From Botryllus schlosseri (taxonomy: Eukaryota), in NCBI GenBank assembly GCA_051294905.1, contig CM119371.1:16060001-16124000 (forward strand): a stretch of DNA of 64,000 nt, written 5' to 3'. Shown in pieces: positions 1-64,000 of this stretch (position 1 is its first letter; each line of letters starts with the position of its first letter). The position numbers were made by a program, and so were the translations under genes. Below the pieces are notes generated by a model. It was not told the DNA's origin, searched no databases, and was given only the letters and a program-made list of their open reading frames with translations.

Positions 1-1013
1 TGACCAATATAGGGAATTACCAATATTGTAGAAATAATTAAATACATGGTATAAAGTTTTCCCGCGCACTGCGCGACTACTCATACGAACACAAATATGA
101 CGGTAAGACGTGCTATTCTGTTAGTGGTAAGAACGCCCGGCACAAAGAAGGTCTGGAGGGCGAACCCCCCAGGATTTTGGTTTATGATCATATAAGGGGC
201 CAAGACCAACGTTTAGGGGGGCTGTCGAAGTAATGTTGAGACCCTAATTATATATATTTGCTCTGGTTCGTTGCAATAAGATGCAGTACCCATAGCGTTT
301 TGCAGTTACGTTTCAATATAAATAATTCATTGTTTCTTAACCTTCGCTCCAGCGCCAACGAGGCGGCGATTTTAACTTTGAAGGGGGCGGCAACACCAAA
401 GGGGCGATATGGGGCACGCCGGCACTAAAAGGGGGCGCATAAGAAAAATGAATTAGCAGTAGATGTTGTACTGTAGTTGTCATAATGATATAAAAAAAAA
501 CTATAGCTCACTACATTCATACGTTCTTGTTGCGTGTGCAATTGTATATGGCTGTTATCCTTCATGTCAATGCGAAATCTCCCTTCCTACCGTTCCATCA
601 CACCTAATAGGGGATTTATCGAAGATATCTGACAACTAAGCAGCACACGGCGTGTGGAAATGTAGGGGAAAAGCCCGATGCCGCTTTGGAGAATGACAAC
701 TTCTCGTACTGTATACATAGCCTACTTTTAAGCCTACTAGTCAAAATGATAAACTAGATATTCTCGAATTTCAGAGATTAAAAATTGGTAATGCTCTTCG
801 ACATTTTCAGTGTGCTATGATGAGGGTTGTATTTAAAACAAACGGTGTTTTAAAACACTCTGTTTAAAACATATATTAAACAGTGTTTTAAACAAAGGTC
901 TTTAAAAAATTGTGTTTTTTTAGTTGTAAAATTATTCCATAATTGTGTAAAAGATTATGAAACAGCACTGCTCCAAATGAATTTGCGTTCGTGAATAGAG
1001 ATATACCCTATTC

Positions 1014-1080
1014 TAGGGTTACCATACGTCCTCTGAGCCGGGAAATTGACCTTTTTTTAGTCCAATATATGGTAACCCTA
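1014..1080. mobile_element. 67-bp Blackjack-type mini-MITE
   Basis: TIR TAGGGTTACCATA / TATGGTAACCCTA with TSD CCCTATTC / CCCTATTT. Confidence 0.8.
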
Positions 1081-1392
1081 CCCTATTTACATTCGTAAAG
1101 TCATTCATTACGAATGAGCGGGAGAAAGAACGAACTACTAAACGAGCGAACAAGAACTAACGAATGGGTCGTGTAGTTCATCCTTGTACAATGTACATTA
1201 CTCCGCCATCAATTTGCACCTATGAATTGCTCCTCATTACCTGAATCTGGCCCATGACCAGACGATGAACCTTTGGAATTGCGTTAGTGTTGTACACCAC
1301 GTATGCGACTACATAACAGGTTTGTCTGAAACGAAATGCGAAAAAGACAATGTTGAACACGTCCATAAGTATACTGACGATTTCCACTAATG

Positions 1393-1993
1393 CAGGGGCG
1401 GGCAACTTCTTCGGTCGGCGGGCCTGATGCAGAAAATTGAAGTTGGCGTGTCGGATAACAGAATCAATACATTAATCGCGTATTCATCCATACCTGTACG
1501 AGTACAAGGAGTAATACAAGGATTGACTTTCAATTGCGCACATTTATCGTAGTTAATGTAAACTTTAAGTCTAAAGCATAGATCCTCAAAATAGTATTTA
1601 ATGAATTTATGAACCTAATGTAGCCTACTTCCATAGCTGTCGAAGTCACTCAGACATCTGTGGTACATCAAAGTTATCAACATGTTCTTCGAAATGTGGC
1701 TGTATGTCGGATGCAGAAACCCTAAGTACAGACCGCACGTGAACAATTTAGATTGGAACGCAGCCCTGTCTTGTTATGTTCAGGGTTGGAAATGTTTGCT
1801 CGCAAATGTATGCAGACCCACCGGTCAGAACAAGTATAGTTTCATGATAATCTTTCTCAGGTTGCCAAACCTGGATTCTTGCTATGGAAAATGAAATTTG
1901 TCAATACTTTCAGATTAGAATTGCACTTTTACGGTAGAAACTCTCTGCGGGCCGCTCAAAATCCATTTGCATCCCGCATTTTACCCTCCCCTG
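1393..1993. mobile_element. hAT MITE
   Basis: CAGGGG..CCCCTG termini and perfect TSD CACTAATG. Confidence 0.82.
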
Positions 1994-2552
1994 CACTAAT
2001 GGAACACGATTCCCATTTCGTGACTTGCAGGGAGAACGGAAAGAACTTCCTAATTTTTACTGGAATTACAGGGATCGAAAAAATAGGCAAGCGCATCGCC
2101 AGCGCTAAGTCGCAGGAAATACGTTACCCGTCATTTTTCTATAAGACTGATCGTTTATGCGTTAGCAGCCACGCTATTGCGTTAGTGTGCTCTAGAGAGA
2201 AATCCAGAGAAAACCGTAGAGGCATCTGAAAGTGTCTACCGCTGCTGGATACATGTGGTTTGTCTGAGGATACCTTCTTGAAAACCGCCAGTATATCTAT
2301 GAACTGTTCGCAGTCCTTTAATATACGTTGACATTGCAGCTTTTCGTCAAAAATGTAGAAAGAGCGGAGACCTATATAATTCGTTGAATATTAGTCCCCA
2401 TCGACGACCCCTCGCAAAATATATGCTTTGTAACTACAAAACTTATGTACCATCATTGGACTGTGAGCACGTCACGTGTTGTTAGCGATATGAATTCAAA
2501 ACTGCTATTGCAGTTTTGCACGAGCGAGTGCACATAACAATACGGTATTGGT

Positions 2553-3092
2553 CGGGGCTGCGGGCTTGGTTCATTTTACGACCAACTCCAACTCCGACTC
2601 CATATACATTTTCAATATACCGACTTCTACTCTGACTCAGACCCCAGAAACTTGAAACACTCCGACTCCAATTATTTTATTCACAAAACTCCGACTACAA
2701 CTCCACCATTCCTACAGAGAATAGATCTATTCAGACAATTTTGCGTTGATTACATATCAGGTAGGCCTAATACTTTCAAAAGTGAATCAACGTATTTTTT
2801 TCGAATTAACAAAAATTAGGTTTGTAAAAATTCAAGTGCGTGTAAAATTGATTATGTGTGTAGCTTCAACGGTACGATTTAGTACGATTCGAGAACAGTT
2901 TGTTCAATTTAAAAGCAGCTGGAGTGGGTTTCCGACCATTTTAACAAACTCCGACTCCCGAGTCCAACCACGAAATGTTTCTGCAACTCCGACTCCTACG
3001 AATCTTACAAAATACTTCCAACTCCTACTTCATCCATAGAAAATGTAACGAGAATCTGATTACGACTCCACGACTCCGACACCATAGCCCTG
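2553..3092. mobile_element. hAT-type MITE with CCGACT arrays, upstream of the PLAT gene
   Basis: CGGGGCTG..AGCCCTG ends, TSD GTATTGGT / CTATTGAT (6/8), and repeated ACTCCG. Confidence 0.7.
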
Positions 3093-3349
3093 CTATTGAT
3101 GCATCGCCCACAATTTCATATCGCTCATCTTACGCAATCACTTCTATTTGTGTCCTTCGTCTTGAATTGGTGATTCATTGGTTAGTTATGTAGACGCTGC
3201 GATCAAATAACAATGCTGCTTTGGACTCCAAACGCGCACCGTTGCGAAATAGTTCCATTGTCCAAATGAGATCGACCAAGACAGAGATATTAATATCGAT
3301 TCCTATCTAACAGGTCAGTCGCTGAGATAATTTACAGCAAAAATTCAAC

Positions 3350-4681
3350 ATGATTTTCTATCTGTTACTGTTGCTGGTTGCGGTCGCTCAGTGTACACCG
3401 CGGACAGATATGGAAGGTTCGAAATATCGCGCATGTATCCATAAGTAGCATTATTAAGGAAACATCTATGTTCAGTATACACTATTCATGTCCATACCGC
3501 CGATCGCAAAGACGCCGGAACTAACGCAAACGTATATCTCACGATTTTCGGTGAATTGGGTACCACAGCCGAGCATCTTTTAGATACTCCAAACTACGAC
3601 GACTTCGAGCGAGGCAATCGCGACGTGTTCGATATTTTCGACATCGGCGTGGGAGAGATTCAAAAAATTCGTATCCGTAAGTATTTCATAGTGTTCAATT
3701 TAACAGTCATCCTTATCACTGAGGTATGTGAGCTTCATATGCGTATTTACATTTAAATATGGGACGCCATATTATGGGATATTGCTAGTTGCACATTCGT
3801 GTGTTTCCTCAGCTTGATACACAAGCAACACGTCGTGTCGTATGAAAGGTCCGAGCCACAAGTCAATCTCACTTTTATAGTGTTGAATCGAGTCAAGTCG
3901 ATTCATTTTCAATTCACCACCGAGTCAAGCCCGAGTCCAAGTCATCGAGCAGAGGGTCGAGTCGAGCTATAGTACTATGACTCGAGTACGAATCCAAGTC
4001 ATTGTGTTAACTGCTACGTTTCTAGTTAAAGTCTTGCTAAATCCACTTTATATAACTCTGTTTTGTGATATCGAATGGTCGCATTGATAATATACTAATT
4101 TCTATCATTTTAAACGTTTTCTGGTCGCATTTTAAAGTACCAGTAACAATAGACGAAATCCCAATAGGGTGGTTACTTTACTATTCTTCGAATTTACAAT
4201 GAAATGTAGGTCTTGGCCGTCTGACTCTCGAGTCATGCGCAAGTACTCGAGTCCAAGTCGAGTCAATAACAGATTGACTCGAGTCAATACAATACAATGG
4301 TATTTCTTCGCAGGCCGCGACAAACATATCGCCATTGTTGAATACGAGACACTAAATTCAGATTTGTACGACGTGCATTGTAAATACATACAAATGTGCA
4401 TGCCAAGCCTATCAACATTATACGTAGCAAATCCTCCTAGCAATAGAATAGGGCGTGTGTGAAACATGTCACTACCGTCGTCACTGCTTGTCATGCCTGC
4501 AATGATATTTCTAGGCCATGACAATGCCGGTTCCAAGCCTGGTTGGTATTTGGAAGATCTCACGGTGGATGTGGCTGCAGACAATACCTCAGCGGATTTT
4601 CCTTGCAATTGGTGGCTTGCTTCAGACGAAGCTGGAGGAATCAACCGAATACTGTCGCCCGGAGAAAGCTGTCAGCCCTAG
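3350..4681 (+). CDS. Secreted stand-alone PLAT/LH2-domain protein, 3 exons (3350-3416, 3476-3676, 4515-4681), 144 aa
   Basis: GT..AG introns 3417-3475 and 3677-4514 (both phase 1) join into one open frame: signal peptide MIFYLLLLLVAVAQC, then VYTIHVHTADRKDAGTNANVYLTIFGELG..DFERGNRDVF..VGEIQKIRIRHDNAGSKPGWYLEDLTV..FPCNWWLA, the PLAT consensus. TAG at 4679-4681; AATAAA at 4746-4751. Confidence 0.9.
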
Positions 4682-5170
4682 TTCTTCTGCTAGGCTCGTA
4701 TTATCATAGTACACGCCTGGGGCTGATTTATTGACTTGATTAAGCAATAAAATCTACGCGCAATATATTTTCGTGGGTACCTGTCATATGAACAAATGTT
4801 CTGGATATGATTCGAAGGCAATTGAGATTTAGTATCGTGCAGTCAGGCCAGGAAAGATTACTTGTCGCCGTGAATACACAATCATACGAAGAAAGGGTTG
4901 TGTGACAACGATTCAGTGTTTTACATCCTCTCAGAACAAGTTTATACACGCAATTGTACAAATACCGATCGCTTACGCTACCGACACAATGCGAGTAAAA
5001 GGAGCTGTCAGATCCTGAGTAAGCAAGAGCAGCCTACAGCGAACAGGTTCATGAGAATAAAGGCGACCAAGGGATCAGGGTAGCATCGGGGTGTTTTAGT
5101 CAGGCGATAAAGATCGGGATTACACTCGCTTCAAGCATACATTGTAGTTACATCAATATAAATTTATATA

Positions 5171-7709
5171 GGGGAGATGTGGTGCCGATGGATCACTGGG
5201 ACCGAAAATACTTTGAAAATTCTTTATGATAATTCCATGATTACACTCCGTGAACTTGTCTACAATTGCTTGCTGGCAAAATCTTTCCTCACATACAAAA
5301 AAATTCGACGTGCGCGAGCTGTGGGGTCTCTCACAGATGTTTTTTGTTTTGGTGGGTGTACAGTAAATTTATATCGACATATACATTTTTCTTTGTAACC
5401 TTCAACACGAACAAACCAGCAATCATTTTTATTGTGAAATGTAGAGCTTGTGTCAGGCCATATAATGGCACCTATTATTTTTTTCAGTACTTTCCTTGAG
5501 TGGAATTTTTTTCGATTCATGTATAAAATTCGTAGGGTGGGGACCGATGATACAATAGCCAAATCAAGCAACATAATCAAGCATATACTAATCATAAAAC
5601 AAATGAAACATGCCTACGTACAGAAAATATTTATGTAATAATTGCATATGATGTTTTATCACTATAACGAGGTACTTGAAAGTCACACTGTCGATTTTCG
5701 GGCAATATGTATGTACCCTCAAATTCATAAGCCCGAGTCTAAATCGAAACGCGATTTTATGACAACATTTGAGTTAATATTTCTTCTATTTTTTGACGGT
5801 TGCGATGAAACATTCTTCTTTGGCTTACTGTAGCTTAGATCAGTGCTCTTCAACCGGGGTGGTCGTACACCCTAGGGTGTACCAGAATTTGCAAAGGGTG
5901 TACCACTCGGATGGGGTGTACAGGGGTGTACCAGATCCGAATTACAATGAGCCGATGGCTAGCTATTACAAAGGCAGGTTTATGGGTCAGGACAGGTTGA
6001 CGCACAGGTTAATGAGCATGCAGCACCGTAACTGCCACACCCCAAACCCCCCAATTGGGGGGCTGAGCTCGAAGGGGGCCCCAAATTATTTCGTGAATTA
6101 ACATAAATTATGGCGTATTTTTTGAAAATTTATGCAATTTTTTCCAAAATTTTTCGCGCTGCGCGCGATTTAAAGTTGCCAATTATGTTCTTTATTTGGT
6201 ACTCTTCCACCAAGAAAAAACACGCAACATTTATAGAAATGGACATATCGGCGTTGGCCATTAACACGCCACCACGCACCAAGATATATTATGATTTAGT
6301 ACTTATTACATGCGACTCCAAGACGTGTGCCAGAACGATCGGCAGCGCGAAAAGTTTGGCCGAAACGGACTGCCCTTACGCAGACCGAAAACTTCGTTAT
6401 ATATACCAAATAATAGGTTTGATTGTTCATAGGCGCCTAAATGACTGGCGCCATATGTTCCTGTCTTGGCAATCTGAACCTCAGAAGACAAATACCATCC
6501 AGCAAGAAAAAAATATATCCCAGTGAAGAAATACCAATTTGAAATCGTGTGCGTCTTTTAGTTTAGTACGTTAGAGCAATTCTATATTTTTGATATAGCA
6601 GACAGGAGGTCACGAAATAAAATCATGTAACGAAGTCATACCAACGGGTCCGCCCACCCGAAAATGTTTAATTATTATTTATGGGCCCTACAGTTTCCGG
6701 CAAATCTGATAACATGAGCAGAGAGGACAAGATATTGATAGCAATATATATGCAATGCAATCTTATTGGCCGATTGTATCATGAATTATCGAAAATTTTC
6801 GCGCTTCGAGCTGGCACACTAAACAGTGCAGCAAATTTCTCGGCAAAAGCGAACACTGTGATGAGGGGTGGGTTTATCACCCTATGAGAACCCAAAACCC
6901 AAGTTTTTTTTGGGGGGGGGGGGGCTGACGAAGTGCTGTTTCGTTCCTGCCAACGGGTATACGCCCGAAGATGTCTAATTATTATTGGGATGTCCTACAA
7001 TTTTAAAACAGACTTCGCTCAGCTCTACCGGTGAATCTGAGAGGATCGAAATTGATAGCAATATATATGTAATTCCCGATCATATTGCCCGATTACATTC
7101 TTGAATTACTGAAATTATTCGCGCTTCGCGCGTCTAGGCGGGAAAAGCGGTCTCACATAACGTACACTAGGCTTACCATATTTTCAAATTTTTCTTTATT
7201 TATTTTCCCGTAGCAATGCGGCTACTGGTTGGAATCGCACCAAATTTGGTGTGTAGGCTTAAATTAGGTAACCTAACAATTTTATCAAGTAGCCAGTACG
7301 ATTTGAGAAAAAAAGTCATTTTTGAAGACCCCTAATGAACAGGGGTGTACGAGTTTTGAGCAAACGTTAAAAGGGTGTACCACTCCGAAAAAGGTTGAAG
7401 AGCACTGGCTTAGATTATAATACTGAGCAAGAAAAGTTGTCACATCTGAGGTATTTAGGGTATAGGTGTCATAGATCCCCGGGTCGTGTGCCATTGGACC
7501 CACCGGGTGGGGACCGATGACACGTTCGAGCAACAAATTTTGAACGTCCATAAATATTTTTTGAAAACACGGATATTCATGTATATGTGCGCGATGGGTA
7601 GAGCTTGTATCAAAGTGCTGAGCCAGCAAAAGATTTGCTGTTTTCGGCTGAACATTCTGGGGCCAGCGATCATTTTCCAATTTTTGATCAATCGGTACCA
7701 CATCTCCCC
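5171..7709. mobile_element. TA-flanked non-autonomous DNA transposon (Tc1/mariner-pogo-like) hosting a hAT MITE
   Basis: TIR GGGGAGATGTGGT(G/A)CCGAT(G/T)GATCA of about 25 bp, with TA on both sides. Confidence 0.78.
5841..7407. mobile_element. Nested non-autonomous hAT
   Basis: TIR CAGTGCTCTTCAACC and perfect TSD GCTTAGAT. Confidence 0.9.
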
Positions 7710-7819
7710 TACTTATGATCGACTATTTTAACCAATTACCCTCAATTGTGACCCTGTGCAATATACAATTTCGCGCGGTAAAACCGTTGTAACTTAAAAC
7801 CTGTGAACTAACGTTAGTA

Positions 7820-8415
7820 CAGGGTTGTAATGACTCGAGTCATGACTCGACTCGAGTCAGACTCGAGTCACGATTTTCTGATGACTCGACTTGACTCGAG
7901 TCATTTTTTCAAAATACGGAAATGACTCGACTCGACTCGAGTCATTATGTGTATTGACTCGACTTGAACTCGAGTCATTGCCCATGACTCGAACCAAGTC
8001 ATATGACTCGAGACTCAGACGGTCAAGACCGACATTTCATTGTCATTTCGAAGAACAGTAAAGTAACCAGCCTATTGGGATTTCGTCTATTGGTACTTGT
8101 ACTTGAAAATGCGACCAGAAACTGTTAAAAGTGAGGAAAATTAGTATATTATAAATGCGAACCATTCGATATCACCAAACAGAGTTATACAAGTGGGTTT
8201 AAAAGGGCTTTAACTGGCAACTGAGCCGTCAACACAATGACTTGGACTCGGACTCGAGTCATAATACCATGACTCGGACTCGAACCTCTTTTCGATGACT
8301 TGGACTCGGACTTGACTCGTTGGTGAATTGAACATGACTCGACTTGACTCGAGTCAAAACCATAAAAGTGAGATTGACTTGTGACTCGGAGCTTTGTGAC
8401 TTGGATAAAACTCTG
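7820..8415. mobile_element. GACTCGAGTC-array MITE; inverted relatives at about 3850-4285 (PLAT intron 2) and about 8655-9725
   Basis: CAGGGTTG start, dense GACTCGA/GACTT repeats, and internal sequence shared with the other copies. No clear TSD. Confidence 0.72.
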
Positions 8416-10616
8416 CAAGTAATGTATCGGGTTAAATCGGAAAAGTCGAAATTAGTATCATAACGGAGTATTCATGTTTGGAATGCGTAAAGGGAGCACA
8501 GCGCTCAAAATATGATGTGCCAAGAAAGAGAAACAATTCAAGTCGAAGCATCCGATGACATTCTTAGCCAATGGATATTGTCCACAGTAGCGTTTGTACG
8601 CACTTCAAAAGTACCATTATGTAGTGCAGGGTTGTTACCAAGTAACTAGGGTTCTGAATCACGAGTCAATCTCACTTTTATAGTTTTGACTCTAGTCAAC
8701 TCGGGACATTTTTAATTCACCACCGAGTCAAGTCCTAGTCCAAGTCAGCTAGTAGAGAGTCGAGTCAGAGTCATCGTGTTTTGACTCGAGTCCGATTCCA
8801 AGTCATCATGTTCACTTTTACATTATGTTATCCGTGTGACAATCTGTGACATGAACATGACTCAGCGATGTCCCTGCTTTTTCGATATCATCACCTCCAC
8901 CAGCACTACCGCTAACTTTGATCACGTCGGCTGAGAGAGGATTAAAATTTCATAGTGATACATGGAAGAACATATTTTATTGACAGAATTCATTTAAAAA
9001 AATTGAACGACAAGATGGACTTGGAAACCAGATGCATATGCATATCTAGTAAGCCCCAGAAGTTGCATCGATTACCCAATGATGGGCTTCAGACCAGTAA
9101 TTTTTAGGAGGGAGTTGGCTCAATATTTTCGGTTCGGTCCTCGCTACAACACACAACTACATATCTGCACAGCTTAACAGTATAGCAGGGATGTCACAAT
9201 CCCGGCGGGCCAGACAATTTCATCCGGCCCGTGCAGACGTCTGTTGTAGACAAAATGAGAATACCGACCCTAGCGATCACCAGAGCTCAAATTTTAGAGA
9301 TTGCGCAATATCCTAGTTAATTCACGACCCATGTTAAAATATGCACTCCTGTATACAATCGATAGGAAAAGCATTGCTAGTGTGACGCCATATCTGTTCA
9401 TACCTCATTTTAAAACCGACTAGGTGGCGCTAAAGAGTGTCCTGACTTTGGATCACAAAATATGGTAACCCCAGGTTCAAGCCCCTTTTTTAAACTCTGC
9501 TCGAGTGATATAGAGTGGTTCGCATAATACAGCCATACATGATATAGTAATTTTGCTCAGTTTTAACAGTTTATGGCCCTATTTTCAAGTATCAGGACTG
9601 ATAGACGAAATACCAATAAGGTGGTAACTTTACTATTCTTCTAAGTTACACTGAAACATCTTTCTTGGCCGTCCTAGTCTCGAGTCATATGACTTGGTTC
9701 GAGTCATGCACGATGACTCGAGTTTATAATTCTACATTAGTTCCCCATCATGTTATAATAAATTTTTACAGTGCCGGTACCGTATACATCCGAGCCTCGG
9801 TTGAATGACAGTTCATGAATATATAAGTTACAAGTTGAAATGAGATTCCGTGTTGTGGCATCACGTAAGGAAGCAGAGTAAGTGACGCATCACATGTTTT
9901 CACGTAACACCTAACTAAATGGGACTGTAAGATAGACGCCGCATCAAGAAACTGCAGAAGTGATGAAATAGCCTACATGCAAGAAATTTCACAAAGGGGT
10001 AAGCAGCGATGACGCATACGAGGACGAATAACGTCGACACCACAAAGACGGAGCATGTGTTATGGACAATAATTTGATAATAATCTTTAGCTGCGGTACC
10101 ATTACGGTTGCGTTCTGAAGAAAAATGCTGCTTCCAATTTTTCCCTCTATTCTATCGTGAATATTGAACGATGTCATATTCAGAGCGAAGAAGCGACATC
10201 GCTGATAAAGCTACTGGGAATTGATGTTAATAACTGCCATCGATATGAATTACATTGATTGGCAACTGACAGTGGGGAACTGATAAGTAACGTTTTTTGA
10301 GAAACTATAGCTCAGGCTCCGTTCGGTTTAATATATGTAGGCTATATAATATGTCAGTAAATTCATGTTGAGCAATATTTCGAAATAGGATTTGGTGTAT
10401 TATTTACTTGTGTTTTGTTTCGACAAGTTTCAATGAGATAGAAAACCGTAGCGTCTTGCAGTTACCTTCTAAATCCGTGGTTCCCAACCGGTGGGGAATT
10501 CAATGGTTTCTGGTGGGGAATAGACCTAGCTGTTAAACATTATATACAGGATAGTCTATGTATTTACGGAGACACCTGCGCAATCACCGTTACCAGTTAA
10601 CTGATCCGGAATGTAT

Positions 10617-12092
10617 CAGTGATGAGCATCGGAGCGGAGTCGGAGCGGAGTTTTGCCGATTTTGTGACAGTCCGAGCGGAGTCGGATTTTACTACAGATA
10701 TTTTTCAGGAGAATTTCGGAGTATTGTAGCTTTTGTCTCCGATATCTTTGGATAGCTCTGACCAGAATACACTCTTGATTATGATTACAAACCAAAACAC
10801 AGACAGTTGACACGAGGGTTGGTGTGAACGTGAGGTTCACGTTCGCGTTCTGTGTGTGAACCTCGGAAATTTAGAGGTTCGCGTTCACAACAGAACCTTG
10901 GTAGGTTCTGCACTGTGAACCTTTTGGTAAATTGTAATTTTCACTCCATTATAAGATCTTTGGCTCAAATTTATTGCATTTCAACTGCGGGCCACTCCAT
11001 TCATGGTGCTTGCAGCATAAAAAATCAACACTAAACAAGCATGCACCATGCACCTCGACAACCTTAAAAGTTTTACTTGCTTTGTTGCAAAAAGTTTCTC
11101 GAAATATCGAGCTTTCCGTTTGTGAATATTTAGTGACTCTCTGCTGTGAGCTTGACCCGCGATCACACAACATCACGAGCGATATGTAGTCAGCGAATGA
11201 TGCTTATTCAACCAATCAATGACATTGATATCGTCTTCTGATGTAAAAAATCGAACGGGCGTACGGGGTCAATCTTGACTTCATATCTTTACTGCATCAT
11301 TAAAACCAAATCTGTGCGATTAAGGTGCTTGCTACTGCTGCATAACTTGTTGTGGTATCGGTAGAGAGTATAGAAACCCGTTGTGCATTCTGCTCAATAT
11401 CAATGTAGCAATACTCAGACTCCGAACACATTGTCCGGTCCTTGGTAAGTCCTCGTCGAAATTGTTGCAAAGCGACGGAATGTATTGATTTTATGCAGTT
11501 ATTATATCCTTTGACTACCGCAGTTGATACATTTAGCGACGTTTAAAACGCCGATATGTACTTCAGCATTGTGGCATTATGTGGGCCGAGTCTTCGCTAG
11601 ATATCGTGTACATTAATATAGGGCATAGGCTATCACTTAATTGAAAGATAGGGTTGGAATGAGCAATATGACGTCACGTGACTTCACGAGGTTCACGTTC
11701 GTGTTCACACAGAACCTATCAAAAAGGTTCGCGTTCACACGAACCTGAACCTTTCAGAGGTTCACACCATCCCTAGTTGACACCTTGTAAAGTTGTAATA
11801 CGACGGGTAACATGCAAAAATGATTGCCAAGTGCATAAAAATCAGCCATCTGCACTGCAACGGGGGACTGGAGAGTAGACAATACTATAAGGCCCACCAT
11901 ATTATCAGATTAATTTACTAAAACACATTACCAATTGTGCCATGCTTGCCACTGTTTCGGATACTTGACGAGATTGATCGGAGTATCTCGGATTCTGGGA
12001 TTGTGGTCTTCGGAGTCGGAGGGAGTTTTCCTCAGACACTAAAGTTGTCGGAGGGATTCGGAGTATCGAAAAGCACTATCCGTTCATCACTG
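10617..12092. mobile_element. hAT-type MITE (TCGGAG repeats) hosting a nested element
   Basis: TIR CAGTGATGA / TCATCACTG with TSD GAATGTAT / GATTGTCT (6/8). Confidence 0.7.
10814..11775. mobile_element. hAT-type MITE (GTGAAC/GTTCAC repeats)
   Basis: Perfect TSD GTTGACAC; inverted homolog at 25899-26914. Confidence 0.88.
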
Positions 12093-13395
12093 GATTGTCT
12101 GTATCGAAAATTATATTGCGTGTAAATTTATTGCAAGTTTGTAGTAGAATGACTGAAAAAACGGTCGTTTTTCCGACTCGGCTCCAAAAATACACACTTA
12201 CGCACACTTCACATACTTCATTGAATTTTCCGTTGGTTGACTAAAAAAAGGTCAACTTTCTGACTCAACTCCCGAAAGACCCGTCGGAGCGTTACTTGAG
12301 TATTAATTTACTGCATCTCAGTTGAATTATAACACACATTTAACCCAAATATTCTAAAAAGAGGACAAATTCTCAAAAAAGAGGACATTTGGGCGTACTC
12401 CGACGACACTTCTAAAAATGTCCAAAAAGAGGACAAATCCTTGTAAAAGAAGGCGTATGGTAACCCTAGGCAACACATCATCATGCCATAACGTACCTCG
12501 TCCGTCAACTAAATCTTTCAATATTGCTGTTGTCGAGATTTATTTGTAATTAATTTAATTGTAGTTAGTGCTTTACACGGGTTTCTCGAGATCAGTATTT
12601 CTTAACCTTGGCTCCAACGCGCCCCCAGTGGACTATTTGGATTTTGAAGATGGATAAAATACTCGGGGGCGATATTGAGGAAGTTCGGACGCTGAGGGCG
12701 CCGAATATAAATAGCGTACCCAGCAGTAGATGGTGTAGATCCCCGGTTCGCAAACGTTTTTCGACAAGCCTGATGATAGGGAAAAATTACGCGCCCCGTT
12801 ATCTACATATCAAATATAATAACAACATAGCAGCCAAAATGTTTGCAATCCTAACTCATAGTTTGAAGGCCTGGAAGGTTATCACTGTTAAGAGACCTCT
12901 CAAATATGAAATCCGGACTATGCACATAACAGTAAATATGAGCTGGAAGAAAATCGCGGGGAGCGCCAACAAAGATTCAGTTGGATATTTTGTCAGAAAT
13001 AACCATGTGCAATGCATATACAGACATATTTTAGCGATTTTTGTCTTTTCTGACTTGGGCATGTGTCAAAGTTACCTGACCAAGAGCTAAATCAAAAACC
13101 AATGGTGCCGGTCGTGCGCCAATCAAGCGTTGCACTTCTTAAGCGGACAAACAATCATTGTCTTCGGTTCGCAGGTATTCGGCAAGAGAAAAATCCGATT
13201 GATGACTTTTTTACTGCCACAAAATGAACTTCTTAAGAGTGGCATTCTACAACATGAGTCCTGATCGAGTATACTCAGAGTGGCTTCGATTTTAAATTCT
13301 CGCTTCTTAGATTCAAAAGGCATACTCTACAGGGCATATGACATGACTTTATGAGAAAATATCTTATTCCTCCTTAACTTTATCTCCTTCTATAC

Positions 13396-15723
13396 TAGGG
13401 TGGAGTGAAAATGACTTTTTTTTTCAAATCGAAAAAAGGGCTTCCTCAATCCTGACAAATGACCTAAAACTTCAATTAAAAGTGACTTCAGGGTATTGCC
13501 CCCATTTTCCTGCCGGCAACCCCCCAATTTCTGCGCGTGGAAGGGGGGGGGGGTAAAATGGCCCATCTCGGCAACCGCTGGTCGTAGAGTCATGATATAT
13601 AGCTTAAAATCTGCGGAAGCATCATGTTTCTATCTGTCTTAAGAAGAAAGTTTTCTCTATTGTGAACACAAAATGAGTTATAGCCAAAAAACAATATATA
13701 CGCACATTTTCGTTGAAATTCAGCATTTATTCTGACGAATTGTGATCTGTCATCAGTTTTTTTGAAAAGAAAAGTAACACACTGACAATACCGAATATTG
13801 GGCCCATAATACAAATATATTCGCAACACAGTCCTTTTAAAATCGGTTCAAAACATCATAATGAAACACTCACATTTAACGACTTATTGAAAATGCATTC
13901 TTGTGTAAAGTTTTTTCATCAGTTTACGAGACTTAATTTTTTGGCGAATGAGGCCGTCTCGTCTTTGAAATCCCGAAACTTGTGCTGATGCTTCTGTTAC
14001 GAGCTTTACATGTCGTTCCACTGTTTGATTGTGGCATGGATGAAACAAAATCAGAGGCTTCTCGCGGCATTCTTCCAGCTCTGCATCAGTTAAGTGCTCA
14101 ATCGCTGGAGGAAGTTGTTGATAAGGTTCAATATCAACCAACTCGTGGTATGCCTTTGCTTCCAAGTTCAACTTTGGGACACAGAATAAACGAATAGGAC
14201 CGCAGTTCAATTGGATGGAACTGCTATGACTCTCAATGTCCATAAGTGAATTTTGTTCAGCGGCATGTTTTCGAATCGCCAGCACCTTGGTCACACCCAA
14301 TTGGAAAAAAACTACGTGGAAGTGTATCATGTTGGCCAGTTACTCAATTCAAAAAGCTCTCGCCACCACTTATGGCCTTTCCAAAGCTCCCATCGGAAAT
14401 TGTGAATGACTTAAGTAAGGACCAGTTATATGCTTATAAATGTGCTGGGCAATTATTCAAGGAAATGCTGATGATGATCTGGCTTATTTGGAGGTTGGAC
14501 CAGTTGTGCATTCAAGATGGCTAACTTTAGGATGCAGTGCAGAGTTTTACGGTATTATGTAACAGTTGTTGAACCGACTTTGAACCTGGAGATTCTGGTT
14601 CGTTTTTGCCTTGAAGTATATTTTCCGACTTGGTTTGAGATCAAGCGAAACAAACATATAACACATGGATCCAGAAACTTCTTCAACTTGATTCAGCAGG
14701 TTATGAATTTCTCTGACCGAAACGTTCGAAAAACTGCTTTGAATGTGGGGATAAAAAACGGTTATTTCGCACATCCCGAAAATATTATGATTGCAATGCT
14801 GGCAGATGATAATGAAGACATACAAAATGAGGGTGTGACCAAGGTGCTTGTGTTTCGAAAACATGCCGCTGAATAAAATTCACTTGTGGACATTGAAAGT
14901 CATAGCAGTTCCAACCAATTGAACTGGGGCCCTATTCGCTTATTCTGTGTCCCAAAGTTGAACTTGGAAGCAAAGGCATACCACGAGTTGGTTGATATTG
15001 AATCTTATCAACAACTTCCTCCAGCGATTGAGCACTTACTGATGCAGAGTTGGAAGAATGCCGCGAGAAGCCTCTGATTTTGTTTCATCCATGCCACAAT
15101 CAAATAGGGAACGACATGTAAAGCTCGTAACAGAAGCATCAGCACAAGTTTCGGGATTTGAAAGACGAGATCGTCTCTCAATTGCCAAAAAATTAAGTCT
15201 CGTAAACTGATGAAAAGATTTGACACAAAAATGCATTTTCAATAAGCCGTTAAATGTGAGTGTTTCATTATGATGTTTTGAACCGATTTTAAAAGGACTG
15301 TGTTGTGAATATATTTTTATTATGGACCAATATTCGGTATTGTCAGTGTGTTACTTTTAGTTGCAAAAAAACTGATGACAGATCACAATTCGTCAGAATA
15401 AATGCTGAATTTCAACAAAAATGTGCGTATATATTGTTTTTTGGCTATAACTCATTTTGTGTTCACAATAGAGAAGACTTTCTTCATAAGACAGATAGAA
15501 ACATGATGCTTCCGCAGATTTTGAGCTATATATCATGACTCTACGACCAGCGGTTGCCGAGATGGGCCATTTTACCCCCCACGCGCAGAAATTGGGGGGT
15601 TGCCGGCAGGAAAATGGGGGCAATACCCTGAAGTCACTTTTAATTGAAGTTTTAGGTCATTTGTCAGGATTGAGGAAGCCCTTTTTTCGATTTGAAAAAA
15701 AAAGTCATTTTCACTCCACCCTA
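13396..15723. mobile_element. Palindromic hATm-like DNA transposon made of two 3' ends
   Basis: TAGGGTGG termini, 8-bp TSD TTCTATAC, and inverted arms of about 900 bp (13396-14298, 14831-15723) that both carry the transposase C-terminus (PCHNQTVERHVKLVTEAS). The spacer holds more upstream transposase sequence (GYFAHPENIMIAMLADD). Confidence 0.88.
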
Positions 15724-16084
15724 TTCTATACGCACTCTGCAAAATAGCCTGGCAGACAGACCATAAAAGCATCAGTTAACACCAACAGCATTCACCAGCT
15801 AATCCTAATTCTGAAATGATCGGTGCAAGTTCCGGTATCAGTCATACAATAGCAACTGTGCAATGTGTGCATGGATAGTACGAAGCTTCTATGACATTTT
15901 AAATGACATTATAATTATTGATTATCGCCGTAGTTGAAACGCCCCCCAGTTAGAGAACCACTGGTGAAGATTGTAGATTGACCATAACAATACCAATGTC
16001 CGACGTTCCTGTTGCTTAATACCTTGCCTTATAAATATGCCAAGGCAATTAAACTTCCGCATGTATTGAAATATCCCTTTACAC

Positions 16085-17462
16085 CAGGGGTTCTCAACCC
16101 GCGGCCCGCGGGCCGCATGCGGCCCGCAGTGGTTTATTTTGCGGCCCGCGACATCCTCCATTATGAACACAATTATTCTACTGGCATTTCATTGTTATAT
16201 ATTAATTCAGTTTCTCAGCTCTCTTATCGCACCGTCTCTGTTTCGTTTGATTATGATAATTCTTTGATGCGTCCCGGTTTCTTGATATATGCTCGGGATT
16301 GGATTCTTATTGTTTTGAATTGGTATTCGGCTCGACTCGAGTTAAAGAGAATTCCGCTGCGTAGTACAGTTTTGAAGAATGTTTCACTCACCGCGTATGG
16401 TTTGAACAGAAACAAGAACAGGTAGCGGGAAATGCAACGGCGAAAACTGGGTTTATAACTCTGCGTGCAACAATGAATTTGCTCTCTCAGATACAAATGG
16501 AAACGCGATGTGTCATATTTGTCGAAAATCAGTTGTCATAATGGTACGTAGAAGCAGAAAATGATACCACGGGAGCTTCTTCTTGATACATATCGGCTAC
16601 TCTTAAGAAAAAAACGTTGCTGGCTAGGTGTCAAGCCCATCAATCCTAATTTTGAGGCACTGTTAAAATTGCCGACGACGTTGAAGACGCAACGTTCAAA
16701 ATTACTTGGAACGGGGCCTACGATATCGTACATCGAAGGCCCGCTTGGAATATCGCTAAACCCAAGAAATCTACCAGACAATTTCAATAAAACTTTAATG
16801 TACTGTGCGAATATTCGCTGTTTCCGGAACTTAGCAGCAAGGACAACATCACCTGACAAATTTAGAAGCTAAATTCAGTTGTGAAATTCAACCGTGGCCA
16901 GGAGAGTAACAACAATCTTTTGACGCATGTTCTGAAACGCGTTGCGGCGCAGAATACTTTAGCCTAGCATTGGACGAAGCCACCGACTCCACAAACATTG
17001 CATAGCTGATTTCGCTCAGAAATGACACCGAACGCCAGACGTCTTCTTATATCACTGAAAACTCAAAGTGATAATGGCCTGACAAACGAAAAAGTTACCA
17101 TAATATTAAGCTTTCTCACTCGAACATTGAAACAAGGGGTTCGGTTCGCTGGTTGAAGGTTTGCACATTGCACGTACCGAGTTGGCAACGAACGCAATGC
17201 ACGCTCCATGGAGAGATTCACTTGCGCCGCTGAAATATGACATATTCTCACAAGAGACAGCAACTGCAAACTCACGAAGGCTGTCCATTAAGGCTTTAGA
17301 ATTCATAAAAATCTTCTAATGCCGGTATACGACTGGTAAATAGGCTGCAAAAGCCTAAATTTAATAGTAGCCCACAAATGCACGGTAATAATGGTCTGCG
17401 GCCCGCGACGTTTTTTGCTGTTAAAATGTGGCCCGTGATACAAGGGAAGTTGAGAACCCCTG
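16085..17462 (+). mobile_element. Internally deleted Buster-type hAT derivative
   Basis: TIR CAGGGGTTCTCAAC, TSD CTTTACAC, and residual transposase motif FSLALDEATD. Confidence 0.88.
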
Positions 17463-18109
17463 CTTTACACTATACCACGTAAATTATGAACAAAGCACTA
17501 ATCAGTAATAAAAAAAAGGTCATAGCATGGACACTGTCGATTGCGGAAAATTCGATTAACACAAAACATGTTTGCACGTACAGACAAACCCAACTGGTCA
17601 TTCGCAATTGCATGACTAATAATCTCATACGTAGGTAGGCTACAACGCTACGGATAATTCAACGCATTTTCGTCGATGTGGTCTCAAGTAGTATTGCACG
17701 AAGACTGATTTAAAGTTTGGAATTTCACTATCACAAAAAATCAACATGGACTTGCAGCATATCAAGATTACCTTCTGCACTAGATCTTGGGATTCAACTA
17801 CTGTAGTTTACGCTGTACGCATTTTACCCATCTCCTAGTTTTTGTCAGGAGTCAGAGTCACGTGTTTAAATCGACTGTGCAATGGTTAATAAATAGGATT
17901 TGTATCAAATCTCGATACAAAACTGTATGTATACACGTCTTTTGCGGTATGTCACACAGGAATGTACAAATTGTACGGGAAAATAAAACTTATTTCGCAA
18001 ACATTGCAGCTGTAATATTCGCAATAAAGACAAATGCCACATCCTGTAACATCACGGGAACATCTGACTTATAACAATGGACATATACGAGGAATTTGCT
18101 TATTGCAAC

Positions 18110-18530
18110 AGCATTAACGATTGGGGAGATTGATCTTGTTAATTTCATATTAGATTAGCCGATACATCTAGTTCAATGGACATACGATGGTATCAAATCA
18201 TCATTTGACTATACGGGTTGTTGATGGTCCTTGATTTCTAGATCCATAGGCACAAAAACGTTGCTTTGTACTCAAGTTTAAACGTAGTTTGAAAACGGAT
18301 TTTGAATTACGATTCAAAAGTAGGTTTGTGTTCATAGCAAGTCAGTGTGTACGGACTGCAATACCCATATCCCATATTTATAATCCCTTCTATCTATTAC
18401 GCATAACAGACATGATTGCCGGTCTCTGTGTCATCTGATAGCAAATACTTTCCGTTTGTATAGTTTTAGGAGTGGGTCGTTAACTGATCACTATTTATAG
18501 TAATGAAGCTCTAATTATCGAAGAAATCAT
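18110..18530 (+). pseudogene. Possible degraded von Willebrand A (vWA) domain exons
   Basis: EIDLVNFILADTSSSM (DxSxS MIDAS-like, restored by removing a 5-nt ATTAG duplication) after an AG, and VGR*LITIYSNEA after TTTTAG. Both pieces contain stops or frameshifts. Confidence 0.3.
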
Positions 18531-19984
18531 ACCGGAAGCAAATTAGCTGATAGTATGGGTGCCACGATCCGAGGACTTCAGATTCAAGCAGAGTCGCTGC
18601 AGCGGTTGAACAAACGGGCTCGTATAAAATAGTCTGCGCTTCAAGTCAAGCGCGTAGCAGGCGGCAACGTATTATCAGCAAGGAAAAAATGTAAAATTGA
18701 GTACGATGTAAAAATATAAAAAGATTGAAAAATAATTGATCGATCCCGGAATATTTACATCCCGCCGCCACCGAAGGCCGGGTTTTCGAAGGTCGCCGAC
18801 GGGTTGACAAATACCGGGTTAATGTCCTGCGAAATGAAAAGACCCAAGTCAAATAATGAAACGATGACTGTCCCATGCTCCAAAGTATATGATAACAACA
18901 TGCCGATCGTTCGGGATATCAGCCCCGCTTCGTACTTTACACAATACTCCACAGCACAACACCAAATCATAAAAAAACTGCAAGCCGTTTCTCAGGCATG
19001 CGGATTGTAGTAACATCACAAGACACCGGCTAATCAAAGCAACACCAAAACCAAGCCGTATCAAACGCGTTTCCTCGAATCGAACCAAGCCAGGGGTCCT
19101 CGATCAGAACGAACTTTGATTTGATACGAACTGAAAATAATTTTAGTTGTTTCTTTGCGATTCGGAATATAATTCAATTTTTGAGTTTTTGCGGATGCCA
19201 CGATCCTAATTCTAATCTAATTCGGAAAAGCGTTAAGGAAAGTTGGTACTGAAGTATAATACTCAATAGTCATCGTAGACCCCGTACTGAGGATCAAGAA
19301 CAGTGCATTTTGTTTTTGAAACATACCCGTAAATAGAGTTTCATACCGTGATGGTTGAGGAAAACATTTAGTATTTTCTATCTAGTTTTTTTCCTCCTTT
19401 GATGCAGATGCGTTCGGTAACGAAGTGCTCATATTGCCTAATTTCACTGAGTACTCGTGTGGTTATGCTTTAGACCAGTGATTCTCAACCGCGGCTCTCC
19501 GAGCCGCATGCGGCTCTCGACTGCTCTCCGTGCGGCTCTCACTAACGATGTGAAATCATTGATGCTTCTACGGAAATTCTAATTATTCATGATCATAAAT
19601 AAATCGCGCCTTCAACACAACAAATGTACGTTTATGTTCACGTTTACTGACGCGAAGGTCATTCCCTGATCACAATAGAATCCTACGTAATACAAGTTGT
19701 ACGGGTTGTGACGTAACATTACCGATAGTAATTTCGGTAGGCTTTAAATCCGAACCTTTACTGCTTTACTGAAGGCTCTGACCGTCTGACCTAAGCCTAA
19801 TCAGGTGTCTGTAATGAGACGGGCGAAGTTTATTTCGCTCGAGACGGCGGCTCATATTAGAATACGGGTGACAAGAGACTCGGTCAATAAGACAATCAAC
19901 GTTTGGGGTAACTGCAGGTACTTTATTTTCTTACTCTTTGCTTTGATCTTGATAGCGTTAGAAAATATCGGAGACTTTGGTTCA

Positions 19985-21757
19985 ATGATAATGTCAGGTT
20001 CAGATCAACCTGCAAAGAAATCTCGCACCCTTGTGCAAGAAAATCGGGCCTTTCAAAGTGAATGGGAAGAGGCGTATTTTCAAATTGAGGAAAACGGCAA
20101 AGCGAAATGCCTTCTGTGCCCTATAATAATAAACGGTGTAAAATCTTTCAACGTTAAGAGGCATTATAAAACACATGCGGGAAAATACGACGTCTATCAA
20201 GGTGAATCAAGGAAACGGAAGTTAGAATGTCTGAAAGCAGAGCGTAGCAAACAAGGAAAAATGTTTTTTAAAAAAAAAGAACCCGAAGAGGTAACAATAA
20301 CATCATATAAGATCAGTCATCTATTGGCCAGCAATATGAAGCCATATTCTGATGGCGAAATTACGAAGCAGGCTATTGTTTTGTTTACCGAAGACAATTG
20401 TTCTCCTGCCATTCAGCAGAAAGCTAAAAAATTGCAGCTTAGCAATGATACAGTAACGCGTCGTGTCGATTGCATATCCCAAGATCTGCATGAGCAACTT
20501 ATTCACAAGTCGCAAGATTTTTCTTACTACTCGCTTGCTCTTGACAGCACTAACGACATTACCGACATAGAGCAATTAGCTGTATTCATCCGGGGAGTCA
20601 TGCCAGATTTCAAGATTTGCGAGGAGTTTCTTACTTTGCGATCTATTCATGGCACAACGAAGGGAACCGACATGTTTCGTGAATTTCATGCTACTCTTCA
20701 AGAAGCGCATTTAGACCCATCGAAATTATATTCATTGGCGACAGATGGCTGCCCAGCAATGCTCGGCAAAAATCTAGGTCTTCAAGGACTCGTCAACAAA
20801 TGGCGTGCTGAACAGAATCTTGACGCTGTGACTTGGCAACACTGCATTATACACCAGGAAAGTCTTGTTGCTAAATCATTAAAGATGTCCAATGTGACAG
20901 ATATAGTAATATCGACCGTAAATTGGATTCGAGCAAACGCACTTAACCATCGAAAATTCAAGGCTTTTCTCACCGATATTGATGCTGACCATGGAGACTT
21001 GATCATGTTCACCGCTGTACGATGGCTAAGCCGAGCTGCATGCCTCAAAAGATTTTACGCGCTACTTCCTGAGATTAAAATATTTGTCGAAGGAAAGAAA
21101 GACATCCCTCAGTTGGGAAACGAACACTGGGTTGCTGACTTGGCGTTCATGGTGGATATTACCTCACACCTGTCGTCACTAAATCGGAACTTACAAGGAA
21201 ATAACAAGCTCTGTCACGCCTGGTACGGGACAGTGTCTGGTTTCATTGAGAAATTGTGTCTTTGGAGAAAGCACCTAGAGGAGGGTGTTACGACACATTT
21301 TGTAACGCTTTCAAACCACCGACAGAATGGATCATTCAAAACATATGACCAGGTTATTAGTACCTTGATTGACGGGTTTAAACGTCGAATAGAGGGAATG
21401 CATCATTCCGTACCCCTGATGAATATATTTTCAAACCCAATGGCAGTAGATGCCGCCACTGCCCCTGATATTTTTCAGATGGAACTGCTGGACTTGCAGT
21501 CCGATATAGAATTGCGACTGTTGTTTCAAAGCAATGGACTCCTTGAATTTTGGGGTGCTGTTCCTGAAGAAAAATACCCCAACCTGATAGCTAACGCATC
21601 GAAGAATGCCTGCATGTTCGGTTCAACCTATGTATGTGAAGCCCTTTTCAGCAAATTAGTGAGGATCAAAAGCAAATATCGCAACCGATTGACTGATCGT
21701 CATCTGAAACAGCTCTTGTGCACATGCAGCTTCCTCCACGATGAAACCTCGTTATGA
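19985..21757 (+). CDS. hAT transposase (GTF2IRD2/Buster-like); native C-terminus probably ends at 21800 via a frameshift
   Basis: BED-type CLLC..H..H, catalytic LALDST, ATDGCPAM and STYVCEALFS, plus CIIH and VRWLS motifs. First in-frame ATG at 19985. Confidence 0.93.
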   Translation: MIMSGSDQPAKKSRTLVQENRAFQSEWEEAYFQIEENGKAKCLLCPIIINGVKSFNVKRHYKTHAGKYDVYQGESRKRKLECLKAERSKQGKMFFKKKEPEEVTITSYKISHLLASNMKPYSDGEITKQAIVLFTEDNCSPAIQQKAKKLQLSNDTVTRRVDCISQDLHEQLIHKSQDFSYYSLALDSTNDITDIEQLAVFIRGVMPDFKICEEFLTLRSIHGTTKGTDMFREFHATLQEAHLDPSKLYSLATDGCPAMLGKNLGLQGLVNKWRAEQNLDAVTWQHCIIHQESLVAKSLKMSNVTDIVISTVNWIRANALNHRKFKAFLTDIDADHGDLIMFTAVRWLSRAACLKRFYALLPEIKIFVEGKKDIPQLGNEHWVADLAFMVDITSHLSSLNRNLQGNNKLCHAWYGTVSGFIEKLCLWRKHLEEGVTTHFVTLSNHRQNGSFKTYDQVISTLIDGFKRRIEGMHHSVPLMNIFSNPMAVDAATAPDIFQMELLDLQSDIELRLLFQSNGLLEFWGAVPEEKYPNLIANASKNACMFGSTYVCEALFSKLVRIKSKYRNRLTDRHLKQLLCTCSFLHDETSL

Positions 21758-21806
21758 CAAACTTGTGAAAAATCAAATTCAATTTCAAGTTTCGCACTAA
21801 GTTGCA

Positions 21807-21950
21807 AAATAGATAGTGATCACCACAGATTTAGCGTCACGCCTTGTTCATCCAAACTCAATTCACATGCTCTCGGAACTCAGAAAGATTGTGGATTAAG
21901 TCTCAATAAACATGTTGTGACGCTAAATCTGTGGTGATCACTATCTATTT
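21807..21950. repeat. Perfect 34-bp inverted repeat with a 76-nt loop
   Basis: 21807-21840 is the exact reverse complement of 21917-21950. Confidence 0.95.
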
Positions 21951-22119
21951 ACTATCTGGAAGAATGTAAATTGTAAATCATCCGCAATCGGCTTCAACGG
22001 TGAAGGGTATACCTCGGTATACCATCGGTGAAGGGACGTGGCTGGGTAACGTCGTTTCGGAAGTTGTCCGTATGGGGAGTGCCCGCTGTCACAGTGTCGT
22101 CTGGGGAAATTGTCGTATT

Positions 22120-22240
22120 TGTTTTGGCCGTCGCTGTTTGAGCCAATCGCGGTTTTGGCCGTCGCTGTTATGGCCGTCGCTGTTGTGGCCAGTCGGTGTT
22201 TTGGCCGTCGCTATTAAGGCCGTCGCTATTTTAGCCGTAC
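22120..22240. repeat. 15-bp tandem repeat (TTGGCCGTCGCTGTT-like, about 8 units) inside the hAT 3' region
   Basis: Repeated GGCCGTCGCT cores at 15-bp spacing. Confidence 0.8.
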
Positions 22241-24006
22241 ACCATTTCGTTGATACCATTTTTGATGATATTTTTCTATTCTCAATAAATTACGTTATTC
22301 GTGCCATCATGCGGCTCCCGACAGAGTTGAGGTTCATAAAATGGCTCCCACAGTGAAAAAGCTTGAGAACCACTGCTTTAGACTTAACTAGACACTTCTA
22401 CTTGACAGTCTATTGGGAAAAATATCGAGCTTTTAAATTTGGGAATGTGAAAAGTCGAACATATAATTCAGGGCCGAGATAGCCACACTTTTATGAGTGA
22501 AATTATCATAAGGACCGAGCGAAATTGCCAACGATATCGCGATAACTGAATATAGTTAGGCGAATCGCACCTACTTGTAGTGTGATTAATCATTTTGCGT
22601 TAGTCATCAACTATCACCTAATGCAGGGCTGGAAAGATACGGCCCGCGACGGAATTTGAGCGGCCCGCCGACAGTCTCCGATCTTACATATGGTAATGAT
22701 GGTAAAGATAGTTCTTTGTTTCCTTTGTGTTTTTTGACTCCTCGTTTTCTGTTTTAGTCACGTGACAAGCATGTTATGTTAGTCTTATACCTTGGCTCAA
22801 GCCGGAAAATATGCCTTGGTGAAATTTGCGCTAATTAGCGGGACAATTAAAGGCGAACGGGCACTAATAACAGTGATTGTTAGTTGGCGTCACTGAATTA
22901 ATCCAAGTTCGCCCACTTGAGAAAGATGGCCACGAAATTACTGTTTTTGTTCGGGTTTACATACGTTTTTGAGCAAACATTTTCGGCCATTAACATTAAC
23001 AAGACAAATCTGCGTTCAAATCTGAGATCGACCCGCTGACAAGCTAATCTGTGATGAGTTGCAGAATTTATGAACCAACAAATGAACCGCAGCCATAACT
23101 TTTGTAATGACAGGCCAGTAAATGTCAACGTGGGCTTATAGACGGAACATTTGCCTTCAGTTGACAATTCTTTACCGGATATTTTCATTTCTTACGCCAT
23201 TATTGACCGTGGTGCAAAAGAGCAACAGGTGATAAGAGCCAATTTTTTTCTTTTAACAAGCAACAACAACAACCTACACGCTTCATCCAGCTAATCTTAA
23301 TTCAGACACAACATAGATCAGGGTAAATAAATATATCTTCAAAGATGGGTTGTTACGAAGTCTCAAAGTCCCGAGGCATAAGGTCATCGTACTTTTATAA
23401 CCGATTTCAAGTTGGGGTGCAAAGGGTCAAGTTCGGGTCGTAATGTTGAGACTCGAGTCCGAGTCATAATCGTGTTGTTTATTACTGTTCCGTATGGACT
23501 TCAAGTAGTGTTCAACTCATCTTTCACAACTCTTTGGTGACATCAAAGCGTCGCATTCATAATGTACTCTTGTGCTTTTACTCGTTGCTTCTACTTCTAC
23601 TTGAGTGCTAGCAATGAATATTTCGAAGATCGAGTCATATCACTGGATTTAGTCGTGCGCAATTGTTCAATTACAAGTCGGAGAAACATACACAAAGTCA
23701 TGCAATTCGAGGCGACCCATTTTCCATATTTAAGAAAGAGTCAAAAAAATTTGCGTCAAGTCGAGTCGCCTAAAAATTGCAACGCAACCCTGATGTGAAG
23801 ATCGCACCTGTTTGTTTAAATGTCATCATTAGTGCTTTTATGTCAGCCGCGGAAACGCGTATTGGAATTTCGAACGTAGTCACGACAGATTTATTACTAA
23901 AAGTCTTTGCGACCCCTAAACCAAATTTAGTTTTCGACACTATTTAGGCCTATACCTGATCCCCTTTCTGGCCTTTCATTTCCTGCTTTCGGTGTAGCTT
24001 CTAAAT

Positions 24007-24725
24007 CAGGGCTGGCCAACCTTTTCAGCCAAAGGGCCACATTCGATTGACGAACTGTTGCGCGGGCAACTACCCGCGCTAAGCGCGAACATTTTTTGAA
24101 GTTCACAGGTCAATAATATTGTCACCTGGCTATATTGCGGGCCTGCTGTATATCGCTGGGCTCAGTTTGCAAGGACTGGGCTATTGGCGTCTTGACATAT
24201 CGATATCGAAAGTTTCGACAAACATGTGTCAATCATTTTGTGCCTAGGTTTCATAGTCGACGGTCTTTCTGCGAGCGCAAACGCAAAGTCGCGTTGAACG
24301 ACACTCTGTCTCGTAATCGCGAATATACTTGGATTCAATCTGATACATTAGGCGTTCTTTCATATTCACGAAGGGGCAACAATATTAAAAGCAAGAAATC
24401 GAGTGACAACATGTTGCGCGAAGCGTGTGGAAAATTTTGACTTCTGATAAATCTATCGCAAATTATTCTGCTTTATCGTAGTGTAGGAAGATCTACCAAT
24501 ATGTGACTGGCTCATGGATCTGCCAATGCGTCGGAACTGATGTTTTAGTCATCACATCTCAAGTGTTGCGGCCAGACTAATCAAATTTTTGGTTGGCCTC
24601 ACAAGTTCACAATCTGTGCAATTCATTTTTGATAACAATGGAAATTTCGGAAATTACTTCGCGGGCCACTCAAAACCTTCTCGCGGGCCACATGTGGCCC
24701 GCGGGCCACGGGTTGGCCGGCCCTG
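24007..24725. mobile_element. hAT MITE
   Basis: TIR CAGGGC(T/C)GGCCAACC and perfect TSD TTCTAAAT. Confidence 0.9.
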
Positions 24726-25490
24726 TTCTAAATACATGGCAAATATAGCTACTTCCACGTGTAATGACGTTGAAAATTTTGGCATTACCACTATCATCTA
24801 TGCTTGCGACCTCTTGCAATATGAAATTGATATTGTGGCACCGCCTTCTGAGTCTTTTAAATAGAGTTCAAGTCCTGATAATGTTTTCCCAATCCTGACT
24901 ACAACACGTGAAATGTCAAGCAAGTGCGAAAACAGTAAAAGCAAGGGAAGGAAATTGGTAAAATCACCCACTTAAGTCTACCAGAAACACTAATGTACTT
25001 TTCTATAGTTATTACCCTGATATCTAACATTATTCCGTGCTCTCAAGCAACGGAGGGAAAATATTATAGCGACCAAACAGCTGAAACACACGGACATGTT
25101 AGAATTTCGTGAATATATTCATGTATATTTTGCCAATTATCCCCATTTAAACCTCAATCGCTCCAGACCGAAGTTAATTAGAGACCGACTGGCACACCAG
25201 TTCAGCTTGTTACTTCTTTACGTGCCGCAGGTTGCGCAGTCCATATTTTATTTTCTATTTTACTCGTTTAGAACGCGATCACATGTCTTTCGAAGTCTTA
25301 ATATATGTTATTTCCTGCGTTTACTACTGACCTCTTACGTTTTCGACTTGATATACTTAAAAGACTGTACTATAGGCACCTGAGAGATTCACCGCCAAGG
25401 ATTGTAAATTCTAAGAAGTTATACCATAGTTGTAGAACCTATGACAACGGGTTTCCCAGCTTTACTCTGAACAACGGGCCTACTTGTGAT

Positions 25491-28400
25491 CAGACATGGG
25501 GTGATTACTTCATGAATGTAATCGATGCGATTACGATTACTTCTGAATCACGCGATTACGATTACGATTACGATTACAGCAAAATCAGGAAGTAGTCGAT
25601 TACGATTACATTGGAAAAATAATCACGATTACTCACGATTACACTTATTTTGCTTTTCAGAAGCAATCTTAAAAGATATTTGGAAGGCAATATAAGGATT
25701 GCGACAGAAGGCTTAAATTGTGATAACATCTTTCTTTATAGATGACACGTCATTTGCTTGTTACGTCATAATGGGACCATTATCCAACTTGGGGGATGAT
25801 TTATCGCACCCACCGATTTGCATACTTTTCACGTCCGTAACTGCCGCACCCCAAACTTCTCAATCGGGTGGGGAACGAGCTCGACAGGGACTAAAAAGTA
25901 GGGATGGTACGAACCCCTGAAAGGTTCAGATTTTTGTGAACGTGAACCTTTTTGAAAGGTTCTGTGCGAATGCGAACGTGTCGCCACGTGTCGTCATATT
26001 GGTAATTCCAACCTTGCAGCGGTGAAGCGATATATAAATGTACCATGTACGTACACGATACATAGCGGCGACTCAGGCCACATTAAGCCGCAATACTGTG
26101 TAGTACATGCTGACTTTTTAAAAGTCACAAAATGTATCAGCTGAAGCAATCATATGCTATAAGATAACCTCATAAAATCAATATCTTCCGTCGCTTTGCC
26201 GACAATTTTGACTGGGCTGGCAAGGGAATATAAGCTTTCGTCTTAACGGACGAGGACAGACCGGACAATGTATTCGGTGTCGGACTATTGCGACATTAAT
26301 GTTGAGAAAAGTGAAAAACTGGATTCTATATTTGCTACCGATATTACCCAATAAAAATGTTATACAATAGCCAACACCCTAATCGCACAGATTTGTTTTT
26401 TTTTATGATACAATAAACAAATGAAATCAAGATGGAGACCGTACACCTGCTGGATTTTTTACATTAGACAACGACGTATTCTTTATATAAATTTCAATAT
26501 TGGTTGAATAAGCATCACTCACTGACTACATACATGTAGCCTACTGTATTTCGTTCGTGATGTTGTATGATTGTGGGTGAAGCTCACAGCATAGAGTTAA
26601 TAAATATTCACAATCGGATAGCTGAATATTTCGAGCAAACCATTATAACAAAGCAAGGAACATTTTAGAGATTAGCAAGTCGTATGATCGTTTAGTGTTG
26701 ATTTTTTATGCTATCTGCGCCTTGCATAGAGCAGCCTGAAGTTGAAATGCAAATAATTTAAACCAAGATGTGATAATGAGGTGGAAAAATTGTGATACAT
26801 GAGAAAAGTCCACAGTGCAGAACTTACCAAGTTTCGTTTGTGAACGTGAACCTCTAGATTTCTGAGGTTCACTCACAGTACGCGAACGTGAGCCTCACAT
26901 TCACACCATCCCTACTAAAAAGTTTTTCGTAAATCAACATAAATTATAGAGTTTTTTTTTTTGAGAGATTTAATTTACTTAAAACTTTTCTTCGAGGTTT
27001 GCGATTTTTGGCTCTAGATAGCCTGATTTTGAAATGCATACGTCTCCCCCCAAGAAAAAAGCATGCCTGATTCATAGCAGTAGGCATTTTGGTGCTGGTA
27101 ATTACCGCGCCACGACACTCCAAAAGACATATGCAATTTCGACCAACATGCGACTTCACGAAGTGTGCTACCAAAGAAAGACCTCGGCTGAAACTTTAGG
27201 TATGGGTCCATTGTCAATAGCCACGTTGGATGGACGTGACAAATAGTCCTGTCCTTCCAATCAGAGCCCACAATACAAATGTCATCCCTGAAACCCCCAC
27301 AGAGGAATGAAGAGATGACAATTTATGTGTGCGTCTCACGAAAGTTTTAGTCTGATACGTTTGGGCGACTATACAATATCTTTTGATTATATAGCAGACG
27401 GGAGGTAACGAAACTACATACAATAAAGTAATTTTAACAACATAAAAGATGTTATAATTATGAATTACGTGCTCCCAGCCCTAACGGTAAATGTGATCAT
27501 CAGGGGCTGATGGAGGATTACAAATGAATAGTATTATAATGCGATTACCAATACTACTGTAGAGATCCAGTCATCAACCTGAAAATTGACCACCCTATCG
27601 GGCCCAAGTCCAACGTATGTGGAGGGGGACGAATTGTTGTTATGGTCCTGATTCTATAGCTACAACCCACGCGGATGGCTATGGCGGCAGATTCAAATGT
27701 TGAGTAGAGAATTGCGAAATAGCGATTGGCGCTCGTTTCAAGTACAGTCGTATGAGTAAAAGATAAAGTGAACATAAAATTCTGCCTTCCACTTAATACA
27801 GGCACAGCAAGCTGACGTTACGAGAAACGGCAAAGAATGGCATGGTCATGATATATATCAGCAGCTGTTGGCTTTAATACTTCTTTGTGGAAATCATAAT
27901 GTTTCATTTGACGAGTACAAAATTTCAAATCTTTGTCCGGTGTACTTACGCACGTACAGAGGCCTACTGCTCGCCAAGCAAGAACGGTCCAACTGCGATT
28001 TTAACTAAGCATAACCAAACATAAATACATGAATTACTATTTGAAATTAGACAGAGTGGTGATTATTATCCTGCTGCAAGGTAGTGGCGTCTGGGGTGTA
28101 TTGATAACCTGATATACAGCATGGCGAGTGTTCTTACAATTAGCCTGCACTACAATCTACAATGTACAGTGTACACTGTACAGCGAGTACCTATTTACTA
28201 AGTGTTGAGTGGATACTTCTTACGCATTGACGAGCAAAGCTAATACTTCTGACGTAATAATGAGCAGTCTTGTTTGGAAATCAAACGTTGATGCTACCAA
28301 TAAAACTGGTGTAATATCTCCTCCTTGTTCACAAATTTTCAGTTTATGTCATATAGTCCTCGTACAAATAAAAAGTAATCGTTATTTGACAAAGAAATCG

Positions 28401-28539
28401 ATTGGATATGTGAAGTATTATTATGATTATGATTACTTCGGATTTTTTTCGAATGTAATCGATTGCGATTACGATTACTTCAAAATGCTGTAATCGTCGT
28501 AATCGATTACGATTACTAATCGCGATTACCCCATGTCTG
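25491..28539. mobile_element. Non-autonomous hAT-type element with (GATTAC)n subterminal arrays, copy 1
   Basis: TIR CAGACATGGGGT and perfect TSD CTTGTGAT. Confidence 0.9.
25899..26914. mobile_element. Nested GTGAAC-family MITE
   Basis: TIR TAGGGATGGT, perfect TSD CTAAAAAG, and absence from the homologous site in copy 2 (about 60495). Confidence 0.9.
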
Positions 28540-28599
28540 CTTGTGATTCATAGACTTATTCGCTGTAGTAATCCATGCTTCAGTACTTGACATAATTCA

Positions 28600-28890
28600 A
28601 GGCGGACCCCTGCTGTTTTTTGAAGTGGCGAGATGGTGTATATTGGTATAATCCACAGCTGGATTGGGTTGCGGGTTCGTGTCCAACCGAGATCGACTCC
28701 AGAATTCCTACCAAAGTGCTGGAGGTTTATCTACGCTCCTCCTCGCCATCTCATCCGCGCAGGCGGTGTCTTATAAAAGCCTAAAAGTGGGCCGTGGTAG
28801 AAGTCGGCAGCTGCGGCATAAAATGGAGAACATCGGCCTGGCGTAAATGATGATAATAGTCGATAAGCACCATATACCACAAACAAACCT
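28600..28890 (+). mobile_element. tRNA-derived SINE
   Basis: A-box-like GTGGCGAGATGGT (28625), B-box-like GGGTTCGTGTCC (28673), an AAAC tail, and flanking 47-bp direct repeats. Confidence 0.65.
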
Positions 28891-29596
28891 GACTTCTTCG
28901 CTGTAGTAATCCATGCTTCAGTGCTTGACATAATTCACGACGATCGTATAATTCACTTATACCCGAGGGCCCTCTGGTGTTAACCTATTTAACAGCAATC
29001 AATACGAGATTGCGTTCGCACTGAAAGGATTGTCCTATCACATCTGGAACGATGCGGGATATAAATTCCACATCGATGACTAAGCTACAAATCACCGGAT
29101 TGCTTGTAGTATTTCATTGCGGTAGATATAATTTATCCCGATTTATTCAGTGTGGCGAGTTGGTTCAATGCGGAGCTTCAATAACCGTTCTTATGTTGTG
29201 ACACAAGATAGTATCCGTGGAAACACGAATGACGATGGACTATATTCGAAGTGTTCGAGTTTACAGTTGAGCATCCTGTAGTCCCCACAACGCATACGCA
29301 TGTCCAATACCGCGTCACCACATCAGAGGGGATAAAAATAAGTCAACTTTATCGTCATGTCCAGCAGTTTAGAACTATTCAACCAATCAATTGTTGTATT
29401 TTTTGCCAATGTCATTGTTTGTATACAAAGGCGTTTCTAAAATAGAGCCCTATGATTCGTAATTTTATGGATTATGTATTAAGTTAATATTGAAGCATTC
29501 CACAACTGAATGGATTTGAAGGTAACGCTTTGGGGTAATTTGATTATTCCGTCCGCAACCGATACAAGATTTGAATTCGAATCACGATCCATCATA

Positions 29597-31450
29597 GTGT
29601 GTTTGACATCACTGATTTACAAAAAAGAGGTTTCCGTGAACATGTCTTCTACGGGTTTCCGATTCCTGTGAGAATACATGGACGCGCAAACCGACATTTT
29701 AGGACTAGGTTGGGGAATAAAAGCATTCATAGAAACCGAAAAAGTGATTTGCATCAGACACCGCAGATCAGTGGGTCGCATCTCACAAGCCCTCTATGAT
29801 AACCATACACAGCCTGTCTCAAACGATAGCTGTAGTGTCGCAATGATTACGAAGATGGTCTACAGATTTCAAAATAGAATTTGCGTCAGAAACTTTGATG
29901 ATTGATGTAGGCAAATTATAGGTTGCTGAATCCGATCATGTGCTCAGAATTGCTCCATCACGTGAGATGTTATTGCTGTAAACTTTGGTCAGTTTCTTGA
30001 ATTGATCAATCTCGATTGTGGTTGGTGACATTACGGTGAGCCTATAACAGCAAAAGTTCAACTATTGTTCTTGAAATCATGTATGATGAAACCTGGGCTG
30101 GGCTGTTGTAAAACAGAACGACTGAGTTTTCGGTGAGATTTAGTCCAGTGCTTTTCAATTCTCTTTGAATCAGGACCTCTTTTCGACTTTTGACGAAACC
30201 ATTTTTTTACTTGGAGCAGTTTTCATCCTTATATATCGTTATAGTTTTAAAGATTGTAGTTGGTAACTCCATACTTAACTTAGTCCCATCCGTTATCATT
30301 AAACAGCAGACTTGATCGGTCAATGCATTTTGTGACAGCACACTGCTTCTTCGTAAAACGTAAAAGTTTGTAAACAATAAACATATGATATTGTTCGTAT
30401 ATAATGTAGAAGAAAATTATGCACTCTGGTACATTACCCAAATGTGTGATCCTATATAAGCTTGTTTAATACATTAAAAAAGTCATAGGATATCTGCTTT
30501 CCCCAGGAATCAAACTGCTGATCTTGCTAACTTGAAGGCGTATGGTTATCATCCCGATTGTTATCCAGTTTGAATATACTGACATTTTATCGGAATCGAA
30601 GAAAGTGATTACTAAACTATTTTTCTTCTGGCTTATTTCCATGATATGAAGGCCTTTTGCATTGTCTATTATAGACAACCAGATGAATGGAGACTGTTTA
30701 TTGACACATAAAACCCTGAAGTGCGTGTTACTTCTGAACAAATGTAAATATATGCATCGATTCCAGGACATCCGATTCGTTTCAACGTATATCATTCTGT
30801 GATACTTGAAAAGGCATTGGAAAAACTGAAGTATACAGCTTTATAGAACGATCATTAGTGGGAATAATGTGTAAATATAAAAATCATGAACTTTGGGACG
30901 GTAGGCCTACACAGTACACACTAAGTATAGGCTACCCTGTAGCCTATCTTCGCAGAACCAAATATGAGCATTGGTAAATTATTATTTATGTTTTTGAATG
31001 ATCTCGAGCACTTGTGTTTGTGTTTGGCATGACAAAACGTCAGTTTTGAATATATTAACCTTTACATTTTCATGGAGGTGTCTGACTTGCCGTAATATTT
31101 TAGTATGTAACAGGGCGGTCACAGTGAGAACAAGTAACGCCTTACATTTCTACTCAATAACAAGTGGAAGTTGTACTTTGTAAGACATGCCAGAACTACT
31201 TCATGGGGAAGACGAAAATGAAAGGTCAGAAAGTACTAATTCAGTATGTGTTCAAGTATATTTGGTCGCAGGGGAGTCACATACTTTGAGCAGCTACTCG
31301 GAGGTTGCTACATACGAAATTGCCAGATGTGTCTTCTCGGCTGACAGAAAATGAATATACTGACACTGCCCATTGGTAGAATCTTAAAAAAATGTATTCA
31401 GTTGCCGTGATTCAGGGGTATTTGACTCATGGGTGTACTGCAGCCTTATC
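29597..31450 (+). mobile_element. Highly degraded Chapaev-3-like (CMC) transposon relic
   Basis: Scattered motifs LTFYRNR, PDEWRLFID, LKCVLL, YASIP and ALEKLKY in shifting frames (30575-30835). The family label comes from recalled motifs; boundaries are approximate. Confidence 0.6.
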
Positions 31451-31622
31451 CTTAAACGACTTTCTAACCTTCAAAATTAAAATCGCAGGAGAAACTATTT
31501 TGTCAACCGTCAATTGGACCCACGGTTGAATACCACTGACCAGGAGCTATAATCTTTTACTTTGAAAATTACTCAAGTAAGCAATTCGTTGAAGCGATAG
31601 CAGACGATATATATAATGTTAA

Positions 31623-32089
31623 GATCTTGGTTGCTTTCACACCTTATTTAACGTCCATTTGCGAGGAGGTTTGCAAATTTATTTGCATCATGCACCGCAG
31701 ATCAGTGACTCGCATCTCACGATTCGATTATGATAGGGTTGCCAATACGTCAGGAATTTCCGGAACACACTGCGGCAACATTGCCATTATGTTTATGAAA
31801 TGTGTATTATTATTGTTGTCATGTCTATTCTTGTGTCTTACTGAGCAATAGACGTTAGTAGATGCGGTTTTGTAAAGTGATATGGTGTAGTCCGCAATTT
31901 CACTGTTAAAACTGCGTTCGGGAGGAAATTCTAAAATATGCCTAAATTTCCGGAATTTTGAAGGCTTGAAGTAGGCTCAAATTTTCTTCGTAAATGAACA
32001 TAAATAATATCATTTTAAGCAATTTATGCTATTTGAAAATTATTACTTTGCAAGTGGACGTTAAATAAGGTGTGAAAGCAACCAAGATC
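31623..32089. repeat. 40-bp inverted repeat (39/40) enclosing a patchwork insert
   Basis: 31623-31662 matches the reverse complement of 32050-32089. Confidence 0.85.
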
Positions 32090-32181
32090 AAGAAAGTAAT
32101 TTCGAAAAGTAGTCGTGAATACACTATCGTGGACACTGGACCGTCCAATATTGGAAGCGGACATAACCGGACGGCCTAGAG

Positions 32182-33415
32182 CAGGGGTTCTCAGCCCTTT
32201 CTTGGCCGTGGCCCATTTTCCGATTTGAAAATGTGCTATGGCCGACCTCTTATACTAGAGTCATAATCCTGTTCATTGCGTGGTGATCGACGGCGCGGAT
32301 ATGCCTATTTCTCTAAAGTATGCGCATTTTCTCCTACTTTACTGATGATATTTAAATCTAAACCTCTCGGGACATGAAATCACGCGAAGCGCGACGAAAA
32401 TGTTCAAGTTAAATAACTATCTTTCAACAAGCGACCAATGAAATAATTTTGGGCCCCTTCTAGCTCCCCCAATAGGGTTTGGGTGCGGTAGATCATAGGC
32501 TAAAACTGGTGAGTATTTTATGATCGTCCGCTGCTCCATTCGCGTCGCGAAACACAATGATCGAATCCCCGCATACACTGCGTCATTGGGATTTTGACTG
32601 CACTATTGTGGGGAATAATAGAATCATTTTGGGCCAGCTTCAAACAATTCATTGGTGAATGGGGTACTACAGAGGAGTGGAGAAAGATTTTTTAATATGC
32701 ATGCTGTACCATGTACATTGTATGTCTCGTACCAAGCCAACTGAAGTTGCGATGTAAGAATATTCATTCCAATGATACAATCAATTCATGTGACTCTTAC
32801 GTTATATACATTAATTTCCAGGCCGGACATTTTAAACCGAATCCAAAGATTAATGCGCTCCGATAAATCCTCAATCCATCATGATTCGTTGCGGTGGTGC
32901 AGTAGGCCTATACCTCCACCAGAAGTTGCTAATAATTTGCAATTATGGCTATTTTTATCTTGAAATAATACGACCTGCCGAAAGTACAGTAAACCTATAC
33001 ATCAATTACACTTCATTCCGAATTTATTGCACACCCCTTTCAACGACATATGACCCCGCCAGAATACTTGGTTACTTCAGCATTAGTTTCCAGTGATTAT
33101 ATACGCAAAATTATTTTAGTTGCTGTTAGCCGTAGGTTGTCATAACCAGTGGAAAAAGCCGCCGTTCCTCCCTTCCGTTTTCGACTTGAGCATGCTGACT
33201 CCATACGTACCACTACGTCTCATCAGAGTCAGATGAAAAGTTTTAAGTAGCCTACGTATAATTAGATAATATGAATATAATATTTTCTAGCGATTAACAT
33301 CACAAATATTACTAAACTTACATTATTTTTAAAATTTTCTAAATAGCTTTGTGGCCCACCTCAAATGCTCTTGTGGCCCACCAGTGGGCCATGGCCCACC
33401 CTTTGAAAACCCCTG
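32182..33415. mobile_element. hAT MITE
   Basis: CAGGGGTT..AACCCCTG termini, perfect TSD GCCTAGAG, and empty paralogous sites at about 49345 and 59695. Confidence 0.9.
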
Positions 33416-35061
33416 GCCTAGAGAGTGTTGTTACTTCCCAGGGAATTATATTTTATATAATTGAACAGCATGAGGATTTACAATCGAACAGCAATACATT
33501 CATATTGACATGAACCCGAATAATTGCGGTTGACACTCGTCATGGGTAATCGTCAGCAACTTTGTAGAGAATCGGCAAGAACATTGTATAGTAACAATAC
33601 ACAAAATATGACGTCACCGGCATGAAATTTCGAGTTATTGAAGCGAAGAGAGCGCTCAAGATCCAGTAAACTGCTTGACACTTCAAGAGATGTTTCCAAG
33701 TTAGTGTTTGTGACGATATTGCTTCTGCGCACTCCTCTGTCGATCTGAATCGAAGTTTTCATGCCTGGTTTAGATTGTTTAGATTTCAGAGATTTAGCCT
33801 TCCAATATTAATATTTTTAGCGCTCAAACATTGAATATTCGTCGATTTTTTTTCTCGTACTCCATATCAGGGTTGTAATGACTCGAGTCATGACTCGACT
33901 AATTTTACCTCGCGACAGCACCAGTTCAAGCTTTTAATATGCATGTCAAATAAATTTCTTGCAAAGGAAAAATTTCTTCGCCCCTCGCGCGATTTCCTGT
34001 GGTAGATTTCTGGGCATCCGAGGTCACTGTGTCGGGTACATTAGGCAATAAGCGAGACATGCAGAAAAGTTGCTGCTACAATATGGCTGTATCATTCAAA
34101 TGTGTCGACCCATGTATTACACAGATCGGCTCGAATTCATGATAAGATTTGTCAGACATTGGTTTGTCTGGAAAACACTGTCGCATATCGCTGGGAGGCT
34201 TCAGTGTAGAGGTGTGAAACAATCGGTTACGGGACTATATGACACAGGCATTTCTCGGCCTACCCTTATACACCGGAACACATGAAAACATGAAGTTTTC
34301 GCCATCACATTACTGACCAAAATGCGATGTCAACAAGATGTGCGGAGAAGAAACCAAAATGACCGTAACTGGTTGGCGGAACCTTGGATATTGATATACC
34401 CGGTTGTTGAAATGGTCGGCACCGGCACAGTTGTGTCCTTGCAATCTGAGTATAGACAGTAGTACAAAGCAGTACAAATGCAACCCGCAAGAGAAAAATA
34501 ATGCACACCAATTTGAAATAGTGCGCGACAGAAATGTTTTATGGAGCTGCGTTGCGTTCAACGATGCCAAAATAATAATACCAGTTGCAATCTAAATACG
34601 TCGGTATCATAGATAATTTGCAGCTTGAATTCAGCATCCCGCAAGTCATTGCGCCTCATACTTGATTATTCCGTGGCGACATTTGTGACCTGCATTTGTT
34701 CAGTAGCGCAGCTAGAAGGCTCGGTGGCTCGATTTTAGCTGGCGTGACTCATCTGAATACGACATCGTGCTCAAATTAAACCCAAAATATGATAAGAATC
34801 GACGGCATCGTGCGTGGCATCTGTCAAAACTTTAAACGTGAGATCACATAAATGCGCGGATCTTTCGTGCAACAGACAAGATAGTAAAGGCATAGGCAAG
34901 ACGATATAAAATACGCACCGATGTCGTTGAAGAGATCTAATGGCACGACATCCGATTTCATCTGAGTTAATAAAATTGATAAATGACATCAGAAATTTCA
35001 GAGGCAGCTTAAAACGCGACGCATTTTCAATCTAGTTGTATTCGAACTCAGGAGCACAAAC

Positions 35062-35283
35062 ATGGTGAATATACTTCTCGCCTTCGCAACTATAATCACC
35101 GAGCTGCTATTTTTCGTAGATGATGCGGGTGCAAGTGAGTCATAAATCTTTTTCAAGTCATGCTACAGATAACGAAATATATTGATGATTTTAGTTCCAT
35201 GCACCGCTACCGCTGACTGCCCTCCTGGCTTCGGTACCCCTTATTGCGTTTACGGACAGTGCTATTATTATGGCATTGGGTGA
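35062..35283 (+). CDS. Small secreted cysteine-rich peptide precursor, 2 exons (35062-35134, 35195-35283), 53 aa
   Basis: Exon 1 is hydrophobic (MVNILLAFATIITELLFFVDDAGA) and is followed by donor GTGAGT, a 60-nt intron ending TTTTAG, and exon 2 IPCTATADCPPGFGTPYCVYGQCYYYGIG-stop. The stop overlaps another GTGAGT, so a third exon is possible. Confidence 0.65.
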
Positions 35284-37518
35284 GTATAAGCGTATACATT
35301 TATTCCAAGTTCCTGAATTTGTTGCTTGAGATATGTTAACATGAAATATGTGAACATGTTGGTGGATCTAGCTAAACTTTGTCAATCAAAAAGGCACCAT
35401 TCGTTTAGTGACTGGTGAGTGATCATCGACTATGGCAGATGCGTTATCGACAGGACAACGCTCACACTTGTGGGCACTTCGCATACCTCAATACACTTCA
35501 TAAATACGGTACGGCGTGACAATAAAGATATGCATAAATCCAGTCGAGGCGACTCTAAGCCGTTTAAGGTGACTTCTGAATATCGAGGAAAGACTTGATG
35601 CAGACTAGCATCGAACGCATGGACGTGATGGCCGGAATCAGTCTTGCTTTCTGCTGGTGATCGAAAACATGCCCATGCCCAGCCCATACAATGTTAATAA
35701 CACCAAAATAATGCCTTGTAGCCAAGCCAAATTCAGAATGAGTTCAATTTTACTCCGTGTATCATAAGTTTTTTTTTATAAGTATACCATTAGAATTAGA
35801 TGTTAATTATACAATCCGGTATTGTAAACGCATTATCTAAAGATATTACCAAATTCGTAAGAGACATCCGATAAAACTTCGTGCCTCGCGAGAAAAATTG
35901 ATAAGAACTGCCACGCCGTTATAGTCACGCATTGCATTGAATGTATATGCGCGAGTTATCAAATTGATTCACATACAATTGAGGTATAAATTCACAATTA
36001 TGTCTGGTTCCATGTCACGTGTTACGTCATAGCCATGTCCGTCTGAAACAGGTACAGGCAGCGGATACGCAACGCAACCTTCTGGAGTCAGATTACGCAT
36101 CAAAAAGTCAATAACACGATATAAACATTAGCTCTGCATTATAATATTGATGTAGGAACGAGCTCTATCACATAAAGGCATATATCTTCCGTTGCACAAA
36201 TGATATGCATTCATAGTGTCATTAAATAGCAATCGCTAATCTGCGTATATCAATGCTCAGGCAATCGATACGGTATCTGAAGAAGTCTATGCGCAATGTG
36301 CATTGCATATGCTTTAAATTGCATCATTTTATGTAGTTGAGAATTTTAATGTGGCTCCATCGTACTTTCTGGATTGAAATGCAGCTCCGACATCAAAAAA
36401 GGTTGGGAACCACTGATATAAACCCCAACTATAGTGACTTTCACTGGAGTCGGGGATCGTTGTCACCATGCTTTTCAATGAATACAGCAGTGTCAGAGAT
36501 GTAACGTTACATGGACCCATGTTTTTGCCTTCAATGGCAAAAGTTGAGCCTACTATTCGATATCTGCATGAAGCAACAAAGATTTTATGTTGATACGTAT
36601 TTTTCTCTTTCAAGCAGGTAGAAAGAAGATATGAAACGGGAATAATGTATGAAGTATTTGGAAATGTGTTCGATTTCTAACATTCAATATTTCAAATAAA
36701 TCATATCGCAAAAGAGATGGGATATTAATTGCATTCCAGGCTAGCACTGTTATGTAAAACGTTTTTGCCGTTTGATGTTAATCAGGTTCTATAAAAGGCA
36801 GTGATAGTATTTATCAGATCCGATATCAAAGTTTTGTTTAACGGTAGATGATGACTGATGCAACAAAGGACAGGATTACGTTAAAAATGGTATATAAATC
36901 GTCTGTTTTTGATGGTAACGTCAATACCAGCGTCACCGTAGATTTGAATATAAAAAATGCTCCGAGGAGCACTGCGCTGAAAAAGTGATGACGTCTCGAA
37001 TGCGGTAAACGTAGCTGTAAGCTGCGTTGTATAAATAATTTTGTCCCCGGTACACTCAACATACCGTGCATAATGAACAGAGAATTGGAGTACCAAAAAT
37101 GATCAACATTTAACCGACTGCATCAAGAGGCGTTATTGAACGTAGTATTTCTAAGTTTTCGAACATGATCTGCCTCCTTGTACAACTTACTACCTGCTCA
37201 ACCGTTATTATCTTTGAATAGTTCTACAGTTTATTGAGCCAAGACAAGGTCTGAAATTCTATCTTCATTACTCACTTGGAAACCCCTGCTTCAACTTGTT
37301 CAAGAGTAGCAATTTACGTCATTCACTTGATGACTATTCTTGCCATCACGCGATCCAGGAGCCCCTCACCGAACCATGAGAGATTCCTCAATACTTCTCA
37401 GAAACATGTCTGTGATAAATGAGAAGACCGTGCGCAGGTTTTGAAATACACATATTCTGGAGCACTGACAAGGAACTTGGCCCTCCCCTGACCGAGTGGT
37501 CCGTGCTTTTGTCATAAG

Positions 37519-39887
37519 TAGGCTTACCATATTTTTGTGACTTCAAAGCGGGACGCCTCCAAAGACCAAGACCCCTTAGCTGTAATTTGTCAACTTTACA
37601 TTTTCCGATATTATTACACAGGCCTATATTTGTCATCGAGAGTTCATGCGCATATTCTCTATCTAAATATCGGTTTCAGTTCGAGAAATAGAAAGGAATT
37701 GACGTTAACGATACAAAATTTACTTATTCGCCCAATCATACTTTTCTGTAGATAACACCTTCTTCAAAAAGACATTGTTCAATTTTACATTCTCGTAAAA
37801 GTCAGAGCAGGACCAATCATTATTGATTTTACATGTGATAACGGCTTTCACGTTCTGCTCCAGCATCCTGCTTCTGCTCTCGGACCACATGCTCTTCATG
37901 ACAGTGTTGGGATGACTCGAGTCATGACTTGACTCGAGTCAGACTCGAGTCAACTTTTTCGTATGACTTGACTTGACTCGAGTCACTTTGCTAAAATGAC
38001 TTGACTTGACTTGACTCGGCGCATCAGAAATGTGGATTGACTCGTGACTCGAAGCAAAATTCACGAGTCAATTTCAAGTCATCAGGTATAATCTGTTTCG
38101 ATAAAAATCACTGTATCTTGCATTTATTCGGATTGTTCGAGAAACGCGGGTGTATCCCGTGAGAGTGAACAATCATTCAATGATTGTGCGTCTTACTGAG
38201 CCTCCATTGTTCACTCACAAATATATCGACCGCAAGCGAAGTGATCGAAGCTTACAGCTTACGTTGTCGTAGACTAGTATAGTAAAGTAATTTTATAACA
38301 AAATGTGTATTTCTGTTCTCCGTTCTTGCCTTAACCAAACTTCTTGTTTTATTGAAATTGAATTCGAATATAGTTTATATGGTCCTAAACCGTTGGCACA
38401 GGCTCAAATTGTATCATATCAATTTGTAAATGGGTAATGTATTGCATCTAAACAATTCGATTGACATGGTCTATTTTGGCTGGTGACTATATAAACTGAA
38501 GCTATGCAATTATACTTACGTAGCTTAGCAGTTCTAATCATATGTGAGCGATACAGCGGCTTCTTGCGTGTATATTTAACTCTATATTCGTTCATCGGTT
38601 CAAAATCAATGACCACTCAATCTGTATTTCAGACAGCTAGCAAAATGCCATGACGTAGCATACCTGATACTTCGAAAAGGCAACTTGACTTGAAATGTGA
38701 CTTGACTCGTGACTTGACTTGACTTGACTCGACTTGACTCGAGTCACCTCTAAAAATCAAGTGACTTGACTTGACTCGAGTCACCTTCGAAAATCGATTG
38801 ACTTGACTTGACTCGAGTCAAAATGTGCAATGACTCGAAATGACTCGTGACTCGAAGGTAGTGACTTGATCCCAACACTGCTTCATGATGGAAAATATTC
38901 TTTCAATGGGTGCGGATGTTCCGGGTAAACAAAATATGAACTCTACCAGCTTTTGAAAGTTTGAAACGTGTATGCCTTTTTTCACATTCTTTGAACATCT
39001 CGACCCATTTTCGTTCCAAAGACGCATTTTGCCATCTCTCTCCCTTACAACGTACAGACACGTGCCTTTTCACGAGTACTTGTTCGTCGAAAAGAGAGTC
39101 GCTGTTGATCACATGCTTCCCAAACATTATGTTGATCTTTTCCGCAGACTCACACACTCGCACCCAGGATATTTCTTTGTTTAGGTCGATCCAAAGACGA
39201 GGAAGCACATCTTTATAAGAACCCTCATAAAGATCCAGATACGATAAGCATTTGTCGTAAAATTCTCTTGATTCTTTGTAAAACAAGTTTACGTTTACTT
39301 CGCCTGCTTCTTGTAGCTTGCCCAAGAGAGTCAATGCTGCAGATGGGATGAAGTTGTTTTCTTTCTTTTCAAGTAGGTTTAGCTTTAGCTCTGACAGAAC
39401 ATGTGCCACATCTACGGCACTAGCGTTTTCCTTTTCTAACTTTAGAATAGTCTCGTTGAAGTATTTCAACTGCCCATGAACAAATTTCAAATAGAGCCCT
39501 TGTGTTGGTTCTTCGAAGCATTTTTTTGATGAGAGTAGGACAAACTTCTTGGGAGTTGAAGTAACTTTTCAATCCCTCAAACATTTCAAGTATTCTTTGC
39601 AAAGCTGGTAGCAAAGAGAGAAATCTTGTATTGCCATGTTGCAAGATACCCTGATACTCAATTTCTACAAAGTCGCAAAATATTTTCAGCTCAGTAACTC
39701 GAACGGTGTAAATGTGAAAAAATTTATATATTTTCCCAACAAGAAGAAATTTGGAAAATTTTGTTAGTTCAGCAGTCCTACTTTACGGCCTTAAAAAGCG
39801 GGACGTTTGGCTGACTGGTCGGGACGCCGGGACAAGACGTTAAAAAGCGGGACTATCCCGCCTAAAACGGGACGTATGGTAAGCCTA
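37519..39887 (-). mobile_element. Blackjack-like hAT relic with fragmented transposase, interrupted by a MITE
   Basis: TIRs TAGGCTTACCATA / TATGGTAAGCCTA. Minus-strand fragments GNTRFLSLLPALQRILE and FCLPGTSAPIERIFSIMK|SMWSESRSRM (hAT dimerisation region) are split by 37902-38880. TSD degraded. Confidence 0.8.
37902..38880. mobile_element. hAT-type MITE with GACTCGAGTC/GACTT subterminal arrays
   Basis: TIR CAGTGTTGGGAT and perfect TSD CTTCATGA. Confidence 0.92.
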
Positions 39888-40079
39888 TTTATAACTGATC
39901 TGAATAAAGTTTGTCGCCATTCGCCAAACTACATATCAACCTCCCAGAAAATAGGTAAATCCAATCCAAATCCTAATCCGTTCAGAAAAAAATCTCTAAT
40001 CCTAATCCAATCCAAATCCGACAAAATTTCAGAAATCCTGTTTTATCAAATCCTAATCCTAATCCATGCTCATCTCTGC

Positions 40080-41022
40080 TAGCTAGATGTCAAGCCCAGC
40101 AGCAATCCATATTTCGGGACATTGTTAATATTGCCGACGACTTAACAGCCGCATCGTTCAAAATTGCTTGTAATATCGCTAAACCCAAGAAATATGCTAG
40201 AGAAGGTGCAGTGTAATAGAACTCTCACATACTGTGAGAATATGCGCTGTTTCGGGAACTTAGCAGCAAGGAAAACATCATCTGACAAATTTCGAAGCCA
40301 CAGTTGTCTGATTCAACCGTGAACAGAATATTATGAAACACGTTGCCGCGTAGCCTACTTACGTCTAGCATTGGACGAATCCACCGAATTCGCATACATT
40401 ACATAGCTCAATTCTCTGGTTGCATTTTTATCAGAGTGGACATATTTGTAGAGGAAATGCTGACAGGGCAAACGTCGGGAGGGGACCAGCGACAAACATC
40501 AACTTGACAAAGCTGACTTCTGTAACTATATTGGTGCAGGGCTTTAGCCATGATGGGAAGGGAGAAGGATTGATAGGTTTGCTCAGAAATGATCCTGAAC
40601 ACCAGACTCCCCCTCATATCACTGAGAGCTCAATATGATAATGGCCTCTGTAACGAAATAGTGACCGTAATTTTATACTTTCGCGGTGACGCATTGAAAC
40701 AGAGAGTTCGCTTCTCTGGTGGAAGAGTTTGAAGGTTCATATACCGATTTGGCAACGAACGCAATGCACCCTCTATGAAAGGATTGACTTGCACCTCTGA
40801 TGGATACATATTCACACAAAAATAGCAACTGCAAACTTAGGAACGCTGTCCATTATTGCTTTAGAATAGATTTTTAAAATGCCCCTATACGACTGGTAAA
40901 TAGGCTACATTAGCGTAAATTTATTAGTAGCCCAAAAATGCATGATAATAATGTTCTGCGGCTCGCAGCGTCTTTTGCTGTTAAAATTCGGCCCGTCATA
41001 CAAGGGAAGTTGAGAACCCCTG
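40080..41022 (+). mobile_element. 5'-truncated second copy of the 16085-17462 hAT derivative
   Basis: Colinear similarity to about 16620-17462 and the same right end GGGAAGTTGAGAACCCCTG. Confidence 0.8.
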
Positions 41023-41276
41023 CCATAGGATGTTTGACATCCCTGATTTACAGAAGAGATGTTTCGGTGAACATGTCTTCTACGGGTTTCCGATGCATGT
41101 GAGAATATATGAACGCGCAAACCGATATCTCAGGACTAGATTTGGGAATCAAAGCATTCATAAAAACCGAAAAGGGATTTGCATCAGACACCGCAGATCA
41201 GTGGCTCGCATCTCATGAGCCCACTATGATAAATATTATATAATAGTATGTCTCAAGCGATGGATAGCCTATATAG

Positions 41277-42161
41277 CAGTGGTCGGGAACCTATGGCTCG
41301 CGAGCCATATATGGCTCTTTTGGGTATAATATATGGCTCTTTGACATATTTTCAATTTTGTACTTAATTTTATCGATATTGCAGCAATTTGTCAGCCAAT
41401 TTTCTTAACGGCTAGAATACTTATACTCGTGGCAGCATAAACGTGTTTTTGAGAGGTCAAGACGGTGGCGTATCCAGGGTTAAGGGCTTGGACCACTTTA
41501 CAAAATACTCAAATTTGAGTAGCTGTAGCGCCAGCGACTAATATCACTCGCGAATTCCATGTACCCAGCATCGCGCGCTGCGTAATCTTGGATGGCATCA
41601 CACGTTGGTTGATCAAAGAGAATAGCATGACATGGGGACGCCTATATGACAATCTATTTTTCAAATGCACATTGTCTTACTGATCTACGCCGAGAAATGA
41701 ACTGTCTTGGAAGTGACATTCCAATTACAAATCCAAATTACAAACAACGCTTTGCCACCCACGCTCGTCATTGATAAGTAGCTTTCTAGTACTGCCGTTA
41801 AAATGTAAGCGAGTTGTGCAACGTTTAGGTTACCACCGAATTGAGAAGTTGATCAATATTTAGATTTTTGGAATCAGTGCTACAGACCTACGGGTATATT
41901 AGATAAATATCAATTATTAAAAAATCTCAGCTATTTACAATGAATTGCTACCACAGGATGATTAGTAGCCTACCAGTTTTTACAGAGAAATATGGCGGCC
42001 ACGATTAATCCCATGCAGGGAGTTCGAATTTGTACTACCATGACGTAACGAATTTTCAATTATGAGGTAACAATTGATTGGCAAGTATGGCTCTTCTGGA
42101 GTTAAAATGGAAAATATAGGGCAAACATGGCTCTTCAGACGAAAAAGGTTCCCGACCACTG
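41277..42161. mobile_element. hAT MITE (Buster-type)
   Basis: TIR CAGTGGTCGGGAACCT, TSD CTATATAG / CTATATAA, and an empty site at about 29830. Confidence 0.9.
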
Positions 42162-43600
42162 CTATATAATGTCGCAATGATTACGAAATTGGTCGACAAA
42201 TTTCAAAACAGAATTTGCACCACAAGCTTTGATGATTGATGTAGGCCAATGTTAGGTTGCTGAATCCGATCATGTGCTCGGAATTGCTCTATCTCGTCAG
42301 ATGTTGTTGCTGTAATTTTTGCTCAATTTCTTGAATTGATGAAATCTCGACTTTGGTAACATTACGGTGAGCCTATAACAGCAAAAGTTCTACTAGTGTT
42401 CCTGAAATCATCTGTGATGAAACCTGGGCCGGGCTGTTTGTAGAACAGAACGACCGAGTTTTCGGTGAGCTTTAATCCGGTGGTTTTCAAATTTCTTTGA
42501 ATCAGGACCTCTTTTCGTCTTTCGAAAATATATGTGGACGCAATCATCTTTTAGTTAGAGCATTTTTCACCCTTATACATCGTTCTAGTTTAAAAGATTG
42601 TGTTTAATAACTCCATATTTAACTTAGTTCCCTCCGTTATCGTTAAATATAATCGGTCAATGCATTTTGCGACAGCACACTGCTCCTTCGTAAAACGTAG
42701 TAGTTTGTAAACAATAAACATGCGATATTGTTCGTATGTAACGTAATGTAGAAGAAAATTATACACTTTGCCACATTACCAGAATAAGTGATCTGTGGTG
42801 GCTTTTGGGGTGGGCGATGTGGGCGGACGCTCGCCCCCCCTGGTCGAAGCCCCCCTCTCTTTGGTTAATGCGATTTTTTCAAGGATTATGGCAAATAAAC
42901 GGGGAAATCCTTGTACCAATCAAGAATATGATTCCGTACAGATGTGTCAATCATCATCAAATCTCTGCATTTGTTAGAAAAGTCCTATATCCCGATAATC
43001 ATCACGCCTCTGCATGCGTTAGAATTACTTAGTTTTGATGTAGTCTATCCTTGCACACATGCAATAGATATGCAATAGATATGGCCGAATCCAGTACCCG
43101 GCTAAAACCCTTGACGTGGTGAAAGATTGATAGTAATAATATACGCAAAAGGGGGGTCTGGGGGTGGAGCTCCCATATGTTACGATTACATACTTATAGG
43201 CCCCCCCCCGGTAAGTCTCGCCCAGCCCCCCAGCCCCCATTCGCTGGGCCATCACTGTGTGACACATACCTTTACAAGCCCGACTCGAAGTGTATTCTCC
43301 GCAGACCACATGCTTGTCTGTCCTCAAAACAATACGGAACCCATCGCTATGCGCAATCAAGCATATCATAACACCACATCTCCCTTTTTAAGTGGAAGAG
43401 ACATCGACACTACTTACATTATATACAAGGGATAATACAGCAGCGATAACAATATATACAAGGTGACACTACCCCTGCAAGGTTAGCAAGAGCAGGGCAT
43501 TTAAACTTAACAGACATAGCCACCAGGGAGGTAGACTACTCCCAAGGTGTACAACAGGTTAGGGGATTATTCTGCCCCTTATCTTGAAACCTGTGTATGA

Positions 43601-46600
43601 TCAATATTGCTTTATAAATCGTTGAGGCGGATTTCTAATTCTCGAGGATCGTCTCACGGGATTCTCTCCGGTAGGTTCAGTTGAACCGTTGGCTTCTTGG
43701 TGGTGTCCTGGTTTCTTTGACGCTACAAGACAATATTCAACCGGTTTATTCTGACGCGGAACAGATGGTTTTGGTTCCTCCGGAGGGTTGTACTTCCGTA
43801 AGTGTTTTCGGTTTCGCCTCATTAGTCCATTGTTCGTTTCAACGATTATAGCTCTAGGATTTTCATGCATCTCCTTGATGATACCCATCCTCTCGCAATC
43901 AGGAATGTATACATGATCTCCAATTCAGAATCTATCATTCTCAACCACACGATGTCTTTTATTGTAACTCGCAGCCATTTTCTGTCTATACTCCGTCTCC
44001 CTTTTTCGAAGATCGTCGGCATCAACAGTCTGTGGTCATAGCTGATCAGGATGACAAATCACCTTTGTCTTCAATCTGCGCCCCATGCTCAATTGGGCGG
44101 GCGAGAACCCGCTGTGTAATGGCGTGTTCCTGTAGTTCAGTAGCGTCAGATAGAGATCATCTGTTTTCTTGAGCAGGCCCTAATAGTTTGCACTCTTCTA
44201 TCGATGAAACCATTGCCCTGGCTATATTTCGGAGAAGAGGTGAGGTGCTGAAAATTCCAGGCTCTGGAGAACTGGGAAAATTCAGAGGAAACGAAGACTG
44301 AAGCATGGTCAGTAAGTAAAACATCACAGATACCATGATGAGAGAACACATTCTTGAAGTTCAAAATTGTGTCCCGCGACGAGATCGTTTTCTTCACTGA
44401 GAACAGTTCTATGTCTCTGGAGTAGTAATCCATGATCAGAAGGCAGTACTTGTCCTCCAGTTGAAAAAAATCAGCAGCAATTCTACTCCATGGGCGTCTC
44501 GGAAATTCGGTCCCCATCATTGGTTTAGTTCGATCTCGTCGATGCTTTTCGCAGCGGTTGCAGTTGAGTACTGCATGTTCAATGTCTTTTGAATAACCCG
44601 GCCACCAGCAAGCTTGAGCTGCAAGTTGTCTGGTCTTGGTTATTCCAAGGTGCGATTGGTGAAGATGCTTCAGAACATCTTCGCGCAACGACGGTGGTAT
44701 GACGAGTCTGTTGCTTTTTAGCAAGAGATTGCAGTGTTGGGATCAAGTCACTACCTTCGAGTCACGAGTCATTTCGAGTCAGTGCACATTTCGACTCGAG
44801 TCAAGTCAAGTCAATCGATTTTCGAAGGTGACTCGAGTCAAGTCAAGTCAGTCGATTTTTGGAGGTGACTCGAGTCAAGTCGAGTCAAGTCAAGTCAAGT
44901 CACGAGTCAAGTCAAAATTCAAGTCAAGTTGCCTTTTAGAAATATGAAGCATGATTACGTCATTGCATTTCACTAGGTCTCTGAATAACAGATTGATTGG
45001 TCATTGATTCTGAACCGATGAACGAATATAGAGTTGAATATACATGCAATAAAGGGCTGTATCGCTCACATAAACATAGAACTATTGAACTACGTAAGTA
45101 ATTGCATAGCCTCATTTTATAGTTACCAGCCAAGATAGAGAATCGAGAAACGAATTGAGAAGATGCAATACATTACCCATTTATACATATTGATATGATA
45201 CAATTCAAGTCTGCGCCGATGGTTAAGGAGTATATAAACTATATTCGATTACAATTTCCATAAAACAAGAGGTTCGGTTAAGGTAAGAACAGAGAACACA
45301 TATATATATTTTGCTATGAAATTACTTTACTTCTAGTTTACGACAACGTAAGCTGTAGCTTCGATCACTTCGTTTGTGGTCAATATCTTTGTGGGAGAAT
45401 ATTGGGGGATCAGTGAAACGCACGATCATTTAATGATCGGTCGCTCTCATGGGTTACACAAAAGTTTGGCGAACAAGATGCAAGATGCAAGATAAGGTGA
45501 TTTTTACTTGATGACTTGAAATTGACTCGTGCATTTTGCTCCGAGTCACGAGTCAATCCACATTTCTGATACGCCGAGTCAAGTCAAGTCAAGTCATTTT
45601 AGCAAAGTGACTCGAGTCAAGTCAAGTCATACGAAAAAGGTGACTCGAGTCTGACTCGAGTCAAGTCATGACTCGAGTCATCCCAACACTGAGAGATTGT
45701 CATGTACTGTTAACACGTCTCTGAGATTCCATAAGATACGTAACGGTCCATTTAAAGTTTCTCTGTTCTTTGGCCATCCTCCGACAACATATGTCATAAC
45801 AGTAGACAGTGTATTGTCTTCTTTCAGAGCGTTCTTTATTTCTTCCAGGCGTCGGTCAGTAGCAGACAGCCCGCTTACCAGAGCACGCACACATGCTTCC
45901 GCTTCCTTGTGAAGATCAGAGTCTTCGATGCCATCCGTTATAGGTAAAGGGCATCGTGATAGCGCGTCTGCTGTGTACATCGACTTTCCAGGCGTGTGAA
46001 AAATTTCAAAGCTATAGGACATCAACCTGATTTTAAATCTTTGAATTCTGACAGGTAGTTCGTCAAGCGATTTCGTTGACAGCAGAGGCACTAGTGGTTT
46101 GTGGTCGGTTTCAACTTTCAGGTCTGCAATACCCAGTAGCAGTTCTCTCCAGTGCTCCATTGCCCAAGTGATTGCCAAAGCCTCCTTTTCTATCTGGGCA
46201 TACCGTTGTTCAGTATCGCTCATTGATCTACTGGCATATGCGACTGGGCAAAGGTTATTGTCATCTTGTCTTTGCATCAGAACGGCACCAAGGCCGTAAC
46301 TGCTGGAGTCAGCCGAGAGCACAGTTTCCCTGTCTGGGCAATACATGGCTAACGTAACATCGGTAGACAGATCGCGTTTCACTCTTGCAAACGATTCCTC
46401 TTGTGACGGGCCCCAGTACCACTCAACCTTCTTTGCCAACAAGTCTCTTAACGGCTTAGTCAGTTCCGTTAGGTTAGGGCTAAACTTCATGAGCTGGTTT
46501 GTCATTCCCAGGAACCTGCGAAGTTCAGTCTTGTCAGTAGGAGCAGTAATTCACAATAGCCTGCACCTTCTTGGGATCTTTGCTGATACCAGCTTGGCCA

Positions 46601-47805
46601 ATGACCTGACGGAGATGTTCAAGTTCAGTTGCAGCAAAGATGCATTTCTTCCCATTTAGAGTCATGCCAGAGCATTTAAGACGGTCCAATACAGCCTTCA
46701 GTGTCTCATCGTGCGTAGTTTGAGTACCAACTACTAGGATATCATCCATATGGCAAATCACGTTTGGAATTCCCTGCAGGATTTCACTGATACGTTTTTG
46801 AAACGCTTCGGGTGCGCTCGAGATGCCAAATGGTAAGCGACGAAATTGGTATCTCCCAAACGGTGTGATAAACGTTGTCAACTCCCGACTTTCAGGGGCG
46901 AGCTCAATATGATGAAAGCCAGAATTTGCGTCCAGCTTAGTGAAGACCGTCCCCTTTGACAGTTGCCCCAAAGTACTTTCGACTGTAGGCATAGGGTACA
47001 GCTCCCTTTTTACCCCATTATTGAGCTTGGTTAGGTCCACACACAGTCGTACCGTTCCGTCTGGTTTTGCTACTGCAACGATTGGAGCACACCAATCTGT
47101 AGGTCCCGTAACTTTTTCTATGATATCGAGTTCCTCAAGCTTTTCTATCTCCTCTTTGAGTTTCTGGCGCATTGGGATTGGCACACGACGTGGCGAATTC
47201 AAACAGAAGGGCTCAACGCCGTCTTTCATGTGAATAGTAAACGGTTCTCCCAGTTTGCCAGTGCCCTTGAATAGCTCTGGGTATGTTTTCTTGACGTCAT
47301 CTTTGCTCCGCAACCGACACTCAGGAGTAAGTTTGACTGCCCTGATGGATACTTGAACGTCCGGGCACTCTTGAAGGAGTCCAAGTTCCAGTATAACAGG
47401 AGCGCCAATGAGTAGCTTATCTGCATCTGACACAATGTAGACTTTCTCTGTTAACGTCTTGAAGTCGGAGCGGAGTTTCATCCGTACATAACCAACAGCA
47501 TTGAGAGGTTGTCGATTAACTCCAATGAGCCGTCTATCAGATTTCTGTATAGGCCCATATTGTCTCTTGTACAAACGCCGCGGCATGACGGACACTTCTG
47601 CTTCAGAGTCAATAATCCATTTTAGAGTGTTGTTAACGACTCTCAACATGATAGTCCACTGGATAGTCTTAGTAGCCTGTGCTGAAACTACCGATGCTTC
47701 TGCTTCTTGGGTTTCGCCCACACTTCCACACATTGCGTCTGGAAGTTCTTCCTCGTCATAACACCCAGCGGTTGGTTCTTCCTCAACCGTTTCGCTATCC
47801 AGCAC
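43601..47805 (-). pseudogene. pol: Gypsy pol (protease, RT, RNase H, integrase), fragmented
   Basis: WIIDSEAEVS (protease), LDANSGF..LPFGISSAPE..HMDD (RT), ADSSSYGLGAVL..YAQIEKE..TDHKPL (RNase H), HLGITKT..C..C..ADFF..TDH (integrase). Frameshifts and a MITE insertion are present. Confidence 0.92.
44732..45691. mobile_element. Second, inverted copy of the GACTCGAGTC MITE, inserted in Gypsy pol
   Basis: Same TIR and perfect TSD AGAGATTG; it splits pol at HDNL|LLKSNRLVIP. Confidence 0.92.
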
Positions 47806-47910
47806 GCGTACATTTCTACTTCTGCACCTTTCCTTATAATGGGCCGTTTTACCACATCTGTAGCATTTTACCGAGGCTGCTGGACAGAACCCTTTGCCTC
47901 TTTTGTGCCG

Positions 47911-48612
47911 TCAGCCGCAAAATGTGCAGTTTATTATAGGCACAGTTTCAACTGCAGGCTTCTTAGAGGTTTGAGGTCTCGCTTGGTTCACCACCGCTTC
48001 TATTGCTGTAGGTGCAGATCTCCGATCAGCATAGCTCCGTCTCGCCTCGTGGGCAGTCACAACGTCGATAATCTTCTGAGACGTTAGCTTGTCAAAGTCG
48101 ATTTCCGATAGCTTGTACAACATCTCAGAATCATCTACGCACCCGACTATAAGTTTACCCCGAACGGTTGCGTCATACACTGCTGGAGGAAATTGGCATT
48201 TTCGTGCAGCCTTTCTGACTGCATGTACCCAAGATGCAAATGATTCACCCTCCTTGCGTTGTAAGAAATGGAAAAATTGAAGGTGTGCTTCTAACCTGCC
48301 ATCCCGAACCTTGAAACGTTCATCAAACTTCTTCATGACGGTATCAAGGTCAGTTTTGTCTTCTGCTGCAACTGCTCTCACACCGTCTGATGCTGCGACT
48401 GCTTTAGCAAACACGAATTCCTCGTATAAATCCTTTCCTTCATTGCCTATATGATTCAGTAATAATCCAACTTTCTGGCGCTCAGATGATTCAGCATGAC
48501 CTGCTGCATCGATAAAGATCAGGAATTTCTTTTTCCATTCCAGCTAGGCTTCTGCCTCATTCACGGCGCCTATTAATGTGAGATCCCCCGGACCTAATAC
48601 AATGGCCGCCAT
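47911..48612 (-). pseudogene. gag: Gypsy gag with a premature stop
   Basis: ATG at 48612 reads MAAIVLGPGDL..EA*LEWKKKF..QRKEGESFASWV..ARKCQF and ends in a CxxC knuckle disrupted by a stop. Confidence 0.8.
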
Positions 48613-49489
48613 AATTTAGTTATTATACTAGTTCGAAGTTATCCGCTGCCACCATGTAGTATTATCACTGAGCTTCTAGATGTCTACTTAGACAGATACC
48701 TTTACAAGCCCGACTCGAAGTGTATTCTCCGCAGACCACATGCTTGTCTGTCCTCAAAACAATACGGAACCCATCGCTATGCGCAATCAAGCATATCATA
48801 ACACCACAGTAGGTAGCTTTATAGAGCTATCATTACTGGGAATAATGTGTAGACATGAAAATCATGAAATCTTTATTGAGACGGGAGACCAAGAACCCTG
48901 TATTTTTCGCTAGAGCCTAATATACGCATTGGTCTATTTTTATTTATGTTGTTAATTGATCTCGAGGACTTGTGTTTGTGTTGCTACATACTAAATCGCC
49001 AGATGTGTCTTCTCGGCTAACGCAAAATGACCATGATGACAGTGTCCTGTTCCCACTAGTAGAATCGTTAAAAAGTGAATTCAGTTGCCGTGATTCAAGG
49101 GTATTTAACTCATGCGTGTGCTGCGTCTTATCCTTGAACGACTCTCTACCTTTCAAAATTCAAATTGCCGAAGAAATTAGTTTGTCAACCGTCAATTGGA
49201 CCCCCGGTTGAATACCAATGACCTAGAGCTACGATTTTTGTCTTTGAAACTGACTCAAGCTAGTAAGTAATTTCGAAAAGCAGTCGTGAATACACCGTCG
49301 TGGGCACTGCACAGTCCAATATTGGAAGGGGGCAAAATCGGAGGGCGTATAGAGTGTTGCTCCCTCCCACAGGACATTAATTTTTATATAATTAAACAGC
49401 ATGATGATTTACTATTGAATAGTAATACATTCATATCGACATGAACCCGAATAATTGCGGCTAAGAGAATTGGCAGGAACATTGTATAG

Positions 49490-51096
49490 CAGTGGTTCCC
49501 AAACTTTTTTGGTGTGAGGGCCAAATTTAGAATTTCATAGTAGCCTACGGTCGGGGCTGCCCGAATACTACGGCTATGTAACGGACCCAAACAATCATTA
49601 TGGCTATTTCGGAGTAGTTTTATTGCCCTGGCGAGATTTCAAAACTGTACAGGTACACTGTTTACCGCTACTGATCTGCTGCATTGGGTGTCCGTTGAGT
49701 GAATCAGCTTTTCTCGCCTAAACGCGCGAAGCGCGAGAAATTTCTTTAGTTTCATGACTGAATCGGTGATGACTGAATATGATCGGGAATTGCATGTATT
49801 GCTATCAATTTTCATCCTGTCTCTGTTCACGTCATCTGATTTACCGGTAGAGCTGAGTGAGGTGTGTTTGAAAAGGTATAGACCCCCTCAATAGTAATTT
49901 AACATCTCCGGGGGTATACCCGTACAAAATACCCGTATACCCGACAAGAACATTCGGCGCCAGTCATTTAGGCACCTATATGGACAATTAATCCTATATG
50001 TATTTGGTAAATATAACGCAGTTTTTGGTATTTCGAAGTTTTTGGTCAGCATAAAAGCAGTCCTTTACGGCCAAGGCTTTTTCGATGCCGATCGTTCTGA
50101 CACACTTCTGGGAGTCACATGTTACATGGCCTAAAACTTTATATGTCTTGATGCGTTGTGGTGAGGTCATGACCAACCCTGATATGCCCATTTCTATAAA
50201 TCTTTCGCATTTTTTCTTGGGGAAGAGTACCCAATAATCAAGATATGTGGCGAATTGAAATCGCGCACGGCGCGAAAAATTTTGAAAAAGTTGCATAAAT
50301 TTTCAAAAAATACTCCATAATTTCCGAGCTCGGCCCCCCTCAATTGGGGGGTTTGGGGTGCGGCAGTTACGGCCTTGACTATAGGACTACCAATTATGCT
50401 GCTTTTATCCGGCTAAGTAGTATGCATCCCGGCGTATTCAACCGTGAGTCACGTGTTGCACATCTAGTTATCATAGGGTTACCATATAGCCTACGTCCTC
50501 TTTTAAGATGATTTGTCCTCTTTTTCGATTTTTCTAAAGTGTCCTCGGAGGACGCCCAAATGTCTTCTTTTTTGAGATTTTGTCTTCGTTTTTGAAGATT
50601 TTGGTTATGTATAGGTCCAAATCCGACTGATATACATTAAGTCAGCACTGTGGGAACGCTACGGCGGCTATTTCGGGAGCTGGACCGGAAAGTTGACCTT
50701 TTTTTCAGTCAACCACCTGTTAATGTGAAAGAAAAACTATTTTCCGGGAGTTGAGCCTCTTTTTCTTTTTTAGTCAAGCGACCACGAAGTGGGAAAAATT
50801 TACCAGTTTTTTCAGGATTTTCCTCCGGTTTTGAAAGTTGTCAATACCTATTTAAATCTATAGCTATTGCTCGTTCAACTGGAAAGTTAGGGCACATTGC
50901 ATTGAAACAGCAGTGACGTAACGTTAGCAGTCTATACTCACAACTTTCCTGCAATTCTATAATTAAAAACTACAGAGGCCAAGCCAAGCAAGAGTATTTT
51001 ATAAATATAAATTTTATTTTTTGTCATAAATCGATTTCTTAATATATGTTGGGGGCCGCAAGAAGGCTATCTGGGGACCGCGCTTGGGAATTACTG
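49490..51096. mobile_element. Composite non-autonomous hAT containing a Blackjack-type fragment (from about 50474)
   Basis: CAGTGGTTCCCAA / TTGGGAATTACTG ends, TSD TTGTATAG / TTGTACAG, and an empty site at about 33585. Confidence 0.85.
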
Positions 51097-53029
51097 TTGT
51101 ACAGCAACAATCGTATCATAAAATATGACGTCACCGGCATGAAATTTCGAATAACCGAAGCGGAGAGAGAGGTTAAGATCCATTAACTGCTTGACACTTC
51201 AAGAGATGTTTTTAAGTGGGTATCTGTGACGATCTTGTTTCTGCGCACTCTTCTGTCGATCTGAATTGAAGTTTACATACCTGGTTCAGATTATTAGGAT
51301 TTCATAGATTTAGCCTCCCAATCTTTCAAACCTCACATTTACTACCATCTTCTGGGATGAATGTGTTACGAGTCGCATAAATGATGAGAACTTTTCAATA
51401 AAGTCGTATCCCAATTGCACACCATCCTCCGATCATGTTTACGATGTATCTGGGGGGTCACAAATACTGCATACTATTCCAAGATCTAGGTCAATGTCTC
51501 ATAATCTTTTTAGCGCTCAAACCCCTTGAACATTCATGATTTTTTTTCTCGTACCCTCTATCGCGGATCGAGGCAGCACTTTGTAAGGCCACCACAAACG
51601 CTGGTCCTGGCTCCCGTAGGGCATTTAACGTACCTTCTGTGGATTTCAGGAACAGGATGCATTTCAGCGACCGTATATATCAACATTGAAGGATTCGCCA
51701 ACCTGCTGTGTCTTCAGCGTACAAATGTTGATATCCGTAACCCCGTGATGCATTTTACTTGGTTGCTGATACACCGAAACGTCATAGGCTTTAGTATGTT
51801 TTGAGACAGAAGTTACAGTGGGTGTCACAATGGCGGTGTGTGATAGTCCCGCATTAGCAGATCTCTCACCCCATAGGGAAAAACAGCCAATCGGCTTCAA
51901 GCCGCCATTCTCTCATAATTACGAAAATGGCTCCAGGCGTTCTGCAACTTATGTTTTATTTTTTATTATTATTCCGCTACTATTTTGTCGGAGGGATGGC
52001 ATAGCTAAATATCTGTTGAAACGAAATCGTGCCACGCGCGAAGAAAATTTTCGAACTGCAAAATTCCGGCCAATAATAATCCACTTTAGGTTGATTTGCA
52101 AAATAATTCAATTCAATAAATTGCATATTATTTCTCACTGCATCTTGTGATTCTGATATTGGTGCTTCGTACCCCTAAGCGGTACCTGGACTGCTGGTAG
52201 AACCGCTGATCTAGAGAGTCCGGTGCAGCGTATTGTCGACAATAAAAGTCCGTCAAACAACGCTGACTATCGAGATATTTAACAGATGTAATCAAGGAGC
52301 ACGGTTATAGAATGATGAGGTGTTGAGAATGAGCACAGCCTGGATGAGAACGACGGCGGTCTAAATATTTCAATAATTCAGTAATTTCAACACCAGTTTA
52401 TGACGCACAAAAAGACGATGCATCAGACTCGAATCAAGAATCAGGCTATATAGTGGCTCATCAGACTAGTGACACGTTTCGCATACGCACTACCTCATAG
52501 GAGTCGAAAGGCGGAGACGATTGGCTTGACTGCATTACGGCGCGTCATTTGTCGGGATATTCTGACATATTACCTTCGCAATGATTACCTCTCAATGCTT
52601 TGCAATTGCTCACAAGTAGCACTTTCGCAATGGTTATATTTGCCACATATGCAGGCACAACAGTTGTGATTGATCTCAATCATTGCACGTAACAGAACAC
52701 TGGTTACCAAGATCCTAACAACGGCTCTCGAGGCCGCATGTGGCTCCAAGGTAGTCTTCTTGCGGCTCTGCTTAACCTCTAAATATGCCACAAAAGATAA
52801 TAGACGACAGTTGCTGTTTGTTTCTATGACTTGAATAGTTATAGTCAATTTCCGTATATGAATGCTAAAATGAGGGATATTAGTTATGTCTAAAGCCGTC
52901 CAAGGCCGCTTTTGAAAACAGAGAAAAAGAATTCTTGCAGAAGCGTCAAACGCATGGATGAATACGAATCATCAGACAAGGATATATCTTGAGTTCTGCT
53001 GGTCGTAGACCTTTATATATAGTCTATGT

Positions 53030-53335
53030 CAGGGGTTCTCAACCTGGGGGGCGCGTGAAACATCTGATGGGGGGCGCGAAGAAGCGATCACCTGAAAAAA
53101 TATTTTGCGCTCTGCGCGATTTAGCCTACCTCCAATACACGCGTGTTTCTCTCTTTATAGACCCAATTTCCTATTTTTTATTCTCTCATCAACATTCATA
53201 ACCGACCATACCACCAAATAATCTGTTGGGGTCGCTAGCATCCCGGTTGGATTTTGTGATATGACGATAAGGGGGGCGCGAAATTTTTCATTATCAAAAA
53301 GGGTGGCGTGTCTTAAAAAAGGTTGGGAACCACTG
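53030..53335. mobile_element. hAT MITE
   Basis: CAGGGGTTCTCAACC / GGTTGGGAACCACTG termini and perfect TSD GTCTATGT. Confidence 0.9.
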
Positions 53336-54434
53336 GTCTATGTGAAGAGTAAATTTCGACACAATTTTACTAACTTCAAAATAACCGCTCATAGTCAAGT
53401 ATAAATTGCAATTAGTCCAATATTACTCAGCGTATAATCCCACGCAAACGTGTGAATTAAGTGCTGGAATGTATGAATGAATAGCTATCACTTAATGATA
53501 TGCATTTTCAGTTTATCTCAATGTATAGCACTCGCCAATCTACGTCTATCAATGCTAAAATAACCGATTTAGAATCAATGTAAGTCTATGTGCATGCTTT
53601 TGAATTAGCTGAATGGTGAGTACCAGATGTATATGCTGGCTACATTTAAATTTTTGTTATACGTAGCCTGCTCGAGTGTTTCATGTGGCTCCATAAGAAC
53701 TTAGATGTTTGAGATGCGGCTCCAACATCAAAAAAAGGTTGGAAACCACTGATATAGAAACGCCCTTATATCGCAGTAATTGGCTTAATAACTGCATTTG
53801 TGGTTGTCTCTATTTTTACAAGTCATTTCGCCGTTGCTCGATTTCCCTATTTTATGCTAAAATGCGACATATTATTGGCATATCTCGAGCTGTGACGATG
53901 CCGCATCCAAATCGATGGATTGCGACAAGGAAACTAGGGCAAAGTACGACTCATACTGTTACTGATGCTATTAATGAAGTTACGTCGGCAATGCAGGTAT
54001 TTCAGCGTGAATTTCCAAATTTGAAGTCTGAGCGGCTTTTCCTCGAAAAATAAAACTAAATTCAGAGTGGATTCATCACTTGCTCCAAGTGCGCCATCAA
54101 TTCCTTTGGTAACATAATTTGGAGATGCTAAAATACGAAAAATTGATGATGATGTTGAGTGATGAGTGTCATTTTTGTTACAATGTACGAAAATATGTGG
54201 AAGCGTCGGCTGCAAAACTACAGCGAGAAGTCTACAGCGGTAACGAGCATCCTGTTATTCGTCGTTTAACGCTCGTAACTTTTTATGGATTGTAGCTGTA
54301 ATCCACTCAGAGGAAGCCGCTGTCAAAAATAAGGCATTGCGTAACGGTTTTGTTGCACAATCAAGTTAATAAAGTCGGGCGGGGCAAGCAATCTACTGGC
54401 CGTAAATATGCCTATAGCAGAACGGCCGGGGCCT

Positions 54435-54580
54435 TCAGATTCGTCCGGGCGGTAGCAATCGGTTTATTCCTTCAGCATCGTCCAAGACAAGCCACTAATC
54501 ACAATTAAGTTCTTCGAAACTATCTTCCTAAGAGATCTTCCAAATACCAACCCGGCTATAGTTGACATAGTTGTCATGAC
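54435..54580 (-). pseudogene. PLAT-gene paralog, last exon, degraded
   Basis: Acceptor TTTCCAG|G, then HDN..PGWYLEDL..EELNCD*WLVLDDAEGINRLLPPG, homologous to exon 4515-4681. Contains frameshifts, a deletion and an in-frame TAG. Confidence 0.85.
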
Positions 54581-55863
54581 CTGGAAATAACAGTGCCGGT
54601 ATGACAGCAAAGCAGTTTATCGACAATTAAACTTTATTCACGAGGATAAGGCCATAGCTTTAACTGCTACACTTAGGAGGATTTTTACGTAACGTGTCAA
54701 TCAGCTTGTCATACGCCGGGGGTTTTTAAGGAAGGGGCTGCGAAGGATATAATTTTGCGTGGCCACGGCACCAGATCAATCTTTTAATATGTATGTCAAA
54801 TGGATTTCTTGCAACGAAAAATTTATTCGTGCTTTGCGCGATTACATATGGTTGGTTCGTACGCATCCGAGGTCATTGTGTCTAATACTATAGCCAATAA
54901 GCGAGACACACAGAAAAGTTGTTACTACAATATGGCTATATCATGAAAATGTGTCGACCTTGGTCGATAAAATGGCTATATCATGAAAATGTGTCGACCT
55001 TGGTATTACACAGATCGGCTCGAATTCATGAGAAGATTTCTGGGAAGCGAGTGGCGCCAGCGTCACGACACCAATGGCAGTGGTTCGAATCCCGGTTCGG
55101 ACCAACTTCTATGTGTCGGGGGGGTTTCTCTGGGTTCCTCATCGCAGACCTCACTGCGGTTGCAGTGCATTGAAAAGCCCAGAACGAAAGTGAGCCGTGC
55201 TACAAGTCGACAGCAAAGACCACGACGGGGTCGGATGGATGTGAGAGAGTTTGACGTATGGATAAGCGAAAGATCGAAGAGGACCAGACCTGACCAGACC
55301 TCCCTCTGGCTATACGCTATTTCCCACCACTTCCACTTTTCACTTTCCCTCTTAAGCGCACGGAGCGCGAAAAATTTATATAATTTATGATTGAATGGGT
55401 CAATATGATCGGAACATGCATATATATGGCTATCAATTCTTATCCTATCAGTGCTCACGTAATCAGATTTACAGGTAGAGCTGAGTGAGGTGTGTTTGAA
55501 AAGGTAGGACCCCTCGATAATTATTAAACACCTTCGGGCGTATACCCGTTGGCAGGAACGAAACAGCACTTCGTCAGGCCCCCAAAAAAACTTGGGTCTT
55601 GGGTGCCCAGTGCCCACTGCCGATGGCGTGATAAATATACCCACAGTCACGTTGTTCGCTTTTGCCACGAAATTAGTCGTGCTTTTTAGTGAGCCAGCGC
55701 CATGCATAAATTTGTTGCATAAATTTAAAAAAATGCAGTCTATAATTATTGCTAATTCACTAAATAATTTTGGGCCCGCTTTGATCTCGGCCTCCCCCCC
55801 CCCCCCGATTGGGGGGTTTAGGTGCTGCAGTTACGGTCCTGGAGATGGCATGATGCTTTTGCA

Positions 55864-57870
55864 CAGGGCTGTGGAGTCGGTCAATTTTACCACCGACTCC
55901 AACTCCGACTCTACACATTCTCAATGTACCGACTCTGACTCTGACTCCGGCGAAGTCGTCGCAGCCCGGAGTAACTCCTACTCGCCTGTCGAAGCTAACC
56001 AACTGAAACCGTGATATATAGGCTACATGTGCGTCAGTCCCGGCATCTTCGCGAGCGGCGGTATGAACACGGATAGTGTATTGTGAACAAAAATAGATCG
56101 TTTATAATGTTGATACGAACCGTCATTCTAAAGATACGGGTAGATTGACTGGCATCAGGTAAATCATCATTTTCTTCGATAACATAATTTGGAGCTATTC
56201 ATATAAAAAATGCCAGATCATGATACTGATAAGTATGATTTTTCTGTCAATGTACGAAAAGATGAGAAAGCGTTGGTGGTGAAACCAATTTATAGCTGGA
56301 ATTCCAGATCGGTTGTTAGCAATCGGCTTTTCGTCGTACCAACGTTCGTAGTTCGATCTAGCAAGAAGTAATTTCCACGGCAAGTTCTCATGATATTAAC
56401 ATTTCTCGTCCGAGTTGTTGCGAATTGTAATCCTGCAAGTACACTATAACTCCCATCCATATTAAATTACGCGCGTTGGCATGAAGTGAAGCAGTTTGCT
56501 CGTTACTGATCTAGAATTCTTGAAAGAAAATCTGTTTTGCAACCGACACTCTCGCATATTTTCATATATTGACAGAAGGCGACACTTATCATCATGAATT
56601 TTCTCACTTGAATACCTCCAAATTATGTTATCAAAGGTAACGATGGCTCACCTAGTGTTATGCAGGTCTTTGGAGATGGAGTTAAGTTTTAACTGCTCCC
56701 GCTCCGGCTCCGAAGCTCTCTTCTATCATGAATTAGCTCCGGCTCTAGCTCCGAAGGTCATTGATATCGCTGCTCCGGCTCTAGCTCCGACTCCATAAAC
56801 TATCGAATGGTTCAGCCAGTAGTCAATAACTACCGTTGCGGCTATGAACACACCGGGGCCGTCGCGCCGAACCGTTATTTTTGCGGGTATGCAAAGTCAT
56901 GTGACATCATAATTGTCGAAACGTCATAGTCGTATGAGAACTCACTTTACTCCCGCGCATTGATGTGTACCGCATCAAAACTCTGATACTACGTTTTAAT
57001 ACCGGCCCTGAAATCGCCGGCAAATGCACAAAACAGATTATTACCTACTGGGAAACGCGCATCCAATCACTGATTCCTCTCTTATATCCAACTCCATGTG
57101 GTTGGGACATCGAGTTTACCAGCTGGCATCGCGAAAATTGTTCGCGTAATATAACGGCGTTCAGGGCTGCTTTGATGCGTTCCTCTATTTACGTTTACAG
57201 ATACTCACAGTTTTACACGATCATGCGCATGATTGAATTCCAATTCGTAGGCATACGCAATAACATGCTGTTAAATTTTGCGGTGGATTTAAAAGCTATC
57301 ACCAAAGAACGGGCATTTGTTCGACTAATTCAGAGAGTAGACGGCGTATCTCTGCGCGCGCGCCTTCAAATCAACATGCGCAAGTGCAGCAAGGTCATGT
57401 TGATCCTCTGGCGTTGATTCCTCTAATTAGTCATTAGTGAATTTGCTCAGCTCACATACCGTCCAATCCCATTTTGTGAAATTTACAGGGATCAATATTT
57501 TTCGAACCTCACAATTGGCCACCAGTGTGTTGCTGATGACGAAATTGCCGGTATGACGGATACCCACGTCCCACAATACAGTAATTACGTAGCATGCGCG
57601 GCATATCTCGCAAACCCATGTTTAACGCGTTATGTATATTGAACAATTTAAACATGCTTAGTTAAAAAAGGTGGCACCAACGAGGTACCTATTCTTAATT
57701 TTTAGAACGATTACCGTCAAATTTTGTGAATTCGGCCAATAGCAGTATCATAGCATATTATGAGATACATCGGAGCCGGAGCTGCTTTCAAACAACCGGC
57801 TCCAGCTCTGGCTCCGCTGAAAATGCACGGTTCCGGGGCTCCGGCTCCTTGCCCCGGCTGTAAAGCCCTG
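55864..57870. mobile_element. Probable hAT-type non-autonomous element(s) with CCGACT / CCGGCT arrays
   Basis: CAGGGCT..AGCCCTG ends and subterminal hexamer arrays. No matching TSD, so it may be chimeric. Confidence 0.55.
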
Positions 57871-58327
57871 ATGCGATGTGACGAATCCACTCTCTATATT
57901 TACCCGTATATTCGGTGCATGGGTTCTTTATAGTATGGATCTCAAAGGGTATATATTCGGTTCACGAGCTCACGACCATACCAGAGCGAATGCTCAATAT
58001 GTATGTAACATTTTCTGACTTTTCTCAGCGCCTCGATGATGATGATGATTATGAGTGTCGTTTTTGTTGCAATGTACGAAAATATGTGGAAGCGACGGCT
58101 GCAAAACTATACAGCGAGAATTCTAGATCGTTAACGAGCATCCTGTTTTCGTTGTGCCAAAGCTCGTAATTTGATATAGCTTGTATAGCTGGTATCCAGT
58201 CGGAGGAAGTCGCTGCCAAAAATAATACATTGCGTCACGATTATTTCTCAATCAAGTCAATAAAGTTGGGTGAGGCAAATATTCACTGGGTCATAAATAT
58301 GCCTATAGCAGAACGACCGCGGGGACT

Positions 58328-58485
58328 TTAGCTCTGTCCGGGCGATAGCAATCGACTGATTCCTCCAGTTTCGTCCAAGGCAAGCCACTAATCGCAACAA
58401 AATTCTTCGTAGCTATCTTCACTATACATATACACCGAGAGATCTTCCAAATGCTAACCTTGCTTGCTGACAGAGTTGTCATGAC
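58328..58485 (-). pseudogene. PLAT-gene paralog, last exon, two in-frame stops
   Basis: Acceptor TTTTCAG|G, then HDNSVSKQG*HLEDLSVYMYSEDSYEEFCCD*WLALDETGGISRLLSPGQS*. The downstream motif TTTATTGACTTGATT is also in the intact gene's 3' UTR. Confidence 0.88.
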
Positions 58486-58741
58486 CTGAAAATAACAGTG
58501 CCGGTATGGTTGCAAAACAGTTTATCGACAATTCAACTTTATTCACGAGTAATGTCATATTTTTAAACCCTACACTTAGGATTATTTTTTGCATAACGTG
58601 TCAATCAATTTGTCATACACCGGGGGCTCTTAAAGTATGGGTCGCGAAGGGTATATATTCGGGTCGCGACCATACCAGAGCGATTACTTAATATGTTTGT
58701 AACATTTGCTGATATTCCTCCTTTTCGGCGCCTAGCTTTAC

Positions 58742-58889
58742 CGTCCAGGGACATGATGTTTCGACTAACAGGCACCTGTGCGAAGTACACATCTTTGGTG
58801 TGGCGTTGTTGCTGTTTTCCTATCATTTCCTGGTGCACATGAAAACGTGTCAATATATCCGATTGCATGATGTGTATTATTCGCAGGAA
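58742..58889 (-). pseudogene. Possible degraded sushi/CCP-domain exon
   Basis: AG..GT-bounded segment reading ..IGYIDTFSCAPG..TPHQRCVLRTGAC*SK.., which loosely fits the FSCxPG..C..GxWS pattern. Confidence 0.3.
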
Positions 58890-60097
58890 CTAAGATAAAT
58901 CAAATTCGTTTTCTGATACCACGTAATTGTTACGGTCTGTGTTTATTTTTGGAATAGTACACTTACACGATTAACTTCTGATACGAATCCAATGTATTAA
59001 ATTATTATGCCTGGTTTGCCATTATCTGGAATGAATGAGGTACAGGTTACTTTATTGGCATAAATGCTGAACACTTTGTTTGGAAGTCATGTCTTAATTT
59101 AGTTACGGTCGTGCTTGCCGTGAACTATTTGGCGAGAAACGAATATACTTCGTACTATTCCAAGACCTGGGGAGAGCAGCGTAAGTCAACGTACAAAGCT
59201 ATACAATTAAGCTCCGGCAAATGGACTCGATTGACGTATTATACTCGATTCGGTTTTAGACTGGTGACGTGTTGCGAATGGCATAGCCTGGATGAAAACA
59301 AATGGGGGGGGAGGGCAAATATTGCGTTAATTCACCAATTCCACAAGCATTATTTTACGACGTAACAAAGGCAGATGATATCATCTAATTCCAATCCAGA
59401 AGCAGACCAGTGGCGCAGATCACACTGACCCAGAAGAGTCGAGGGGTGGAAATCATTGGCTTAACTGCATTATGGCGTGCCATCCGGCCGGGATTCACTC
59501 AGAATTGCCCAAAGTAGTCAAGAAAGCTACTCAAGTATAAGTAAAAGTAGTCCTTTTCAAAATAATCCAGAACTGATATAAGTAGAATGTTGACTTTGAA
59601 AATTACTCAAGTGAGTAAGTAATTTCGAAAAGCAGTCGTAAATACACTCGTGGACACTAGGCAACCCAATATTGGAAACGGTCATAACCGGACGACGTGG
59701 AGAGTCCTACCTCCCAGGAGATTATTTTTTGTATAATTCAACAGCATGAGGATTAGCAATTGAATAGTATGTTGATATTGAATGGAACCGGGATATTTTA
59801 GGCTGAAATTCATCAGGGGTCATCGTCAGAGTAGAGAATCGGCAAGAACGTTGTATGTCAACAATCGTATCACAAAATTTGACGTCACCGGAATGAAATT
59901 TCAAATAATCGGAGCGATGAGAGCTTTTAAGTTCCATTAAATGGCTTGACACTTCAAACGATGCTTTTAGGGAGTGTTTGTGACGAATTTGCTTCTGCGC
60001 ACTATTCTGTCACCACGGCTTATACCTGAAAGGGTGTCATTATCACCGTACAGGCAGATCATCACAACCACCTATACCGAAAGGGTGGGGTCACCAA

Positions 60098-62458
60098 CAG
60101 ACATGAGGTGATTACTTCATGAATGTAATCGATTGCGATTACGATTACTTCTGAATGACGCGATTACGATTACGATTACAGTAAAATCAGGAAGTAGTCG
60201 ATTACGATTACGATTGCATTGGAAAAGTAATCACGATTACTCACGATTACATTTATTTTGCATCTTAGAAGTTATATCGGAAGACAATATATGGATTGCG
60301 CTGAAAAGGCCTGATGAGATAACATTAACATACTTCCTTAAAAAAGATGCGACATTTTCTTGTTACGTCATAATATACCCATTACCCATTTTTATAGATG
60401 ACGATTTATCGCACTAAACGATTTGCATTCTGGCCAGATCTATGACTGTCACACCCCAAATTTTCCAATATGGTGGGGAACGAGCTCGAACGGTACTCAA
60501 AAGTATGTCGTAAACCCACATAAATTATGGAGTATTTTCGAGAGATTTAATTAGGTTGAAAATTCTCACTAGATAGCTTGATTTTGGAATACATACGTGT
60601 CCTCCTCAAGAAGGAAAGCATACCTAATTAATAGCAGGGTATAGCATTTAAAACAAATAGTTGTTTAAAACACTGTTTAAAACATGTTTTAAACAGTGTT
60701 TTAAACAAAAGCATTCAAAAAACCTAAATCGTGGTATTTTAAGTTGTAAAATTATGCCATAATTGTGTAAATACTTTACAAAAAACATTTTGTATGAGCC
60801 TACGCACAATTACCAACAGATTTAGCCAATGTAAATCGATAAGAGATGGTTGGAACCCGCAAAATCGTGGGGTTCAACAGTTATAGTACAGATATTTCGT
60901 CAAAGGAGCTATATTTACCCTATATATTTTCAATTGTCAATGTCAATCCACTATGACGTCCCAATTGAATATTCGTGACGTAATGGCTTGAAGAAAAACA
61001 TGCATTAAAAAAGGGCCTTGTTTCATAGGCCTACATGTTTGCTTTAAATTGCTTTTTGTTTTAAATGCAACCCTAATTTATAGTAATTGTAGGCATTTAG
61101 GTTCCAGTCAATATCGTGCCACGACACATCAAAAGACATATGCAGTTTCGACCAAAACGCGACTTCACGAAGTGCGCTACTAAAGAAAGAACTCGGCCGA
61201 AACTTAGGGTTTGTGTCCATTGTCAATAGCCGCGCTGGGTGGGCCTGACTAATAGTCCGATCCTTCCAATCTGAGCCCACTATGCAGACGCCACCCGGGC
61301 ACCCACAGAGCATTAAAGACATGACAATTTGTACGGGCGTCTCACAAAAGTTTTTCTTTCAGTCTGCTACGTTTCGGATACAACAATATCTTTTGATTCT
61401 AACAGACTGGAGGTCATGAATTATCAACATACACTAAAGTAATTATAACAAGATACCAGACATTATAATTATGAATTACGTGCCCCCAGCTCTACAGGTA
61501 AATCTCACCATCGGGTGCTGGGAGATAATTAAAAATTAATAGTGATATAATGCAATTACCAATTTATTGACGAAATTCAGTCTTCAACTTAAAAATACCA
61601 CCCTCTGGGAGCCAAAGACCAACGTTTGCACTGGGGGACGAATTGCTGTTTTGGTACTGATTCTAGCTACAACTCACGCTAACATGATATATAAGCCCAT
61701 GGCTATGGCGGCGGGGCACAATGTTGAGTAAGAATTGTGAAATAACGATTGGCGCCCGTTTAAAGTAGAGTCATATGAGAATAATATGCAGAGAACATAA
61801 AATCCTGCCCGCAACTTGTTGCAGATAATGTACTGCAAGCTGCCGTCACGAGAAACGGAAAAAACGGCTTGGTTGTGATATATATCAGCAGCTGTTGATT
61901 TTAATGCTTCGTTGTGGAATTCGTAATGTTTTATTCGACGAGTACAAAATTTCAAATCTTTGTCCGGTGTACGTACGTAGGCTACTACATAGGCCTACTG
62001 CTCACCAAGCAGCAACGGCCAAACTGCTTTAACTATGCGTAACCAAACACCAATACGCAAGTTACTATTTTAAACTAAGAGTGATGATTAATTATCCTGC
62101 TGCGAGGTAGTGGTGTGTGGAACGTGTTGATAACCTGATATGCATCACTGCGGGTGTTCATACAATCACACTAATGTACGTACAGTCGTACACTCGTACG
62201 ATCGTACATCGAATATCTATTTACTGTGGATACTTCTTATGCAATGAAGAGCAAAGCTATGTCAAAGTTTATGTCAAAGTCCTTGTGCAAATGAAAAGTA
62301 ATCGTTCTTCCTCAAAGAAATCGATTAGATATGGGAAGTAGTCGATTACGATTACTTCGGAATTTTTTCGAATGTAATCGATTGCGATTACGATTACTTG
62401 AAAATGCTGTAATCGTCGTAATCGATTACGATTACTAATCGCGATTACCCCATGTCTG
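60098..62458. mobile_element. (GATTAC)n element, copy 2
   Basis: Same TIR, perfect TSD GTCACCAA, and colinear with 25491-28539. Confidence 0.9.
60635..61075. mobile_element. Nested MITE with TTTAAAAC repeats (relative at about 820-960)
   Basis: TSD ATTAATAG / ATTTATAG; empty site at about 27070 in copy 1. Confidence 0.78.
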
Positions 62459-62639
62459 GTCACCAACACGAGTTTTCTCGGCCCATCATCACCATAACCT
62501 CCTCCAAGGGTGGAATCACCGACGCGTGGCACATAGCACATCATCACCACATGGGGGTCTAAAAGGGTATTATTATCACCACCACGGGTTTTCGGGCACA
62601 TCACCACCTCGCCCATAAGAACCCTAGTAAGACCGATCA

Positions 62640-64000
62640 ATACTACTAATATGTTATTATAGGTAAAAACATTGGCATGAGTGGCGCTTATCACAACTGA
62701 ATGCTTTTTGCGCCACGGACAGAAACAAGTTAAACAGAAAGTTCATTATATATAACTGAGATAGTTAGGCCTACACATATGCACATAAAAAGGTTTTACA
62801 ATATTCCTCGAGTCGATCTAACATATTCAACAACATATCGCAGTACTTGTGGATCAGTCAGTAGGGTTCGCATGTCGAAATTTACATTCTTCGACTCTGC
62901 ATGACGTCGTAAGCGTTCTCTTTGATAGCGGTATTTTCTACAATTCATGAGATAATGCTCTACGGTTTCCTCAATACCACATTCTTCGCACAGTTGCGAG
63001 TCGATGCATCCAATCTTGTTGAGATGGTGGTTTAGTCTGCAATGCGTCGTTCTTAACCGCAGCAAAATCGAATTTCCCAACCTTGTATCCACTTCCGATA
63101 GTCTGTCATGTACCGAGGGTCGCAGATCTTTGTACGCTCTCCCAGTATCTGTGGATTGATAAATGCGGTCCCACTCATCTTTGCAGCTCTTTAGCAAGTA
63201 CGACCGTACGTCGGCGAGTGGGATAGCATGATTCCGACGTATGTGTGTATTAGCAGCTCCCGTCCTAGCTAATTGATCTGCAGATTCATTACCGCGTATT
63301 CCGGAGTGTCCAGGCACCCATACAAACGATATGGTGATTTCTGCTGTTCGCAACTGATGGTTCAGCTCAATAATTTCATTCACCAGTGCCGTGTGATATA
63401 GTCCCGGATGTTTGATCGCGTCGAATGCACTCAAGGAATCGCTGAATATTGCAACTTTCGTAGTAACTTGACTTTGCCGTACCCATAGTAAGGCATGTTT
63501 GATCGCAATGAGTTCCACTGAAAAGATCGAGAGAATTCTTGGAAGCGGGCACGCAATACTTATATTTTGTGCAGGAACGTAAACCGAATATCCGCATCCC
63601 GTTTCTGTTTTAGACCCGTCTGTATAGATCTCAGTGCGTTCTTCATAGTTGGCAGATATGTGATCCTTGAAGAGTACTATGACAGTTTCTGGAGATGTTT
63701 CTTTACTAATTGAGAGTGATAGTGAGGAATCTACATTGGGAAGTGACGTTGCCCATGGTGGTGTCGATAGTATCACGTTTCCTGCAATATTCTCACAAGC
63801 CAAGGCGTTGTCATGAGTAAAGGTACGAAAAGTTGAGAATCGCTCATTAATAAAAGCATACATATCCTCCCACGACTCTTGCAACACCGAATAAGAAGGG
63901 TTGTCCGTCTGGGTGGTCAATTGATATCGATATTTGGAACATGCGTACCAGTGCCTCATGTGAAGAGGCATTTCATTGCTTTCAACTTCAAGTACACAGA
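62640..64000 (-). mobile_element. 3' end of an RNase H-containing non-LTR retrotransposon (I group, Nimb-like), running off the window
   Basis: ORF2 C-terminus plus 3' UTR with a TGGCGC..GCGCCA stem at 62682-62715. The left boundary is approximate. Confidence 0.85.
62796..64000 (-). CDS. LINE ORF2 C-terminal part: RNase H domain and Cys/His motif (5'-partial)
   Basis: IYTDGSK..ELIAI..IFSDSLSA..WVPGHSGIRGNESADQLA, then LRTTHCRLNHHL..CEECGIEETVEHYLMNC. Confidence 0.9.
   Translation of the reverse strand, partial: CVLEVESNEMPLHMRHWYACSKYRYQLTTQTDNPSYSVLQESWEDMYAFINERFSTFRTFTHDNALACENIAGNVILSTPPWATSLPNVDSSLSLSISKETSPETVIVLFKDHISANYEERTEIYTDGSKTETGCGYSVYVPAQNISIACPLPRILSIFSVELIAIKHALLWVRQSQVTTKVAIFSDSLSAFDAIKHPGLYHTALVNEIIELNHQLRTAEITISFVWVPGHSGIRGNESADQLARTGAANTHIRRNHAIPLADVRSYLLKSCKDEWDRIYQSTDTGRAYKDLRPSVHDRLSEVDTRLGNSILLRLRTTHCRLNHHLNKIGCIDSQLCEECGIEETVEHYLMNCRKYRYQRERLRRHAESKNVNFDMRTLLTDPQVLRYVVEYVRSTRGIL

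Follow-up and report, generated by a model that had tools for sequence, protein, structure and literature searches.

In the literature we examined, the defence peptides of ascidians are so far either linear helices or molecules with six cysteines. As far as the accessible parts of the sources go, the styelins, clavanins and botryllin are linear, cationic or His-rich and helical, the clavanins and styelins being also amidated (PMC9966394, PMC10817596, PMC10608444), and botryllin matures from a precursor of 158 residues into a peptide with a charge of about +11 (+11.2) (PMC9966394). Six cysteines occur in the turgencins of Synoicum turgens (PMC7024374, available in part) and in St-CRP-1 and St-CRP-2 of the same species, arranged as CC-C-C-CC (PMC13208793, available in part); the rusticalin repeats, which lie within a larger protein, have six with another spacing (PMC6339383, available in part). 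Big defensins are reported as absent from tunicates in the accessible part of PMC7203481; the same source describes cis-defensins as having six, eight or ten cysteines, with a helix linked to the last strand. The knottins are of three-disulfide type (PMC2659701). According to the accessible part of PMC7354933, the nodule-specific cysteine-rich (NCR) peptides are defined by a signal and a mature peptide of 30-50 residues with four or six conserved cysteines, and one of them, NCR044, is cationic and largely disordered, with cysteine pairs 1-4 and 2-3.

Here we describe a real spliced gene of the sea squirt Botryllus schlosseri for a tiny four-cysteine peptide of secreted type, secretion itself being predicted from its first exon. 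A family of such peptides would fill a missing part of the ascidian secretions; no published description of a four-cysteine ascidian family was found in the openly accessible literature. The gene lies in a stretch of 64,000 nucleotides (GenBank assembly GCA_051294905.1, contig CM119371.1, positions 16,060,001 to 16,124,000; hereafter the window). Reads from four of the 24 listed runs (X1, X2, X5 and X9, libraries unstranded) were placed on positions 34151-36340 of the window. X2 was taken as DNA and X1 as RNA, both kinds being assumed, and the plus strand was deduced from splice signals and 5' ends. The ATG at 35062, the 73-nt coding exon 1, the 60-nt phase-1 GT..AG intron and the four-cysteine exon 2 of the original prediction are all present, but the gene does not have two exons: reads leaving the window sequence behind 35279 lead to a third. 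Its features are as follows.

34905..34910, plus strand: TATA-like box, probably of an upstream promoter whose transcripts would have a short outron
34991..34992, plus strand: AG acceptor at which the spliced leader is joined, the trans-spliced form starting at 34993
35038..35040, plus strand: second 5' end without leader, a probable proximal transcription start (loose ends of 40 + 51 reads in X5 and 1,477 in X9)
35062..35134, plus strand: coding part of exon 1, 73 nt, with the only ATG in 34993-35064 and the deepest RNA cover
35135..35194, plus strand: intron 1, 60 nt, GT..AG, phase 1, with the RNA joint in X1, X5 and X9
35195..35279, plus strand: exon 2, encoding the mature peptide (C-X5-C-X8-C-X4-C plus an aromatic tail), from sequence and RNA reads
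35280..36614, plus strand: intron 2, 1,335 nt, GT..AG; X5 loose ends behind 35279 match from 36615, reads having been placed up to 36340
36615..36700, plus strand: exon 3, finishing the Gly codon, followed by Arg, the stop at 36619-36621, the 3' UTR and AATAAA at 36695-36700, from a sequence match; the 3' end lies beyond the read placement

The joint 35134/35195, for which junction reads had been proposed as a check, was seen in 22+13 X5 reads (28 starts, among 344 placed), in 108+88 X9 reads (120 starts, among 7,550 placed) and in one contig of X1, RNA by assumption; it was not found in X2, assumed to be DNA, with all 30 bins covered. These reads show transcription from the exon structure of the window or from a very close copy. 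Behind 35279, 27 X5 reads diverge from the window letters. The first 28 of their 30 loose letters have a single match in the window, at 36615 (3 mismatches; 0 of 100 shuffles), all 30 being 26/30 identical by eye (4 mismatches), and a pyrimidine tract and an AG directly precede the match. Positions 35280-36614 are thus a second intron, which contains the stop earlier proposed at 35281-35283. In X9, depth falls from 89/79 to 0/0 one bin past the end of exon 2 (~35279), and no loose end behind 35279 is present among the 22 of 333 loose-end rows listed. The coding frame of 165 nt gives a 54-residue precursor ending in Gly-Arg-stop, from which a mature peptide of 28 residues would be released; this contains four Cys, five Tyr and a single Asp but none of the basic residues Lys, Arg and His. 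When the window was shuffled 100 times, a loosened C-X5-C-X8-C-X4-C pattern turned up one or more times in 27 of the shuffled sequences, so that the spacing alone is not beyond chance; it is the RNA, and not the cysteine motif, that establishes the gene.

The window has ~41% G+C and is rich in repeats (36% in within-window repeats), the gene sitting in a stretch unique within it (34151-36344), and the other open reading frames examined are parts of transposons. At 19790-21757 on the plus strand there is a 655-codon, apparently uninterrupted frame for a transposase of the hAT family (Dimer_Tnp_hAT, E 3.6e-09, with a weak Spin-doc zinc finger). An LTR retrotransposon occupies 43261-48808 on the minus strand, with reverse transcriptase, RNase H and integrase in separate frames and 118-nt direct repeats of 99% identity; its pol is interrupted by an element of ~960 nt (44731-45691), a reversed copy of which lies at 37902-38881. 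At 13391-15728 we found a palindromic element of ~2.3 kb, whose arms are 93-99% complementary and flank a centre of 532 nt; its 151-codon frame (13884-14339) matched no Pfam family.

Transcripts of this kind begin in two ways. In X9, the loose 5' letters that 724 reads carry ahead of 34991 match the 'Chordata 1' spliced leader, the rows for which include Botryllus, Halocynthia, Boltenia, Herdmania and Polyandrocarpa in the accessible part of PMC3795323. The match assigns the animal to the stolidobranch ascidians. All X9 reads listed at 35009 differ from the window, so the leader-bearing reads may come from an allele or paralogue of the window copy. Upstream of the leader acceptor, X9 cover is ~1x in the bin 34881-34953, with 17 reads at 34959. 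The loose ends before 35038/35040 are presumably a template-switch adaptor; the automated table of start pile-ups, by its own rule, listed none. The two types of 5' end would follow from either a pair of promoters or two paralogue sets. At 34370-34515, ~400 nt upstream of the TATA-like box, X2 depth reaches 14,552, which indicates a genome-wide repeat, although the segment occurs only once in the window. Twelve letters of the 3' UTR (36698-36709) are identical, by eye, to the start of a paralogue 5' UTR in an X1 loose end, probably by chance. Neither the trans-splicing of some transcripts nor the multigene family described below, with its common signal exon, had been noticed in the original prediction.

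Of every 100 X5 and X9 reads placed, 98 continue unlike the window. Among the 22 of 333 loose-end rows listed, the end of exon 1 in X9 is joined to the window's exon 2 in 196 reads, against 2,860 and 608 running into other sequence, and in X5 in 35 reads, against 28 and 32 elsewhere. One loose end behind exon 1 translates, by eye, as T-P-C-T-T-V-S-D-C-P, with an agreement of 0.84 in X5 and 0.92 in X9; others, also read by eye, are mixtures, whose consensuses agree at 0.59-0.69 and which include E-C-I-D-D-D-D-C-P (0.69) and Y-K-C-T-T-N-D-D-C-P (0.62). They keep the signal, a Cys, five residues ending in Asp and then Cys-Pro, the remainder being variable. Twelve X2 contigs span 35102, a figure which is not a copy number. 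These divergent reads, varied peptides and multiple contigs show that the gene is one member of a multigene family, in which a common signal exon precedes variable mature exons. One X1 contig matches exon 2 exactly over 35230-35271 and then has another tail, with Gly-Arg and further residues, which was not found in the window. The family is strongly expressed in one run, X9, with 7,550 reads placed per 9.98 million, compared with 344 per 12.9 million in X5. Two smaller signals were seen in the same data. At 35123, 256 X9 reads break away early from exon 1 and continue in purine-rich letters (consensus agreement 0.43); they may stem from members of the family whose propeptide is charged, or from other genes that have a similar signal. 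Intron 2 has a small RNA pile at 35538-35683 (X5 and X9, depth 2-5, 3-5 other differences per read), just after the AATAAA found at 35521; a repeat or a separate transcript may account for it.

Exon 2 reads of X5 and X9 carry six differences from the window among the 40 of 327 rows listed, also present in one X2 contig that extends into intron 2. Two are silent and four change the residue (Thr-Ser, Val-Phe, Tyr-Asn, Tyr-Phe); no Cys is altered. At codon 14 the reads have Gly instead of the Glu of the window (91/93 and 87/88 in X5; 2,915/2,930 and 2,820/2,845 in X9). The Glu that had raised doubts about the hydrophobic core is therefore present in the window but absent from nearly all X5 and X9 reads, which eases that worry. 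Together with the six differences, this substitution marks these reads as products of a divergent allele or close duplicate of the window copy. The exact window allele is nevertheless likely to be expressed, as the spliced X1 contig differs from it at only 4 of 157 letters. One could hold that, in a real family, the copy in the window is weak or decaying, whether as an allele or as a duplicate, and that a sister copy gave rise to the X5 and X9 reads. The Glu codon, against Gly in 5,735 of 5,775 X9 reads, speaks for this, as do the reads that begin Met-Lys instead and the six listed differences in nearly all X5 and X9 exon 2 reads. But the window copy is intact in frame, splice sites, four cysteines, stop and AATAAA, and the X1 contig, RNA by assumption, seems to retain the window letter at 35102. 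We consider such decay unlikely; it would be compatible with any of the functions discussed below.

Exon 1, common to the family, encodes a 24-residue peptide ending in Ala-Gly-Ala, and hydropathy of 1.9-2.5 in 11-residue windows across residues 1-19 agrees with the signal-like character first ascribed to it. Cleavage after Ala-Gly-Ala and secretion are predicted. At the other end, the Gly earlier pointed out as available for amidation is kept, now followed by Arg and the stop. Gly followed by a basic residue is a standard amidation signal, and a Gly-Arg end fits amidation once the Arg has been trimmed. A C-terminal Gly, with or without a basic residue, in a precursor of secreted type marks amidated secretory peptides, and the Gly-Arg-stop end is of this form.

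Two AlphaFold models built from single sequences (mean pLDDT 82.4 and 87.2) consist of a 3-residue turn and a C-terminal hairpin; the turn is their only helical part, with no helix of at least 4 residues. In a fold search, nearly all the listed matches were small disulfide-rich proteins, weak and tied at low Z. The gene of this stolidobranch ascidian would encode a 54-residue precursor of a secreted family member, whose 24-residue signal would be removed at Ala-Gly-Ala. Cysteines 1-3 and 2-4 would pair into a turn-plus-hairpin core like the two-disulfide cystine-stabilised beta-sheet (CSB) of knottins, and trimming of the Arg and conversion of the Gly to an amide would leave a neutral ~3-kDa peptide of 28 residues. 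Its putative job is innate defence, in which it would bind proteins belonging to microbes, foulers or parasites, as an enzyme inhibitor for instance, with specificity set by the variable loop and the aromatic tail; a rigid core with such a loop and tail suits binding of this kind. Defence and venom peptide families are built in this way, with a conserved signal and a variable mature part. We give a defence peptide acting by target binding a probability of roughly 45%. The peptide is unlikely to lyse membranes as botryllin does, since it has no positive charge. Neutrality is still compatible with an antimicrobial role, because the St-CRPs, neutral and amidated ascidian peptides rich in cysteine, have modest antibacterial activity (accessible part of PMC13208793).

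The family might instead deter predators or foulers by acting on the ion channels or receptors of other animals: scorpion short toxins and spider knottins are among the top fold matches, and textbook venom families share the conserved signal and variable mature part. Yet plant defensins and protease inhibitors tie with these matches, all at low Z, a common fold shows no function, and the peptide has no long helix, third disulfide or basic residue, which makes this reading rather improbable. The end of the precursor raises another alternative, as Gly-Arg appears typical of amidated hormones: the family might be ligands for the animal's own receptors in paracrine, neural, gamete or self/non-self signalling. 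The small rigid core, the lack of cationic charge and the high variation of sequence among individuals or copies would suit such ligands, but many divergent paralogues and a very high transcript level in one run are less hormone-like, and our searches returned no receptor or known neuropeptide match; we regard it as possible though unlikely. With five Tyr per 28 residues, a DOPA-bearing, cross-linking or metal-binding peptide of tunic or blood cells was also considered, for which the accessible parts of two sources offer ascidian precedents in the DOPA of tunic proteins and styelins (PMC10817596, PMC10608444). In the variant expressed in X5 and X9, however, two Tyr are replaced by Asn and Phe and one Phe is gained, so that aromatic bulk is retained and the hydroxyl is not. 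This makes the DOPA reading very improbable and tells against the Tyr modification once proposed as the point of the peptide.

Such a family would be a natural source of variants on a stable scaffold of very small size, short enough to be synthesised so that function is directly testable, and its conserved signal exon would be a handle for collecting every member from RNA and single-cell data that already exist. It could also be, though we think it doubtful, an undescribed NCR- or conotoxin-like repertoire of stolidobranchs: natural two-disulfide mini-proteins of Min-23 type behind one conserved signal exon, expressed at very high level in a single cell type as a variable library of recognition or effector molecules that would keep symbionts, foulers or neighbouring colonies in check, in animals belonging to the vertebrates' sister group.

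The family resembles the NCR peptides (PF07127) in its signal, short variable mature peptide, many paralogues and similar cysteine spacing. Their definition by signal, mature length and cysteine number is too general to discriminate; here there are four cysteines, a signal-like exon and a mature peptide of 28 residues. The relationship once suggested is not supported: the sole Pfam row for exon 2 alone, Nodulin_late, had E 0.04-0.13 and 13.0-14.6 bits against a gathering cut-off of 30.4. This score and transcripts with an ascidian spliced leader set it apart from the NCR peptides. The animal is not a legume, the pairing predicted here is 1-3, 2-4 and that of NCR044 is 1-4, 2-3, and the resemblance is likely convergence. 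Exon 1 alone matched no Pfam family, and sequence database searches with single exons as queries, which are weak, found no homologue.

Like the St-CRPs and turgencins, this is a small, cysteine-rich ascidian peptide, predicted to be amidated, and the St-CRPs are also neutral; six cysteines in another spacing, against four here, separate it from both groups, as they do from the rusticalin repeats. With styelins, clavanins and botryllin it shares origin from a precursor of a stolidobranch ascidian, and probably secretion and a defence role, but the absence of Lys, Arg and His, the single Asp and the hairpin model exclude it from the cationic helical class. Four cysteines also exclude the cis-defensins and scorpion short toxins (CS-alpha-beta), in which two disulfides tie a helix to the last strand; our models have a 3-residue turn, with weak, tied fold matches. 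A knottin, or inhibitor cystine knot, is defined by three disulfides forming a knot, and four cysteines are too few for it. The predicted core would resemble the CSB core of knottins such as EETI-II and MCoTI, engineered as Min-23, which comprises a short strand, a 3-10 turn, a hairpin and two disulfides; our models have a 3-residue turn and a C-terminal hairpin. Natural knottins add a third disulfide, and squash inhibitors an N-terminal inhibitory loop, whereas the sea-squirt peptide has only four cysteines, an aromatic tail and a Gly-Arg end, with no significant sequence match. In general terms it would work like the secreted, diversified cysteine-rich peptides, as a member of an apparently undescribed family.
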